Source of the DNA: Terriglobia bacterium
GTDB taxonomy: Bacteria > Acidobacteriota > Terriglobia > 20CM-2-55-15
DNA: 64,000 bases
Reading direction: 5' to 3'
Assembly: GCA_965218585.1 (NCBI GenBank)
Contig: CBDCLE010000002.1
Span: 416,001 to 480,000, forward strand
Below are positions 1 through 64,000 of the stretch, piece after piece (position 1 is the first letter of the stretch; every line of letters begins with the position of its first letter). The notes beneath the pieces were generated by a model that saw only the letters and a list, made by a program, of their open reading frames with translations, had not been told where the DNA came from and ran no database searches. A program made the translations under genes and the position numbers.

Positions 1-909
1 TTCGGCCCCCATGCCTCCGGTCGCCGCCCCGATGAACACATCTTTCAAACGTCGGTTGCCGTTGCGGTTCAGTCCCCGCGTGGCGATCGGCTTTCGACGA
101 CGTACCACACGACTCCCTTCCTGCTCATACTCCGCACTCATGTGCATTGCCACGGCCAGACCGCTGTAGTTCCAGAGCTGGCGTTTGGTTCGAAATCGAT
201 GCGGGGTGTCCCCCGTCGCTACAATCAAGGCGCAACGTATCGGTCCCAACTGGGGAATCGTCTGCAATATCCCCACCGCACGATGCTTGCGGCTCTCGGT
301 TAACATCGCCAGCTTCGCTTTTTTTCTTAACCCTCTCAGATGATCCAGCTCCTCATACAACCATCCGGTACGCCGCCGTGCACCGGTATTGGCGAGCTGT
401 TCGATCCAGTGTTCCCGCTGCGATGGGAGGTAGACGCCGTGGCCCGGCGTCCGGATCCCACGTCCTCGATACATTGCCTTGATCCGAACCATCGTCCGCT
501 GCGTATCCAGGGTCAAGGTCTCATATCCGCGGACCAGTTCTTTCAACGTCCGCGTCGCATCGTGCCCGTGGTAGACCGACCGCAGCCATCCGGCCCGGAG
601 CAGCTCGGCCAGTTTCAGGGCATCCACCCGGTCGGTCTTGGACCCGTCACTGAGCAGTTTGTTCCGTCTGGGATCACACACGATCACTTCGCTCACATAT
701 CCCCGGACCACGTTGTAGAGCCATTCGGCCTGCGTGGTTTCTTCAAACGTCACGTGCAGCTCACCACTCAGACTCTCCAGCAAATCAATGATTGGCCCGG
801 CCTGGGTCTCTACGATCTTTTCCCAGACCAGTTTGCCGTCTGCGTTTAAGACCATCACCACCGTCGTTGCCTGGTGCACATCCATGCCGATATACTTGGC
901 CTGTTTCAT
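1..909 (-). CDS. IS110-family transposase/recombinase, 3' end truncated by window edge
   Basis: Not in the ORF track because no stop lies in the window. Manual translation from ATG at 909: MKQAKYIGMDVHQATT...VTFEETT...DPRRNKLLSDGSKTDRVDALKLAELL...LQTIPQLGPIRC...FRTKRQLWNYSGLAVAMHMSAEY...NGNRRLKDVF. This shows the RuvC-like DEDD motifs (YIGMDVH, E, KTDxxDA) plus the C-terminal Tnp domain; AAGGAG RBS upstream. Confidence 0.93.
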   Translation of the reverse strand, partial: MKQAKYIGMDVHQATTVVMVLNADGKLVWEKIVETQAGPIIDLLESLSGELHVTFEETTQAEWLYNVVRGYVSEVIVCDPRRNKLLSDGSKTDRVDALKLAELLRAGWLRSVYHGHDATRTLKELVRGYETLTLDTQRTMVRIKAMYRGRGIRTPGHGVYLPSQREHWIEQLANTGARRRTGWLYEELDHLRGLRKKAKLAMLTESRKHRAVGILQTIPQLGPIRCALIVATGDTPHRFRTKRQLWNYSGLAVAMHMSAEYEQEGSRVVRRRKPIATRGLNRNGNRRLKDVFIGAATGGMGAE

Positions 910-1018
910 TTACGTGCTCCTTTGTCTTTGAATTCAACGCAGCTACGTTGAATGGGTTGTTGTCGGGAGATTTTCCTCCTGGCAACAGCCGACAAAGGGG
1001 CGTCCTTCCTTATAGCGT
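1..1018 (-). mobile_element. IS110/IS1111-family insertion sequence, left part
   Basis: Recombinase gene plus about 110 bp upstream with two hairpins and a TATAAG -10-like hexamer (minus strand, 1009-1014) near the presumed end. The boundary is approximate. Confidence 0.6.
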
Positions 1019-1307
1019 GTTGCTGTGCCAAGAGCCACCGAAGAAAAGATTCAATTCGAGATCTCCCGACCCCTGAGACAGGGCGGGACGGGCGGTGAGG
1101 AGCAATCCGATCAAGAGGACACCTAAAGAGAGCCTACGCATGCGTGAACCTCAACCCTGCGCAGATAGCCTGCACACGGTTCTCCAGGCGCGCTCGACCG
1201 AAAACGACCTTATGGTTCCTGAAACAGTAACGGAAAGGACTCGCTAAAGTCAAACAAACTTAGGGCTTATGGCCGTTTGAGAGGGTTCGACCCGGATGCC
1301 CCTTTTG

Positions 1308-1337
1308 TTGACACCGTGTCTGGGGTTCATTTAGAAT
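1308..1337 (+). promoter_or_regulatory. sigma70-type promoter for the S55 operon
   Basis: TTGACA (1308-1313), 18-nt spacer, TAGAAT (1332-1337), about 130 bp upstream of the ATG at 1470. Confidence 0.6.
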
Positions 1338-1469
1338 TCAAATGCCGCTTTTTATTTGAAAATATTGGGCTTATGAGGCTTGCTCGACATTTCATGCGGA
1401 GTTTTTCCCAGAGCCTCGGCGACCTCGAACCAGGGGTCGGGCGGCCGAACAAGTGAGTGACGTAAGATC

Positions 1470-3353
1470 ATGACGCGATGGACCATGTTAGTTCCTGTCT
1501 TGGCGGCTTTTTCTCTACTGGCCGTCCCGCTGGCGAACGCCCAGAGTGGGGAGGAGGTCGAATTCTTCCCCGTCGACGAGCTTCGGGAAGGAATGCGGGG
1601 GGTTGGGCTTACGGTTTTCCACGGGACGACGATCGAGGAGTTCGACGTCGAGATCCTCGGCGTACTTAAGAATTCATCACCGAAGCAGGACATGGTTCTG
1701 GCACGCCTTTCAGGTGGTCCCCTGGCCCAGACCGGCGTAATGCAGGGGATGAGCGGAAGTCCGGTCTACATCGATGGCCGTCTCCTGGGCGCCGTAGCTT
1801 TCGGCTTCGTCTCGTCGATGGAACCGATCGCTGGCATCCAGCCCATATCCCAGATGGTCAACATTCTCGACCAGCCCGACGATCTCCAGAACGCAGAAGC
1901 CGCCGCTGGTCGGTTTCCAGCTGTGGCGGGGACGCTTCCCGCAGAGGGCGTCCGAAGTTATATGAATCGCGCGATGACGGGCCCGGACTCGAGTGACTTC
2001 TCCAGCAGCTATTTGCTGCCGCAATCCTGGACCGAGTCCGCAGCAGCAGCGTCGATGCGATCTACAGGACTTCAGCCGATCCGCACTCCGTTGTTCTTCT
2101 CTGGCGTATCGCCTGTTGCGGTTGCCGAGTTCGCCGGTGTGTTTGAAGCCTTTGGCTTCACGTCGGTCCAGGGCGGCGGAGCAGGAAGTGCCAGCTCTAT
2201 CCAGGGAGTTGAGGGTGGCGAGATACTGCCGGGCGCATCGATTAACGCGGAACTTGTTCGCGGAGACATCAACGTCAGTGCGAATGGCACGGTCACGCAC
2301 GTAGACGGCGACAAAGTGTACGCGTTTGGGCACCCCTTCCAGTCTACGGGTCCCACCGATCTGCCCATGTCTCGGGGATACGTGATTTCGTTGCTGCCGA
2401 ACCGGACGACTTCTTTCAAGCTTGCCGTTCCCATGGATGTTGTCGGGAACTTCCAGCAGGATCGGTCTACCGGTATTTTTGGCCGTCTCGGTGGCTCGGC
2501 GAGCATGATCCCGGTCACAGTAGAACTCCAGACGTCACGTAACGGGGTCGAGCGTTACGAATATGAGGTTATCGATGACCGGTTCATGACGCCGCTCATG
2601 ATGAACATGACTCTATTCAACCTGATCCTGGCGACGGAGCGGAGTCTTGGAGATTTGACGCTGGAGGTCAGTGGGACGATCAATCTGGAGAGCGGAGAGC
2701 AGATCGCAGTCAATAGTGCCTTCGCAGGCGAGGCCAACGCGCCGGTTCAGGCGACGCTGGCAACGGTCGCACCCCTGAGTTACTTGTTGTCGGGAGGGTT
2801 TGAATCGCTGGAGATTGAGTCTGTCGAACTCACAGTCAGATCTACCGATAGCCGAAGGAGCGCTCGTTTGGATGCGGTCAGCGTTGACCGGACCGAGGTT
2901 CGAGCCGGTGACCTGGTTACGCTTGAGGCGACGCTCAGAACGCTGGATGGGAATGAAGTCGTGCAGCAGTATCCGATCGTGATCCCCGAAGGCCTGGCTC
3001 CGGGTCGCGTGCAACTGCTGGTTGGTGACGGTGTTGCCATCACGACCTCCGACCTCCTTCGCGCGCCGTCGGCTCCACCTCGCGATTTGGGACAGGTAAT
3101 CCGGGAACTGAACGAGCTCAGAAAGAGAGACCGGCTGTACGTCAAGCTGTTGAGCACGAATCCCGGTGCCGTTATCGACGGAGAGGAACTGCCGTCGCTG
3201 CCGCCATCCATGATGGCAATGCTCGACACAGAGCGCTCTTCGAGCACTCACACTTCCGGAACGCGAGTTTCTCCGGTTAGTGAGTTCGAGTTGAGACCAT
3301 CGGACCTGGTCATTCAAGGGCAACGGTCGCTCGTTTTGACGATCATCCCGTAA
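1470..3353 (+). CDS. Secreted SpoIVB-like serine peptidase (family S55)
   Basis: Signal peptide; G-x-T-V-F-x-G...F-x-V-E-I-L-G-V N-terminal block; GVMQGMSGSPVYIDGRLLGAV nucleophile motif; AFGHPF motif. Confidence 0.85.
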   Translation: MTRWTMLVPVLAAFSLLAVPLANAQSGEEVEFFPVDELREGMRGVGLTVFHGTTIEEFDVEILGVLKNSSPKQDMVLARLSGGPLAQTGVMQGMSGSPVYIDGRLLGAVAFGFVSSMEPIAGIQPISQMVNILDQPDDLQNAEAAAGRFPAVAGTLPAEGVRSYMNRAMTGPDSSDFSSSYLLPQSWTESAAAASMRSTGLQPIRTPLFFSGVSPVAVAEFAGVFEAFGFTSVQGGGAGSASSIQGVEGGEILPGASINAELVRGDINVSANGTVTHVDGDKVYAFGHPFQSTGPTDLPMSRGYVISLLPNRTTSFKLAVPMDVVGNFQQDRSTGIFGRLGGSASMIPVTVELQTSRNGVERYEYEVIDDRFMTPLMMNMTLFNLILATERSLGDLTLEVSGTINLESGEQIAVNSAFAGEANAPVQATLATVAPLSYLLSGGFESLEIESVELTVRSTDSRRSARLDAVSVDRTEVRAGDLVTLEATLRTLDGNEVVQQYPIVIPEGLAPGRVQLLVGDGVAITTSDLLRAPSAPPRDLGQVIRELNELRKRDRLYVKLLSTNPGAVIDGEELPSLPPSMMAMLDTERSSSTHTSGTRVSPVSEFELRPSDLVIQGQRSLVLTIIP

Positions 3354-3381
3354 TAACTGTTTGGATCATAGAAAGGGATCG

Positions 3382-5586
3382 ATGAAGAAAATCCTCTGGC
3401 TGCTGCCGTTAGTGCTTGCCCTTCCCGCGCTTGCCGTCATTCCACAGTTCTGGGAAACTCGGACGTACGACGCGTTTCGAAGAGGCGAATTGGACGGGTT
3501 GTCGGTTACCGGAGAAGGTCAGTTGGTACTGGCGCCGAGTTTCGACGCAGTTTTCGAGACCCCGGATCCGATCATCTTCAGCGCCGCCACAGATCGGGAC
3601 GGGAACGTTTACCTGGGTACGGGTCACGATGGCAAGGTTTATAGAGTGGACGGTGACGGAAACGGAAGTGTCATAGCAGATCTGGACGAGTTGGACGTTC
3701 TGGCGGTTGCTGTCAGCGAGGACGATACCGTGTTCGCTGCCACCTCTCCCAACGGCAAAGTCTACCGGATTACCACCGACGGGAACACCGAGGTCTTCTT
3801 TGAGCCTGAGGCCCGCTACATCTGGTCGATGGTGTTCGATCAGGAAGGCAGAATGCTCGTGGCCACCGGAGACGAGGGCGTGATCTACCGTGTCGATGAT
3901 AACGGGCAGAGCGAGGTCTTCTACGACAGCGAAGAAACGCACATCATAACGATGGCGATGGACGGATCCGGCAACGTGATTGCAGGCGGGGACCCCAAGG
4001 GATACGTCTACAGAATTTCCGATAGGGGCCAGCCATTCGTTCTCTACGACTCCGGGATGAGGGAAGTGCGCTCGGTGAGAGTCGCCACCGACGGAACGAT
4101 CTATGCCGCAGCGCTCAATTCACCAAGCGGACCGGGTCTTGCTGGCCCGAATCCTGCTGTAACCAGCGGACCGGGGGAAGGTGCCACGGTATCGGTCACG
4201 GTCGGAGCGGGTCAGAGCACATTCGCTGCCCAGAACAGCAACGTAAATGGAGGACAGGCAGGTGGGGCAGGACGTGGCCGGGGCGGCGCGCAGGGTCGAG
4301 GTGGCGACCGAGGTCCGGCTTCCCAGAGCGTCATTCTCGAGATCACGTCGGACGGTGCGGTGACACGCGTCTGGGAGTCCGGCGACGAGATGGTGTTCGC
4401 CCTGCTACCACGTGACGGTGAGCTTCTCTTTTCGACAGGCACGCGAGGGCGCATTTATTCCCTGGAACCCCCCGAACGCGCAACGCTGCTGCTCGAGTCC
4501 ACCGAAGAGCAGACCACGCGTCTGCTGGCTTACGGCGACCGCATTCTCGCGACGTCGTCCAACGCCGGAAAGCTCTTCGAAGTCGGCGACACGGCCGGGG
4601 CTTCGGGAGCTTACGAATCCATTGTCAGGAATACCGGAGCCACTTCGAGTTGGGGCAAGGCCCTGTGGTCGGGTAATGGCGTTGAGGTTCTTACCCGCAG
4701 CGGCAACACTGGGAGTCCAGATCAAACATGGTCTGACTGGGCTGCGGTAGCAGACGATGGTGGCGTCCGAAGTCCCAGGGCTCGCTTCGTGCAGTGGCGC
4801 GCCATTTTGAGCGACGACGGGGGCGATTCTCCGATGCTGTCATCAGTTACGCTGCCTTATCTGCAGCAGAATTTCCGTCCCGAGATCCGTGGGGTTAACG
4901 TCTTGCGTCCCGGAATCGCCTTACAGGCTCTACCGGCGGCGAACAATAACGCGGGCGGCGGAAACGCACTCAACCGAGGCGGTACCTCGGGCAGAGTCTT
5001 GCCGACCACGCCTGCGGCGCAGGCCAGGACCATCGTGCGTACAGGAGCTCAATCCCTGAGATGGACCGCCCAGGACCAGAACAATGACGCGTTGATCTAT
5101 TCCATCTTGTACCGCGCCGGAAACGAAGGAGAGTGGAAGCAACTCGTAGCCGGAATCAAGGATACCTATTACACCATCGAGCCGGACACGCTGCCTGACG
5201 GGATGTACGTTTTTCGGGTTGTTACAAGTGATATCGGATCGAATCCAGCAGAAATGGCCCTGACAGGACAGATGGATACGCAGCCGTTTGCGATCGACGG
5301 CACACCCCCGGGTGTTACGGTAGAGCAGCGGGGCGTGGCAGGACGCGCGGTGAACCTCTACGTCGACGCCAACGATGAAACCTCGACGCTGAAACAAGCT
5401 GAGGTGTCGGTGGATGCAGGGCAATGGCGCCCTGTCTTTCCTGTCGACGGCATTGTCGATTCCCAATCGGAGGTATTCGAGTTTTCTTCCCTGGAATTGG
5501 ATTCGGGCGAGCATGTCGTAGCGTTCCGAATCTACGATCAGAACGAAAATGTAGGCATCGGGAAGACGATCGTGCAGATTCCGTGA
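3382..5586 (+). CDS. Secreted beta-propeller protein with C-terminal FN3/Ig-like domains
   Basis: Signal peptide MKKILWLLPLVLALPALA; repeated blades (D..GNVYLGTG..GKVYRV, G.V.AAT.PNGKVYRI); Gly/Arg-rich linker; C-terminal beta-sandwich-like segments. Start set to ATG 3382. Confidence 0.75.
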   Translation: MKKILWLLPLVLALPALAVIPQFWETRTYDAFRRGELDGLSVTGEGQLVLAPSFDAVFETPDPIIFSAATDRDGNVYLGTGHDGKVYRVDGDGNGSVIADLDELDVLAVAVSEDDTVFAATSPNGKVYRITTDGNTEVFFEPEARYIWSMVFDQEGRMLVATGDEGVIYRVDDNGQSEVFYDSEETHIITMAMDGSGNVIAGGDPKGYVYRISDRGQPFVLYDSGMREVRSVRVATDGTIYAAALNSPSGPGLAGPNPAVTSGPGEGATVSVTVGAGQSTFAAQNSNVNGGQAGGAGRGRGGAQGRGGDRGPASQSVILEITSDGAVTRVWESGDEMVFALLPRDGELLFSTGTRGRIYSLEPPERATLLLESTEEQTTRLLAYGDRILATSSNAGKLFEVGDTAGASGAYESIVRNTGATSSWGKALWSGNGVEVLTRSGNTGSPDQTWSDWAAVADDGGVRSPRARFVQWRAILSDDGGDSPMLSSVTLPYLQQNFRPEIRGVNVLRPGIALQALPAANNNAGGGNALNRGGTSGRVLPTTPAAQARTIVRTGAQSLRWTAQDQNNDALIYSILYRAGNEGEWKQLVAGIKDTYYTIEPDTLPDGMYVFRVVTSDIGSNPAEMALTGQMDTQPFAIDGTPPGVTVEQRGVAGRAVNLYVDANDETSTLKQAEVSVDAGQWRPVFPVDGIVDSQSEVFEFSSLELDSGEHVVAFRIYDQNENVGIGKTIVQIP

Positions 5587-5642
5587 AGACGAATCCGAGA
5601 TTGGACGTCTAATGCTCGTATGTCTTTCGAGAGCGAGGAGCC

Positions 5643-7652
5643 ATGAGGAATCTTAAAGCCGTTCTGGTTTGTTTTTTGTTGGCCTTACCGGGCACTGGCC
5701 TGGCACAGGTACCGACATCAGTTGATTCGGATCGTCCCCTGATAGACGTCGAATCCTATTCCATCCAAGCGACGATCGATCCCTTCGAGAGGGAACTGGT
5801 CGCCTCGGCCGTGATTCGGTTCATCCAACAGGACCGGCAGAATTTTGCGGTGTTCGATCTGGACCGGAACATGAGGGTGATCGACGTCTATCTAGGAGAA
5901 GAGGAACCGCTTCCGGTCCGCTTCCGCCAGTTCGATATCGATTCCACCCTGGAAGTCGACCTGAGCGATCTGGGGCAGTTTGATCAGCCCGTGGTCCGGG
6001 TCGAGTATGCGGGTGTGTTCAACCCTCAAGAAGGCCGTCGGGAACCCATACTGGCTCGGATCGGGGCGGACTCGGCTTTCCTCCTTAACGAAGCCAAGTG
6101 GTATCCCATGAACGGAGTTGGCCAGGATGCCGCCATCATGGATCTTCAGCTGACCGTGCCTTCGGACTGGGAGGTGGCCAGCGCACTTACGATTGTCGAT
6201 TCCCAACCTGATTTTGTTGTCGGAGGGGTTCAGCTGTCTCTTTCCGGAGCAGAACCCGCGTTCTGGGGAACGTTGGCCGCAGGTCCGTATGAATCGGTGT
6301 CGGTCCCGGCGTCAGTTCCGTCAGGGGGTGGTCCCAGAGTCGAAGCTCTAGTCTACGAAGATTCGGTCGAGGCCGCCCGGGATATGAGTGGAGCGGCGGC
6401 GGAAGCGTTCAGCTTTTACACAGAGACATTCGGTGAGGCGGTGGCGCCGTCGTTCCGAATCGTGGAGATCGACGGCGCGAATTGGGTGTCCAGGTCGGTG
6501 CCCGGTATGCTTCTGCTACCGGGAGCGGCGATTCGAGCCGATTTCGATCCGTGGGAACTGGCGCAGTATGTGGCGAACCAGTGGTTCCCGCTCAAGTACA
6601 CGGTTGTCGATCCCGAAGCTGATGCCTGGTTGGGTGAAGGCCTCGCGGTTTTTGCGAGCCTCTTCTATTTCGAAGAGACTCTGCCCGTCGGTGATGCAGA
6701 TGAATTCGTGGAAAGAACGCTCGTAAAGGCGCTCAGCTATGAAGATGGCTTGCCACTGAATGAGGTGGGCAGCCTTGCCCAAGATTCGGCCGAGTACCGG
6801 GCCATCGCAGGCTTCAAGGGGGGATTTGTATTCCGGATGCTTCGAGACGTGATGGGCGACGATGTCTTCCGCAGAATGCTTGACGATTTTTCTGTGACGT
6901 TCACTGAAAGCGGATTGTCTACCCAGAACCTATTGGAGGTTGCATCCCAGGCAGCCGGCGAAGATTTGACCTATTTCTTCGACCAGTGGGTCAACAGTGC
7001 TGGAATTCCGGAATTCACCCGCGAATACACGGTTTTCCGTACGACGGAAGGCTACAAGATCATGGGGCAGATCAATCAGGATCTGGACCTGTTCCGAATG
7101 CCGGTCGAAGTCGAAGTCCAGACCGATGGCGAGTTTGAATACCGTCAGACCTGGGTGTCCGGTCCGTCCAGCGATCTCGATCTCATTACCGAGCGGAAGC
7201 CTGGACTGATTGTTATTGATCCGGAGATGAGAATCCTGAGGCTGTCCCCGGAAATCCGGGTGTCGGTGAGCATCAGCCGTGGCGAGGATTTCGCAAATTC
7301 GGGCGACTACAACCGAGCCATCGACGAGTACCAGGACGCGATAGATGAAGATCGGCTGAGTTCGCTTGCCTACTTCAGAATGGGTGAGGCCCTGTTCGAG
7401 TTGGGCAACCTGCAGGCGGCGGCGAACGTATTTCGGGAAACGCTGAACGGTGATTTAGAGCCACGCTGGGTCGAAGTCTGGGCTTACGTCAACTTGGGTA
7501 AGATTTACGACATCCGCGGTCAGCGGGAGCGCGCCGTTACCGAGTACCAGAAGGCCGTCAACACCAGTGACGATGCATACGGTGCGCAGGGTGAGGCCGA
7601 ACAGTACATCGAAGAACCCTTCCGTCGAGCCGGTGGGCCCACAATCGGCTGA
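5643..7652 (+). CDS. Secreted M1 aminopeptidase-like protein with C-terminal TPR; zinc motif degenerate
   Basis: M1-like N-domain (Y.I...ID...R.L), WLGEGLA and FFDQWV motifs, TPR helices at the C-terminus. The HExxH position reads AQYVANQWF. Confidence 0.8.
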   Translation: MRNLKAVLVCFLLALPGTGLAQVPTSVDSDRPLIDVESYSIQATIDPFERELVASAVIRFIQQDRQNFAVFDLDRNMRVIDVYLGEEEPLPVRFRQFDIDSTLEVDLSDLGQFDQPVVRVEYAGVFNPQEGRREPILARIGADSAFLLNEAKWYPMNGVGQDAAIMDLQLTVPSDWEVASALTIVDSQPDFVVGGVQLSLSGAEPAFWGTLAAGPYESVSVPASVPSGGGPRVEALVYEDSVEAARDMSGAAAEAFSFYTETFGEAVAPSFRIVEIDGANWVSRSVPGMLLLPGAAIRADFDPWELAQYVANQWFPLKYTVVDPEADAWLGEGLAVFASLFYFEETLPVGDADEFVERTLVKALSYEDGLPLNEVGSLAQDSAEYRAIAGFKGGFVFRMLRDVMGDDVFRRMLDDFSVTFTESGLSTQNLLEVASQAAGEDLTYFFDQWVNSAGIPEFTREYTVFRTTEGYKIMGQINQDLDLFRMPVEVEVQTDGEFEYRQTWVSGPSSDLDLITERKPGLIVIDPEMRILRLSPEIRVSVSISRGEDFANSGDYNRAIDEYQDAIDEDRLSSLAYFRMGEALFELGNLQAAANVFRETLNGDLEPRWVEVWAYVNLGKIYDIRGQRERAVTEYQKAVNTSDDAYGAQGEAEQYIEEPFRRAGGPTIG

Positions 7653-7653
7653 T

Positions 7654-7711
7654 AGTTAAAAAGGGGACAGTGAGCAATTTCTTTATATTGCTCACTGTCC
7701 CCTTTTTAACT
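7654..7711. repeat. 25-bp perfect inverted repeat (REP-like / bidirectional terminator)
   Basis: AGTTAAAAAGGGGACAGTGAGCAAT (7654-7678) pairs with ATTGCTCACTGTCCCCTTTTTAACT (7687-7711). It lies between convergent genes; a partial extra arm follows at 7715-7729. Confidence 0.9.
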
Positions 7712-7729
7712 GTTCTGTCCCTTTTTAAC

Positions 7730-9190
7730 CTACTCCATCTGATAATTCGGGGCTTCCTTCGTGATGAACACGTCATGGACGTGGCTTTCCTTCAATGACG
7801 CGTCGGTGATCTTCATGAACTGGCTCTTCGTCTGGAGTTCTTCGATCGTGCCGCAACCGGAGTAGCCCATACCCGAGCGAAGGCCTCCGACAAGTTGATG
7901 CACCATTGAAGAAAGCGGCCCTTTGTGGGTGACGCGTCCTTCGACACCTTCGGGGACCAGCTTTCCCGGCTGCTCCTTTTCCTGCGCATAGCGGTCGCCG
8001 CTGCCTTCCTGCATTGCGCCGATCGAACCCATGCCGCGGTACGACTTGTACGTCCGGCCCTGGTAGAGAATGACTTCACCCGGACTTTCGTCCGTGCCGG
8101 CAAAGAGTGACCCGATCATGACCGTATCGGCCCCGGCTGCGATGGCCTTGGCGACATCTCCCGAGAACTTGACGCCTCCGTCCGCGATAAGCGGGATCTT
8201 GTGCTTCTCGCAAACAGTGCGGCATTCCATGATGGCGCTGATCTGTGGCACACCGGCGCCGCTGACGACGCGGGTTGTGCAGATCGATCCCGGACCGATC
8301 CCGATCTTGACAGCGTCCACCCCGGCATCGATGAGGTCCGTTGCCGCCTCTGCCGAAGCGATGTTGCCAGCGATAAGATCTGTATCCGGATACGCCTTTT
8401 TGACCTCCTTCACCGCTGCCAGCACCCGGGACGAATGCCCATGGGCTGTGTCGACAACGATGACGTCGACCTTGGCGCCAATCAGCGCGGCCGCCCGTTC
8501 CAGGTAGTCGCCCGTCGCCCCTATCGCCGCTCCCACACGAAGTCGACCGTGTTCGTCTTTGGCCGAAGACGGATATTTGATCTTCTTGGTGATGTCCTTG
8601 ACCGTGATCAGTCCTTTCAGATTCTGATTCTTATCTACGACCAGTAGTTTTTCGATGCGATGTTTGTGGAGGAGTCGTTGTGCCTCATCCAGCGTCGTAC
8701 CAACCGGCACGGTCACGAGGTTTTCTTTAGTCATCACCTCCCGGATCGGCAGTTGAAAGCGGTCTTCAAAGCGCAGGTCCCTGTTGGTCAAGATTCCTAC
8801 CAGACGTCCCCGTTCGGTTATCGGAACGCCCGATATTTTGTAATGCGCCATCAGGTCGACCGCTTCCTGAATCTTGTGGTCGGGAGACATCGTGATCGGA
8901 TCGACGATCATTCCACTCTCCGACCTCTTCACCTTGTCGACCTCGGAAGCCTGCTGGCCGATCTCCATGTTCCGGTGCATGATACCGATGCCGCCCTGTT
9001 GGGCGAGAGCGATGGCCAGACGTGACTCCGTGACCGTGTCCATGGCCGCGCTCGCAATAGGAATGTTCAGCGTAACGCGGCTGGTTAATCGCGTACGGGT
9101 CTGGACTTCGCTGGGCAGGACGTCCGATTTCATGGGCATGATCAGGACGTCGTCAAAGGTATAGGCTTCTGGAAATTTCTGTTCGTTCAA
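7730..9190 (-). CDS. guaB: IMP dehydrogenase
   Basis: [18 protein letters not shown] pair, catalytic [23 protein letters not shown]. Start set to TTG at 9190, overlapping the secA stop. Confidence 0.97.
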
Positions 9191-11847
9191 ACTGCCACCC
9201 CACAGCATTTCTTGTATTTCTTGCCGCTTCCACACGGGCAAGGGTCGTTCCGGCCAACCTTGGCGCCGTCCCGTTTGACCGGTTTCTTAGGACCGGTCTT
9301 GCCACCCTGATTGGACGTTACGAATCGTTGTCGCTTTCGGCGCCGCTCCATCTGCTCGGCCTGCTTCTGTTGATCGACGGGTTGGAGAAGGAACAGGAAC
9401 CGGATGGCGTCTTCCTCGATCCGGTCCATCAGTTCTTGAAAAAGCTCGAAAGATTCCTTCTTGTACTCGATGAGAGGATTCCGTTGGCCATACCCACGCA
9501 GTCCGATGCCTTCCTTCAGATGGTCCATGGCCAGCAGATGGTCTTTCCACTGAGAATCTACTATCTGCAGCATGAGCATCCGTTCGTGGAATCGCATTGC
9601 TTCGGGAGTAATGAGCTGTTCCTTTTCGTCGTACTTGCGGTGAGCGATTCCAAGGAGTGCTTCTTCCAGTTCTTCGGAATTCAAATCGTCCGGATTGATG
9701 TCCTCCGCCTTGTAGTCGAATCCGTACTGGCGCAGCATGGCCTGGCGGAGACCATCCAGATCCCATTCTCCCGGATGGATGTCTTCGGATGCGAACTGCG
9801 ACACCAGCGACTCTAGAATTTCGTCCGAGGTAGTACGGATATAGTCCTTCTGGTCGGGGTCTTCGAGCAGCTGCTTGCGCAGGCCGTAGATCGCCTCACG
9901 CTGCTTGTTCATCACGTCGTCATATTCGAGAACGTGTTTGCGCGCTGCGAAGTGTTGGCCTTCCACACGCTTTTGTGCCCCTTCGATCTGTTTGGAAACC
10001 ATCCTGGATTCGATCGGGATGCCCTCGTCCATTCCAAGTTTCTGCATGATTCCCGAAATCCGATCCGCGGCGAAGATGCGCATAAGGTCGTCTTCGAGAG
10101 AAACAAAGAAGCGCGAGGATCCAGGATCTCCCTGGCGGCCGGAGCGTCCACGTAGCTGGTTGTCGATCCGGCGTGCCTCATGGCGTTCGGTTCCGATGAT
10201 GTGGAGTCCACCCAGTTCTACGACCTCTTCATGCTCCGTCTGTATTTTCGGGCGGACCTGATCGAGGGCTTCCTCCATTTGCTCGGGTGTGGCCTCGTCG
10301 GGATTTACGTTCGCTTTTCGCAAAGCATTCCGTGCAAGGAAATCGGGATTGCCGCCCAATAAGATATCCGTTCCGCGGCCCGCCATGTTTGTGGCGATCG
10401 TCACGGCGCCCTTGCGTCCCGCCTGAGCGACGATTTCAGCCTCCTTCGCGTGGTACTTGGCGTTCAGGACGACGTGCTTGATCCCTTTTCGCTTGAGCAT
10501 CGAGCTCAGCTTTTCGGATTTGTCGATGGAGATCGTGCCCACCAGCGTGGGCTGCCCGAGCTCATTGAGCTGCTTGATTTCCTCGGCCACCGCGTTGAAC
10601 TTCTCTCGCTCAGTCCGATAAATGACATCGGAGTACTCGATGCGCCCGAGTTCACGGTTGGTTGGGATGACGAGGACATCGAGGTTGTAGATGTTGCCGA
10701 ATTCCTCGGCTTCGGTTTCCGCCGTTCCAGTCATCCCGGCCAGTTTGTCGTACATCCGGAAATAATTCTGGAACGTGATCGACGCGAGGGTTTGATTTTC
10801 CTGCTGAATCTTCAGTCCTTCTTTTGCTTCCACTGCCTGGTGTAATCCGTCGCTCCACCGGCGTCCCGGCATGAGCCGCCCGGTAAACTCGTCGACGATC
10901 TGGACCTCGCCGTCTTTGACCATGTAGTCGACGTCGCGTTTGAACAGCGTGTGTGCCTTCAGGCTCTGGTTGATGTGGTGGAGGATCTCCATGTTGGCAG
11001 GATCGTAGAGGTTCTCGACGGACATCAACCCCTCGGCGCGTCCTACACCTTCTTCGGTGAGCGTTGCCGTGCGGTGCTCCTCATCGGTCTGGAAATCAAT
11101 GTCCCTACGCAGTCGGGGGATGATCTTGTCGATCTTGTAGTACTTGTCGGTGGCTTCGTCGCTTGGTCCGGAGATGATCAACGGCGTTCGGGCTTCGTCG
11201 ACGAGTATCGAGTCGACTTCGTCAACGACCGCGAAATTGTGATTCCGCTGAACCAGGTGGCCAACATCAAACTTCATGTTGTCGCGCAGGTAGTCGAATC
11301 CGAACTCGTTGTTGGTTCCGTAGGTAATGCCCGCCGCGTAAGCCTCCCGGCGCTCCTTCTCGTCCATTCCGTGCTGAATGACGCCGACTTCGAGGCCAAG
11401 GAATCGGTAGACGCGTCCCATCCAGTCCGCATCCCGGTGAGCCAGATAGTCGTTGACGGTGACGACATGGATGCCTTTACCACCCAGACCATTCAGATAG
11501 GCGGGGAGAGTTGCCACCAGAGTCTTACCTTCACCCGTCTTCATCTCGGCAATGCGGCCGGTGTGAAGCGCGTAGCCCCCGATCAGCTGGACGTCGTAGT
11601 GACGCATGTCCAGAACGCGCTTGCCCGCTTCGCGCCCAACGGCGAAAGCTTCAGGAAGGAGATCGTCCAGAGGTTCACCCTGATCAATTCTTTCCCGGAA
11701 TTCTGATGTTTTAGCCTGGAGTTGCTCGTCGGTCAGACCCGACAGGGAAGGTTCCAGTTCGTTGACGGCGGCAACGAGGGGTTGGATCTTTTTCAGCTCG
11801 CGGTCGTTTCTAGAACCGACGACTTTCTTAACAATACTGTCGAGCAT
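9187..11847 (-). CDS. secA: Preprotein translocase ATPase SecA
   Basis: [54 protein letters not shown]-terminal [22 protein letters not shown]. Confidence 0.99.
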
Positions 11848-12189
11848 CCTTAAGGATAGCCTGAATCGAAATCGTAGGGTAGAGGGGGAACGAACTAAAC
11901 GGGGAGATATCCTGAAAAATTCGTTAGAGGAAGCGATCTGTTGACCACGTGGTCCGACTCATGTGGGCGGTTGATGGAGACGAAGACTTGCAGCCCTCGC
12001 TCAAGCGGTCATCCTGACCGAGCGAGGTTCGCCGCACGCAGTCTCCCGACTGCGCGCCCGTTTGCTTACCTAATACTGTCGTCCTCTTCTATAGGACCCG
12101 CACGGTTCGTCCGTGCGGGTAATCAACGAGGCGGAGCCGAGGCGATAGTGTAAGGAGATGACGGATCAATGCGAAAGGCCAGGAACGGA

Positions 12190-13107
12190 CTAGTCCGCGA
12201 TCGCGGACGTTGCAACCGGCAGATAGTTTCGGGGATTGAGCGGCCGGTCGTTCAGGCGGACCTCATAGTGGAGATGGGGTCCTGTACTGCGGCCCGAGTT
12301 GCCAACATATCCGATTACATTGCCCTTTAACACTTTCTCGCCGACCCCGGCCTCGAAGCGGGAAAGGTGGCCGAAGCGTGTCGTGACCCCTCCACCGTGA
12401 TCGACGACGACCAGGTTGCCGTAAAGGGCCTGACGGCCTACGTAGATGATTTCTCCATCTGCCGGCGTACGGACGACGGTTCCATAGAGTGCACCGATGT
12501 CCAGCGCCCGGTGTTGTTCAGTGGCTCCCGTAAACGGATCGCGTCGCCGGCCATATGAACTTCGGATCGGTCCAGTGACCGGCCACATGGAAGGTGTCGA
12601 CAGGAGTTTGCCCGCCCGCAATTCCGCGACCTGTTCGACGAAACGGAACTGGTCTTCCAGGTCCAAGGTCCGATCACGAGCGACGTCGATGCTGTCGCGC
12701 GGGGTGAGGCTGGCAATCATGGCTGCCGTGGGGTAGTCTTCCAGCGTTCCTCCGATACCGCCACCTTCGAGCAGCCCGAACCGTTGGTTCCAGGTATCGG
12801 TCAGCATCATCTCCTGGATCCGGACGGACAGATCTTCCAGTCTCTCAATCTTTGTATTGAGCTGACGGGTCGCGACCTCGAAGTTCTTGTTTTCTACTTT
12901 GAGTTCCGTGTTTTCGGTACGAAGCTGGTTGTAGTCGGCAGTCTGGAGTGCCATTCGCGCGTAGTTGAATCCCAGACCTACGATGACGAAGAAGCCGACC
13001 AACAGAATCAGGGAAACCGTGTAAAGTGCGGCCAGAGGAATGCGGAGTTTGTGAAGCCCCGAACTGGCGTTCGGGACGATTATTAACGTATAAGAATTCT
13101 TGCCCAT
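12190..13107 (-). CDS. M23-family peptidoglycan endopeptidase with TM and coiled coil
   Basis: HRALDI (HxxxD) and GRSTGPHLHYEV motifs; N-terminal TM segment and coiled coil. Confidence 0.92.
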   Translation of the reverse strand: MGKNSYTLIIVPNASSGLHKLRIPLAALYTVSLILLVGFFVIVGLGFNYARMALQTADYNQLRTENTELKVENKNFEVATRQLNTKIERLEDLSVRIQEMMLTDTWNQRFGLLEGGGIGGTLEDYPTAAMIASLTPRDSIDVARDRTLDLEDQFRFVEQVAELRAGKLLSTPSMWPVTGPIRSSYGRRRDPFTGATEQHRALDIGALYGTVVRTPADGEIIYVGRQALYGNLVVVDHGGGVTTRFGHLSRFEAGVGEKVLKGNVIGYVGNSGRSTGPHLHYEVRLNDRPLNPRNYLPVATSAIAD

Positions 13108-13179
13108 CGGCACCTTGATCAGCCCTGGAGAGCGCAGCTATAGAATTGGAACTTCCGAGGCGCTGTCTATTTCTATGAT

Positions 13180-13192
13180 TTTCAATAACTTA
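13180..13192 (+). promoter_or_regulatory. Possible IHF-type site in divergent promoter region
   Basis: TTTCAATAACTTA has one mismatch to WATCAANNNNTTR and lies in an AT-rich divergent intergenic region. Confidence 0.3.
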
Positions 13193-13218
13193 TCCGCAAG
13201 AAAGGCGAATTGTAGCAA

Positions 13219-14253
13219 ATGGCCAAAGGCAGGGTCAAGTTAAAATTTATCAAGCGTTTGTCTCTTGGCATGGCTCTGCTGGCTGGCGTCTCCTTGATTC
13301 TCTCCCTCCTGGGCTGGATTCCGGGGGGTCTGGTTGAGAGTCTTTACGCCAGAAGGGTTTATCCGCTTGCATCTTCTTTGATGAGCATCCTTGCTCCTCC
13401 CGTAGCGATTTCCTGGATCGACATCCTTTTGCCCGCTTCGTTGTTTGGTGTCATCTATCTCGCCTGGCGGCGGAAATTCCTCGAGATATTGGGCCTGATC
13501 TCGTTTGGATACCTGATTTTCTTCTGGACCTGGGGGCTGAACTACCACAGGCCACCATTGGCGACGAAGCTGGACTTCAGTACAGACCGCATCGACGCTG
13601 AATCGGTGGCGGCCCTGACCCAGGAGACCGCAGCCGCTCTGAATGCTCTGTACCCGGAACGAACCACGGTGTTTTTCAATGATTCGGGTCTGGCCGCTGA
13701 GGCAGACCGGCGTGTGAGGGCAGTTGTCGCGGAGTTGGATGGCACTTCCTGGTCGGTGGGTTCACGCATGAAGTCTTCTCGGGTACTCAATCCGTTTTTT
13801 CGCGCGGCCGGCGTCGACGGGATGTTCAACCCGTTCGGGCACGAGGCAATTGTCACGCGGGGCCTGCTGCCCTTCGAGATGCCCATGATCGTCTCGCACG
13901 AAGTGGCGCACGTCCGTGGTTACCCCGACGAAGGTGATGCGAACTTCGTCGCCCTGATGGCGGCCCTGCACTCGTCGAATCCCGCGTTTCGGTACAGTGG
14001 CTGGCTGACCTTGTGGCTCTACCTCAGGACGTCCGAATTGGACGTGCTGCTCGATGAGGGCCCCAGCAGTGACGTCGAAGCCGTGTACGCCCGGGTCGCC
14101 GACGGACGCATCGAATGGGTCGGTCGGACGCAGACGAGGAGTCTGGATTTGTTCCTGAGGGCCAACCAGGTCGAGGGCGGCATCCGAAGCTATGCCGAGA
14201 TCATCAATCTTGCGGTTGGAACCCGCCCCTTCTGGGACCGCTTTGCAGAATGA
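13219..14253 (+). CDS. DUF3810-like membrane protein (putative zinc metallopeptidase)
   Basis: TM helices, WGLNYHR, GMFNPFGHEA, HEVAH..GYPDEGDANF. Confidence 0.85.
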   Translation: MAKGRVKLKFIKRLSLGMALLAGVSLILSLLGWIPGGLVESLYARRVYPLASSLMSILAPPVAISWIDILLPASLFGVIYLAWRRKFLEILGLISFGYLIFFWTWGLNYHRPPLATKLDFSTDRIDAESVAALTQETAAALNALYPERTTVFFNDSGLAAEADRRVRAVVAELDGTSWSVGSRMKSSRVLNPFFRAAGVDGMFNPFGHEAIVTRGLLPFEMPMIVSHEVAHVRGYPDEGDANFVALMAALHSSNPAFRYSGWLTLWLYLRTSELDVLLDEGPSSDVEAVYARVADGRIEWVGRTQTRSLDLFLRANQVEGGIRSYAEIINLAVGTRPFWDRFAE

Positions 14254-14289
14254 GGGCTGCTCGCTCGGGGCTGGCAGCTGGCGGTTTCA

Positions 14290-16053
14290 TCACCAGAATC
14301 GTCGTTCGACGTAACCGTAAAAGTTGTTTTCTTTCCCGTTCGTGTTTCGTCCGTACAGGACGGTGAACGAAGCGGTCGGTGTCTCGAAGCGGAGTCCGGC
14401 GCCGACATCGTTGAGCCATTCTCCCTGACGGAAAATCCGTTGACGGTCGAACGTTTTCGCGGAATCGAAGAACCCCATGGCTTTGACTTCGATGAAGGGA
14501 ATACTCAGCGTATTAAACAGCGGGATCGTGACCAACCGATGCTCGATATCCGTGTTGAGAAGAACGAAGTCTGTGCCCATCGGAGCTCTTCCGTAGCGCC
14601 CGCTGTCGGCCGCTATATGGCCCCTGAGGCGGTGGTCGGTCAGACTCGTCAACCCCAAAAGGAAATAGTGATCCACAGGGATGTCCCCCCGGGACGTACC
14701 GCCGGTCACCGACCAGTCGAAGACCGTGCGTGCGTCTTTGGTGATGTGAAAACGGTTCGCAATCTCGATCGTTCCACCGCTGAAGTCGAAATCGCCGATC
14801 AAAGACTCGCGTGCGAGAAATCCGTTGACCTTCAGTCGGTTGTTGTATCGGCCTTCCAGCGTCGTGAGTACCATCCCGAAATCGAGCGTTCCAGAATTTC
14901 TCTCGTCCATCCCTAACGCGGCGATGCTTCCCACAGCGTCGCGGTTCCTGTATTCGAAGCCGACGTCTATTTCGACCTGATGAACGGGTGTCAGCTTGAG
15001 AACTGCTTCCACACTGTTGACCTTATAGTGGAACTCAGCCTCGGACCCGAAAACGTCCCGAATCGACGGAGACAGGTTCCATCGTTCCGACCGCCAAGTG
15101 TCCCGAAATTCGACAACAGGCAGCGAGGACAAGGGGAGGGGAACGATCAGTTCGCCCCGAAGCCTTCGGCGGTCCTCATCCCACCGAAAACTGGATCTCC
15201 AGCTGATTCCGGAAAAACCGATATCCCAGATGTCCAGGTAGGTCGTTTCTACCGGCAACCCGCGGACAAGATCGATCAGGATTTCCGTCGGTGTGTTGGT
15301 CCGGTTGGATGTTCGGACTATCGCGTTATAAAGGTCTTCTCCTCCTGAGGGTTCGACGTCGAGTCCGACGTTGGAAAATAGTCGGCTCCTGAACAGGCGT
15401 GACTGGGTCGTTTTCCATTCTTCGTACGTGAGCGTGTCCCCGGACCCGAACGTCAATGCCTGTGGGACCGCCCAATGGATAAAGCCGGGAGAGAAATTTT
15501 CAAACACGTCGTCGATCTGAGGTCTGCCGACCCGGTTCCAGATCGCCAGCGCCTCCTCCACATCGCCTTCAGAAAGGCGAATTGAAGCCAGTAGATCAGA
15601 AGCGTATGCATCGTCGGGATCGATGGCGAGGGCGCGATTGAGAGCCGCTACAGCAGCTTCAACGTCGCTATCGGCTAGATAAACTCCGGCTGTTTCATTG
15701 TGAAATCGTGTGTTGGCCGGATAGAGCCGGGCAGCCTGTTCAAAAAGTTCGAGAGCGCGATCGTATTGGGTAAGGTTGGCATGTGCCAGGCCCAGATACA
15801 GATAGGCATCCGGTGTGGGATTCTCCTCGACAACGGGCGTCAGGATTTCTATGGCTTCGAGGTGTTCTTCGTTAGCAATCGCTTCGCGTGCTTCTTCGAC
15901 CTGAGAGAAAGCCGTTTGTCCCATCAGCATGAGGCATACCAGGAGACCGGCACTCATCTGCGGGGCTACCCGCAATCTTCCAACGAAGCCGTTCTCCTGT
16001 GCCGGGGACCAGGCGCCGGCCGGGCGACGTCCATTGCTGCTGTCCTTATTCAT
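14290..16053 (-). CDS. TPR-containing outer-membrane beta-barrel protein (Omp85/BamA-like)
   Basis: N-terminal TPR helices, POTRA-like segment (RLFRSRLFSNVGL), amphipathic strands, DVGAGLRF, aromatic C-terminus (YGYVERRFW). Confidence 0.6.
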   Translation of the reverse strand: MNKDSSNGRRPAGAWSPAQENGFVGRLRVAPQMSAGLLVCLMLMGQTAFSQVEEAREAIANEEHLEAIEILTPVVEENPTPDAYLYLGLAHANLTQYDRALELFEQAARLYPANTRFHNETAGVYLADSDVEAAVAALNRALAIDPDDAYASDLLASIRLSEGDVEEALAIWNRVGRPQIDDVFENFSPGFIHWAVPQALTFGSGDTLTYEEWKTTQSRLFRSRLFSNVGLDVEPSGGEDLYNAIVRTSNRTNTPTEILIDLVRGLPVETTYLDIWDIGFSGISWRSSFRWDEDRRRLRGELIVPLPLSSLPVVEFRDTWRSERWNLSPSIRDVFGSEAEFHYKVNSVEAVLKLTPVHQVEIDVGFEYRNRDAVGSIAALGMDERNSGTLDFGMVLTTLEGRYNNRLKVNGFLARESLIGDFDFSGGTIEIANRFHITKDARTVFDWSVTGGTSRGDIPVDHYFLLGLTSLTDHRLRGHIAADSGRYGRAPMGTDFVLLNTDIEHRLVTIPLFNTLSIPFIEVKAMGFFDSAKTFDRQRIFRQGEWLNDVGAGLRFETPTASFTVLYGRNTNGKENNFYGYVERRFW

Positions 16054-16060
16054 GCGAATG

Positions 16061-16068
16061 ATTATAAT
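16061..16068. promoter_or_regulatory. Palindromic bidirectional -10 element (ATTATAAT)
   Basis: TATAAT on + at 16063-16068 lies 6 nt before ATG 16075; TATAAT on - at 16061-16066 lies 7 nt before ATG 16053. Confidence 0.65.
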
Positions 16069-16074
16069 TTCTCG

Positions 16075-16614
16075 ATGAAGTACTTCTCGTGTTTTCTTCT
16101 CATGCTGGCTTCAGTGACTCCTCTCCACGCGGGTGACTTCACTCTTTTCGGTGGATTCAATCGTCCGGGCCAGATAACGCTGGGACAGAGCTCGACCGCA
16201 GTCTCGGGTACGACAGGGCAACTCCTGACGGACGCCAAAGACTTCGGTGTTTTCGGCGCACGCCTCTACCGGTCCAATGCACCTGTCGGGTTCGAACATA
16301 CCCTGGCTTTCAGTCCGAACTTCGTGGACAGTCGGGCAAGCGCTGTGATCTACAACACCAACCTGCGGGTTCACCTTCCGGCCGCCACCGTTCGACCTTA
16401 CGGGACGGTTGGAATCGGCCTGGTTCGGGCGGGCGGGAGCGGCCCTGCTTCTTTCGGCACCAAGTTCAGCATCAACTACGGTGTGGGTGTGATGGCATCC
16501 GTTTTCGGACCAGTGGGTGTCCGTGTGGATGTCCGGGGGTATTCGATCCGGGGCGTGGAGGATCAGACGCTCAGTGTCCTGGAGTCGAGTGTTGGTCTGG
16601 TCTTCGCTTTCTAG
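16075..16614 (+). CDS. Outer-membrane beta-barrel protein (OmpA/OmpW-like small barrel)
   Basis: Signal peptide MKYFSCFLLMLASVTPLHA; RPYGTVGIG, NYGVGV, GVRVDVRGY strands; terminal GLVFAF. The upstream part of the 304-aa ORF overlaps the opposite gene and is discarded. Confidence 0.85.
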   Translation: MKYFSCFLLMLASVTPLHAGDFTLFGGFNRPGQITLGQSSTAVSGTTGQLLTDAKDFGVFGARLYRSNAPVGFEHTLAFSPNFVDSRASAVIYNTNLRVHLPAATVRPYGTVGIGLVRAGGSGPASFGTKFSINYGVGVMASVFGPVGVRVDVRGYSIRGVEDQTLSVLESSVGLVFAF

Positions 16615-16623
16615 GTTCGCATC

Positions 16624-17817
16624 ATGATGAGAGGCTCCTCCTTCAAATGGCTTGCTGCCCTCGCTCTGACGGCTTCCATGTCGGTCGGGGCGTTGTCTCC
16701 CCTACGCATCGAAACGACCGTTCGGTGGCTGTCCGATTCCATGCGGGAAGGGCGGGCCTCAGCCAGCGATGGAGCGGATGCAACCGGAGACTACCTTCTG
16801 GAGCAGTTTCTCGAAATGGGCCTTGAGGCCGAGTTCCAGAATATCGATTTGGAGAGGCGAAACGTTGTTGGACGGCTGGGTACCTCCCTGCGGCATATCG
16901 TCATCGGCGCACATTACGACGGGCAGGGAAGAGGGTTTCCTTCCGCAAGCGACAACGCGGCCGGCGTGGCGGTGATGTTGGAACTGGCGCGCGAGCTGGC
17001 GGACGCGGAGTTGGGCGCGTCTTTGTTATTTGTCGCCTTCGATGACGAAGAGCGAGGACTCAACGGATCCCGGCACTATGTCGCCAACCCGATTCTGCCG
17101 CTGGACGATGCGCTTGGCGTCATCATCATGGACACGATGGGCCGCAGCTTCATCGATCTGGAGCGCTGGACTCTGATCGTTCTCGGCGCAGAGTTCGCAC
17201 CTCGGCTGGGAGAGATCGTCGGTTCCCACGGCGGGGAAGAGCTCACGCTCCTCGGCACCGATCTGGTGGGACCGCGAAGTGATTTTGCACCCTTTGCTGC
17301 TGCCGGGGTGCCCTACCTGTTTTTCTCGAACGCGACCCACGCCGACTACCACGGCCGGGGCGATACGCCCGATCGATTGAACTATTCGCGCCTGGACTCT
17401 GATGGCGAGACGATCCGGCAGGTCGTACTGGACATCGCGAGGCTCGATACGCGCCCGGAGTACCTGGCGTCACCCATATATCCGGAGAACGAAGCGTCTC
17501 GGCTCGTTCAGTTGATGGGGACAATCGAGATCGAGCGGAGTGAGGTGGCCGCTCGGTACGGGGTATTGTTTGATGACCTGAGAGAGCGGTTGATGGATCA
17601 GCCGACGCGCCAGGAATTGCGGTTGGCCACCTCGGTCCTGTTGGCCGTTGCAACCCCAAGTGTGTCTTCGTTCTCGTTATCGTCTCTGATCGGACCCTTC
17701 TATGAGGCGGAGGGGAAGTCCGATCAGGCCTTGGCTGCCTACAGGGAAGCTCTTCGTTCGACAAGCAACCCCTTCGCACGGGGAACGTTGGAAGACAAGA
17801 TCCGATCCCTGGATTGA
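16624..17817 (+). CDS. M28-family secreted peptidase
   Basis: IGAHYDG, SASDNAAG, FDDEERGLNGS, RSDFAPF, DYHGRGDT motifs. Confidence 0.88.
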   Translation: MMRGSSFKWLAALALTASMSVGALSPLRIETTVRWLSDSMREGRASASDGADATGDYLLEQFLEMGLEAEFQNIDLERRNVVGRLGTSLRHIVIGAHYDGQGRGFPSASDNAAGVAVMLELARELADAELGASLLFVAFDDEERGLNGSRHYVANPILPLDDALGVIIMDTMGRSFIDLERWTLIVLGAEFAPRLGEIVGSHGGEELTLLGTDLVGPRSDFAPFAAAGVPYLFFSNATHADYHGRGDTPDRLNYSRLDSDGETIRQVVLDIARLDTRPEYLASPIYPENEASRLVQLMGTIEIERSEVAARYGVLFDDLRERLMDQPTRQELRLATSVLLAVATPSVSSFSLSSLIGPFYEAEGKSDQALAAYREALRSTSNPFARGTLEDKIRSLD

Positions 17818-17972
17818 GACCTTCACGCAAATTTTGCGCAGTTAACAGGCCCATCCGCGGTTCTGCCTGCCCATAAAATGGGCCAAATCGAGCCCATTAC
17901 TCCCGAGTTTCTCCACGAAAAAGTAATTTTTTATGTTTGTAAAGCATTGAAATAATTATATGTTTGTAAATG

Positions 17973-18014
17973 TCAAGCGAATTTTCAATCATTCGCTTGA
18001 ATTACTTGTTTGAA
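17973..18014. promoter_or_regulatory. Putative TetR operator array
   Basis: 10-bp inverted repeat TCAAGCGAAT (17973-17982) / ATTCGCTTGA (17991-18000), plus overlapping imperfect palindromes TTCAATCATTCGCTTGAA and TTGAATTACTTGTTTGAA, immediately upstream of tetR. Confidence 0.6.
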
Positions 18015-18036
18015 TTCTGCTACGTTCATAACTGTT

Positions 18037-18711
18037 ATGGCTGATACCAAAGAACAGATTCTCGCCGCCGCCGAATCGCTGTTCGCCGAGCACGGTATTG
18101 AGGCAGTACCGCTGAGACGAATCATCGCGGAAGCGGGCGTCAACTCCGCTGCGATCCACTACCACTTCGGTTCGAAAGAAGAACTCGTTCGTGCAGTCTT
18201 CGCTCGTCGGTTCGACCCGATCAACCGGGCTCGGCTGGATCTGCTGACCGCGGCTGAAGAGAAAGCGGTCGACGGACGCCCGTCGGTCGAGGACGTCCTC
18301 TACGCGATGGTCGCACCACCGTTTCAATCAGAGCCGAGAGAAAAGGGGTGCGCACAGTACAGTCGTCTTGCCGGTCGTCTTTTCACAGAGCGTTCCGGTT
18401 ATCTGGAGGCCATATTCAACGACCTCTTCAGGGAAGTGGAATTGCGTTTTAACGAAACCATCACGAAAGCACTACCAGAATTTCCCGACGACGAGAGAGC
18501 CTGGCGCATGTTCATGGCCATGGGTTCGATGATTTTTGTGCTGAGAGAGCAGGAGTGGATCTGTAAGGCAAGTAATGGCTTGTGCGATTTCAAAGACACG
18601 GGCAAGGCCATCGAACGAGTTGTTCAATTTATGGCAGCTGGACTCAGAGCACCGATTCGGGATGCCGAAGGCGTTGACGACTTTGTTCCCGTAGAGAGGA
18701 GTTCTCGATGA
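18037..18711 (+). CDS. TetR/AcrR-family regulator (PsrA-like)
   Basis: TKEQILAAAESLFAEHG...AGVNSAAIHYHFGSKEEL HTH; INRARLDLL segment resembles PsrA-type TetRs. Confidence 0.93.
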   Translation: MADTKEQILAAAESLFAEHGIEAVPLRRIIAEAGVNSAAIHYHFGSKEELVRAVFARRFDPINRARLDLLTAAEEKAVDGRPSVEDVLYAMVAPPFQSEPREKGCAQYSRLAGRLFTERSGYLEAIFNDLFREVELRFNETITKALPEFPDDERAWRMFMAMGSMIFVLREQEWICKASNGLCDFKDTGKAIERVVQFMAAGLRAPIRDAEGVDDFVPVERSSR

Positions 18712-20174
18712 AGCGATGGCAGGCACTTGTTTTTCCGGTCGTGATGATTGTGGCCGTGGGATGCGCGAAGAGCATTCCGACCCCTCAGCACAACCTCAGC
18801 ATTGCGGCACCGGAGGAGTGGACCGGCGGCGGGTTGGAGACGGGAACCCTCGACCAGGATTGGTGGATCTACTTTGAAGATGCCGACCTGAACCGGGCGA
18901 TTTCCGAGGCTCTTGAGGGAAACCACGACCTTCGCGCGGCTGCGGCGAGAATCGAAACGGCCCGTGCGGATGCTCTTATCGCGGGGGCCCCATTGCTGCC
19001 TGATACGAACTTAACGGTGGGGCGTAGTCAGCAGCGGCAGAACTTCATCGGCTTTCCGATTCCGGGAAGCGAATCGAACGTTTTGAGTACGACGTCCACG
19101 AACTACACCCTACGACTGAACGCAAGCTGGGAGCCTGATCTATGGGGGCGGATCCTCTCCGGTGAGCTTGGGGCGGTGACCAACACTCGAATCCGATATG
19201 CCGATCTCGCAGCTGCCCGCCTCTCTTTAACGGGTCAGGTTGCGAAAGCCTGGTTTGCCGCGGTCGAGGCCCAGCGGCAGGTCGAACTCGCGGAGATCTC
19301 GCTCGCCAGCTATCGGGTTTCTGCGGACAGGGTTCAGGCGCGTTTCCAGAGTGGCTTACGACCGTCGCTGGATTTGAGGCTGTCGCTGACAGAAGCGGCG
19401 ACGGCAGAAGCGACACTTGAGCAGCGGCTCGAGCAGCGCGATCGTGCCGAGAGGCAGCTCGAGACATTGATGGGTCGATACCCGTCGGGAGATTACGCTC
19501 TGGTTTCGGACCTGCCCGATCTGCCGACTTCGATTCCCGGGGGACTTCCATCCGAGTTGGTGCATCGCCGTCCCGATCTGGTTTCGGCTGAACTACAGGT
19601 TCTGGTCGCCGATACGCGAATCGCACAGGCCCAGGCTGATCTGCGCCCGCGATTCAGCCTCACTTCGGGAACAGGGACGTCGAGTGGCGACCTGCTTGAC
19701 CTGGTTGATAGCGACCTCTTCGTCTGGAACCTCGTAGGGAACATTGTTCAACCCCTATTCAATAACGGACGTCTGAAGGCGACCGTAGAACGGAATCAGA
19801 GTACGGTCGACGAACTGATGGCCAACTATGAGAGCCGGATTCTCCAGTCGTATCGGGAAGTCGAATCCGCTCTGGCCTCGGAGGAACTTCTCCTCCGCCG
19901 GGAGCAGGCCATAGCCGAGGCCGTACGCCAGTCGGTAGCCGCTCAGGAATTAGCCGAAGAACGTTACCGGTTGGGTCTGGCCGACATCATCACTGTGCTT
20001 TCCGCACAACGCACGGCGTACAACTCGGAAAGCCAGTTGCTGACGTTGAGGCGAACGCGACTGGACAATCGAGTCGATCTTCATCTGGCGCTCGGGGGTG
20101 GTTTCGATGGGGGGGATGTGCCCTCCGCCCTCGACCTCTTGGCCTCAGGCAATTTTGAAGGTGAATCCAATTGA
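18708..20174 (+). CDS. RND efflux outer-membrane lipoprotein (OprM/NodT family)
   Basis: Lipobox AVGC, WW..FED..LN, WEPDLWG, PSELVHRRPDL, LHLALGGG. Confidence 0.95.
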   Translation: MKRWQALVFPVVMIVAVGCAKSIPTPQHNLSIAAPEEWTGGGLETGTLDQDWWIYFEDADLNRAISEALEGNHDLRAAAARIETARADALIAGAPLLPDTNLTVGRSQQRQNFIGFPIPGSESNVLSTTSTNYTLRLNASWEPDLWGRILSGELGAVTNTRIRYADLAAARLSLTGQVAKAWFAAVEAQRQVELAEISLASYRVSADRVQARFQSGLRPSLDLRLSLTEAATAEATLEQRLEQRDRAERQLETLMGRYPSGDYALVSDLPDLPTSIPGGLPSELVHRRPDLVSAELQVLVADTRIAQAQADLRPRFSLTSGTGTSSGDLLDLVDSDLFVWNLVGNIVQPLFNNGRLKATVERNQSTVDELMANYESRILQSYREVESALASEELLLRREQAIAEAVRQSVAAQELAEERYRLGLADIITVLSAQRTAYNSESQLLTLRRTRLDNRVDLHLALGGGFDGGDVPSALDLLASGNFEGESN

Positions 20175-21406
20175 TCAAGCTATCGCTCAGAATATTCTTG
20201 CCGATCGCGGTAGTTGCCGGTGCTGGCTATGCGGCGATGACGATGATTCAGAACCGACCGGTACCCGAGACCCGAATCGCCGAAGTAACCCTTCCGTTGG
20301 TCGAGACCATGGAAGTGGGCTATTCCAATATCCGGCTCCTTGTGGCAGCCGAAGGCACGGTTGCTCCCCGGACAGAAACCGAGCTCGTTCCTGAGGTTTC
20401 CGGGCGTGTGATGACAGTGTCTCCCTCAGTAGCTGTTGGCGGCTTCTTTGAAGAGGGAGATGTCCTGCTCGAGCTAGACCGACGGGAGTACGAGTTAGCT
20501 GTGACGCGCTCCAGGGCGGCAATCGCCCAGGCGGAGTTACGGCTCGAAACCGAACGTCAGGAAGCCGCCGTGGCCTTGGAGGAATGGGAACTGCTGGGTG
20601 CGGGCCGACCTACACCGCTAGCGTTGCGGGAACCTCAGATCGCGGAAGCCCAGGCTTCGCTGGCGTCCGCGGAAGCCAACCTCCAGCAGGCGGAGTATGA
20701 CCTGGAACGAACCGTCGTCCGCGCCCCGTTTGCCGGCCGTGTTCGTTCAGAGCGCGTCGACGTGGGCCAGTTCGTGCAGCGGGGAAATTCTGTAGCCACC
20801 CTGTACGCCGTGGATGCGGCTGAAGTCCGTCTCCCTATTCCGGACGTTGAATTGCAATTTGTGGATCTTCCGCTCGGGTATCGGGGTGACGGTGGATTCG
20901 AGTCTGTGAGCGGACCCGACGTTGTTCTGCGCTCGGAATTCGCCGGAAACCGATACGAGTGGCGCGGAAAGATTGTCCGGACCGAAGGCGAAATCGATCC
21001 ACGGACCCGCATGGTGCATGCGATCGCCCGCATTGAAGATCCTTACGCCCGAAGCGGACGTAGCGGTCGTCCTCCCCTGGCGGTGGGCATGTTTGTGGAA
21101 GCCGAGATCCAGGGACGGTCTTCGGGAGAGATTGTCGTTCTTCCGCGATCCGTTCTGAGAGGTGCGGACCAGGTCCTGGTCGTGAACGAAAGGGACGAGT
21201 TGCGTTTCCAGCAGGTAGAGATCTTCCGCTTGGAGCGGGATCGTGTCCTGGTGCGATCCGGCCTTGAGGAAGGCGAACAGATAGTGGTTTCCCCCTTGGA
21301 GAACGCCGTGAATGGAATGAAGGTTCGCATCAACACGTATCCTCCGATCGGACAGATCTCGTCCAAAACGTCCGGGACCGCGGGCACGGAACACACAGGG
21401 GAGTAG
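20171..21406 (+). CDS. RND efflux periplasmic adaptor (MFP)
   Basis: PEVSGRV, GDVLLELD, RAPFAGRV, IDPRTRM, GMFV motifs; TTG start overlaps the upstream stop. Confidence 0.95.
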   Translation: MIKLSLRIFLPIAVVAGAGYAAMTMIQNRPVPETRIAEVTLPLVETMEVGYSNIRLLVAAEGTVAPRTETELVPEVSGRVMTVSPSVAVGGFFEEGDVLLELDRREYELAVTRSRAAIAQAELRLETERQEAAVALEEWELLGAGRPTPLALREPQIAEAQASLASAEANLQQAEYDLERTVVRAPFAGRVRSERVDVGQFVQRGNSVATLYAVDAAEVRLPIPDVELQFVDLPLGYRGDGGFESVSGPDVVLRSEFAGNRYEWRGKIVRTEGEIDPRTRMVHAIARIEDPYARSGRSGRPPLAVGMFVEAEIQGRSSGEIVVLPRSVLRGADQVLVVNERDELRFQQVEIFRLERDRVLVRSGLEEGEQIVVSPLENAVNGMKVRINTYPPIGQISSKTSGTAGTEHTGE

Positions 21407-21409
21407 TGG

Positions 21410-24400
21410 ATGAAGTCGCTGATCGCATGGTTCGCAAATAACGGTGTCGTTGCTAATCTTCTGATGCTCATCATCATCGCACTGGGTGTGATGGCGGTGT
21501 TCTCCGTAAATCAGGAAGTTTTTCCCGAGTTTGAAGCCGAAACGATCTCGGTTTCGGTGCCCTATCGAGGGGCTGCGCCGGAAGAAGTTGAAGAAGCGGT
21601 TTCGGTTCGAATCGAGGAATCGATTCAGGGACTGGAAGGTGTCAAGCGGATCACCTCGACGTCTTCCGAAGGCGCCGCGTCGGTCATGGTCGAGGTCGAG
21701 ACAGGCTATGACACGCGCGAGCTTCTTGACGATGTCAAGGCCCGCGTAGATGCCATTTCTACGTTCCCGCTCGAGACCGAGGAACCTGTCGTCCAGGAAA
21801 TGCTGATCCGGATGCAGGTGATCAACGTGTCACTGTACGGGGACACGGATGAACTGACCCTTAGACTTCTCGGCGAGCGTGTCCGGGATGAAATTGTGGC
21901 GCTGGATGGTATCAGTCAGGCCGATCTGAAAAGCATTCGTCCTTACGAGATCGCGATCGAGGTGTCGGAGGACGTTCTTAGACGCTATGGTCTGACGTTC
22001 GACGATGTGGCGCAAGCAGTCAGGCGTTCATCGATAGACCTCCCCGGAGGGTCGGTCAATTCCGATTCCGGAGAAATCCTTCTGCGCACCGAAGGGCAGG
22101 CTTACAGAGGCGAAGAGTATGAAGACCTCACTCTGTTGACCCGACCCGATGGCACTCGCCTGCGTCTGGCCGATGTGGGGACGGTAATTGACGGTTTTGA
22201 GGAGACGGACCAGTGGTCCAGGTTCGACGGCCAACCTGCGGTTATGGTCCAGGTATTTCGCGTGGGAGACGAAAACGCTCCGGACGTCTCCGAGACGGTT
22301 CGAAGCTACGTCGCGGAAGCTGGCGACCGACTGCCTCCTGGCATTTCGATCGCCACCTGGCAGGATACCTCCGTGTTGCTGGAAGACCGTACCAACATGC
22401 TCCTGCGCAACGGCTTCACCGGGCTGATCCTGGTCTTCATCGTGTTGACGCTTTTCTTGCGAATGCGGTTGGCGATCTGGGTTGCCATCGGTATTCCCGT
22501 CGCGTTCCTGGGTGCGATGTCGACGATGCCGTTCACAGGTCAGACAATCAACATGATGACGTTGTTTTCGTTCATCCTCGTTCTGGGCATCGTCGTCGAC
22601 GACGCCATTATCATTGCCGAACGGATCCACTACCGCCAGGATGAACTCGGGGAGGGGCTAAGGGGGGCGATCCTGGGAACGCAGGAGGTCGCGATCCCGA
22701 TCATATTCGGAGTTCTGACGACGGTCGCAGCCTTTTCTCCTTTCATGATGGTTCCCGGCATGATGGGGAACTTCTCTCGTGCGATCCCGTTGATAGTCGT
22801 TCCGGTCCTGCTGTTTTCCCTCGTCGAATCCCAACTCGTGTTGCCCTACCACCTTTCGCATCACACAGAGAAGAAAAGGGAAAAGAAACCGAACATACTG
22901 GCCCGGGCGTGGAACGGTTTCTTCGACGGATTCACTCATATGCTGGAGTGGCTCGTCCACCAGGTCTATACCCCCGTCCTGCGGCGTGCCATCGGCTGGC
23001 GTTACCTGACCGCATCGATTGCCATCGCGTCGCTCGTGCTGACCGTGGGTCTTATATATGGAGGGATGATCGATTACGTGTTCATGCCCAATATGGATTC
23101 GGACAACGTCATTGTGACGCTGACGATGCCGGAGGAAACTCCCGCTGAGATTACTGCCCAGGCGATCGAAAACATCGAGGATGCGGCAATCGAGTTGAGT
23201 GGAGACCTGGAAGCTGAGTACGGCTATCCGCTCTTCCAACATGTGCTCTCGAGCGTCGGAGAGCAGCCGTCGGCGGGTCTGAACCCCATGGCGGGTGGTG
23301 TGACCCCATCGCAGGCCTACCTTGGAGAGGTCAACATCGAGCTTATCCCTGGAGACACACGTCCACTTTCGAGTACCCAAATCGGCAACCGGCTTCGAGC
23401 GCGTGTCGATCCGATTCCCGGCGTCGTCGAACTGGATTACCTGACGGACCTGATGATGGCGGGCAAGCCCATCGACATCCAGTTGGCGGGGCCCGACATC
23501 GATGAATTGCGCGTGGTCGCGGCCGAAGTCCGAGCTCGACTCGAGGAATATCCGGGAGTGATCGACATCACGGATTCCTTCCGTAGCGGCAAACCTGAAA
23601 TCGAATTGACCATACAACCGAGCGCGGAACCGCTCGGCCTCTCCCTCCAGGATCTGGGCCGGCAGGTCCGTCAGGGTTTCTTTGGCGAAGAAGCTCAGAG
23701 GATCCAACGGGGCCGGGATGATGTCCGGGTCATGGTCCGCTATCCCGCCGAAGAGCGTGAGTCGATTGGCGACCTGGAATACATGAGGGTCCGAACCCCG
23801 GACGGGGGACAGGTTCCATTCGGTACGGTTGCGGAAGCCGAGATTGGGCGGGGGTTCTCCAGTATCCGGCGTGTGGATCGTCAGCGAGCGATCAACGTGA
23901 CGGCTGGAGTGGACGCGGACGTGGGAAACGCAGCCATGATCCTCTTCGACTTTACGGCCAGCCAGATGCCCGAAGTCCTGGCCGCCCATCCCCAGGTGAC
24001 GTACTCCTTTGAAGGAGAGCAGCAGATGGAGGAAGAGTTTACGGGTGGTTTGACGCGGGGTTTCCTGATTGCGCTCTTCGTGATATTTGCATTGCTGGCC
24101 ATTCCCTTGAAGTCCTATCTACAGCCGTTGATCGTCATGTCTGCCGTTCCCTTCGGCCTGGTCGGTGCCGTGATCGGCCATGTCGTTTTCGGAGTTACCC
24201 TCAACTTCATGTCGATGATGGGCATGGTTGCCGTCGCCGGTGTGGTCGTCAATGACAGTCTTGTGCTGGTCCATTTCATCAATCGGGGAATCAGCAAACA
24301 TGGGTCTTTGATAGACGCTGTTGTTCAGGCAGGCTCGGCTCGATTCCGTCCCATTCTACTGACGTCTCTGACTACGACCGCCGGCGTGACACCGTTGATG

Positions 24401-24592
24401 CTGGAAACCAGTCTTCAGGCCCAGTTCATGATCCCGATGGCTGTGGCGATGGCTTCCGGAGTTCTGTTTGCTACCACGATCACCTTGCTTCTGGTGCCAT
24501 CGGTCTACCTGATCCTGGAAGATGTCAGGAGCCTCTTTGGTCTTCGGAACCACTTCGTACCCGAACCGGCGCCATCAAGTGTTCAACCCTGA
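21410..24592 (+). CDS. RND efflux permease (AcrB/AcrD/AcrF family)
   Basis: 1060 aa, 12-TM pattern, GIVVDDAII and RFRPILLTSLTT motifs. Confidence 0.97.
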   Translation: MKSLIAWFANNGVVANLLMLIIIALGVMAVFSVNQEVFPEFEAETISVSVPYRGAAPEEVEEAVSVRIEESIQGLEGVKRITSTSSEGAASVMVEVETGYDTRELLDDVKARVDAISTFPLETEEPVVQEMLIRMQVINVSLYGDTDELTLRLLGERVRDEIVALDGISQADLKSIRPYEIAIEVSEDVLRRYGLTFDDVAQAVRRSSIDLPGGSVNSDSGEILLRTEGQAYRGEEYEDLTLLTRPDGTRLRLADVGTVIDGFEETDQWSRFDGQPAVMVQVFRVGDENAPDVSETVRSYVAEAGDRLPPGISIATWQDTSVLLEDRTNMLLRNGFTGLILVFIVLTLFLRMRLAIWVAIGIPVAFLGAMSTMPFTGQTINMMTLFSFILVLGIVVDDAIIIAERIHYRQDELGEGLRGAILGTQEVAIPIIFGVLTTVAAFSPFMMVPGMMGNFSRAIPLIVVPVLLFSLVESQLVLPYHLSHHTEKKREKKPNILARAWNGFFDGFTHMLEWLVHQVYTPVLRRAIGWRYLTASIAIASLVLTVGLIYGGMIDYVFMPNMDSDNVIVTLTMPEETPAEITAQAIENIEDAAIELSGDLEAEYGYPLFQHVLSSVGEQPSAGLNPMAGGVTPSQAYLGEVNIELIPGDTRPLSSTQIGNRLRARVDPIPGVVELDYLTDLMMAGKPIDIQLAGPDIDELRVVAAEVRARLEEYPGVIDITDSFRSGKPEIELTIQPSAEPLGLSLQDLGRQVRQGFFGEEAQRIQRGRDDVRVMVRYPAEERESIGDLEYMRVRTPDGGQVPFGTVAEAEIGRGFSSIRRVDRQRAINVTAGVDADVGNAAMILFDFTASQMPEVLAAHPQVTYSFEGEQQMEEEFTGGLTRGFLIALFVIFALLAIPLKSYLQPLIVMSAVPFGLVGAVIGHVVFGVTLNFMSMMGMVAVAGVVVNDSLVLVHFINRGISKHGSLIDAVVQAGSARFRPILLTSLTTTAGVTPLMLETSLQAQFMIPMAVAMASGVLFATTITLLLVPSVYLILEDVRSLFGLRNHFVPEPAPSSVQP

Positions 24593-24629
24593 TCGCATCA
24601 AGCGCACTCGATAATGGAGAATAACCACG

Positions 24630-25076
24630 ATGACTAAACGAATATCCCTCCTGGAAGACTCTCCGAGCAAGAGCCTCTTGAGAATTGCCGGCAACCGAGC
24701 GTGCGGGATTCTGGCAACTATGCGGTTCGACGGGCATTGTGTCAGCGCGCCTGATGACACAAGAAACAACAGAAGAGCGGAGCATCAGTTCGAGCGCTAT
24801 GCCTTCGAAGCTTTCAAGCCAGAACTCAAGGATCGCCTCCCCCAGCTTGTCAGCCTGCTCAATGAACAGGGCCTCGGGGAGCCAGACCGAAAACGAAAAG
24901 GTTTCTACAACCTCCAGGACCAAGAGCACTGGTACTACGTTCATGTTCACGAGGCACTGCGGAAGATATATCTGGTTGGTTATCGCCGAAACGAATCGGC
25001 CCAGGCGACACAGTGGTCAGATTGCTTTGGAAACGCTGCCGGGCAGGATCTGGACCGATCGACGTGCGCATGTTGA
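24630..25076 (+). CDS. Hypothetical protein
   Basis: GGAGA RBS; fills the gap after the RND gene and is followed by a hairpin; no recognisable family. Confidence 0.5.
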   Translation: MTKRISLLEDSPSKSLLRIAGNRACGILATMRFDGHCVSAPDDTRNNRRAEHQFERYAFEAFKPELKDRLPQLVSLLNEQGLGEPDRKRKGFYNLQDQEHWYYVHVHEALRKIYLVGYRRNESAQATQWSDCFGNAAGQDLDRSTCAC

Positions 25077-25102
25077 CCACGCTGTTGCGGCACTGATCGA
25101 AC

Positions 25103-25136
25103 TGTTTGTGCGCTCTGTGAGCGCACAAACAATTTT
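25103..25136 (+). terminator. Putative intrinsic terminator
   Basis: 13-bp inverted repeat TGTTTGTGCGCTC / GAGCGCACAAACA with a 3-nt loop, followed by ATTTT. Confidence 0.55.
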
Positions 25137-25176
25137 AAGAGCGTGCGGTCATAGACCGCACCTACAGAAGAACGGA

Positions 25177-26760
25177 ATGATTGGTCGTACATCAGCGCGT
25201 CACAGAATCAGCTTCGTTATTGGTTTCGCGCTGTTCCTGTCTGCCTGCGCTTCCGATCCCGGCCCCACGCCACCGACAGAAACATTTGATCTGGCTGAGG
25301 CAACCATCGCCGAGATCGAGTCGGCATTTCTCTCTGAAGAAGTGACCTGTGTCGAGTTGATCTCGGGCTACCTTGCCCGAATCGAGGCTTACGACGGCCG
25401 GGGCCCCGAACTGAACGTGATCATTACACTGAATCCCAGAGCCCTCGACGTTGCTGCCGACCTGGACGCACAGTACGCCGCGTCACCCGATGATGTTGGA
25501 CCTCTCCACTGTATCCCTGTAATCGTGAAGGACAACTTCGACACCTCGGATCTGCCGACGACAGGCGGATCCGTGACGTTTGCAGCGTCGTATCCGCCCG
25601 ATGATGCGTTCATGGTCCGGCGTCTGCGTGATGCCGGCGCGATAGTGCTCGCCAAGTCCAACCTGACTGAAATGGCCAGGGGCGGCCTGACGGCCAGTTC
25701 ATTGGGCGGCCAGACCCGCAATCCCTATGACCTGACGCGAACACCCGGAGGGTCGAGTGGCGGGACGGGTGCCGCGATTGCCGCGGGTTTCGGAGTCCTG
25801 GGAACAGGGAGCGATACCGGTCAGTCGATCCGCTCGCCGGCATCGGCGCAGAGTTTGGTCGGTCTGCGGTCGACCCGTGGCCTGGTGAGCCGCGACGGTG
25901 TCATTCCCAACAGCGTGACACAGGACGAGGTTGGCCCGATCACACGAACCGTAGAGGATGCAGCCCGGATGATGGACGTCATTGCGGGGTATGATCCTGC
26001 CGACCCCATCACAGCCTTCGGTGTCAGTCATATCCCCAATAGCTACACAGAAACGCTCGATCCGGATGGCTTAAACGGTGCTCGGATCGGCGTCGTGATG
26101 GATGTCTTCGGTACCGAAGCCGTTCATGAAGCAGTCAACGCCGTAACCGAGGATGCAATAGCCCAAATGGAGGTGGCGGGCGCAACGCTGGTCCGGATCC
26201 GCATTCCGGATTTCGCCAATACGGTGAGCGAGGTCGCTGTCGCTTCGTTCGAAGGCAAGATCGTATTTGAGCAGTACCTGGCTGACCTTGGGGCGAATGC
26301 GCCTGTCCGGAGCTTAACCGAGTTCGTCGAGCGTGGAGAATTTCATGAAACCATCCGGGCCGACCTCGAGCTGACAGTGGGCATCGAGGACGGCATGAAC
26401 GATCCGGAATACCGACGTCGTCTGTTTCGACGCGAAAACCTCCGACGGGCATTGATGAAGGTCATGGCAGACAACGACCTCGACGCTTTGCTCTATCCGC
26501 ACCAGCGCCGGCTGGTGGCCGCGATTGGAGAGGCACAACTCGAACGTAACGGCGTTCTTTCGAACGCGACGGGTTTCCCGGCGTTGACGATTCCCGGAGG
26601 ATTCTCCTCGCCAACGGAATCGGCGCCATTGGGCGTGCCGGTCGGGATCGAACTCCTTGGACCGGACTGGAGCGAGCCGACGCTCCTGAGGTTGGCCTTT
26701 GCTTTCGAACAAGCGCCAATGATTCGCAGGTCCCCGGTTACGACACCGTCGATTAATTGA
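25177..26760 (+). CDS. Amidase-signature family lipoprotein
   Basis: Lipobox LSAC; VIVKDN, GGSSGG, GSDTGQSIRSPAS (Ser-cisSer-Lys triad). Start set to ATG 25177. Confidence 0.93.
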   Translation: MIGRTSARHRISFVIGFALFLSACASDPGPTPPTETFDLAEATIAEIESAFLSEEVTCVELISGYLARIEAYDGRGPELNVIITLNPRALDVAADLDAQYAASPDDVGPLHCIPVIVKDNFDTSDLPTTGGSVTFAASYPPDDAFMVRRLRDAGAIVLAKSNLTEMARGGLTASSLGGQTRNPYDLTRTPGGSSGGTGAAIAAGFGVLGTGSDTGQSIRSPASAQSLVGLRSTRGLVSRDGVIPNSVTQDEVGPITRTVEDAARMMDVIAGYDPADPITAFGVSHIPNSYTETLDPDGLNGARIGVVMDVFGTEAVHEAVNAVTEDAIAQMEVAGATLVRIRIPDFANTVSEVAVASFEGKIVFEQYLADLGANAPVRSLTEFVERGEFHETIRADLELTVGIEDGMNDPEYRRRLFRRENLRRALMKVMADNDLDALLYPHQRRLVAAIGEAQLERNGVLSNATGFPALTIPGGFSSPTESAPLGVPVGIELLGPDWSEPTLLRLAFAFEQAPMIRRSPVTTPSIN

Positions 26761-26789
26761 AGAGCTCGTTATTCATCGGAGGAGATTCA

Positions 26790-27608
26790 ATGAAACTGCA
26801 ACTACTGCCAGTGACTTTACTGCTTGTTCTGGTCAACGGCGCTGTGGCCCAAAACGAAGCCGTGGCTCAGCAGGTGGATACGGTGTTTCTCGAAGAACTC
26901 ACGACAGTCGAAGTCCAGGATGCGATCGAGAACGGCACGACCACCATTATCCTGCCTACAGCAGGGACGGAACAGAACGGCCCTCACCTGGTGCTGGGCA
27001 AACACAAGTACATCGTCAATTACGCGTCGGACGAGATCGCGCGCCGTTTGGGCAATACACTGGTCGCACCGGTCGTGACGTACGTGCCGGAAGGCGCCGT
27101 CGATCCGCTTTCAGGACACATGCGTTTCGCGGGAACGATTACGCTGCCGAACGAATTCTTCATGAAGCTTGTCGAATACGCCGCACGGAGTTTCCAAGCC
27201 CATGGTTTTACGAACATCGTGTTCCTCGCCGACAGTGGTGGGAACCTGAACGGCATGCGGGCGGTTGCCGACCAGCTCAACGAGGAGTGGTCAGGCGACG
27301 CTGCGCGCGTCCACTTCGCCGACGATTACTATTCCGACAACGGTTGGAGCGAGTGGTTGATCGAGCAGGGCGAAACAGAAGAATCTATTGGTGGCCACGC
27401 GGGCCTCGACACGACATCGGAGCTTCTGTTTGTTGCGCCCCAACATGTCCGTCAGGACCAGTTGATACCTGAGAGTGAAGCAGATTCGAGTCGCTATAGT
27501 TTTTCAGGCGATCCTACCCGCACTTCGGTCGAATATGGCCGGAATGGACTCGAACTAAAGATTGGGGCCGCGGTTCGACAGATCCGGGCGTTGATCAACG
27601 CGAGGTAA
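26790..27608 (+). CDS. Creatininase-family amidohydrolase with signal peptide
   Basis: GTEQNGPH, DSGGN and HAGLDTTS motifs; GGAGGAG RBS before ATG 26790. Confidence 0.88.
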   Translation: MKLQLLPVTLLLVLVNGAVAQNEAVAQQVDTVFLEELTTVEVQDAIENGTTTIILPTAGTEQNGPHLVLGKHKYIVNYASDEIARRLGNTLVAPVVTYVPEGAVDPLSGHMRFAGTITLPNEFFMKLVEYAARSFQAHGFTNIVFLADSGGNLNGMRAVADQLNEEWSGDAARVHFADDYYSDNGWSEWLIEQGETEESIGGHAGLDTTSELLFVAPQHVRQDQLIPESEADSSRYSFSGDPTRTSVEYGRNGLELKIGAAVRQIRALINAR

Positions 27609-27638
27609 AATAGGGACATAGGTGTCTGACCCCATTTT
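27607..27638. repeat. REP-like palindromic repeat
   Basis: AAAATAGGGACATAGGTGTCTGACCCCATTTT; its reverse complement matches 40771-40802 at 30 of 32 positions. Lies between convergent genes. Confidence 0.8.
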
Positions 27639-28432
27639 TACGGGCCGGTCTCGTACTCCACTTCCACTTCCAGAAAACCGGCATTCGCAGGGTTCGCGAC
27701 TTCAGGCAGGAATCCGTTCGAGAGAAATTCGTAGTCGCCAGCAGGTACCGTTCTTGCTGCTCCACGACTGAGGTAGTAAGTCCGGTCAGCACCAACCAGC
27801 ATCGCCTCACCCTGGGGAAACCACGAAGCGTTGTCCGATTTCCTCGCAGTGACCAATCGGACATATCCCGACTCCCCGACCCGAATCTGCGTGTTCTCAG
27901 GCGTCAAGGTAGCTGAACTGGGCTGGCCGGCCAGCCGGACGCGCATCGCGTGGAGGGCTTGCGATTCGTTTCCGTATTCGAGCGTGAAGAAGTTGCCTTC
28001 GTCGGGAAAGATACCGTCCCATTCCAGTTGGACGGCAACGAATATTTCCTCCGATTCGTTCGGTGGGTCTCCAAAGGAAGATCCGGTGTGCGAGATTTCG
28101 ATGTCCCCTCTTGGTCGGCCTTGCCAGACAAGAACTGCACCGGGGAAACCGCACGGCTCTTCATCCTCGCGCCGAGTCAGTGTCTCAAGCGTGCACACAC
28201 TGACACGGGTCAGGACATCAAGGTTGACCGGGTCCATCGGTACGCGGATAGCCCGTCCATTCGGAACGCGACACCAGTAACGTGCGGGTGGAGATTCTGT
28301 GAATCGGATGCTTGAACTGCAATTGCCGCTGTAGTTGGAGCGGAAAGTCGTCCGTGAGGTGTCCTGGGACCACGCTTGGAGAGGTCCCAGGACAAACGCC
28401 ATTACGAGGAATAGAGTTCCGGGTTTCGACAT
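27638..28432 (-). CDS. Hypothetical secreted protein
   Basis: Signal peptide (LFLVMAFVLGPLQAWS); beta-rich with several Cys; follows the dehydrogenase gene on the same strand. Confidence 0.6.
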   Translation of the reverse strand: MSKPGTLFLVMAFVLGPLQAWSQDTSRTTFRSNYSGNCSSSIRFTESPPARYWCRVPNGRAIRVPMDPVNLDVLTRVSVCTLETLTRREDEEPCGFPGAVLVWQGRPRGDIEISHTGSSFGDPPNESEEIFVAVQLEWDGIFPDEGNFFTLEYGNESQALHAMRVRLAGQPSSATLTPENTQIRVGESGYVRLVTARKSDNASWFPQGEAMLVGADRTYYLSRGAARTVPAGDYEFLSNGFLPEVANPANAGFLEVEVEYETGP

Positions 28433-28447
28433 AGCCAGATCGAGAGT

Positions 28448-29767
28448 CTAACCGCCCGTATAGCTGATCCGCCAGATCCGGCCACCCGAGTCATCTGACA
28501 CATACAGCGTTCCGTCGGGGCCGAGGGCCAGTCCGGTTGGACGGTGAACCGCATCTTGCGGATTCATGAGAGGCGATACGCCCGCAAAACCGTCCGCGAA
28601 CGTCTCATAGTCGCCAGTAGGTTGACCATCAGCCATCGGGACGAAAGCTACCTGATATCCACCCTGCGGCAGAGGGGCGCGGTTCCAGGAACCGTGGAAC
28701 GCGATGAACGCGCCGTTCTGATAGGGGGTGGGGAACTGATCGCCCGTGTAAAAGATCACGTCGTTGGGTCCCCAATGTCCAGGGAACGCAACCAACGGTT
28801 GCCCGTAGTCGGCGCAATCTCCGACTTGCTGGCCGTCACCGCCGTACTCGGGCATAACGAGTTTCGTGTCCTGCATCCAGTCGTGATAGCAGTAGGGCCA
28901 ACCGAAATCTGCGCCCTCTTCCAGCCTGAAGAATTCCTCCGACGGCAATTCTGCACTGGCCTGTTCGTCGAAATAGTCCGAGTAGAGTGTAGCCAGCTGA
29001 TCCCGCCCGTGCTGGGCGGCGTACACGCCCTGACTTGCCGGATCCCAAGTCAGAGCCACTATGTTGCGGGTGCCGGTAATAAAATTGGAGCCATCGGCCA
29101 CCTGGTCCTGCCCAACGGTGTTTGCGTCGAAGCGCCAGACACCGGCCTGTTGTTCAAGGAGAGGGCAGGGTTGCATTCCCGGAGAACCTTCCGTTCTGTC
29201 CATTTCCTGGCACGCGTTCGACGGGGCGCCGACGTTGACGTAGAGCCCGCCGGCGTTGTCGAGTGTGAACGCTTTCGCTGCATGCGAACCTTGTTCGGGG
29301 AACCCGCCTACGATAACTTCAGGCTCTCCTTCCGGAACTAATTGGCCGGGTGTCAACTCGTAACGCAACACCGCCAGATCGGTCGAAACATAGAGGTTGT
29401 TTCCATCGAGCTGAAGCCCCGTGCCGAAGTGATCACCGAACCACTCCTGGATTTCCGCGCGTCCATCGCCGTCCGCATCACGCAGGGCGACGATGCCTCC
29501 CGCCGGTTCTTCAGCATCAGGTTGAGCTCCGCGGATTCGGACGTAAAGGGTGCCGTCATCGGCGACATCAAAATGCCGCGCCCTTCCGAGATTGTCTGCC
29601 ACAACCGTGGCGCAAAATCCGACCGGCAGGGTCAAACCTCCGTTGTCGGGATCGCAGTCGGCGGGATCGGCCAAGTTCAGTTGCGCTTCCGGTTGTTCTT
29701 CTTCGGTGCCGCCCGCGCAGGCCACCAGGGCGCTGAGCGCAACGGTCACAACAAACAGGCGTGTCAT
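28448..29767 (-). CDS. Glucose/sorbosone dehydrogenase-like beta-propeller lipoprotein
   Basis: Lipobox LVAC; NVGAPSNAC, GTRN, DFGWPYCY, AFHGSWNR, RPTGLALGPDGTLYVSDD; GGAGG RBS. Confidence 0.9.
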   Translation of the reverse strand: MTRLFVVTVALSALVACAGGTEEEQPEAQLNLADPADCDPDNGGLTLPVGFCATVVADNLGRARHFDVADDGTLYVRIRGAQPDAEEPAGGIVALRDADGDGRAEIQEWFGDHFGTGLQLDGNNLYVSTDLAVLRYELTPGQLVPEGEPEVIVGGFPEQGSHAAKAFTLDNAGGLYVNVGAPSNACQEMDRTEGSPGMQPCPLLEQQAGVWRFDANTVGQDQVADGSNFITGTRNIVALTWDPASQGVYAAQHGRDQLATLYSDYFDEQASAELPSEEFFRLEEGADFGWPYCYHDWMQDTKLVMPEYGGDGQQVGDCADYGQPLVAFPGHWGPNDVIFYTGDQFPTPYQNGAFIAFHGSWNRAPLPQGGYQVAFVPMADGQPTGDYETFADGFAGVSPLMNPQDAVHRPTGLALGPDGTLYVSDDSGGRIWRISYTGG

Positions 29768-29977
29768 GGGACCTCCTCGCGAAACAGATCGAGTCAAGAT
29801 GCGATTCACACTCGCTTGTGCCGCCATCGGCACCATTCCGTTCTATCGAGACGCGAGTATATCAAAGGGCATATGGGAATGGATGGTAGGGTTTAAGCTC
29901 TAACCAAGACGCAAGATAGACTCAGGGCGGACACGGAATAGCGTCGGAGTCGAGATCTCGAGGTGAGGAGCAAAAAG

Positions 29978-30664
29978 ATGAGTGAAATATCGTATCCAAA
30001 TGAAAGCCTGGAATATCGGTCGGCACGCGACAAATTGCTGAAGGCCGAACTTGATTTGCGGGAGCACGTTGAACGTGTCGCCCAACAACGTCGCGACCTG
30101 CCGCCTGGAGGCCTTGTCAGGGAAGACTATGTCTTCGACGAACAACTCGGCGGGAAAGTTGCCGAGACGCGATTATCCGACCTGTTTGGCGAAGGGAAGG
30201 ATACAGTTTTTCTCTATAGTTTCATGTATGCGCCCGACATGGACTCGGCGTGTCCGATGTGTACCGCCATGCTGGATGGTCTGAACGGACAGATCGTCCA
30301 TCTGGATCAGCGAATCAGCGTTGCCGTTGTCGCGAAACATTCCGTTGAGCGCATTTCTGAACACGCGCGCAATCGCGGCTGGTCGAACTTTCGACTTCTT
30401 TCTTCAGCCCGTAACAGCTACAACTCCGACTATTTCGGACAGATCGACGGCAAACAGATCCCGAACGCGAACGTGTTTGTCCGGGAGGATGGGGAAATCA
30501 GGCACTTCTGGGGAGCCGAAATGGTGATGGGGCCGATGATCAAAGGTGGCAACATGCGTCATATGGATCTCATCTGGCCGTTATGGAACGTACTGGACAT
30601 GACACAGAGCGGCCGCGGGGAGTGGTATCCCAAACTCTCCTATACGGATCCCTCTGGCGTATGA
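29978..30664 (+). CDS. DUF899-family thioredoxin-like protein
   Basis: AR..LL.AE..L......VA..RR.LP, FMY.P....CPMC, WPLWNVLD.T..GR motifs. Confidence 0.88.
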   Translation: MSEISYPNESLEYRSARDKLLKAELDLREHVERVAQQRRDLPPGGLVREDYVFDEQLGGKVAETRLSDLFGEGKDTVFLYSFMYAPDMDSACPMCTAMLDGLNGQIVHLDQRISVAVVAKHSVERISEHARNRGWSNFRLLSSARNSYNSDYFGQIDGKQIPNANVFVREDGEIRHFWGAEMVMGPMIKGGNMRHMDLIWPLWNVLDMTQSGRGEWYPKLSYTDPSGV

Positions 30665-30706
30665 TAATCGGGGACACCATTCAAGCCCTCGTTCGAGGGT
30701 AGAAAT

Positions 30707-31243
30707 ATGGGAGATACGAACCACTTGATCTTGACAGCGACCGGGGCAGACCGCGTCGGCCTGGTCGAAGCGATATCGCAGTTTATCTCCAGAAACGATT
30801 GCAACATCGAAGACAGCAAGATGGCGGTTTTTTGCGGTGAGTTTGCCATTATTGTCCTGCTCAGCGGTGACGATTCCGATCTTAGCAAGATCAGCGGCGG
30901 CTATCAGGAGATCGAAGCCTCGACCGGTCTCACGATCACTATAAAGACGCCTGCGACCAGGACAGCAGGGGAATTTCTACTGCCATACAAACTCACGGCT
31001 TCGTGTATGGACCATCCCGGAGTCGTCCATCTCATCAGCGGCATCCTTAGCGGTATGGGTGTCAACATCGACTCGATGGAAACCAAGGCCTATTCCGCCC
31101 CGGTCAGTGGCACGCCGCTTTTCCAACTCGAAGCGGACGTAGCGATACCCGAGGGAGCGAACATCGGCGAACTGCGTGAACGCTTTGCCGCGCTTCAGAG
31201 AGAACAGAACATCGATATCGAGTTCACAGCGGTAAAGATTTAA
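30707..31243 (+). CDS. GcvR-like tandem ACT-domain protein
   Basis: TATGADRVGLV..IS, CNIEDSKM, DHPGVV ACT repeats. Confidence 0.85.
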   Translation: MGDTNHLILTATGADRVGLVEAISQFISRNDCNIEDSKMAVFCGEFAIIVLLSGDDSDLSKISGGYQEIEASTGLTITIKTPATRTAGEFLLPYKLTASCMDHPGVVHLISGILSGMGVNIDSMETKAYSAPVSGTPLFQLEADVAIPEGANIGELRERFAALQREQNIDIEFTAVKI

Positions 31244-31293
31244 TTAGGGGGCAGTGAGCAAATTCGGAATTTGCTCGCTGCCCCCTAATTAAA
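31239..31293. repeat. 27-bp inverted repeat (REP-like / bidirectional terminator)
   Basis: TTTAATTAGGGGGCAGTGAGCAAATTC / GAATTTGCTCGCTGCCCCCTAATTAAA with one mismatch. Shares the GGGG(A/G)CAGTGAGCAA arm with 7654-7711; lies between convergent genes. Confidence 0.88.
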
Positions 31294-32056
31294 CTGTCCC
31301 TCTCTCCAACATCAGTGTTACAGGAGCGTGATCCGATGACCCGGCACGCGTCCGTTCCTCGACGTCTATATCCACCGATCTGATCCCCTCCCCGAGCGTT
31401 CGGTGAACGAGATGATGGTCCACGCGAAGGCCGCGGTTCCGTTCGACCGCCCCAACGCGATGGCTCCACCAGGTATATAGACCCGCTTCATCCGTGACGG
31501 CGCGCAGGGCGTCGATGAAAGTTCCGTCTCTCACAAGCGCGGTGAATCCCATGCGTTCGCGTGTGCTGCAGATCAGTTTTTCGTGCCGGGCAAGCGGATC
31601 GTAGACGTCGCGGTCATCAGGTGCAACGTTGAAGTCCCCGCACACGATGCGGGGCTCACTCACGGCAAGAGTATTTCCAAGACTTTCCAGCCACTTGAGT
31701 TTCGCCTCGTACTTCTCGCTGCCCACTTCCGCGCCGTGCGGCACGTAGACGTTGAGTACGCGAATCCCTTCAATCGTGGCCGCTATGGAGCGTGCTTCTG
31801 TGCTGTCTGTCTCGAGAGGTTCTCTGTCCACGTCCGTCTGCGGCGAACGGGACAGAATCGCGACGCCGTTATAGCCGGGTTGGCCGACAACCGAGGCTGT
31901 GTAACCCAACCCCAAGAAACCGATCCACGGGAACTTATCCTCCGTGCACTTGGTTTCTTGAAGACAGAGGACATCAGGTTGTTTCGCCTCGATCCACCGA
32001 AGAGTGGCATCCATTCGACGACGGATCGAATTCACGTTCCAGGTTGTGATGCGCAT
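31289..32056 (-). CDS. xth: Exodeoxyribonuclease III
   Basis: TWNVNSIR, LCLQETK, YNGVAILS, GDFNVAP, GLRVDH, SDHAPV. Confidence 0.95.
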   Translation of the reverse strand: MRITTWNVNSIRRRMDATLRWIEAKQPDVLCLQETKCTEDKFPWIGFLGLGYTASVVGQPGYNGVAILSRSPQTDVDREPLETDSTEARSIAATIEGIRVLNVYVPHGAEVGSEKYEAKLKWLESLGNTLAVSEPRIVCGDFNVAPDDRDVYDPLARHEKLICSTRERMGFTALVRDGTFIDALRAVTDEAGLYTWWSHRVGAVERNRGLRVDHHLVHRTLGEGIRSVDIDVEERTRAGSSDHAPVTLMLERGTV

Positions 32057-32072
32057 CGGGTGCGATCGCGGT

Positions 32073-32579
32073 TCAAGTGACGATGTCCTGTTCGTGGGTC
32101 TCTTCCCGGAAGACGGTGAACCCGCGGGCTTTGTAATTGTCTAGGGCGTGCGGGTGATCCAGCGTGCAGGTATGGAGCCAGACCCGTTCCGTATTCGTGG
32201 CCCATGCCTTGCGAACGGCTTCGGTCAGGAAAGGCCCTCCAATACCTCTTGCGGTGAACCCACCCAAGAGACCGAATGAAGATATTTCCACGGCTCTGTT
32301 GTCCTGGAGTTCAAGCTCAAAATAGCCGGCCAGTGCTCCGTCGAACCAACCGGCCCAGGTTTCGAGGTCATCGTGACCGGCCCAGTTCCTCCAATCGTCT
32401 ATGGTCCACCCCAGACGATCGATCCAATGCCAGTCGAATCCCACCGCCTGGTAGAGAAATCGGTTCAATTCGGGTGACGCAGGCGTGACTGGCCTCACGT
32501 TCAGTTCCGGAATGTTTCGTCGGCTCGGGCGTAGATCACCCAGGCTTGTCATTTCCAGGTAGTAGGTTCGGACTTCCAC
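32073..32579 (-). CDS. GNAT-family acetyltransferase
   Basis: GYFEL, FGLL..F..RGIG, VWLHTCTLDHPHAL.NY.ARGF. Confidence 0.9.
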   Translation of the reverse strand: MEVRTYYLEMTSLGDLRPSRRNIPELNVRPVTPASPELNRFLYQAVGFDWHWIDRLGWTIDDWRNWAGHDDLETWAGWFDGALAGYFELELQDNRAVEISSFGLLGGFTARGIGGPFLTEAVRKAWATNTERVWLHTCTLDHPHALDNYKARGFTVFREETHEQDIVT

Positions 32580-32593
32580 GTCAGTATTCGGCG

Positions 32594-33898
32594 CTACCGC
32601 TTGGCGACATGTTCGATCGCCTCGCCGACGACATCGTAAACGTAATGCAGTTCGTCGGCCTGTATGACGTACGGCGGCAGGATGTATATGACGTTTCCGA
32701 GCGGCCGCAGCAGGACACCATGATTCACAAAGAAATCATAAAGCACCGGGCGGATATCAGACAGATACCCGGGATCGTCAGTTTCGAGTTCAAGTGCGGC
32801 CACGGTGCCGATCATACGAGTGTCGCCGACCAGCGGGCTCTGGCCCAACAAGGGGAGGCGTTCGTGATGGATGCGTTCGATAGTTCTGATTCGGTCGAAG
32901 ACGGGTTCGGATTCAAATATTTCGAGGCTGGCCAGAGCCGCTGCGCACCCTAATGGGTTGCCGGCATAAGAATGGCCATGGAACAACGTGCGCATGCGAT
33001 CGGGCGCCAGAAAGGCCGAGTATATTTCCTCTGAGCAGAGCGTCGCCGAAAAAGGCAGAAATCCGCCGGTCAGTCCTTTCGAAAGGCACATGATGTCCGG
33101 CGTCACGCCTGCGAGTTCCGAGGCAAACATCGCGCCCGTTCGCCCGAAACCCGTCAACACTTCGTCCGCGATCAGGAGCACACCGTGTTCACGACATAGT
33201 TTCGATATTCCTCCAAGAAACTCCGGAGGGTGCATGATCATGCCTCCAGCTCCCTGCAGGAGAGGTTCGACGATGACCGCTGCCGTGGTTTCCGCCTGTT
33301 CCTCCAAAAGTGCCCGGATCGAGTCCAGACACTCGATCGAACAGCTGTCGCGTTTGAGCCCAACCGGGCACCGGTAACAGTATGCAGAGTGTGCGTGCTG
33401 GACTTCGAAGCGCATATCATCGAACGCTTCGGTAAAGGCTGAATCAGCGCTGAGGGCCATCGCCCCTACAGTGTCGCCGTGGTAGGCGTGTTCGAGAGCT
33501 ATGACGTTCTTGCGTTCATCTTTTCCGCGATTTCTCCAGTACTGGACGGCCATTTTGAGTCCTACCTCGACTGCGGTCGATCCGTTATCGGAGAAGAAAA
33601 TGTGCGAAAGGCCGTCGGGAGTTATGTTCCGGAGCTTTGCCGAGAGCTGTTCAGCGGGCTCGTGAGTGAACCCGGCGAAGATGACGTGTCCCAGTTGCTC
33701 GGCCTGTTTTCCGATTGCCGAACTGATCCGCGGATGGGCATGTCCGTGAATATTGACCCACCAGGAAGAAATCCCGTCCAGCAGCTTTCGCCCATCTTCG
33801 GTATACAGGTAGACGCCTTCTGCCCGTTTGATGCGGACCGGTTCCGGATCGAGTGCTTCCTGAGTGTATGGGTGCCAGATGTGGAGTGGTTTACCCAT
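32594..33898 (-). CDS. bioA: Adenosylmethionine-8-amino-7-oxononanoate transaminase
   Basis: IWHPYTQ, DGISSWWVNIHGH, SDNGSTAVE, YHGDT, ADEVLTGFGRTG, SKGLTGG. Confidence 0.97.
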   Translation of the reverse strand: MGKPLHIWHPYTQEALDPEPVRIKRAEGVYLYTEDGRKLLDGISSWWVNIHGHAHPRISSAIGKQAEQLGHVIFAGFTHEPAEQLSAKLRNITPDGLSHIFFSDNGSTAVEVGLKMAVQYWRNRGKDERKNVIALEHAYHGDTVGAMALSADSAFTEAFDDMRFEVQHAHSAYCYRCPVGLKRDSCSIECLDSIRALLEEQAETTAAVIVEPLLQGAGGMIMHPPEFLGGISKLCREHGVLLIADEVLTGFGRTGAMFASELAGVTPDIMCLSKGLTGGFLPFSATLCSEEIYSAFLAPDRMRTLFHGHSYAGNPLGCAAALASLEIFESEPVFDRIRTIERIHHERLPLLGQSPLVGDTRMIGTVAALELETDDPGYLSDIRPVLYDFFVNHGVLLRPLGNVIYILPPYVIQADELHYVYDVVGEAIEHVAKR

Positions 33899-34529
33899 TG
33901 AAGGGCGCCTTGTCGAAATGGTTCTCGTAGGTACTCAGCAAGGCAGCGCGCTCGATCGCCGGCAGGACGGGTACCCAACCCACTACGGGAACGTTTCCGT
34001 AATGCTCGATGGCTTTCCTGTTCTCGACGTTTTTCCCGCCAATCATGACGACTCCTACCAGATCCAGGCCAGCCTGCCGCACTCTGTTGACTGTCAACAA
34101 GGTGTGGTTGATCGTTCCCAAGGCGGTGCGGGTCGCGATCACAACCGCAGCGTCGAGATGTTCTATCAGATCGAGCATCAAGTCACGTTCGTTGATCGGA
34201 ACGAGTACGCCTCCTGCACCTTCTATTACGAGGCGTTTTCCGGCAACGACCGGTTTTTCGATGGCCGCCAGATCAATCCGTACACCGGCTTCGCGTGCGG
34301 CCAGGTGCGGTGAAACGGGTGGATCGAAAACAAAGGTTTCTGCCGGAGCATCGGCTTGGGCCAGTGCGGCCCATCGAATGACTGTTTCGCGATCGGTTTC
34401 GGCGTCGCCACCCATTCGCCCCGACTGAATCGGTTTCCAGTACGCCCCGTCCAGAGCCGCCACAAGAAGTGCCGAAAGGACTGTCTTGCCGACTTCCGTG
34501 TCGGTTCCGGTTACGAACAGGTCCTTCAC
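33891..34529 (-). CDS. bioD: Dethiobiotin synthase
   Basis: FVTGTDTEVGKT, WKPIQSG, SPHLAA, EGAGG, LGTINHTLLT. Confidence 0.97.
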   Translation of the reverse strand: MKDLFVTGTDTEVGKTVLSALLVAALDGAYWKPIQSGRMGGDAETDRETVIRWAALAQADAPAETFVFDPPVSPHLAAREAGVRIDLAAIEKPVVAGKRLVIEGAGGVLVPINERDLMLDLIEHLDAAVVIATRTALGTINHTLLTVNRVRQAGLDLVGVVMIGGKNVENRKAIEHYGNVPVVGWVPVLPAIERAALLSTYENHFDKAPFNG

Positions 34530-35683
34530 CGGGATCGATCTCTATAGTCCTTCAGAGCATCGACCAGGCTGTCCATAGCTTCCGGCGGCAGGTCGGCTGT
34601 TACGGAAAGGCGAAGGCGTGCCGTCCCCTCCGGAACTGTCGGCGTTCGGATCGCTCGGACTTCGAATCCTTCGTTTCTCAAGAACTGGGCCGTATCCATT
34701 GCCGTTTTTGTGGTTCCCAATAGAACAGGGACGATCTGGGTATTGCTGTTTCCTGTGTCGAAACTGGCATCGCTGAGCCCCTCTCGCAGCTTTGTTGAGA
34801 GGGCATCGAGGCGAGCACGTTCTTCGTTGGCTTCAGCGGCAAGCCTGATTCCGGCCGCGACCTGAGCCGCCACGTAGGGAGGCAGCCCGGTCGTGTATAT
34901 GAAGGGGCGAGAGTGATTAGTCAGATGTTCTTTCAAGGTTCTCGATCCGGCAACGAAAGCTCCCGACGCAGCCAGTGCCTTACCGCACGTATGGATGCTG
35001 GCTATGATCGCTTCCGATCGATTGGATGCGGCAATCAGTCCGCGTCCCTCCGGTCCGACAACACCAGTCGCGTGTGCCTCATCAACGATTAATCCCGCGT
35101 CGTAATTTTCCGCAAGAGTAACGAGTTCGTCGATCGGTGCCGAATCTCCGTCCATGCTGAAAATACTTTCGACGACGATGAATCGCTCACCTTGAACCGA
35201 ATCGGCGCTCTTGAGTGTGTCTTCGAGGAAGTCCAGGTCGAGATGCGGAAATATGATCTTCCGGCATCCGGATAGACGTATTCCGTCGATCAGGCTGGCG
35301 TGATTTGCGGCGTCGGAGAAGACCGTGTCCTCGGGGCGAAGGATCGCGGTAAGCAACCCGGTGTTGGCAGCGTAGCCGGAATTGAAAAACAGGGATGCTT
35401 CGACACCGAGGTATTGACTGAACCCTTCTTCCAGTTTTTCCCACGCTGCAACATGGCCTGAAAGCAGACGCGATCCGGTCGAAGCCACGCGGTCGGAGGC
35501 TTCGATGGCCCCCCGGAGTGCAGCAACCAGAGCCGGATGTCGGGAGAATCCCAGATAGTCGTTCGAGGAAAACTGGAAGCCTGCCCCGACTTCCGGATAG
35601 CGGTACAGGGATCGTGAACGCAGTGAGGCCAGGTCTTCGTCGAGTCTCTGGAGTGTCTTTGTGTTTGCGATCTTACGCGTCAT
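34526..35683 (-). CDS. bioF: 8-amino-7-oxononanoate synthase
   Basis: [45 protein letters not shown]. Start set to ATG 35683. Confidence 0.95.
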
Positions 35684-36650
35684 GACCCGACACTGTGAGA
35701 TCCAGGTCTTCAAGTAACTGCGCGTCTTCTGAGCGTTCGGGATTGGGGGTTGTGAGCAGGCGGTCACCGACGAAGATCGAGTTGGCTCCGGCCAGGAAAC
35801 AGAGAGTGACGCATTCGCGGTTCAGCGAGCGGCGGCCCGCGCTCAATCGGACCCTGGAGCGTGGCATCAGAACGCGCGCCGTTGCAATCGTTCGGACGAG
35901 GATGAAGGGATCAATCGACTCGGCCGGCGCCAGCGGTGTCCCTTCGACTCTGACCAGCACGTTGACCGGAACACTTTCCGGATGTGGGTCGAGCCCGGCG
36001 AGTTCGTGCAGCAATCCGACGCGGTCCGAGTCGGACTCGCCCATGCCGACGATCCCGCCCGAGCACACTGTGATGCCCGCCTTTCTTACAGCGGCCAGCG
36101 TATCGAGCCGCTCCTGATACGTTCGGGTTGTGATGATTTTGTCGTAGTACTCCGGCGAGGTGTCCAGGTTGTGGTTGTACGCATCGAGTCCGGCGTCTGC
36201 CAACCGTTCGGCCTGCGATTCGCTCAGCATACCCAGCGTGCAACACACCTCCAGTCCAGTCGCGGCAACGCCGCGGACCATTTCCAAAACCTTTTCGAAC
36301 TCGGGACCATCCTTTATTTCTCGCCAGGCGGCTCCCATGCAGAATCGGTGGACGCCCTCATTTCTGGCGTCGCGCGCAGCCTGGATCACATGATCCACAT
36401 CAAGCAAACCCTGGTTGTCAACGTCCGTTTCGTAGTGCGCGCTCTGGGGGCAATAGGCACAATCTTCCGGGCATCCGCCAGTCTTGATCGAAATCAACTG
36501 GCAGAGTTGGACGTCTCTGGGCTTGTGATACTTGCCGTGTACCTGTTGGGCCTGGCCAATGAGATCCAGCAGCGGCTGTTGGTATATAGCTGCGATCTCT
36601 TGGCGTGTCCAGTCGTGACGCACATCGGGCACTGTATGTGTTGTTGACAT
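35673..36650 (-). CDS. bioB: Biotin synthase
   Basis: [16 protein letters not shown] radical-SAM motif, YNHNLDT, ESVPVN, RLSAGR. Start set to ATG 36650. Confidence 0.98.
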
Positions 36651-36710
36651 GGATACTACCGTTCGAGAGCGAATTATACCGGATTGTGGACCGGGCTGCA
36701 TTCGACCCGG

Positions 36711-36785
36711 AAAAGTAGGGACAGACACTTTTTTTGTCGGAGGAATCGCCGTCTGATCCAAAAAAGGGTGTCTGTCCCTACTTTT
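36711..36785. repeat. REPIN-like element (18-bp perfect inverted repeat)
   Basis: AAAAGTAGGGACAGACAC (36711-36728) / GTGTCTGTCCCTACTTTT (36768-36785), with inner T and A tracts. Confidence 0.85.
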
Positions 36786-36805
36786 TCGTGTACGGTGAAA
36801 TAGTT

Positions 36806-36926
36806 GAAGGGGAGTAGATCGCCGACCCGCGAATCGCCCAAGCGGATCGGTCCGGTAGGTCGTCAATACGGTCGTTGATGAAACGGCCCGGTCTATCGGC
36901 GGGGATGACCCCGGAACGAGACCTTC
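36806..36926 (+). ncRNA. yybP-ykoY manganese riboswitch
   Basis: GAAGGGGAGTA...GTCGTCAATACGG...CGG...GAGACCTTC hallmark segments, directly upstream of a TerC/Alx gene (canonical context). Confidence 0.9.
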
Positions 36927-36957
36927 TGCGGAATTGCCGCGGAAGGTCTTTTTTTTT
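36919..36957 (+). terminator. Intrinsic terminator (riboswitch expression platform)
   Basis: AGACCTTCTGCGG-AATTG-CCGCGGAAGGTCT followed by a T run; the 5' arm overlaps the aptamer P1 3' strand. Confidence 0.88.
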
Positions 36958-36995
36958 GGAATGTTTCTGAAGCGGGTCCGGATTAGTCCGGTTTA

Positions 36996-38021
36996 ATGGA
37001 TAGTGTCCAACTCTTTCCGTTGACTGAATACTGGTGGCTGTACCTGGCCTTCATCGGAGGTGTGGCTCTCGTATTGGCCATCGACCTGGGGGTCTTTCAT
37101 AAGGAAGCCCACGCGGTTGGGTTCAAGGAAGCGGCTGCCTGGTCCGCGTTCTGGATCCTCCTGTCCCTTGCCTTCAATGCCTGGCTCTATTACTACGCGC
37201 TTGGAAAATTTGCCGTCGATCCTCGACTGCAGGCCGTGCCCGGTTTTGACAGCGATGCTGAAGCCTGGAGGGTGGGGCTCGAGTTCCTGACCGGCTACGT
37301 GGTGGAAAAGTCTCTCTCCGTCGACAACATCTTTGTCTTCGTTATCGTCTTCAGATATTTCGGAATCGGCCTCCTCTACCAGCACCGCGTTCTCTACTAT
37401 GGGATCATCGGCGCCTTTTTCTTCCGAACGGCGTTCATTGTGACCGGTGCACTTCTGATTCAGTATCAGATCGTCGTCTGGATTTTCGGCGGTTTTCTGA
37501 TCGTCACCGGGATCCGGTTGATGTACTCGGGAGGGGAAAAGATTGAACCCGAAAAGAACCCACTGCTCCGTCTCTTCCAAAGTCGGATTCCAGTAACGGC
37601 CTCACTTCACGGGCAGCGTTTCTTTGTGCGCAAGGACGGCGTCCTGTTCGGGACGCCTTTGATCGTGACGCTGATCTTCCTGGAGGCCACCGATATCGTG
37701 TTCGCCGTAGACTCGGTTCCCGCTATTTTTGCAATTACCAACGAACCCTTCATCGTGTTTACCTCCAACATGCTCGCCATCCTTGGCCTGCGTGCACTCT
37801 ACTTCCTCCTGGCCGGCGCAGTGGAAAAGTTCTACCTCCTTAAGTACGGCCTGGCACTGGTGCTGATCTTCGTGGGCCTGAAGATGGTGTGGCTGAACGA
37901 ACTCTACGACGGAGATTTCCCGATCAGCGTATCCCTGGGATTCATCCTCGGTGTCCTGACTTTGTCGATAACAGCATCGTTGATATGGCCGAGGACCGAA
38001 CAAGCGCCCACTGGCGAGTGA
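36996..38021 (+). CDS. TerC/Alx-family membrane protein (Mn homeostasis)
   Basis: EKSLSVDNIFVF, YQHRVLYYGIIGA, DIVFAVDSVPAIFA, TSNMLAILGLRALYF. Confidence 0.95.
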   Translation: MDSVQLFPLTEYWWLYLAFIGGVALVLAIDLGVFHKEAHAVGFKEAAAWSAFWILLSLAFNAWLYYYALGKFAVDPRLQAVPGFDSDAEAWRVGLEFLTGYVVEKSLSVDNIFVFVIVFRYFGIGLLYQHRVLYYGIIGAFFFRTAFIVTGALLIQYQIVVWIFGGFLIVTGIRLMYSGGEKIEPEKNPLLRLFQSRIPVTASLHGQRFFVRKDGVLFGTPLIVTLIFLEATDIVFAVDSVPAIFAITNEPFIVFTSNMLAILGLRALYFLLAGAVEKFYLLKYGLALVLIFVGLKMVWLNELYDGDFPISVSLGFILGVLTLSITASLIWPRTEQAPTGE

Positions 38022-38261
38022 AGAGAGCAGATCAACCGAGAGGCGCGGAGAAAGAAAAAAGCAGAACGAAATTGCCTACGTCTGGGTTCGACCGAGAATA
38101 TCAGAAGGTCGTGCGGTCCACCTGCAGATAAGGTGGCCGCAGATTGTTCGTGGAGACCCCCGGCACCTCTCAACTGGGCCATTAATCAGCGCCGGGTGAA
38201 AATGATATTATCGCTGTCGAGTGTGCATAGCTGAACGGCTAGAAGTGCTGGGGAGCCCTGA

Positions 38262-39908
38262 TTGAAGTCCAAAAAGTCCAAAGACTCACCGTCTGCCGGC
38301 CTTGTCTCGTCCGAGGATGCGGCCAGAAAATTCCGCGCGCTGCTTCATCATGCCAACGACCTTGTCTACTCAGTTTCGATCGATCCGGATGAGCGCACAT
38401 GGCGGTTGGAGTTCCTCAGCGACCGCATTTTTGACTTCAGCGGATGCCGCGCCGATGAATTTATACAGGGAGGGCCTGCGGGTACGGGGGGGCCCTTCGG
38501 TTTGGCGAACCCCGAGGAGCATCCGTTTGAATTAATTCATCCCGAGGACCTGGACAAGGCGATGGAGGAGACACGACTACTGACCCAGGGCCAACGCGTC
38601 GTTCGGGAATACCGCATTCGTAACAAGAACACAGGAGAGTACCGGTCGGTCGAGGACCGTTCCGAACCGGAACTCGACACCAAAGGGAGAGTCATTGGAA
38701 TCTGGGGGATCGTTCGCGACATCAGTGAGCGACAACAACTCGAGCAGCAGCTCCTGCAGTCTCAAAAGATGGAAGCGGTTGGACGTCTGGCCGGGGGAAT
38801 TGCGCACGACTTCAATAACATCCTGACTGTGATTCTGGGCCTCACCGAGACGCTTATCGCGGACCTGTCCGCTATCGAAGACACAGACACGTTGAGGGAA
38901 GACGCCCGGACCGTTCGGAAGGAGGCAGCACGGGCGGCGTCGCTGACTCAGCAATTGCTGGCCTTCAGCAGGAAACAATTGTTGCAGCCCCGGCCCATGA
39001 GTCTGGGTCGCGTCGTCGAAGACATGCAAGTGATGCTCGAGCGACTCATCGGTGAGGACATCGAGATGTGGATCCAGCCCGGGGAATCCTCAACGGTCCG
39101 GGCCGATCCAGCACAGATTCAACAGGTGTTGATGAACCTCGTTGTCAACACACGGGAGGCGATGCCCGAAGGTGGACGCCTGATTATAGAAACCGCCGAC
39201 GTGGATCTGGATGCGAACTATGCCAATGGGAGAGTGGGCGTTCGGGCCGGGCCTTACGTCATGCTGGCGGTCAGCGACACGGGTATCGGTATGGATTCGG
39301 ACACGCTTCGGCAAGCGTTTGATCCTTTCTTCACCACCCGTGTGGGTGGCACAGGCCTGGGCTTGTCGACCGCCTACGGCATCGTCAAACAGAGTGGTGG
39401 CAACGTCTGGGCCTACAGTGAACTGGAGAAGGGTACGACGATCAAAGTTTACCTTCCCCGGGTCGATCAACCTGAAATTGTTGGAATGAAATCCAGGCCG
39501 GAATCTGGGGAAGCGGACGGCGGGCTCCATGGAACTGAGACGGTCCTCGTGGTCGAAGATGAAGAGGGAGTTCGTCGCCTGATGCGCAAGACACTCGAGT
39601 CCTTCGGATATGACGTGATCGATGCCCCAGATGGTCTCGAGGCGTGCAGGATGGCCGAAGCCTTCGCCGAACCCATTGATCTGCTCCTGACGGACCTTGT
39701 CATGCCCCGTATGAGTGGTCTGGAACTGGCGCGCCGCATCCGTCAGGATAGGCCTGAGATTCAGATACTCTATACCTCCGGTTATACCGAAGGGTTTGTC
39801 AAACAGGATGCGGACCGCGAAGAACTAGACAGCGCGTTTATCGAAAAGCCATTCACCCGAACCAGTCTCGCACGGCGTGTCCGCGACGTGCTTTCAGCCA
39901 AAGTTTGA
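38262..39908 (+). CDS. PAS-domain hybrid sensor histidine kinase (CckA-like)
   Basis: PAS/PAC, GGIAHDFNNIL H-box, DTGIGM, GTGLGL, C-terminal receiver (VVEDE, DLVMP, KPF). Confidence 0.95.
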   Translation: MKSKKSKDSPSAGLVSSEDAARKFRALLHHANDLVYSVSIDPDERTWRLEFLSDRIFDFSGCRADEFIQGGPAGTGGPFGLANPEEHPFELIHPEDLDKAMEETRLLTQGQRVVREYRIRNKNTGEYRSVEDRSEPELDTKGRVIGIWGIVRDISERQQLEQQLLQSQKMEAVGRLAGGIAHDFNNILTVILGLTETLIADLSAIEDTDTLREDARTVRKEAARAASLTQQLLAFSRKQLLQPRPMSLGRVVEDMQVMLERLIGEDIEMWIQPGESSTVRADPAQIQQVLMNLVVNTREAMPEGGRLIIETADVDLDANYANGRVGVRAGPYVMLAVSDTGIGMDSDTLRQAFDPFFTTRVGGTGLGLSTAYGIVKQSGGNVWAYSELEKGTTIKVYLPRVDQPEIVGMKSRPESGEADGGLHGTETVLVVEDEEGVRRLMRKTLESFGYDVIDAPDGLEACRMAEAFAEPIDLLLTDLVMPRMSGLELARRIRQDRPEIQILYTSGYTEGFVKQDADREELDSAFIEKPFTRTSLARRVRDVLSAKV

Positions 39909-39966
39909 CCTATCGTTTCCTGGCATCGCGTGATGGGGGACGTGGATTACATAGCGAGAGGCATCT

Positions 39967-40770
39967 GTGATTGCGCAAGTTGGTAAAGACAAGAAGGTTT
40001 TCTACACAGCAGAAGGTTCCGGCCCCGAAATTCTTTTCTTACACGGCGCCGCCTCCGATGCCGATACACTGGAGCCGCTCGTCGGAGAACTCCGAGGCGA
40101 CTATCGCTGCATCGTCTTAGATCGGCTCGGGTACAGGCGATCCACGCGGCTCAAAGAGAACACCACGATCGAAGAACAGGCGATCGCTGTCGATGCAGTG
40201 CTTGGCGAAGCCGCCTCCGGACCGGTCTGGATGTTTGGCCATTCTTCGGGTGGGAACGTTGCGCTCGGCTATACAAGCCTGTTTCCCGAAAGAGTCCGGG
40301 GACTGGTTGTGATGGAACCCGCGCTATACGCGTTGTATGCGGAGGAGTCCACTCCACCACCGCTTGTGCGGATGAAGGAAGAGATTATCCCTATGTTTCA
40401 GGGCGGTGACATCGAAGACGGGATCAGGAGATTCATGGATCACTTGGACCTCTTACACGACACCAAGGTTGAGGTCGCCCTCACGTCTTCCGACAAAGGG
40501 ATAGACAACTGGCTTCCGCTCAGGCATGAGTTCGAGTTCGCACTCGGCTGGCCCGAGTCCAGATCGCCGATTCGCCTGGTTGATCACCCCGCGCTCGTGA
40601 TTAAGGGAGGGCGAACCACTCCACTTCTCCAGGGCGCGTCCGAAATTCTGGCCCAGACTCTGCCGAAAGCCCGGCTCGTGACATTGGACAATTGCGATCA
40701 TCTCGCGCCGCTCATGCAACCCGCTCTGGTTGCAGAACAGATCTCGAATTTCGTCAGGAATCATGACTAG
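39967..40770 (+). CDS. Alpha/beta hydrolase
   Basis: FLHG, DRLGY, GHSSGG nucleophile elbow, C-terminal His. Confidence 0.9.
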   Translation: MIAQVGKDKKVFYTAEGSGPEILFLHGAASDADTLEPLVGELRGDYRCIVLDRLGYRRSTRLKENTTIEEQAIAVDAVLGEAASGPVWMFGHSSGGNVALGYTSLFPERVRGLVVMEPALYALYAEESTPPPLVRMKEEIIPMFQGGDIEDGIRRFMDHLDLLHDTKVEVALTSSDKGIDNWLPLRHEFEFALGWPESRSPIRLVDHPALVIKGGRTTPLLQGASEILAQTLPKARLVTLDNCDHLAPLMQPALVAEQISNFVRNHD

Positions 40771-40802
40771 AAAATCGGGTCAGACCCCTATGTCCCTATT
40801 TT
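40771..40802. repeat. REP-like palindromic repeat
   Basis: AAAATCGGGTCAGACCCCTATGTCCCTATTTT fills the gap between convergent genes; near-identical to the reverse complement of 27607-27638. Confidence 0.8.
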
Positions 40803-42040
40803 TAATCTATTGATTCAATTACCTTTTCCAGCAAAGGGTCGATGGCGTTGCCCTGTATCCAACGGGCCACTACTACCAGATCGTTGACTGGATCGACGTA
40901 TACCATGTTGGTCCCGTTCCCGATGTGGGCATAGGCTTCGTCCGGGGCGCTGGGATAGCGCTTCTGGCCGTTCGAGCCGGGCACGTTGAGGAAATAGTTC
41001 ATAAAGCCGTAACCCGGCTCTGGTGTCGATGGGGTCGTAGCCATGTCGAACCATTCATCCGGCAGCAGTTGTTCGCCGTTCCAGTTACCGCGACGGAGGG
41101 TGAACAGACCCAACCGGGCCTGGTCCCGGGCGCTCAGGAACATGCCGCCGCCCCAGTGGCCACCCCCACTGACGCTTTGGACTCTCTTGCCGTTCAGTGT
41201 GATCCAGGAATTTTCGTATCCGTGCCAACGCCAGGTGCTGGATGCGCCGATTGGGTCCATGACCCGTCGACGGAGGACATCCGGGAGTGATTCTTGCCAC
41301 ACTTGAGTTGTCAGCAGTGCGAGCAGGTTCACACGGGTATCGTTGTACTCGTAGACGGTACCGGGTTCCGGTCGGTACATGTCCATCCACGTCGATCGGT
41401 CCTGGGCCGGCCGATCGGCCCAGTCTGGTTTGCCCCAGAGCGTACCTCGCCAGGCACTGTTCTGTTGAAGCAAGTTTCGCCAGGAAATTTTTCGATTGTG
41501 GTCGTCTTCGAACAGCGTCACGGGTTCGTGCGAATACGTCCGTTCACCAACATTCCGTTCACCGTCGCCCAGGGGAAGCAGGACGGGTGCCATGTAAGGT
41601 GAGACGGCGTCATCAATATCGGCGATCAAGCCGTCGGCCCATGCGAGGCCTACCGTTGTCGACAGAAAGCTCTTGGTCACCGAGTGGGTCATGTCCACAC
41701 GGAGTGGGTCCCCCCATTCGGCCACGATGTAGCCGTTGCGGATGATGATACCCACCGCGTCCCCCCGGGTCCGAAAAGGCCCGATCGCTTCCCCATGGGG
41801 CTCACGGCCGAAGCTGAGTAGTTGCGATAACGCCATGTCGGGGGAGACCTCGGTCTCTCCGTCGATAGCCATCTGGACCGCTTCCTCGACGAGCGTAGCA
41901 TCCATGCCGACTTCCCCGGGTCGACGCGTTTCCCAGTCGTGCTGTTCCGGTGTGTACTGCGCGTCCACCCCCAGTGGCAGCATCAACAGAATCAGCAGAA
42001 GCGCTGTGTGGATTAATGGTTTCGGACGAAGTTCAGTCAT
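40802..42040 (-). CDS. Secreted serine hydrolase (beta-lactamase class C-like)
   Basis: Signal peptide; SVTK (SxxK), PGTVYEYND, SARDQARLG. Confidence 0.9.
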   Translation of the reverse strand: MTELRPKPLIHTALLLILLMLPLGVDAQYTPEQHDWETRRPGEVGMDATLVEEAVQMAIDGETEVSPDMALSQLLSFGREPHGEAIGPFRTRGDAVGIIIRNGYIVAEWGDPLRVDMTHSVTKSFLSTTVGLAWADGLIADIDDAVSPYMAPVLLPLGDGERNVGERTYSHEPVTLFEDDHNRKISWRNLLQQNSAWRGTLWGKPDWADRPAQDRSTWMDMYRPEPGTVYEYNDTRVNLLALLTTQVWQESLPDVLRRRVMDPIGASSTWRWHGYENSWITLNGKRVQSVSGGGHWGGGMFLSARDQARLGLFTLRRGNWNGEQLLPDEWFDMATTPSTPEPGYGFMNYFLNVPGSNGQKRYPSAPDEAYAHIGNGTNMVYVDPVNDLVVVARWIQGNAIDPLLEKVIESID

Positions 42041-42060
42041 CGCAGCCTCCGGGAAAGGGG

Positions 42061-42091
42061 AAAAAGGGGCCAGACCCCTCTGTCCCTATTT
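42061..42091. repeat. REP-like palindromic repeat (diverged copy)
   Basis: AAAAAGGGGCCAGACCCCTCTGTCCCTATTT matches the 40771 copy at 27 of 31 positions. Confidence 0.7.
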
Positions 42092-42228
42092 ATGCTTAGG
42101 ATTTGAGCAGTATGAAGGTGAAAAGTGGAGAAAAACTCTTTTCTCGACCTGAATCTGCTGAATCAGGTCCGGATCGACCTGGCCGTTACCGAAGCCCTGA
42201 CGCGTGTCCTGCCGGAGTCGGAATTCTA

Positions 42229-43036
42229 GAGCGTGTTAACACTAATGAGCATGAATGTTTTATAATCAGGCATGGAGATCACACAGGAGCAGTATTGTCG
42301 CATCGAGCCGGAACTGCCGCGTCAGCGGGGCAACGTCAGTCTTTCGAACCTGACGGTCTTGAACGCCATTTTGTATGTGGCTGAGCAGGGCTGCAAGTGG
42401 CGCGGTCTGCCCAAGCGCTTTGGCAACTGGCACACCATCTACACCCGGATGAACCGCTGGTCCAAGAACGGGGTGCTCGACGCCGTCTTCGAAAAACTCC
42501 AGCGCGAGCAACTGGTGCGCATCCGGGTGGAAGCCGTTTCGATGGACTCGACCATTGTGAAGGTGCATCCCGACGGCACGGGAGCGTTAAAAAAAACGGT
42601 CCGCAAGCGATCGGCAAATCCCGCGGTGGATGGACCACCAAGATTCATCTGGTTGCCGCGAATGCTCGAACGGCGATAACGTTTGCGCTCTCGCCCGGCC
42701 AAGCGCACGACGCCCCGCAGGGCCGCGATCTGCTCGCCGGCCTGGGGCCGTTGCCCGCGCCGCTGCCGCTGCTGATGGACCGTGCCTACCAGGACGACCA
42801 GACCCGCCAATTGGCTCTGGATTTTGGGTGGATTCCCGTCGTGCCGCCCAAGCGCAACCGCCTGGAGCCGTGGGAATACGACCGCGTGCTCTACCGCCGC
42901 AGGAACGAAGTCGAGAGGCTCTTCCGCCGACTCAAGGGTTTTCGGCGTATCTTCTCCCGTTTCGATAAACTCGACGTCATGTTCCTCGCCTTCCTTCACT
43001 TCGCACTCATCGTCGAGGCACTACGTTAACACGCTC
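42229..43036 (+). mobile_element. IS5-family (IS427-type) insertion sequence, 808 bp
   Basis: 12-bp perfect TIRs GAGCGTGTTAAC (42229-42240) / GTTAACACGCTC (43025-43036), flanked by a TA duplication within CTAG. Confidence 0.93.
42272..43029 (+). CDS. IS5-family transposase (orfA/orfB joined by -1 frameshift)
   Basis: orfA GCKWRGLPKRFGNWHTIYTR...DSTIVKVH; orfB GKSRGGWTTKIH...DRAY...YRRRNEVERLF in the -1 frame; A8 tract at 42589-42596. Confidence 0.92.
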
Positions 43037-43235
43037 TAGTCATAAACCGCAGGTCGCCGAGTCCGATCTTGCAACAGATATCCAAGAATCCTTCCTCAGA
43101 TTCCCTTTCCGACTGCGATCTGGCATCACACGCAAATCGGTGATAACCTTCCGAAAAGTCTCGGTCTGACCCTGCGATGCGTGCGCGCGCCGGTGTCAGG
43201 CTCGGCCGAGCAATAAGCTTTTTCCGGGAGACAGA

Positions 43236-43694
43236 ATGCCTTACACACTCACGATAAATGGAAACACGACGACCCTCGACGTGCCCGAGAACATGCCTCT
43301 TCTATGGGTGCTTCGCGACGTTCTCAAGATCAAGGGAACGAAGTTTGGTTGCGGTGTGGGTTCATGCGGAGCCTGCACCGTCAATGTCGGAGGTCAAGCC
43401 GTACGTGCCTGTCAGACGCGGGTTTCTACCGTCAGCGCGGCAGTGACAACTCTGGAAGGTCTGTCCGAGGACGGATCTCATCCTCTGCAGCAGGCGTGGA
43501 TGGAATTGGATGTTCCCCAGTGTGGATACTGTCAGGCCGGCCAGATCATGTCGGCTGCAGCGCTGCTGGAGACCACTCCCGACCCGACCGACGAACAGAT
43601 AGACGCGGCGATGGACGGCAACGTCTGCCGCTGCGGGACCTACATGCGCATTCGCCAGGCGATTCACCTCGCTGCGAACGGCCCGAACAGGTAA
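43236..43694 (+). CDS. Isoquinoline 1-oxidoreductase alpha-like 2Fe-2S subunit
   Basis: [33 protein letters not shown]. Confidence 0.95.
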
Positions 43695-43704
43695 GGGGGC
43701 GATT

Positions 43705-45963
43705 ATGAAAGCGAAAACAAAGAAAACACAGATCGATCGCCGCACTTTCCTGAAAGCAACGACGTTGGCCGGCGGCGGCGTTATGCTCGGCCTGTATACC
43801 ACGACAGACGTTCTGTCCCAGGGCCGGGGTGGCCGGGGTGGGCAGCCCCAGGCCCCACCGACTCCAGACACATACATCACGATCAATCCCGACAACACGT
43901 TCACGATCATCGCCAAGAACCCGGAAACCGGCCAGGGCATCAAGAACACGTTGCCCATGATCGTTGCCGATGAGTTCGACGTGGACTGGGAGCAGGTGGT
44001 AGTTCAGCAGGCTGATCTGGACCCGAAATATGGAAGGCAGATCGAGGGCGGCAGCACGGCTATTCCCCAAAACTACGACACGATGCGCCAGGTTGGGGCG
44101 ACCGGACGCGCTTTGATGGTCGAAGCCGCGGCCCAGACATTGAACGTTCCTGCCAGGGAACTCACGACAGGCTCGGGCGTTGTCACACACCGAGCATCCG
44201 GGCGAAACGCCACCTACGCTTCACTGGCTGGGGCAGCGGCAGCAATGACGCCGCCGACGGGTGTTGATCTGAAAGACCCTGCGGACTTCAAGATCATCGG
44301 ACAGTCCATCCCCGGAGTGGAAAACTTCGAGATCGTTACCGGGAAACCCATCTTCAGCATCGACGTCGAGCCCGAAGGCATGCTCTATGCCGCTTTCCAG
44401 AGATGTCCGGTGTTTGGCGGGATTGCCGTAGACGCGAATCTGGATGAGATCGGGGCGCTTCCCGGCATTCGGCATGCGTTCATCGTGGATGCAGCTGGAG
44501 AAGGCCGCAACACTCTCGATTCGGGCGTGGCGATCGTTGCCGACATGTGGTGGCAAGCCAATATGGCCCGCAATCAGCTACAGGTAAACTGGGACGAAGG
44601 TCCTGTTGCAGGAGAAAGCAGCACGGGGTACGAGGCCCAGGCCCAGGGTCTGTCTTCGAGGGCATCCCAACCACCCGCGGGTGGAGGCCGAGGCGACGCC
44701 AACATTGGCGACGTCGAAACCGCCTTCGCGAACGCTGCCCAAGTCGTGGAAGCCGAGTATTACTTCCCGCTGTTGTCCCACGCGCCGCTCGAGCCGCAGA
44801 ACTCAACGGCTCATTTCAAGGAAGACGGCACACTGGAAATCTGGTCGCCGAGTCAGATCCCCAATCTTGCTGCACCGGCTCTGGGAGCCGGTATCGATAA
44901 CTCCGCTGTAACGATGCACATGGTGAGGGCCGGCGGTGGTTTCGGACGGCGTCTGACCAGCGACTACGACGTCCAGGTCGGCAAGATCGCGCGGGTCGTT
45001 ACCGACGAACGTGCGGGGGCAGGGCTGCCCAGCGTTCCCGTGAAGCTCTTGTGGACACGGGAAGACGACATGGCTCACGACCAGTACAGGCCCGCAGGCT
45101 TTCACCACTTCAAGGCAGGTCTGGACCGAAACGGGAGAGTTACCGCTTTCCGCGATTTCGTACCGAGCGTCAGCTCGGTTGTGCCCGCCAACGAATTCCC
45201 CAGGGGATACGTGCCCAACTTCATGACGAGTTCGGCCGACATCACCCCTTTCAGTATTCCGACAGGCGCCATGCGGGCGCCGAGTACCAACGGGATCTCC
45301 TTCGTCATGCAGTCGTTCATCGATGAATTGGCGGTGGCTGCTGGACAGGATCCACTGCAGTTCCGTTTGGACATGTTGGCCAATCCGGTGCCGGAAGCCG
45401 ACCCCGGGGGCGATGGCTTTGGCGGGCGGTTCAACGGGGAGCGTGCAGCCGGAGTCGTTCGGGCGGTGAGAGACATGTCGGATTGGGACAATGTCCGTAC
45501 CAGTCTTCCAGACGGGCGGGGAATGGGCGTGGCCTTCCAGTTTGCACACGCCGGATACTTCGCCTGGGTTGTAGATCTGAGCGTCGGCGAGAACAGGCGG
45601 TTGACCATTCACAGGGCATGGTGTGCGGGGGACATCGGACGTCAAATCGTCAATCCCAGCCGGGCACGCAACCTTGTCGAGGGTGGGTTCATCGAAGCCC
45701 TCAGTCACATGATGGCCTGGGAGATCACCATCGAAGGGGGAAGTGTCCAGCAGAGCAATTTCCCCCAATATCAGCCCACGCGAATGTCGCACGCGCCGGC
45801 GGAAATCGGCGTCCGGTTCCTGGAGACTGATTTCAGCCTCACTGGACTGGGCGAACCGGCTCTCCCGCCGGCCGTTCCAGCAGTCTCGAATGCGATCTTT
45901 GATGCGTCGGGTGTCCGCGTCCGCTCGCTTCCGCTCATGAAGGAAGGGTACGGCTGGACGTAG
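43705..45963 (+). CDS. Isoquinoline 1-oxidoreductase beta-like molybdopterin subunit, Tat-exported
   Basis: DRRTFLK Tat motif, ETGQGI, GGGFGRR, WTREDD, SFIDELA, GLGEP. Confidence 0.93.
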   Translation: MKAKTKKTQIDRRTFLKATTLAGGGVMLGLYTTTDVLSQGRGGRGGQPQAPPTPDTYITINPDNTFTIIAKNPETGQGIKNTLPMIVADEFDVDWEQVVVQQADLDPKYGRQIEGGSTAIPQNYDTMRQVGATGRALMVEAAAQTLNVPARELTTGSGVVTHRASGRNATYASLAGAAAAMTPPTGVDLKDPADFKIIGQSIPGVENFEIVTGKPIFSIDVEPEGMLYAAFQRCPVFGGIAVDANLDEIGALPGIRHAFIVDAAGEGRNTLDSGVAIVADMWWQANMARNQLQVNWDEGPVAGESSTGYEAQAQGLSSRASQPPAGGGRGDANIGDVETAFANAAQVVEAEYYFPLLSHAPLEPQNSTAHFKEDGTLEIWSPSQIPNLAAPALGAGIDNSAVTMHMVRAGGGFGRRLTSDYDVQVGKIARVVTDERAGAGLPSVPVKLLWTREDDMAHDQYRPAGFHHFKAGLDRNGRVTAFRDFVPSVSSVVPANEFPRGYVPNFMTSSADITPFSIPTGAMRAPSTNGISFVMQSFIDELAVAAGQDPLQFRLDMLANPVPEADPGGDGFGGRFNGERAAGVVRAVRDMSDWDNVRTSLPDGRGMGVAFQFAHAGYFAWVVDLSVGENRRLTIHRAWCAGDIGRQIVNPSRARNLVEGGFIEALSHMMAWEITIEGGSVQQSNFPQYQPTRMSHAPAEIGVRFLETDFSLTGLGEPALPPAVPAVSNAIFDASGVRVRSLPLMKEGYGWT

Positions 45964-46006
45964 GGGTTAACCCTCGGCTGTCAGTTGATAGTTGAATTTT
46001 CATCAG

Positions 46007-46056
46007 GGGCGGAGGCGGATTTCTGAATCGAGTGGAATCCGCCCCGTCCTTTTTTT
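46007..46056 (+). terminator. Intrinsic terminator after the iorAB-like genes
   Basis: GGGCGGAGGCGGATT...AATCCGCCCCGTCC stem followed by T7. Confidence 0.7.
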
Positions 46057-46063
46057 GAAGCTA

Positions 46064-46435
46064 ATGAAGAGTTGGAACAGGGTATTGCCGCTGCTGCTCG
46101 TTCTTGTAATGGCTTCGTGTGCGCCGGGGACTGAAGCCATAATGCCAACCGTCACGATCTCTCCCGAGCGTGTTTCCGTTCTCGGGCACACGGCCGTCCA
46201 GGGGATGGGTTTCACACCTAATCAGAATGTGACCTCGCATCTTCTCAGGCCCGATGGGACCGAGTTTCCGGTTCTGCCGATTCTTACCGACGCTCAAGGT
46301 GAGTTTAAACACGACATCGACACGCTGGTGCTCTCAGTCGGTATGCACGAACTGTGGGTCGTAGATGACGTGACGAACGTATCTTCGAACGTCGCGCGAT
46401 TCCAGGTGACCCGCGACCAGCCGCCGGCTGAATAG
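46064..46435 (+). CDS. Hypothetical lipoprotein (Ig-like)
   Basis: Lipobox MASC; GMGFTPN, TDAQGEF beta-sandwich-like pattern. Confidence 0.7.
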   Translation: MKSWNRVLPLLLVLVMASCAPGTEAIMPTVTISPERVSVLGHTAVQGMGFTPNQNVTSHLLRPDGTEFPVLPILTDAQGEFKHDIDTLVLSVGMHELWVVDDVTNVSSNVARFQVTRDQPPAE

Positions 46436-46463
46436 ACGACAACGAACTCAAGAGGACATAAAA

Positions 46464-47048
46464 ATGGCTTTCATTCGACTAGTCGAAAAGGATGAGGTTC
46501 CACCCGAAGTACGGGCTGTTTTTGAATCGGGCGAGGAGAGATACGGAAAGGTCTTGAACACGTGGCGTGCCGTTGCCCACAACCCGGGCGTGTTTCAAGC
46601 CTACCTCCCTTACCTGATGGCGGTCTTCGGACCCGGTGCCGTCAATCAACGTATCAAAGATCTGACGGCGGTCCGCGTCGGCCTCCTCAATCACTGTCGT
46701 TACACTGTAAGTCATCGAGTGAACTCGTCACGGGCTCAGGGCATTCCCGACGCCGATCTGATCGGCTTGCTCAATCCCCAGGAGCATGACTTTTCGGCTG
46801 CCGAGAAAGCGGCGATCGCTTTTGCCGAAGAACTGACGACCGAGGTTGACGACATCAGCTACGCCGATAACCCACAGGGCGTCAGTGCTGGAACCCTCAA
46901 GGGGCTCAAGGAACACTATTCGGATACCGAGATTGCCGAACTGACGCTTTCGATCAGCCTCTGGAACGCCTTGACCCGCTTCCATCGCGTCATGGACCTG
47001 GAACTGGACATGCCGGCGCCACCCCCGGAGTTGGATTCGGCGCTTTGA
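46464..47048 (+). CDS. Carboxymuconolactone decarboxylase/AhpD-like protein
   Basis: N..RAVAHNP, RVGLLNHCRYTVSH, EKAAIAFAEELT, NALTRF; GAGGA RBS. Confidence 0.88.
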   Translation: MAFIRLVEKDEVPPEVRAVFESGEERYGKVLNTWRAVAHNPGVFQAYLPYLMAVFGPGAVNQRIKDLTAVRVGLLNHCRYTVSHRVNSSRAQGIPDADLIGLLNPQEHDFSAAEKAAIAFAEELTTEVDDISYADNPQGVSAGTLKGLKEHYSDTEIAELTLSISLWNALTRFHRVMDLELDMPAPPPELDSAL

Positions 47049-47110
47049 TCCCGGCTGCGATTCCGTCCGGGCACGAAGACGACCCTGCGACGATGCGAGA
47101 GAGGTGAAGG

Positions 47111-48037
47111 ATGATCAAGATCAGGGACGTTGCTTATGTTCGGTTGCGTGCGCCCGATCTGGACAAGATGGAAGAATTCCTGACCGATTTCGGCATGGTG
47201 CCCTCGGCCCGCACCGAGAATGCCCTGTACATGCGCGGCACTGATCAGGCTCACCACATCCATATTACCGAGCGCGGCGACCCGAAATTTGTGGGGATCG
47301 GCTTCTACGCCGCCTCGGAGGATGATCTGGTGACGTTGAGTCAGGCCGACGGGTCGAGCACGGTGCACGATATCGAGGAGCCGGGGGGCGGCAAGCGCGT
47401 TCAACTCACCGACCCGGACGGAAACCTGGTTGAGGTGATTTACGGCATCGAGACAGCGGCCGAAATGCCGGTTTCACAGGCACAGACGCCGAATTTCGGC
47501 ACGGGGCGCAACCGCTTCGGAGAATTCGTACGCAACGAAAAGGGTCCGGCCCAGGTCAAAAGGCTGGGCCATGTCCTCCTGGTGACGCCTCAGTTACCGG
47601 CTCTGACCGACTTCTATCGCGGCCATCTTGGTCTGCTGCCGTCGGATGAAGTCTACGATGGGGACAAATCCAACCTTGTCGCCACCTTCAACCGGGTCGA
47701 CCGGGGGGACGAATATGTCGATCACCATACCCTGGTCCCGGTTGCCCATCCGGAAAAAGCCGGCCTGCAGCATGCCGCTTTCGAGGTCGAGAACATCGAC
47801 GCCGAGATGCTTGGCCATGAGCATCTGAGGGCTAAGGGCTATCGCCACAGTTGGGGGATCGGGCGTCATTTTATGGGCAGCCAGATTTTTGATTATTGGT
47901 ACGATCCTTACGGCTTTATGGTCGAGCATTTCATCGACGGGGACATGCTCAATGCCGAAGCCGAACCGGGTCTCGGATCGCTGGATACCGCTTTGGGCGT
48001 CCAGTGGGGCCCGGCGGTTCCCGAAGATTTTCTCTGA
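47111..48037 (+). CDS. VOC/glyoxalase-family extradiol dioxygenase-like protein
   Basis: Two VOC domains; RLGHV, DHHTL, HAAFEV, WGIGRHFMGSQIFDYWYDPYGFMVEH. Confidence 0.9.
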   Translation: MIKIRDVAYVRLRAPDLDKMEEFLTDFGMVPSARTENALYMRGTDQAHHIHITERGDPKFVGIGFYAASEDDLVTLSQADGSSTVHDIEEPGGGKRVQLTDPDGNLVEVIYGIETAAEMPVSQAQTPNFGTGRNRFGEFVRNEKGPAQVKRLGHVLLVTPQLPALTDFYRGHLGLLPSDEVYDGDKSNLVATFNRVDRGDEYVDHHTLVPVAHPEKAGLQHAAFEVENIDAEMLGHEHLRAKGYRHSWGIGRHFMGSQIFDYWYDPYGFMVEHFIDGDMLNAEAEPGLGSLDTALGVQWGPAVPEDFL

Positions 48038-48045
48038 GAAAGAGG

Positions 48046-50106
48046 TTAGTCCTGTCGATCCTGGTATTCGTCTCTTAGAAGTCGCCGCATCACTTTGTTC
48101 GAGGCGGTCCTGGGCAGTTCATCTGCAAGTACTACATCCACGATTGAGAAAAGAGGATTCAGTTGTTGACGTACTTGCTTCTGCAATTCGGACTTTAACT
48201 CACCCGCATCGTTCCATCTGTCTGTTTCTCTCACCGCGTAGACTATGAGCTGGCTTGTCCCCCCTTCCTTGGGTGCCACTGCGATTGCCGCTGTTTCGAC
48301 AATGCCGTCAGCCCGATTCATGACGCCTTCAAGCTCGACCGAACTTACTTTGATTCCCCCCAGGTTCATCGTGTCATCGGCTCTTCCCAGGGCTTTGAAA
48401 TACGTCCCCGGCAAGGCCTGCATTTGATCTCCGTGACGGCGCAGAGGCGTTCCGTCGCTTCCGGTCGGGCAACCTTGGAAATAGACCGCATGGTGATCCT
48501 GATTCAAGAGCTCGGTGGACAGTCCAAGCGAAGGCGGAACCAGGAAAACCTCTCCCGTTCCCGAGTCCTGGCCGTCTTCGTCCAAAACCCGGAAGTCTGT
48601 ACCGACTGCTTTGGCTGAAAAGTAAGACGGGCAGTTGGGCTGAATCACCGTCGAAGACACGTAACCGCCACCGACTTCAGTTCCCCCGCAGTATTCAATG
48701 ACCGGTTTGTACCCCGCCAACGACATCAAAAAGAGCATGTCGTCGCTGTTTGAAGACTCTCCTGTTGAACTGAACGCTTTGATGTGGCTCCAATCCAGTC
48801 CTGCCATACACCCGCTGTTTTTCCATGCCTTGACCAGGCTTGGAACCACGCCCAGCAGGTTCACGCTGGCGGTTTGAACAAAGATCCCGAACTCACGCGT
48901 GTGAGGCGCTCCATCGTAAAGAGCGATACAGCCCTTGTTGATGAGGGCTGCGAATATCAACCACGGTCCCATCATCCAGCCGACATTGGTCGGCCAGGCG
49001 AAGACGTCACCCGGCTGTATGTTCTGGTGAACGAATCCGTCCAGCGCACACCGGATCGGTGTTGTGTGATTCCACGGAATGGCCTTGGGCTCACCCGTTG
49101 TACCGGAGGAAAACAGAATGTTGATCGCGTCGGACGGATCACACTCGACCGTTTCGAATTCTTCCGTCGTCGAGAGAAAGTCATTGAAGTCCATGTCCCC
49201 GCTTCGAAGCTCTGCGTCCGGAGGCCTTCCGGCCCGAAGAACAATGGCGGCGGGGGCTTTGGCGTCCAGAACCTTTTGGTACAAGGGGAGTGTCTTTCCC
49301 TGACGCAGGATGACGTCTTCGGTGAAAATGGCTTTTGCGCCCGATATTCGAAGTCGGGTCTCTATCTCCCGAGCGGCGAAACTATCGGCGACAGAAACGA
49401 CACACATTCCAGCTCTGACAATGCCCAGGTAAATGGCCACACAATTTGCCGTCATCGGCATGTCGATGGCGACGGCGTCGCCCGCTTTCAGACCCATTTC
49501 CATCAATCCGTTGGCAACGCGTCCGGACAGGGCTTTGAGTTCACCTAATGACCAGCCCTCGATGGGTGCGTTTTCTCCACCCGCGGGCTGAAACACGATG
49601 GCGGTTCGTTCTGAATCCTGTTCCAGTTCCGTGTCCAGAGCGCTGTCGACGATATTCATCCTGGCCCCCTTGAACCAGGAGGGACGCTCTACCCCTTTTG
49701 CGACATCCAATGTCTGGTCAAATTTCTTTCGAAACCGGATATCGAGTGTCTCTACGGTGAGTCGGAGAAATTCGTCCGGCTGACGTAAGCTGAAGTCGTG
49801 AAACTCCGAATAACTCCCCAGGCCCAATTCCTTTAGCCATTTCCCCAGGTTCGTCTCCGGAACTGCCTTCGGGCTCACGGCCGGGGGCGGGCCACGCTCG
49901 GGGTCCCATTGCCGGTAGTTCTCCCGAAAGAGATCCCTGTGTAGTTCGAACGGGTCAGACGTCTTAAGGATGCTTTTCGAAACGCTATCCCACCTATGGG
50001 CGGGATCGTGGAGGGTTGCTAGGTTTCCGAGCTGACTCTTGATTACAGCCGCTCTTTTTTGGGACACTGCGGAGTATTTGATCGACGGATGTTCGAACCA
50101 GCTCAT
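48046..50106 (-). CDS. AMP-dependent acyl-CoA synthetase (AAE17/18-like)
   Basis: LFSSGTTGEPKAIPW, WPTNVGWMMGPW, IEYCGGTE, GRADDTMNLGGIKVSS, PRTASNKVMRR. Confidence 0.93.
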   Translation of the reverse strand: MSWFEHPSIKYSAVSQKRAAVIKSQLGNLATLHDPAHRWDSVSKSILKTSDPFELHRDLFRENYRQWDPERGPPPAVSPKAVPETNLGKWLKELGLGSYSEFHDFSLRQPDEFLRLTVETLDIRFRKKFDQTLDVAKGVERPSWFKGARMNIVDSALDTELEQDSERTAIVFQPAGGENAPIEGWSLGELKALSGRVANGLMEMGLKAGDAVAIDMPMTANCVAIYLGIVRAGMCVVSVADSFAAREIETRLRISGAKAIFTEDVILRQGKTLPLYQKVLDAKAPAAIVLRAGRPPDAELRSGDMDFNDFLSTTEEFETVECDPSDAINILFSSGTTGEPKAIPWNHTTPIRCALDGFVHQNIQPGDVFAWPTNVGWMMGPWLIFAALINKGCIALYDGAPHTREFGIFVQTASVNLLGVVPSLVKAWKNSGCMAGLDWSHIKAFSSTGESSNSDDMLFLMSLAGYKPVIEYCGGTEVGGGYVSSTVIQPNCPSYFSAKAVGTDFRVLDEDGQDSGTGEVFLVPPSLGLSTELLNQDHHAVYFQGCPTGSDGTPLRRHGDQMQALPGTYFKALGRADDTMNLGGIKVSSVELEGVMNRADGIVETAAIAVAPKEGGTSQLIVYAVRETDRWNDAGELKSELQKQVRQQLNPLFSIVDVVLADELPRTASNKVMRRLLRDEYQDRQD

Positions 50107-50210
50107 GTGTGATCGAGGGCAGCATACCTGTTTGGATTAAGAACCGAAACCTGCATTCCTTCGATCATCGACGCTTTGCCTTGCTGAATACCGAAGACGT
50201 TCGTCTTATC

Positions 50211-50258
50211 ACTTTGTCGTACAAAGTACTTGACACAAGGAAGCCGTCGCCTTACCTT
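50211..50258 (+). promoter_or_regulatory. Operator palindrome plus sigma70 promoter
   Basis: ACTTTG-N5-CAAAGT (50211-50227) sits next to TTGACA (50230-50235), a 17-nt spacer and TACCTT (50253-50258), 7 nt before ATG 50266. Confidence 0.7.
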
Positions 50259-50265
50259 CGATTGC

Positions 50266-50883
50266 ATGGAGACATCGCATCTGGGTTCGTCCGGCGTAGA
50301 TTTGCCTGTGGGTCTGGATGCCCGTGCGGCCGCTAACCTAAACTTCATCCGGCACACGATGGAGCGCTCGGCCGTGTTCACGTCTCTTCCTGGCCGTGGA
50401 GCTATTCTGATCGGCGTGACTGCCCTTGGTGCATCCTGGATCGCTTCGCGTCAAGCAGAATTCACTGCATGGCTTGGTATATGGTTTGTAGAAGCCGCCG
50501 TGGCGATTCTGATCGCAACTGCGACAACGCTTCCCAAAGTCCATCGGCTGGAGACACCCGCTACTTTGCGCCCGCTGCGCAATTTTGCGCTTGGGATGGC
50601 GCCACCGTTTCTGGCCGCCGGTGTCCTTACCTGGGCGATCGCACGGGCCGAGCAGTTCGATTGGGTCATTCCGGGCATGTGGCTGCTTCTATACGGCTGC
50701 GGCATCGCAACCGGGGGCGCTTTTTCGGTTCGGATTGTGCCGGTAATGGGCGTGTGCTTTATGGTTATGGGCACTGTGGCCTTGTTTGTACCGTCGACTC
50801 TGCACGACATTCTGCTCGCTATCGGATTCGGCGGGTTGCACATCGTGTTCGGGGTGATCATCACACGGAGGTATGGTGGCTAG
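50266..50883 (+). CDS. Integral membrane protein (about 6 TM)
   Basis: A..NL.FIR.TMER, PG.WLLLYG, GFGGLHIVFG....RRYGG; hydrophobic helices. Confidence 0.85.
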   Translation: METSHLGSSGVDLPVGLDARAAANLNFIRHTMERSAVFTSLPGRGAILIGVTALGASWIASRQAEFTAWLGIWFVEAAVAILIATATTLPKVHRLETPATLRPLRNFALGMAPPFLAAGVLTWAIARAEQFDWVIPGMWLLLYGCGIATGGAFSVRIVPVMGVCFMVMGTVALFVPSTLHDILLAIGFGGLHIVFGVIITRRYGG

Positions 50884-51262
50884 CTCTGGGACGGTTCGAA
50901 AGCATCCAAAAGCCGAGGCGCACACCCAAACGCCTCGAAAGCGGCCCTCGCGCGACGGACGAAAAGCTCTGGATCTGGACCGCCTGATTCATGAACGCAC
51001 TCGCCTGGCCATCGTCAGCGCACTGGCGGCCAGGGCCCAGCTTTCGTTCAGCGAACTGAAGAAGCTTCTCGATCTGACGGACGGAAATCTGAGCGTCCAT
51101 TGCCGCAAGCTCGAGGACGCTCACTATGTCGACTGCGAAAAAGTGTTCGACCGGCGGGTACCCAAGACCATTTATAGGCTGACTGCGAAAGGACGCCGCG
51201 CGCTGAAGCGCTACCTGACTCACATGGAAGCCTTGATCGCTTCCGCACGGCTACCAGAGTAA
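50873..51262 (+). CDS. Winged-helix transcriptional regulator (ArsR/MarR-like, HTH_34 type)
   Basis: DRLIHERTRLAIVSAL, FSELK, TDGNLSVH..KLE, P.T.YRLT.KGR. Confidence 0.9.
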   Translation: MVASSGTVRKHPKAEAHTQTPRKRPSRDGRKALDLDRLIHERTRLAIVSALAARAQLSFSELKKLLDLTDGNLSVHCRKLEDAHYVDCEKVFDRRVPKTIYRLTAKGRRALKRYLTHMEALIASARLPE

Positions 51263-51272
51263 ATTCTCGCCT

Positions 51273-52037
51273 ATGGACTTTACGACAACAAGTACTTTAC
51301 GCAGCATCTTTCAGACGCCCCATCTGGCCATCATCATGGATGGCAACGGCCGCTGGGCCCAGCACCGCGGTCAACCCCGCGAGGCAGGGCATCTGGCAGG
51401 TGTCCAGGCGGTGCGGCGCACCGTGGAGGGCGCGTTGGATCTCGGAATCGGAGTGCTCACTCTCTATGCTTTCTCAGCGGACAACTGGAAACGTCCCAAG
51501 GCGGAAACCAGCCGCCTGATGGATCTGTTCCTCCACTTCCTTCAGGCGGAAACCTCGGCCTGTGTGGACCACGGAATCCGCGTGAAGGTGTTTGGGAGAA
51601 GGGACCGCCTCGGTGCGTCTCTCCGGGAGGCCATTGAAGACGTGGAGAACATCACCGCGAACTGTCGGAACCTTTGCCTGAGGCTCGCTTTTGATTACTC
51701 CGCTCGAGACACCATCGCGCGGGCAGTCCGGGTCCTCTCGACCCACGCCTCATTTGATCGCGGCTCCGACTACGGTTCAGTGAGGAGAGCCGTTCGCGAA
51801 GCGTCTCACGACACGATCGTTCCGCCCGTCGACCTCTTGATTCGTACGGGTGGGGAACAGAGGCTCAGCGATCTGTTCGGACCCGAGTGCGCTCACGCCG
51901 AGATTCTGTTTACCAGAACGATGTGGCCGGATTTTGGGAAAGCCGACCTCGGTGAATCGCTGGCCGAGTTTCGTCGGCGCGAGCGGAGGTTTGGAGCTCT
52001 CCCCAGCCCGGCTCCCAGTGTCCTACGTCTCGAATGA
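51273..52037 (+). CDS. uppS: cis-prenyltransferase (undecaprenyl diphosphate synthase-like)
   Basis: HLAIIMDGNGRWA, YAFSADNWKRP, DLLIRTGGEQRLSD, WPDF, RERRFG. Confidence 0.9.
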   Translation: MDFTTTSTLRSIFQTPHLAIIMDGNGRWAQHRGQPREAGHLAGVQAVRRTVEGALDLGIGVLTLYAFSADNWKRPKAETSRLMDLFLHFLQAETSACVDHGIRVKVFGRRDRLGASLREAIEDVENITANCRNLCLRLAFDYSARDTIARAVRVLSTHASFDRGSDYGSVRRAVREASHDTIVPPVDLLIRTGGEQRLSDLFGPECAHAEILFTRTMWPDFGKADLGESLAEFRRRERRFGALPSPAPSVLRLE

Positions 52038-52134
52038 GGGGCGGTCCATATTCCGATTTCCGACCGGCAACCGCAAGGAAAGTGTGGTCAGTTCCGTCAA
52101 CTTTACCCGCAAGGTAAGAAAGGACTTTTCAGTT

Positions 52135-52644
52135 ATGCAGCAGATTCTTCCCATCGCACCCAACGGCTCGGATACCCCTACAGATGGATCGAGTGAGGCC
52201 AGACGGATCGACGGACTTTCTGAACGACTCAGCGTCGTCACTCGGCAGCGGATGGAGTTCCACAACGTTACCTCGCAAGTTGAGGCCGCCGTCAAGGCCA
52301 GTGGCGTCCGTTCGGGCATTGTGACGGTCCGGTCCATGCACACGACCGCGACTGTATTCCTCAACGAGTGGCAGGAAGCTTTACTGGCGGACTATCAGCG
52401 GCTCTTCGAGTTGCTGGTCCCGGATGGAGAGTATTGGAGGCACAACGATCCCCGGTATTCTGATTGCGAGCGGGGCAACGCAGTCGCCCATCTGAGAGCA
52501 TTGCTTTTCGGCTCACTCATTCCGCTGCCCATACGCGACGGCCAGCTCGAGCGCGGAACGTGGCAGTCGATCATCTTCGCAGAGTTGGACGGGCCGCAAA
52601 CGCGATCTGTTGGCGTCGAGATCCGCGGTGACTTTTTCAGCTAG
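52135..52644 (+). CDS. yjbQ: YjbQ/UPF0047 family protein
   Basis: HTTA, HND, NAVAHLR, GTWQSIIFAELDGP. Start set to ATG 52135. Confidence 0.88.
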   Translation: MQQILPIAPNGSDTPTDGSSEARRIDGLSERLSVVTRQRMEFHNVTSQVEAAVKASGVRSGIVTVRSMHTTATVFLNEWQEALLADYQRLFELLVPDGEYWRHNDPRYSDCERGNAVAHLRALLFGSLIPLPIRDGQLERGTWQSIIFAELDGPQTRSVGVEIRGDFFS

Positions 52645-53516
52645 ACATCCATGATCGCCATTGCCTGCTCGATCGAACGGATCGGGTCGCGGCCCGGCCC
52701 GGGTCGGAATTCGTGCGACACATATCCGGTATACCCGGTGTCGGCAATCACCTCGGCGATGTATCGATAGTTGATCTCCTGGGTATAGTCGAGCTCGTTC
52801 CGCGTCGGCACGCCGGCAGTATGGAAGTGAGCGATCCAGTCGATACTGCTCTGGACGTTGAAAGCGAGATCGCCGTCCATGATCTGGAGGTGGTAGATGT
52901 CACACACCATCCCCACGTTGGGTGAATCGACACGCTGACACATCTCGATGCCCCATTCCCAATGTCCGCAGACTTGGTCTGCCCTGCCGAACGCCGGATC
53001 GGTTCGCCTGTTGTTCATGTTCTCGAGCGCTATCGTAACGTTGCGGCGTTCAAGATGGGGTTTGATCCGGTCGAGGAACGCTACTGCGTTGTCCTGAGCA
53101 ACCTGGAAGTCCATGCCCTGCCGCTGGCCACCGATGGTAATGAAGTTTTCGATGCCGTTATCCGCACAGGTGTCGATCCATTCGGAAACCGACTCGAACA
53201 GTGTGTCATGAGCCTCGGGGTGGATTATCCCATCCCCGAATCCGACGCCACCGGTTCCCGCCAGTAGCGGTTCGAGTCCGTGCTGCCTCATCGTGACCCA
53301 TTCTTCGGGGCCCCTCAGGTCAAAGCCATGTGCACCGAGGCGCACGGCTTCCCGACACATGTCATCGAATGATAAGCCGCTGTCAGGACCGAAGTTCGTG
53401 GGCCACAGACCCTGTTTGATCCGGTTTCTTCGCTGGATAGGTTCCGCGTTCTGTAAGGGAGCAGCCGCCACTGCCGTTCCCGCGAATGCCGTACCGAGGA
53501 ATTGTCTTCGTTTCAT
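52641..53516 (-). CDS. Hydroxypyruvate isomerase-like TIM-barrel protein with Tat signal
   Basis: MKRRQFL Tat motif; LENMN, DIYHLQIMDGD, HFHTAGVPTRNEL, GYVSHEF. Confidence 0.9.
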   Translation of the reverse strand: MKRRQFLGTAFAGTAVAAAPLQNAEPIQRRNRIKQGLWPTNFGPDSGLSFDDMCREAVRLGAHGFDLRGPEEWVTMRQHGLEPLLAGTGGVGFGDGIIHPEAHDTLFESVSEWIDTCADNGIENFITIGGQRQGMDFQVAQDNAVAFLDRIKPHLERRNVTIALENMNNRRTDPAFGRADQVCGHWEWGIEMCQRVDSPNVGMVCDIYHLQIMDGDLAFNVQSSIDWIAHFHTAGVPTRNELDYTQEINYRYIAEVIADTGYTGYVSHEFRPGPGRDPIRSIEQAMAIMDV

Positions 53517-54453
53517 CCGCGCATTATACCCACGCTCGGGTGATGGGAATACCTGTTGATCGGGTTCTGTAGCGATTGTGTCGGAAGGGAACCGGACCTA
53601 ATCGTCCAGGAACTTGCGGGCGATGTCGACGTCGCACTCTTCATTCGAGTGAGGCATGTTCGGCCTGTACAGCCACTGTCCTGACCATTCTACGGGTTCG
53701 GTCAGGTACTCGGGATCTTCCACCACTCCGGAATAAATCAAGCTCTTGCCGTCTTCGCTGACGCGGAAACGTTCCACGAGGTTTTTCTGTGTGCTTCCGG
53801 GCAGGGAAGTGGAAAGGCCCATGGGATGTGCAATGTAGTTGGTCGTCTCGACAACGAGGACATCGCCCTCCCAGCGTCCTACCGAGTGGCCATGCAGGGA
53901 AGGTCCGGCCCCGGCGAGTCCACTACTCTCGTCCAGGTAGACGACACGCTCGGACTCCATCCAATCAACGTTCATGACCACACGGTCTTCTGCCACCGTA
54001 ATGGTGCTGGCCACGGGGTAGAATATCAGCCCCGGCGCAGCGATGGGAATGCAATCCTTCTGGGGAGTTTCCATCGGATCGACGTTGTCCATGGCCGTTC
54101 TTCCTGTCTCGGTCACAGGCCAGTTCCTTGCTCCGCCCAGGAAGCCAAAGAACTCGCTGCGGGGCGAAAACCACGTCCCTTCAATACTAGTGGCCGTTTC
54201 ATCGCTGGGTTCGTAGATACTGCGAGAGGAAATGTTCAGTGGGTGGTAGCTGCCATCCTGCTTGTACAGTTCTCTTCCCAACATCAATACGTCGGGGTTG
54301 CGACGGCTCGGGTTACCGGCGATGGTTACTACATCCCCAACAGCCACGGAGTCACGTGTGAAACCAAGAGGGTTGAGCACAGACCCGGCTCCGGCTTCGA
54401 CTTCCATCTCGACGCTTTGGCCGTCGTCCCGCTCGACCTGCAGGGTCAGGTAG

Positions 54454-55921
54454 TACTACTATGTTACAAACGGCCTATTTTATGTTAGCATCCGGTCATG
54501 AGCGCCAAATCGAAGGCGCCAGGCACTCAGGAAAAACGTTTTGCGGCCTATTTGGAACGCCTGGCGTCGGCCGCAGGACACGCCGATCGTCATGAACCGT
54601 TGAAGTCGTACTGCACCGGGTTGTTGCTGCCGATCAAACGTAAGAGTGTGGAGCCGATGGCTGCACGATTGGCTCCGGATAATGTACGCCGAATGCACCA
54701 GTCGCTACATCATCTGGTCGCGGATGCGCCCTGGGACGATGCGGCTCTGTTGGCAGAAGTTCGACAGTACGCGCTGGGGGCGATGGAAGCCAACGGTCCG
54801 ATTGAAGCCTGGATTGTCGACGACACCGGATTCGTGAAAAAGGGGACCCACTCGGTGGGTGTGGCCCGGCAATACTGTGGACAGGTCGGCAAACCTGAGA
54901 ACTGCCGGGTGGCGGTGAGCCTGTCGGTGGCGACAGCGAAATCCAGCTTGCCGGTGGCATGGCGACTCTACCTCCCCGAGACCTGGGCGAAGGATCCGGA
55001 ACGTCGAAGCAAAGCCGCTATTCCCGAAGACGTTCGATTTCAAACTAAACCTCAAATTGCTTTGGAACAAATCCGGCAGGCCGTCGATGACGGCATTGCT
55101 CCGGCACCGGTTCTGGGCGATACGGCCTACGGCAACAACTACAAGTTCCGGCACGGCATCACCGAACTCGGACTTAGCTACGTCCTAGGGGTGCAAGGCA
55201 CCACGACCGTGTGGAAACCGGGCCAGGGTCCCTTGCCGCCGAAATCCTTGACCGGCCGCGGACGGACACCGACCCGCATGCAGCGCAACAAGAAACATCA
55301 ACCGGTTTCGGTCAAGCAACTGGCCCTCTCGTTGTCTCCCCAGCGTTGGAAGAACGTCTCCTGGCGCGAAGGCACCTCCGAGACCCTGCGTTCCCGTTTC
55401 GCCGCAGTTCGCATTCGTCCCGCTCATCTGGATCACGAGCGCCACTCGCCGCATCCGAAAGAGTGGTTGTTGGTCGAGTGGCCCAAGACCGCATCCGAAC
55501 CGATCCGGTACTGGCTCTCCACTCTTGGGGCCCATACCTCGCTTTCCGATCTGGCCGGTCAGGCCAAACAGCGCTGGATCATCGAACGCGACTATCAGGA
55601 ACTCAAGCAGGAACTCGGTCTGGGACACTACGAAGGTCGCGGCTGGCGTGGATTTCACCATCATGGCACCTTATGTATTGCCTCTTATGGGTTCCTGGTC
55701 GCCGAGCGGAGCCGTTTTTCCCCCTCTGCATTTGTCGAGCATGTTGGACTATCCGTCCCCAAACTCCCCAAACACTTCAAACCCCGCGGAACCCCGGATC
55801 CGGCCCGAACGACATAACCCCTGCTCGATTGCCACGCTTCGCATTCGCATCGCCCGCTTCCTGATTCAGCAGCTTCCTCGTTGTCCGTTCTGTGGACCGC
55901 TTCGTTTGTAACACAGTAGTA
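54454..55921 (+). mobile_element. IS701-family insertion sequence, 1468 bp
   Basis: 19-bp TIRs with one mismatch, TACTACTATGTTACAAACG / CGTTTGTAACACAGTAGTA; 4-bp duplication GTAG at 54450-54453 and 55922-55925. Confidence 0.92.
54498..55817 (+). CDS. IS701-family DDE transposase
   Basis: RKSVEPMA, IVDDTGFVKKGTHSVGVARQYCG, DTAYG, RWIIERDYQELKQELGL. Confidence 0.95.
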   Translation: MSAKSKAPGTQEKRFAAYLERLASAAGHADRHEPLKSYCTGLLLPIKRKSVEPMAARLAPDNVRRMHQSLHHLVADAPWDDAALLAEVRQYALGAMEANGPIEAWIVDDTGFVKKGTHSVGVARQYCGQVGKPENCRVAVSLSVATAKSSLPVAWRLYLPETWAKDPERRSKAAIPEDVRFQTKPQIALEQIRQAVDDGIAPAPVLGDTAYGNNYKFRHGITELGLSYVLGVQGTTTVWKPGQGPLPPKSLTGRGRTPTRMQRNKKHQPVSVKQLALSLSPQRWKNVSWREGTSETLRSRFAAVRIRPAHLDHERHSPHPKEWLLVEWPKTASEPIRYWLSTLGAHTSLSDLAGQAKQRWIIERDYQELKQELGLGHYEGRGWRGFHHHGTLCIASYGFLVAERSRFSPSAFVEHVGLSVPKLPKHFKPRGTPDPARTT

Positions 55922-56150
55922 GTAGACATGCGGGTTTCTAAAGCTGTATTCAAGAATCGTTCCTGAGACTGTAACTTCCTCCCGGACGTCGAAGGCGGCC
56001 GAACTATGGTGCGACAAGGCCTGGGCGGTGGGCATCAGCGAAATCAAACAGGCCAGACTGGAGATACAGAAGGTTTTCATCATCCTCTCCTCGACATTCA
56101 CTTTTGCCATCCTTTTCGTCGATTGTGCGGCCATAGAGCGCACCTACAGT

Positions 56151-56645
56151 TCACCGGGAGGGATCGGTGGCCAGGTCGACGTATGTTGTCCCGGAAGGGC
56201 CGAAGCCCGTTATCTGGATGACGACGCCCTCGTCACGGGTCGCGGCGAAGTGATTCGAGCCGGGAGGCTCCGTATAGATGCTGCCTGACGGCAACTCTTT
56301 AAGGAGCGTTTCATCAAACGCTTCCCCATAACCGAAGTACCAGGTTCCCGACATGACCGTTGCAACACGATCGTCGGGATGTGAGTGGGCGTCAATCCGC
56401 GTGTCGGGTCCGACGCGGAGAAGCATGGTGTAGAGCCCCCCTTCAGCGGGGTTTCCCTCGAGAATGACAGACTCTATACCTGAAGCGAATGAAGTGCCGA
56501 CCAGCGACGATTGACCGGACGGCCACCGGATTTCACCGGGAGTGACTCTTAGCTCCCCACTCTGTCGGGCCGCCACCTCCAGTCCGCACAAGGCGAGCAG
56601 AACGGTCATAGCGGTCAGCAGAGTTGTTCTTATCGACGCGTTCAT
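56151..56645 (-). CDS. Secreted cupin-domain protein
   Basis: AHSHPDDRVATVMSGTWYFG, EPPGSNHFA, GFGPS. Confidence 0.85.
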   Translation of the reverse strand: MNASIRTTLLTAMTVLLALCGLEVAARQSGELRVTPGEIRWPSGQSSLVGTSFASGIESVILEGNPAEGGLYTMLLRVGPDTRIDAHSHPDDRVATVMSGTWYFGYGEAFDETLLKELPSGSIYTEPPGSNHFAATRDEGVVIQITGFGPSGTTYVDLATDPSR

Positions 56646-57605
56646 CTAGCGCGAACGCGGCTTCCAGTCCCGGCGCCGCCCGTTAGCCTCTTCGATTTCA
56701 TCGGGCGACATCTCGGCAGCGATGGTGTTGCGCATCGCGACTCTGGCCTCGAACTCCACGCCGCCTGCGGACTCGGTCGCCAGATCGACCCACATGTGGG
56801 CCCGGACGTTGTCCGCTCGCACACCTTCACCCTTGTGGTACATCTGGCCGATTTCGTATTGAGCCATGGCGTGTCCCTGTTCGGCAGCCCTTTCGATCCA
56901 CTCGGCGGCATCGCCCAGGTCTATGTCAACGCCTTCGCCGCGGCGGTACATGAGGCCGATATTGAACTGAGCCGTCGAGTTGTCGGATCCGTCGCGGTAG
57001 AAGTCCATCGCCTTTTCAAAGTCCAGATCCACGCCCAGGCCGTTGTGATACATACCGGCAAGGGTGATTATCGCCCCCTCACTACCCTGATCCGCAGCCA
57101 ATTCGAACCACTTCGCTGCTTCTTCGTAATCCAGCTCCCAGCCCGGGCCAGTCCGTGTATAAACGCTCCCCATAAAGGTCTGCGCGTTGACGTCACCCTC
57201 TTCGGCAGGTCTCCTGAGCCACTTCGCTGCCTCCGCAAAGTCCTGTGGCACACCGTTGCCGTCGTGATACAGAAGGCCCAGTCTCAACTGTGAAATCTGG
57301 TCGCCTTGTTCGGCTGCCATCAGAAACCATTTTGCAGCTTCTTCAGGGTTCCTCGCTATATCGAAAGTTCTATCGGGTTCAACGGGGTCGTCTCCTGTGA
57401 GGTAAAGCATTCCGAGTCGCCTCTGCGACCGTACGTCCCCTCTTTCGGCCTGTCTCGCGAATTGCTCGATCGAGTTCGCGCCGATGGCTGTCAGGGCACG
57501 AAGTTCGAACTGCTGTTGAGGGTCTTGAGCCGTGCTGGTTCCGGCAAGCACACCGCTCACGAGAATCACCGTGACAATTACCGAAAAAATGGTTCTGACT
57601 TTCAT
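56646..57605 (-). CDS. Sel1-repeat protein, secreted
   Basis: Repeated A.KWF..AAEQG...AQ..LG..Y..G.GV..D; start set to ATG 57605 with GGAGG RBS. Confidence 0.92.
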   Translation of the reverse strand: MKVRTIFSVIVTVILVSGVLAGTSTAQDPQQQFELRALTAIGANSIEQFARQAERGDVRSQRRLGMLYLTGDDPVEPDRTFDIARNPEEAAKWFLMAAEQGDQISQLRLGLLYHDGNGVPQDFAEAAKWLRRPAEEGDVNAQTFMGSVYTRTGPGWELDYEEAAKWFELAADQGSEGAIITLAGMYHNGLGVDLDFEKAMDFYRDGSDNSTAQFNIGLMYRRGEGVDIDLGDAAEWIERAAEQGHAMAQYEIGQMYHKGEGVRADNVRAHMWVDLATESAGGVEFEARVAMRNTIAAEMSPDEIEEANGRRRDWKPRSR

Positions 57606-57747
57606 GGAAACCTTCCTCCACCTGAGTTGGAAATCACTGATTGGCATCAGGATACCCGTTTGCGTACTGGGCGCAACAATAAAAGGGCTCTGGTTGCTAA
57701 GATAGCCCCTCGTTTTGTTAATGTTATGGTCGCCGTAGGGTCGACGC

Positions 57748-58278
57748 ATGCGGAATACGCGGACAGACGAATATCTCACAGACGTTCGGGACAGGCTGGG
57801 CAAGTTAAAGGCGCTTGCCGAAGCGGCTCTGGCTCAGGTTGACGACGCGTCTCTCTTCGGAACTCTGGACGAAGAATCCAACAGCATCGCTGTGCTCCTG
57901 AAGCACCTAGCCGGAAACATGCAGTCGCGCTGGGACGGGTTTCCACAAGAAGGAGAGAGCGAATCGTCAAAGCGAAACCGCGATGCAGAATTTGAGGTCG
58001 ATAATGGCGACACAAGGAGAGAACTGATCGCGAAGTGGGAACTGGGCTGGCAGTGTACGTTTGATATGCTCGAACGTCTAACGGAAGACGACATGAATCG
58101 GAGGGTCATCCTCCGGGGGGAGTCCATGTCGGTCATGTCCGCCATCAACCGGCAATTCACGCATTACGCCTACCACATCGGGCAGATTGTTTTCTTAGCG
58201 AAGCATTACTGTTCGGGTCAATGGCAGTCACTGAGTATTCCGCGTGGAAAGTCTGACGAGTTCGCAAAGAATCGGTAG
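57748..58278 (+). CDS. DinB-like DUF1572 family protein
   Basis: NSIAVLLKHLAGNMQSRW, RNRDAEF, HYAYHIGQIVFLAK, SLSIPRG. Confidence 0.9.
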   Translation: MRNTRTDEYLTDVRDRLGKLKALAEAALAQVDDASLFGTLDEESNSIAVLLKHLAGNMQSRWDGFPQEGESESSKRNRDAEFEVDNGDTRRELIAKWELGWQCTFDMLERLTEDDMNRRVILRGESMSVMSAINRQFTHYAYHIGQIVFLAKHYCSGQWQSLSIPRGKSDEFAKNR

Positions 58279-58296
58279 GTGCGGACAAGGAGTTTG

Positions 58297-59724
58297 ATGA
58301 CAGAGAGGGTTAATGCTAGCGGAGATGTTGTTCGGTTTATCACCCGGGACCGATTCGATTTTCCACCTGAAGCCCTTCGCCTGGCGAAACGTTGTGTGAT
58401 TGACGGACTCGGCGTCATGCTTGCGGGTTCAACCACGCGAGGAAGCGGAATCGTTCATGACTACGTTCGATCCAGCCAGGGGATTGGGGAGGCGACCGTC
58501 TTCGGATCGAATACATTCCGGACGAGCGCGCCGGCCGCAGCACTGGCCAATGGAGCGAGCGGACACGCCCTGGACTGGGACGATACACAGTTGTCCACGA
58601 GCGCCGACCGGATATTTGGACTGATGACGCACCCAACCGTCCCAGCGTTGGCTGCCGCGCTGGCCCTGGGGGAACGAGGACAGGTGTCCGGGGAACAGTT
58701 CCTGGAAGCCTTTCTGGTCGGGTTCGAAGTCGAATGCAAGATTGCAGAAGCGATTGATCCGAGTCATTACAAGGGAGGTTTTCATTCCTCCGGAACGATC
58801 GGCTCTTTCGGAGCCATGGCCGCTGCGGCGCGGTTGCTCAGGCTCGACGCCGAAGCCACGGCTCATGCTTTATCCATCGTGGCGAGCATGTCTTCGGGAA
58901 TCCGAGTCAACTTCGGAACGATGACCAAACCGCTTCATGTGGGACGCGCGGCCCAGAACGGCGTTACGGCCACCGAGCTGGCTGCGAAGGGATTTACTGG
59001 CGGTGCGGATGGCCTGGACGGCCCGTGGGGTTTCTTCCAGATCTTCAGTTTCGGCAACGGTTTCGATCCGGGCCGAATCGTCGGGCGACTCGGAAATCCG
59101 TATTCGATCGTGACGCCGGGAGTTTCGATCAAACCGTATCCGTGCGGCGTGCTTGGGCATCCCAGCATGGACGCCATGCGGAAGTTGGTGATCGATCACG
59201 ACGTGAAGCCCGAAAACATCTCTGCGATTCGGCTGCGCGCGGGCTCCAACATCCTCAACCCACTGCGGTATCCAATTGCGCACACCGAATTGGAAGCGAA
59301 GTTCTCTCCCGCGTTCATGCTTTCGAGCATCGCATTACGCCGAAAGGCGGGGGTCCGTGAATTTACAGACGAATTTGTTCAGAGCGTTCCTGTTCAGGAA
59401 ATGATGGCCCGGGTCGAAACGATTTTCGATCCCGACATCGAGGCCATGGGCTTTGAAAAAATCCGTAGCACGGTGGAAGTGAGTCTGGAAGACGGAACCC
59501 AACTGGTCCAGGAAGCAGCCGAACAATATCGAGGTGGACCCGACAACCCGTTTACACGCGAAGAGCTTCACGAAAAATTCACCGAGTGCGCCGGGCTCGT
59601 CCTTCCCGAACGAGCGATACAGGGTACACTCAACGCGGTGGAGTCGATAGAAAATCTGTCCGACGTCAACGAACTGGTAGGCCTCCTGACCGAGGGCGTC
59701 GCTTCAACCGTGGGGAAACAGTGA
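58297..59724 (+). CDS. MmgE/PrpD family protein
   Basis: AALANG..GHALDWDD, HP, GFHSSGTIG, NFGTMTKPLHVG, KPYPCG. Confidence 0.93.
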   Translation: MTERVNASGDVVRFITRDRFDFPPEALRLAKRCVIDGLGVMLAGSTTRGSGIVHDYVRSSQGIGEATVFGSNTFRTSAPAAALANGASGHALDWDDTQLSTSADRIFGLMTHPTVPALAAALALGERGQVSGEQFLEAFLVGFEVECKIAEAIDPSHYKGGFHSSGTIGSFGAMAAAARLLRLDAEATAHALSIVASMSSGIRVNFGTMTKPLHVGRAAQNGVTATELAAKGFTGGADGLDGPWGFFQIFSFGNGFDPGRIVGRLGNPYSIVTPGVSIKPYPCGVLGHPSMDAMRKLVIDHDVKPENISAIRLRAGSNILNPLRYPIAHTELEAKFSPAFMLSSIALRRKAGVREFTDEFVQSVPVQEMMARVETIFDPDIEAMGFEKIRSTVEVSLEDGTQLVQEAAEQYRGGPDNPFTREELHEKFTECAGLVLPERAIQGTLNAVESIENLSDVNELVGLLTEGVASTVGKQ

Positions 59725-60959
59725 ACCTGGCCTGGGTCTCGATTGGAGCCCTGGTGCTTGCAGTCGGGCTCAGTTGCACGACGACCGTGAATGTCGGAGT
59801 GCTGGCGCTTGCGATGGCGTGGATCGTCGGCGTCTACATGGGCGACATGTCGGTGGGCACCGTTCTGGAAGGCTACCCGACGACGTTGCTTGTAACGCTG
59901 ATCGGCGTCACTTTGCTCTTCAGCGTTGCCAACGTGAACGGTACGCTGAACCGTATGACCGAGCGGGCGGTACGTATCTGCCGTGGGAACGCCGGGCTTC
60001 TTCCCGTCATGTTTTTCTTCCTTGGGATGTTTGTGGCAACGATCGGTCCTGGCGGAACACCCACAAGCGCCCTGATTGCGCCCCCGGCCATGGCGATCGC
60101 TGCCCGCGCAGGAATCTCACCCTTCCTGATGGCGATCATGGCCGGTAACGGCGCCCTGGCCGGGACGCTTTCGCCCTTCGCGCCGACCGGCATCGTTGCC
60201 AGCGGCGTGATGGAAAGGATCGGCCTGGGCGGAGTGGAGTGGTACACATACGGGTACAACGCTCTTGCGCACGCAGTCGTGGCGTTTGGCGGATTCGCCT
60301 TGTTCGGCGGCCTGCGGCTGTTCAAGAAGGGCTCCAGTGTGGGTCCCCTCGAGGACGAGACCAGCGAGATGGAAACCAGTCATTGGCTGACCCTCGGGGG
60401 TATTGCTGTTTTTATCATCGCGGTCGCCGGTTTCGGCTCGCATGTCGGCATGACGGGTCTGACCATCGCTGCGATTCTTGTCCTGCTCCGAGCGGTAGAA
60501 GAAAAGAAGGCTATCCAGGGAATTCCTTGGGGCGTGATCCTGATGGTGACCGGCGTTACCGTCCTCGTTTCAATCCTTGAAAGGACGGAAGGCATGGACC
60601 TGTTCACGAATGCGCTGGCCAGCATTTCAACCCCGGCATCTCTTGCGCCGATCGTGGCTTTCGGCTCCGGTGTCGTTTCCGTGTACAGCAGTACTTCCGG
60701 TGTCGTGTTGCCCGCGTTTCTGCCGCTGGTGCCCGGCCTGACCGAAAGCGTCGGTATCATCGAACCCTTGCCTATTGCGTGGTCCATGAACGTGGGCGCA
60801 AGCCTCGTCGACATGTCCTCGCTCTCTACTGTGGGGGCGCTGTTTCTGGCTGCCGCCCCTGCGGGGACCGACACGCGTGTGCTGTTCAACAAGATGCTCG
60901 CCTGGGGTCTGTCGATGTCACTGGTCGGTGCCCTCTTCTGCTGGTTGCTCTTCCTCTGA
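59721..60959 (+). CDS. SLC13/ArsB-NhaD-type dicarboxylate permease
   Basis: Polytopic membrane protein; NVGVLA, NGTL, LSPFAPTG, SSTSGVVLPAFLP; GTG start overlaps the upstream stop. Confidence 0.85.
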   Translation: MNLAWVSIGALVLAVGLSCTTTVNVGVLALAMAWIVGVYMGDMSVGTVLEGYPTTLLVTLIGVTLLFSVANVNGTLNRMTERAVRICRGNAGLLPVMFFFLGMFVATIGPGGTPTSALIAPPAMAIAARAGISPFLMAIMAGNGALAGTLSPFAPTGIVASGVMERIGLGGVEWYTYGYNALAHAVVAFGGFALFGGLRLFKKGSSVGPLEDETSEMETSHWLTLGGIAVFIIAVAGFGSHVGMTGLTIAAILVLLRAVEEKKAIQGIPWGVILMVTGVTVLVSILERTEGMDLFTNALASISTPASLAPIVAFGSGVVSVYSSTSGVVLPAFLPLVPGLTESVGIIEPLPIAWSMNVGASLVDMSSLSTVGALFLAAAPAGTDTRVLFNKMLAWGLSMSLVGALFCWLLFL

Positions 60960-60969
60960 TTCCAAATTC

Positions 60970-61908
60970 ATGAGAGTCGCAATCCTCGACGATATTCACC
61001 GGGCCTATCATGTGACCGAAGGCGTGCGGAGGTTACGCGAGCGGGCCGAGGTTCGTATCTTCACCGGTCCTGTCGGTGACCCTTCCGTGCTCGGCGGTTT
61101 CGATGCGTTGTTGGCGAACAGAGAACGGACACACTTTACACGGGAACTGTTCGATCAATTGCCTGACTTGAAAATCATCGCCCAGACTGGAACTCACATA
61201 AACCACATCGATCTCGAGGCCGCGACCGAGCATGGTGTCGTGGTAGCGAAAGCCGCCTCGGGACATGCCTATGGCGCCGTCGAACTCACGATAGGTTTGA
61301 TGATCGCCCTCATGCGGCAGATACCAGTGCAGGACAATGCCGTGAAGAATGGGGAGTGGTCCACACCTCTGACTCCGGCATTGCACGGTAAGACTCTCGG
61401 TATTGTCGGGTTCGGACGGATCGGGCAGCATGTGGCACGTGTGGCCCAGGCGCTGGACATGCAAGTTGTGGCCTGGGGACCGCGCCTGACCGCGGTGTCG
61501 GCCGGGGAAGCGGGGGTTCGGTTCCGACCCCTCGACGATCTGCTCGGTGAGTCCGACGTTGTGTCGATTCACGCAGCGCTCAAACCCGAGTCACGCGGAC
61601 TGATTGATGCCCGACGGCTCGGCCTGATGAAACCTTCCGCCTACCTTGTGAATACAGCGCGCGGCCCGATCGTCGATGAAGCGGCTTTGGTTGAAGCCCT
61701 GGCCGAAGGACGGATCGCCGGAGCCGGCCTCGATGTTTTCGACGAAGAGCCTCTTGCCGTCGGACACGCTCTGACTAAGCTTTCGAACGTCATCCTGACA
61801 CCGCACATGGGGTGGACGACCGATTATCGGTATGAAGTCTTCGCAACCGGTGCGGCCGATGTGTTGATTGCGTACCTGGATGGTGAAGAGGTGGAGAGGT
61901 TTACCTAG
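60970..61908 (+). CDS. D-isomer-specific 2-hydroxyacid dehydrogenase
   Basis: GIVGFGRIG, VNTARGPIVDE, GLDVFDEEP, TPHMGW. Confidence 0.95.
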   Translation: MRVAILDDIHRAYHVTEGVRRLRERAEVRIFTGPVGDPSVLGGFDALLANRERTHFTRELFDQLPDLKIIAQTGTHINHIDLEAATEHGVVVAKAASGHAYGAVELTIGLMIALMRQIPVQDNAVKNGEWSTPLTPALHGKTLGIVGFGRIGQHVARVAQALDMQVVAWGPRLTAVSAGEAGVRFRPLDDLLGESDVVSIHAALKPESRGLIDARRLGLMKPSAYLVNTARGPIVDEAALVEALAEGRIAGAGLDVFDEEPLAVGHALTKLSNVILTPHMGWTTDYRYEVFATGAADVLIAYLDGEEVERFT

Positions 61909-62012
61909 CTGGGGGCAGAAGATTGCGGGGGTCGCCCCTCGTTCGGCCCAACGCGTTTAATGCGACAAAGGCGGTCGGCCGTATGAACGAGGGAGCGAGA
62001 CTGCTTTGGTTT

Positions 62013-62753
62013 CTATGTCGCAGAAGCGGCAGCCGGCTTCAAAGCTTTCAACGCGTCGATCAATTGCTCAGAAGAACTGACCCACCCAAACCGCGCCTGA
62101 ATGATTTCTAACGACGCATCATGGCTTTCCTTTGGAAACTCGCTTGCGCAGTCGGCGGCCAGGACGGACGAGTAATCCCGGAACATCGCATCCCGGATCG
62201 TCGATTCGACACATACGCTCGTCGTGCATCCCGCCACGATCAGATAGCGAACGCCCATCTCTGTCAGAATTGCATCGAGGTCGGTCTCGTAGAATCCGCT
62301 GAATCGTGTCTTGTACATAACCCGGTCTCCGGGCTCGGGGCGGAGGGCGTCGACGATTTCCGTGTTCCATGTGTCACGGACCAGTATGCGGCTTTCTTCG
62401 CCCGCGGGGGACATCACTTCCTTACCGACATTCAGGAACTCATGTTGATTTCGATTAGGCGAAGCAGGCGCGCCCATGTCGGAGAGATCCTCGCTATACG
62501 CCATCTTGAGATAGATCGTAGGGATGCCCGCACGGCGGGTAGCTGCTAGCAATCTCTGGGTTGGAGGCACGACTTTCTGTATCGCTGTGACATCCAACCC
62601 TGCCCGATCAAACATGCCGCCGGGGGTTCCGAAGTCATTCTGCATATCGATGACAATCGTCGCCGTTTTCCTGGTGTCCAGAGAAAGTGGCCGCGGGCGG
62701 GCTTCGACTGTAACGTTTGAAGCGGAGTTTTGCATTTCAGATGTATCTTGCAT
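62013..62753 (-). CDS. Isochorismatase-family cysteine hydrolase (RutB-like)
   Basis: VIDMQNDF, KTRFSGF, GCTTSVCVESTIRDA. Confidence 0.92.
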   Translation of the reverse strand: MQDTSEMQNSASNVTVEARPRPLSLDTRKTATIVIDMQNDFGTPGGMFDRAGLDVTAIQKVVPPTQRLLAATRRAGIPTIYLKMAYSEDLSDMGAPASPNRNQHEFLNVGKEVMSPAGEESRILVRDTWNTEIVDALRPEPGDRVMYKTRFSGFYETDLDAILTEMGVRYLIVAGCTTSVCVESTIRDAMFRDYSSVLAADCASEFPKESHDASLEIIQARFGWVSSSEQLIDALKALKPAAASAT

Positions 62754-62791
62754 TCCGATGTCCTCCAGTACGCCGATCGACTAACGGATTC

Positions 62792-64000
62792 TCAGTCACT
62801 CGTTGCCGAGCCGCTGGCCGGCATGGCTCCCGTGTATTCCAGAACGAACAGGCCACCGCTCGCACGGTCGGAAGCATACGCCAGTCCTCGATGATCCAGA
62901 TCGACATCGTCGATCTGAATGACTACTGGCTGGCCTTCGACTATGGGATGGGAGTTTTCGTTGGGTTCCGGGATGTAGTATCCGATCTCCCTCAGGTTGT
63001 AGGGATCGGAAAGATCCAGGATCCGAACGCCTGCGTTGAAGTAGGCGATCCATGCGATCTTGTCCTCAAAACGGTTGATCGTTCCGTTCACGGTTTCAGC
63101 CGACTGGTGCGGTCCGAAGCGCCCACCCTTGTCGCAGAAATTGTCTACCCAAACCTGCCACGTGGAGACGGGGAACGGGCTGTCCTCATGTGTGATGTCA
63201 TACATGTAGGATTTTGCCCGAACACCGCTCGGGCACGGAGCTATGTCGGCGCCCCCAGCCTCGTCCACGACCAGCGCATAAGTCCGGGGGAGCGCGTCTC
63301 CCATGAAGTTCGGAACTTCTTCGTACACGATCGGCGACACCGTGTGAGGTCCGCGTCCGGGAGGCGAAGTGTCGATCATCCAGACCAGCGTTGGGCTTGT
63401 GGGATCGGAAATATCCCATGACGCGGTGTGGCCGGCTTCACAGAAACCTGCATAAATCCGGTTGTTTTCTTCGTCCACAATCGGGTGGTGTGCGTATTGG
63501 CCTTTGAATCCGTCCTCTCCGTCCTTCTGGCCCGGGCCCCAGGCCCGACCTAAGAAGACGGGGCTGGTCGGATCTCCGAGGTCCCAGATCTGGATCAGCG
63601 CGCCCCCGAACCCGGGCTCGCCGGCCGCTGAATAGAAGTAGCCGGTTTCTTCCGACCACCATCCTTTGTGCGCCCTCTGGATGAAGTTTCCACCACAGCC
63701 TGGACCGCATGAATTTGCCGGGGTCCCGGTGATCTCGGATACCAGTGAGATCTCTGAAGGGTCGGTATCACGCGAAGTGATGTCGAAGATCTGGAACCTC
63801 AGGTCGTCCCCGGCCTCGGAGTTTCGAATCAGGTAGTCGGCGCCCGACCCGTCGAATTCGTAGTCATAGACGACGGATACACCGCGCGAGTTGGCATTGA
63901 CTTCTTTGGGGATGTGCCACACGAGTTGCGGGTTCTGAGGGTCCGAAATTTCGAGAATCGAAGTCCCGTTCCACTCCATCTGGCCCGTGATCGGGTTAAA
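62792..64000 (-). CDS. LVIVD-repeat beta-propeller protein, 5' end outside window
   Basis: Frame stays open to the window edge (FNPITGQMEWNGTS...); repeated DISDP..P, RFGPHQ, AYFNAGVRILDLSDP. Confidence 0.85.
   Translation of the reverse strand, partial: FNPITGQMEWNGTSILEISDPQNPQLVWHIPKEVNANSRGVSVVYDYEFDGSGADYLIRNSEAGDDLRFQIFDITSRDTDPSEISLVSEITGTPANSCGPGCGGNFIQRAHKGWWSEETGYFYSAAGEPGFGGALIQIWDLGDPTSPVFLGRAWGPGQKDGEDGFKGQYAHHPIVDEENNRIYAGFCEAGHTASWDISDPTSPTLVWMIDTSPPGRGPHTVSPIVYEEVPNFMGDALPRTYALVVDEAGGADIAPCPSGVRAKSYMYDITHEDSPFPVSTWQVWVDNFCDKGGRFGPHQSAETVNGTINRFEDKIAWIAYFNAGVRILDLSDPYNLREIGYYIPEPNENSHPIVEGQPVVIQIDDVDLDHRGLAYASDRASGGLFVLEYTGAMPASGSATSD

Follow-up and report, generated by a model that had tools for sequence, protein, structure and literature searches.

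The segment at positions 910-1018 of the window (the 64,000-nucleotide stretch of Terriglobia bacterium DNA that was analysed) is very probably the short left end (LE) of an IS1111-group insertion sequence, serving as a structured cis-regulatory leader of the recombinase gene, with the guide RNA of the element in its right end and with host DNA at 1019-1260. A first-pass annotation had read 910-1260 as a structured non-coding flank carrying a candidate bridge/seekRNA. The flagged stretch instead turns out to be ordinary in kind: host DNA abutting the leader end of an RNA-guided insertion sequence, and the element belongs to a known group. As described in passages of two reports, IS1111-group elements have short LEs, long right ends, subterminal repeats, a bridge/seekRNA encoded in the right end and a junction promoter (PMC11187229, PMC11208160).

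The whole element spans 1557 bp with one core dinucleotide counted (G000:C2:415462-417018), and genome-wide comparison uncovered 16 near-identical copies at 99.7-99.9% identity. Sequence common to all 16 copies stops at window position 1018, beyond which the flanks diverge, and contigs from two DNA runs (X1 and X2) break at the same point (L001 4018/4019, equivalent to window 1018/1019). The copy comparison thus bears out the earlier proposal of a short left end at 910-1018. The layout consists of a 109-nt LE, the gene of a 353-aa DEDD recombinase and a right end of 395 nt, and it recurs in elements of nine related genomes. Delimited by copy comparison and contig breaks, the LE (910-1018, minus strand) runs from the core dinucleotide to the start codon and comprises the core dinucleotide, a subterminal inverted repeat, the -10 box of the junction promoter and the recombinase 5'-UTR; it is identical at the 16 sites except for a 1-base insertion in copy C25. 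For the relatives, a single-protein query found none and an alignment query found 539, of which 80 were taken. Fuzzy matching with five anchors parsed 87 of 96 elements (86 distinct), the nine elements lacking an anchor being left out.

Insertion is site-specific and in one orientation, the 16 sites giving a left-flank consensus of GTAAT and a right-flank consensus of AACCGCGTAT after ..CCATAG. The last base of the left flanks is A (T in one clade), followed by CGC, and the right flanks open with AC (TC in the same clade). The core dinucleotide (1017-1018, minus strand), identified by flank comparison and by the frame of the split host gene, is AC at both junctions of the element; across the family most elements have AC and one clade has TC, both at the two junctions and in the RNA segment AUAGA-AC/UC. 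Five of the 16 copies have AA in place of AC at the right junction, which counts against this explanation. The reading frame of the split host gene is restored only if a single AC is kept, and a shared AC core was preferred over blunt insertion because the blunt model, which was rejected, leaves that gene out of frame. A 2-nt core at both junctions is also described for IS621 (CT) and ISPpu9 (AG), whereas the published passages on ISEc11 give no added bases.

The subterminal inverted repeat, read from the sequence as TATAAGGAAGG (1004-1014, minus strand), contains the -10 box TATAAG (1009-1014), and its motif is kept in 54 distinct left ends. The right end carries CCTTCCATA and TTGACA. Reading from the sequence, the LE copy CTAT(AA)GGAAGG is matched by the reverse complement of right-end CTATGGAAGG, and in the larger clade ATATAAAAAGG is set against CTATAAAAAGG; for comparison, subterminal inverted repeats in the IS1111 group measure 7-17 bp. 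Joined ends read TTGACA, 18 nt, TATAAG. In the mechanism that we propose, the element would excise as a circle that places the right-end TTGACA 18 nt upstream of the LE TATAAG, at a predicted junction of the form ...CCATAGA-AC-GCTATAAGG (in longer form, ...CCCCTTCCATAGA-AC-GCTATAAGGAAGG). The TATAAG that had been suggested as a -10 box could act as one once the circle supplies this upstream partner. The junction promoter would then drive transcription through the leader and the recombinase gene into the bridge/seekRNA downstream of them, and this RNA would pair with both strands of a target of consensus GTAAT-AC-CGCGTAT and also with the donor ends around the AC core. Four sequencing runs gave no circle-junction joint, which is not evidence of its absence.

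The recombinase gene starts at 909 on the minus strand and runs off the window, as had been recognized before: 1-909 encodes the N-terminal 303 of 353 codons of an IS110-family DEDD recombinase, with the remainder lying before the window start. The open reading frame matches Pfam PF01548 (E 2.4e-17) and PF02371 (E 6.2e-09). Its match to NCBIfam NF033542 (E 1.6e-37) scores 129.5 bits, below the 140-bit cut-off, and this weighs against the preferred assignment. Residues D10, E56/E57, D93, D96 and S258 are invariant among eight homologues. The IS1111 C-terminal motif is quoted as GL-P----S(t)G in a section of PMC11187229; here the protein reads GLAVAMHMSA, i.e. GL-V----SA, and its relatives have SA, SS or SG at equal spacing, with V or I in place of the motif proline in both. 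The solved ISCro4 and IS621 transposases match this recombinase weakly and in the N-terminal part.

The guide RNA of the element family is, by its covariation with insertion sites, in the right end and not in the LE, because it is the loop segments of the right end that co-vary with the insertion flanks. A two-module RNA is predicted at G000:C2:415640-415787, outside the window and 3' of the recombinase gene, where a conserved scaffold is interspersed with variable guide segments. Guide 1, AUACGCGGUU, is reverse-complementary to the right flank AACCGCGTAT, and guide 2, AUGUAAUAC, reads in the sense of the left flank with the core; over many different targets, guide 1 tracks the right flank and guide 2 the left. 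The 75 elements scored contain 32 distinct guide pairs. When guide 1 is compared with the right flank of its own element, the longest exact match has a median of 8 across these 75 elements against 4 when cross-paired, and guide 2 reaches a median of 6 with its own left flank against 3, the 992 cross pairings being drawn from the 32 distinct guide pairs. The segment AUAGA-AC/UC matches the right end and core and co-varies with both. From 38 sequences, an RNAalifold consensus of the right-end RNA has 19 pairs, eight of them with compensatory changes, arranged in two stem/internal-loop modules. Two observations count against this explanation: the donor segment AGCG has only a short match to the left end, judged by eye, so that pairing between donor loop and LE is weak, and shuffled sequences fold as well as the right-end RNA does when it is folded singly (z +0.6). 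A search of Rfam with window 1-3000 and with the whole element gave only chance-level snoRNA matches. The only contigs from two metatranscriptome runs (X16 and X17) were 90-99% alike and covered portions of the gene and of the right end, but not L001 3900-4018, the LE; they cannot show absence, strand, level or transcription.

This arrangement resembles that of ISEc11, ISPa11 and ISKpn4, as far as the consulted sections of the two reports describe them (Siddiquee et al. 2024, PMC11187229; Durrant et al. 2024, PMC11208160). Shared features are a DEDD recombinase with PF01548 and PF02371, a short LE, a long downstream non-coding region, subterminal repeats of about 11 bp, natural retargeting between relatives and, here as a potential of the sequence, a right-end -35 box that meets the left-end -10 box in the circle. 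In the IS1111 bridge/seekRNA described in parts of these sources, the top-strand match lies 5' of the bottom-strand match (PMC11187229, PMC11208160), and the RNA of the present element is alike in that its 5' segment complements the top strand of the target and its 3' segment the bottom strand, with overlap at the insertion point. Unlike the elements covered by those sections, this one has an Acidobacteriota (Terriglobia) host, a distant recombinase and the serine motif GL-V----SA. With at least 32 natural guide pairs on one conserved scaffold, this Acidobacteriota bridge/seekRNA family offers a comparative set for guide rules, and the same pairs inform the choice of core (AC versus TC) and the mismatches tolerated in IS1111-type systems, which are less studied than IS621.

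The LE itself has a different kind of structure, and one that involves the start of translation. The predicted fold of the recombinase 5'-UTR is a three-way junction whose closing helix pairs the Shine-Dalgarno sequence; the sense strand of the LE folds at -36.6 kcal/mol (z -3.3), with the Shine-Dalgarno within helix P1. The 5' strand of P1 is the anti-Shine-Dalgarno GCCCCTTTGTC (991-1001, minus strand) and its 3' strand (916-926, minus strand) includes the Shine-Dalgarno AAGGAG (917-922). These strands form an 11-nt inverted repeat, 91% complementary, through which the Shine-Dalgarno region pairs with the start of the leader; the first-pass annotation had not listed it. P1 appears in both the MFE and the centroid folds and is predicted by RNAalifold from a 54-sequence and a 7-sequence alignment. 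The LE shows little covariation, with one compensatory pair of P1 in the 54 sequences and three pairs in the 7, and this counts against the explanation. The two hairpins described earlier, of 15 bp (955-969/976-990) and 8 bp (932-939/946-953), are both present and complete the junction. Hairpin 1 (P2, 955-990, minus strand), seen in single-sequence folds, has a predicted counterpart at the corresponding place in 54 of 54 distinct left ends when each is folded singly, without a covariance model; with MAFFT alignments of the LE as input, RNAalifold missed it across the family, a further point against the explanation. Hairpin 2 (P3, 932-953, minus strand) is found only in this element and in clades 64-82% identical to it, and shows compensatory changes at two pairs in three of seven sequences.

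The structure of the LE would thus act as a cis-regulatory leader in which the ribosome-binding site is held paired and translation is limited, chiefly on transcripts that read in from host genes. Such a leader may also act jointly with an antisense RNA started at 891-896. An opening of the Shine-Dalgarno in junction-promoter transcripts was seen in silico, with the start site assumed and without a truncation control; it is absent from this element itself (0.21 vs 0.20), which weighs against the model.

The strand on which this region folds best varies within the family. The 15-pair helix 955-969/976-990 is perfect only on the plus strand, and the 71 nt at 925-995 fold at -35.0 kcal/mol on that strand (z -6.5, with none of 200 shuffles as good) against -22.7 kcal/mol on the minus strand (z -3.2, one of 200 shuffles as good). 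Across the LE, the antisense strand folds far better in this element and its two closest relatives (here -53.9 vs -36.6 kcal/mol), which counts against the leader explanation, and the sense strand folds better in 45 of the 54 distinct left ends. The G-U bias towards the plus strand, previously taken to suggest an RNA antisense to the recombinase leader, therefore holds for three elements and does not extend to the family, in which a conserved antisense -10 box was nevertheless found.

That box underlies the rival that survives best, in which the plus strand of about 904-1010 would be an antisense small RNA of the Asr9/Asr10 or RNA-OUT type that sets recombinase translation. We regard this as quite possible, at somewhat less than an even chance; it is compatible with the leader explanation and would add a part to it. 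The RNA would start from a promoter within recombinase codons 5-15, would be complementary to the start codon, the Shine-Dalgarno and the whole leader, and would either block the ribosome site or open the leader helix. A scan located a promoter-like site at 867-896 on the plus strand (TTGCCT, 18 nt, TATACT; 9/12 matches), whose -10 box (891-896) lies over codons 5-7. In 52 sequences this box reads TATACT (47), TATATT (4) or CATACT (1), although the sequences are related and the counts overstate their independence. The codon of Tyr6 is TAT in all 78 distinct ORFs, the sole fully fixed codon among 144 conserved degenerate columns, and six other conserved Tyr columns have 14-74% TAT. This fixation lends some support to an antisense promoter, with the RNA itself a candidate only, although a fixed TAT could have another nucleotide-level function. 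The plus-strand fold is very stable (895-1018 at -53.9 kcal/mol, z -7.0; 903-1030 at -57.1 kcal/mol), and in relatives U-rich sequence follows the antisense fold, with a terminator-like site flagged in L081. Against this, the -35 box is poorly kept (CTTCCT in 15 of 52 and TGGCTT in 7 of 52), a promoter scan of L081 found none, the tail after the fold in the present element, UCCUUCCUUAU, does not have the form of a canonical terminator, and in 45 of 54 sequences it is the sense strand that gives the more stable leader hairpin. A crude U-tract test was passed by 19 of 54 antisense folds and is confounded, as the U run often pairs within the fold.

Combining the two, we tentatively put forward, as a rather doubtful joint reading, that the LE is a compact two-strand switch in which the sense helix, formed between the subterminal repeat region and the Shine-Dalgarno, silences read-in transcripts and a family-wide antisense RNA spans the leader. 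Under the same tentative reading, the antisense -10 box in codons 5-7 would fix Tyr6 as TAT, and the subterminal repeat and the junction -10 box, read on the opposite strand, would form the 3' end of the antisense RNA. If this is true, recombinase synthesis and RNA-guided transposition depend on circle formation and on the level of the antisense RNA. The invariable TAT of Tyr6 is in either case a testable lead on how such elements restrain their recombinase.

Control of this kind has a parallel in IS10 RNA-IN/RNA-OUT, where an outward promoter just inside the transposase gene produces a stable stem-loop antisense RNA over the ribosome-binding site, and where the ribosome-binding site is occluded by fold-back in transcripts entering from outside. 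These three features are alike here as predictions; the IS10 transposase is of an unrelated family (DDE), and there is no sequence relation.

Closer precedents are ISPpu9 and ISPpu10 of Pseudomonas putida, the only elements for which our literature search found antisense RNAs; in the literature so searched, such control was undescribed for IS1111-type bridge recombinases. According to excerpts of the ISPpu9 work, the structured tnp 5'-UTR has a stable antisense RNA, Asr9, that raises translation (PMC8450116), and a section of a further report places Asr10 in ISPpu10 (PMC12288879). In common with these elements as there described, the leader of an IS110-family gene can fold over its ribosome-binding site, and a candidate antisense RNA gene with a very stable predicted fold lies upstream of and overlaps the tnp start. 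The ISPpu9 leader differs in being a long one that has a strong promoter of its own and reportedly contains the bridge RNA, according to parts of the same sources (PMC8450116, PMC12288879), whereas the present leader is 109 nt long, has no guide and appears to depend on the junction promoter, its antisense RNA being suggested by the conserved -10 box.

A second rival is that the LE hairpins act as DNA, either as a site that the recombinase or a host factor binds or bends, or by extruding into a structure that aids left-end synapsis. The hairpins are situated 10-45 nt inward from the subterminal repeat, a hairpin is predicted at the corresponding place in all 54 left ends, and the strand favoured by the wobble pairs differs between clades and even between the two hairpins of this element, which a DNA palindrome would tolerate. 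We nevertheless consider it improbable: a position that pairs as G-U on one strand is simply mismatched in DNA, and P1 specifically involves the Shine-Dalgarno, which points to RNA. Sequence beyond about 50 bp of the LE is moreover dispensable in ISEc11, because a mini-element with a 50-bp LE and a 46-bp right end transposes when protein and RNA are supplied, as described in a part of PMC11187229.

Beyond the element, 1019-1260 is, by alignment and synteny, host DNA consisting of the 5' part of a split gene and its conserved leader. The first-pass annotation had seen about 350 bp without a credible ORF here, of which 1019-1141 (minus strand) proves to hold 41 signal-peptide-like codons from the start of an outer-membrane-protein-like gene, which the insertion splits, as judged from ORF, frame and synteny; its orthologues are uninterrupted in three congeners (G001, G002 and G003). 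The adjoining 1142-1300 (minus strand) is the leader and promoter region of this gene, with long invariant blocks over four genomes of the genus. Further out, a scan detected a promoter-like site (TTGACA, 18 nt, TAGAAT) at 1308-1337 on the plus strand, upstream of an S55 peptidase gene (1470-3353). The whole of 1019-1469 is single-copy in the genome, syntenic with the three congeners and without a match among 96 related elements, which disposes of the proposal that 1020-1260 is a related right end, an orphan guide or a nested remnant; folding of the host flank was unremarkable (z +0.5 and +1.8). The 10-bp inverted repeat reported between 962-971 and 1061-1070 is exact. It joins the LE to coding DNA of this one insertion site, and since the other 15 copies have unrelated flanks and by our own estimate about 0.1 such pair is expected in 400 bp, we read it as chance. 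That 910-1260 is a sense or antisense bridge/seekRNA-type guide, or 1020-1260 an orphan guide or right-end remnant, is accordingly very improbable: the region is structured, IS110-group elements encode a bridge RNA upstream of the recombinase (as stated in part of PMC11208160) and the 10-bp complement links the two halves, but the guide segments that co-vary with the target sit in the right end, the near-invariant LE has no match to the target consensus and, across elements, no segment that changes with the target, none of the LE hairpin loops fits the target, the 10-bp match is 43 bp away from the junction in host coding sequence that differs in orthologues, and Rfam gave nothing for window 1-3000 beyond the chance matches above.

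As assembled, the 16 copies have reshaped the genome. The flagellar export gene fliQ is truncated, and the assembly yielded neither fliP nor the 5' part of fliQ. The sequence flanking the C10 copy on its left was considered as this 5' part and rejected, being unlike fliQ of G001. The outer-membrane-protein-like gene is split over two contigs in the same assembly.

The flagged interval, positions 910-1260, contains no new RNA class; its 109 bases derived from an insertion sequence (IS) form a densely packed element end, with core, repeat, -10 box, putative leader switch and, possibly, a gene for an antisense RNA; the remaining bases are host DNA. The recombinase ORF begins at 909 on the - strand, runs past the window edge, and encodes 353 aa in the genome, including both Pfam domains typical of IS110-family recombinases. 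When the surrounding 6 kb are searched by BLAST against this genome (G000), where the window spans C2:416001-480000, a segment of ~1566 bp recurs 15 more times, 99.7-99.9% identical. Sequence common to 16/16 copies ends at the base equivalent to window 1018, past which the flanks are unrelated, and contigs from two DNA sequencing runs break at the same place (1018/1019; 4018/4019 of L001, a locus starting at C2:413001), bearing out the boundary proposed in the first-pass annotation. In recombinase orientation the element consists of a left end (LE; window 910-1018, 109 nt), the ORF, and a non-coding right end (RE; 395 nt) downstream of the ORF and before the window start. Relatives of the recombinase are present in 10/41 related genomes (G000 counted), and an alignment-based scan of genome contigs confirmed 539 relatives from 596 pattern matches; the best 80 of these 539, which were taken further, are all titled Acidobacteriota or Terriglobia. 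The LE-ORF-RE layout is identical in every element examined. Two elements of the congener G003 (L008 and L016) lie within a larger duplicated segment with 2.4 kb in common, two others (L004 and L005, from G007 and G017) share ~100 nt past the LE, and L008 has a degenerate RE (CTCCAAGA), so some copies are not independent or not intact insertions.

The terminal 9-10 nt of the BLAST-defined element differ among otherwise almost identical copies. Base counts after ..CCATAG are A16, A15, C11/A5, C15, G13, C14, G14, T13, A10 and T11 across the 16 copies, whose left flanks carry a weaker consensus, GTAAT. This variable tail is thus target DNA, as two natural experiments confirm. On its right flank, this copy abuts the 3' part of fliQ, with fliR, flhB, and flhA beyond; the intact fliQ of two congeners reads GTACCGCGCATCGTC and GTGCCCCGTATCATT at the insertion place, and BLAST aligns the G001 gene as far as C2:415459, within the variable tail. 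On the left, window 1019-1141 (- strand) codes for MRRLSLGVLLIGLLLTARPALSQGSGDLELNLFFGGSWHSN, and the other 197 residues of this split gene follow the RE of another IS copy on contig C10, where they start ACC GCG TAT GAA and match the orthologue in G003. The halves are in frame only with a single AC kept between ...AGCAAC and CGCGTAT, so the element has a 2-nt core AC on each side, one AC belonging to the element. With one core counted, the element is 1557 bp (C2:415462-417018) and the target consensus is GTAAT-AC-CGCGTAT. In 5/16 copies the right junction reads ATAGA-AA-CGCGTAT in place of ATAGA-AC-CGCGTAT, and one copy is 1 base shorter; the junction of this copy spans C2:415453-415462, and the fliQ site in congeners has AC or GC at the core place. 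The second core base was apparently altered during insertion or later. A 25-mer containing the target half-site ACCGCGTAT, TACTCGGTGCCGACCGCGTATGTGG, occurs six times in G000 outside the IS (e.g. C2:78496, C9:153579, C10:144274) and may be a member of another repeat family.

The interval had been proposed to encode a bridge RNA or seekRNA; segments that covary with the target lie in the RE instead, outside the window. Alignment of REs reveals two variable segments within a conserved scaffold, and five fuzzy anchors parse 87/96 elements, 86 of the 87 being distinct. Guide 1, the 12-14 nt following the first anchor, is the right flank in reverse complement: the G000 element has AUACGCGGUU at its positions 1262-1271, which matches AACCGCGTAT. 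Guide 2, the 8-9 nt preceding the second anchor, has the same sense as the left flank plus core and is AUGUAAUAC in G000 (1297-1305). Both vary with the target across many separately retargeted lineages, e.g. CTCATTGAC, ACTAACCAG, ACTTCTGGC, CGTTTTGAC, and ACTTCCGGAT. The longest exact match of guide 1 to its own right flank has a median of 8 (75 elements), against 4 in cross pairings, and that of guide 2 to its own left flank a median of 6, against 3 (992 cross pairings of 32 distinct guide pairs). RNAalifold predicts a consensus of 19 pairs from 38 distinct sequences, 8 with compensatory changes, forming two modules that each comprise an outer stem, a large internal loop, and an inner hairpin. 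Module 1 carries guides 1 and 2, while module 2 carries AUAGA-AC, in the same sense as the right end plus core, or AUAGA-UC in a clade with TC junctions. In G000 the predicted guide RNA spans C2:415640-415787 on the - strand; it belongs to no Rfam family, and its single-sequence fold is unremarkable. Two studies (PMC11187229; PMC11208160) place the IS1111-group seekRNA/bridge RNA in the non-coding region downstream of the gene, with a top-strand match 5' of a bottom-strand match and an overlap at the insertion point, which is the same architecture.

A short LE, a long RE, subterminal repeats, site-specific insertion, and a predicted RE-encoded two-loop guide RNA are the structural hallmarks of the IS1111 group, and all are found here. 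However, the element departs from that group in its serine motif (GL-V----SA), and its recombinase falls below NCBIfam's family cut-off and matches the solved ISCro4 and IS621 transposases weakly, at the N-terminus only. On sequence grounds it is a new, diverged IS1111-group member, although the bridge-RNA predictions for IS1111 members that supplement PMC11208160 might already include close relatives.

On the - strand, the LE opens with the core AC (1018-1017) and a subterminal repeat at 1014-1004, TATAAGGAAGG, with CCTTCCATA as its counterpart in the RE. The TATAAG previously suggested as a -10 box (1014-1009) lies inside this repeat, and the RE terminates in ...TTGACA-GCCCCTTCCATAGA; a circle would thus carry TTGACA, an 18-nt spacer, and TATAAG, which fits that suggestion. 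For ISEc11 a junction promoter was demonstrated by experiment (PMC11187229); that of the present element is a prediction from sequence. The remainder of the LE is the recombinase leader, for which MFE and centroid predictions agree on a three-way junction (-36.6 kcal/mol, z -3.3, 0/200 shuffles as good). Its closing helix, P1, pairs GCCCCUUUGUC (1001-991) with GACAAAGGAGC (926-916), also detected as an inverted repeat, and its 3' arm includes the Shine-Dalgarno AAGGAG (922-917); P1 encloses hairpin 1 (990-955) and hairpin 2 (953-932). Across 54 distinct left ends RNAalifold recovers no structure other than P1, with 6 pairs, one of which changes from G-C to A-U in 6 sequences, and the 7 closest sequences yield it again together with two compensatory pairs in hairpin 2. 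A hairpin is predicted at the place of hairpin 1 in 54/54 left ends, with highly divergent arms, while hairpin 2 is an insertion limited to clades 64-82% identical to the G000 element. Our interpretation is that the LE serves as a cis-acting leader and would hold the ribosome site paired. Transcripts entering from host genes would contain the complete anti-Shine-Dalgarno arm, and a junction-promoter transcript would begin within or just ahead of it. In silico, with an assumed start site and no truncation control, the mean unpaired probability of the Shine-Dalgarno is 0.27 in full-LE RNAs versus 0.44 in cut RNAs, and the site becomes more open in 41/54 sequences and less open in 1; in the G000 element it is unchanged (0.21 versus 0.20). 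Contigs from the two sequencing runs (X1 and X2) match no more of the LE than its outermost 36 nt (L001 3983-4018) and then run into a different hairpin-1-like sequence, which suggests that another, related element sharing this end is present in the samples concerned; no such copy exists in G000.

An RNA antisense to the recombinase leader, which had been argued from G-U pairing biased to the + strand, is possible if somewhat doubtful, and would add to the cis-acting leader, not replace it. In this copy the bias holds: read as + strand RNA, hairpin 1 has 15 pairs and no mismatch, and the predicted energy of the full LE reaches -53.9 kcal/mol (z -7.0). Family-wide, however, the stretch bounded by the anti-Shine-Dalgarno arm and the Shine-Dalgarno folds more stably as sense RNA in 45/54 distinct sequences, the 9 exceptions including the G000 element and its two nearest relatives, and in hairpin 2 of its clade the closing pair is U-G on the sense strand (7/7 sequences); the strand therefore cannot be read from wobble bias. 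A promoter scan identified TTGCCT-18-TATACT (867-896, + strand), whose -10 box complements codons 5-7 (AAG TAT ATC). The Tyr6 codon is TAT in 78/78 distinct family ORFs (52/52 in a smaller set), and this codon is alone among 144 conserved degenerate columns in being fully fixed; at the six other conserved Tyr positions TAT makes up 14-74%. The -35 box, by comparison, is not conserved. Transcription starting ~7 nt past the -10, near 903-905, would complement the start codon, the Shine-Dalgarno, and the whole leader. Several relatives show the antisense fold followed by a UUUUUAUAUU-like sequence, the complement of the subterminal repeat, but the tail in the G000 element is not a canonical terminator, a crude and confounded U-tract test is passed by 19/54 sequences only, and no transcript was seen. 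Precedents are Asr9 of ISPpu9 and Asr10 of ISPpu10 (PMC8450116; PMC12288879).

Window 1019-1260 is host DNA. Collinear sequence is present in G003 (74% identity over 1021-2200), G002, and G001; G000 has no second copy, and the region folds no better than shuffles (z +0.5 and +1.8). The suggested resemblance to the right end of a related element is not upheld: 96 related elements gave no match at word size 7, beyond trivial self-overlap and one 12-nt match (E = 3.3). The 10-bp complement noted between 962-971 and 1061-1070 is exact, yet it pairs IS sequence with the SGDLE codons of one insertion site and is taken as chance. Positions 1019-1141 (- strand) are the first 41 aa of the split outer-membrane-protein-like gene, and the 197-aa half adjoins the RE of C10:159506-161071. 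The two IS copies have swapped flanks, through either recombination between copies or assembly error at the repeat. On the RE side, C2:413001-415461 (L001 1-2461) begins at the IS with the 3' third of fliQ; searches with the G001 gene, whether as DNA or as protein, recovered neither fliP nor the 5' part of fliQ anywhere in the 26-contig, 95.5% complete assembly, and the IS appears to cut the flagellar export operon short. Positions 1142 to ~1300, the leader and promoter region of the split gene, contain long invariant blocks in 4 genomes of the genus. This region, without an Rfam match, lies between the split gene and an S55 peptidase gene, where adjoining coding sequence matches at 72-75%, and may be a cis-regulatory leader or small RNA; past it, at 1308-1337, is a promoter-like site for the peptidase gene. 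In G003 the orthologue of the split gene (L104 914-1620) is present as two overlapping ORFs in different frames, which indicates a frameshift or sequencing error near an A/T run.
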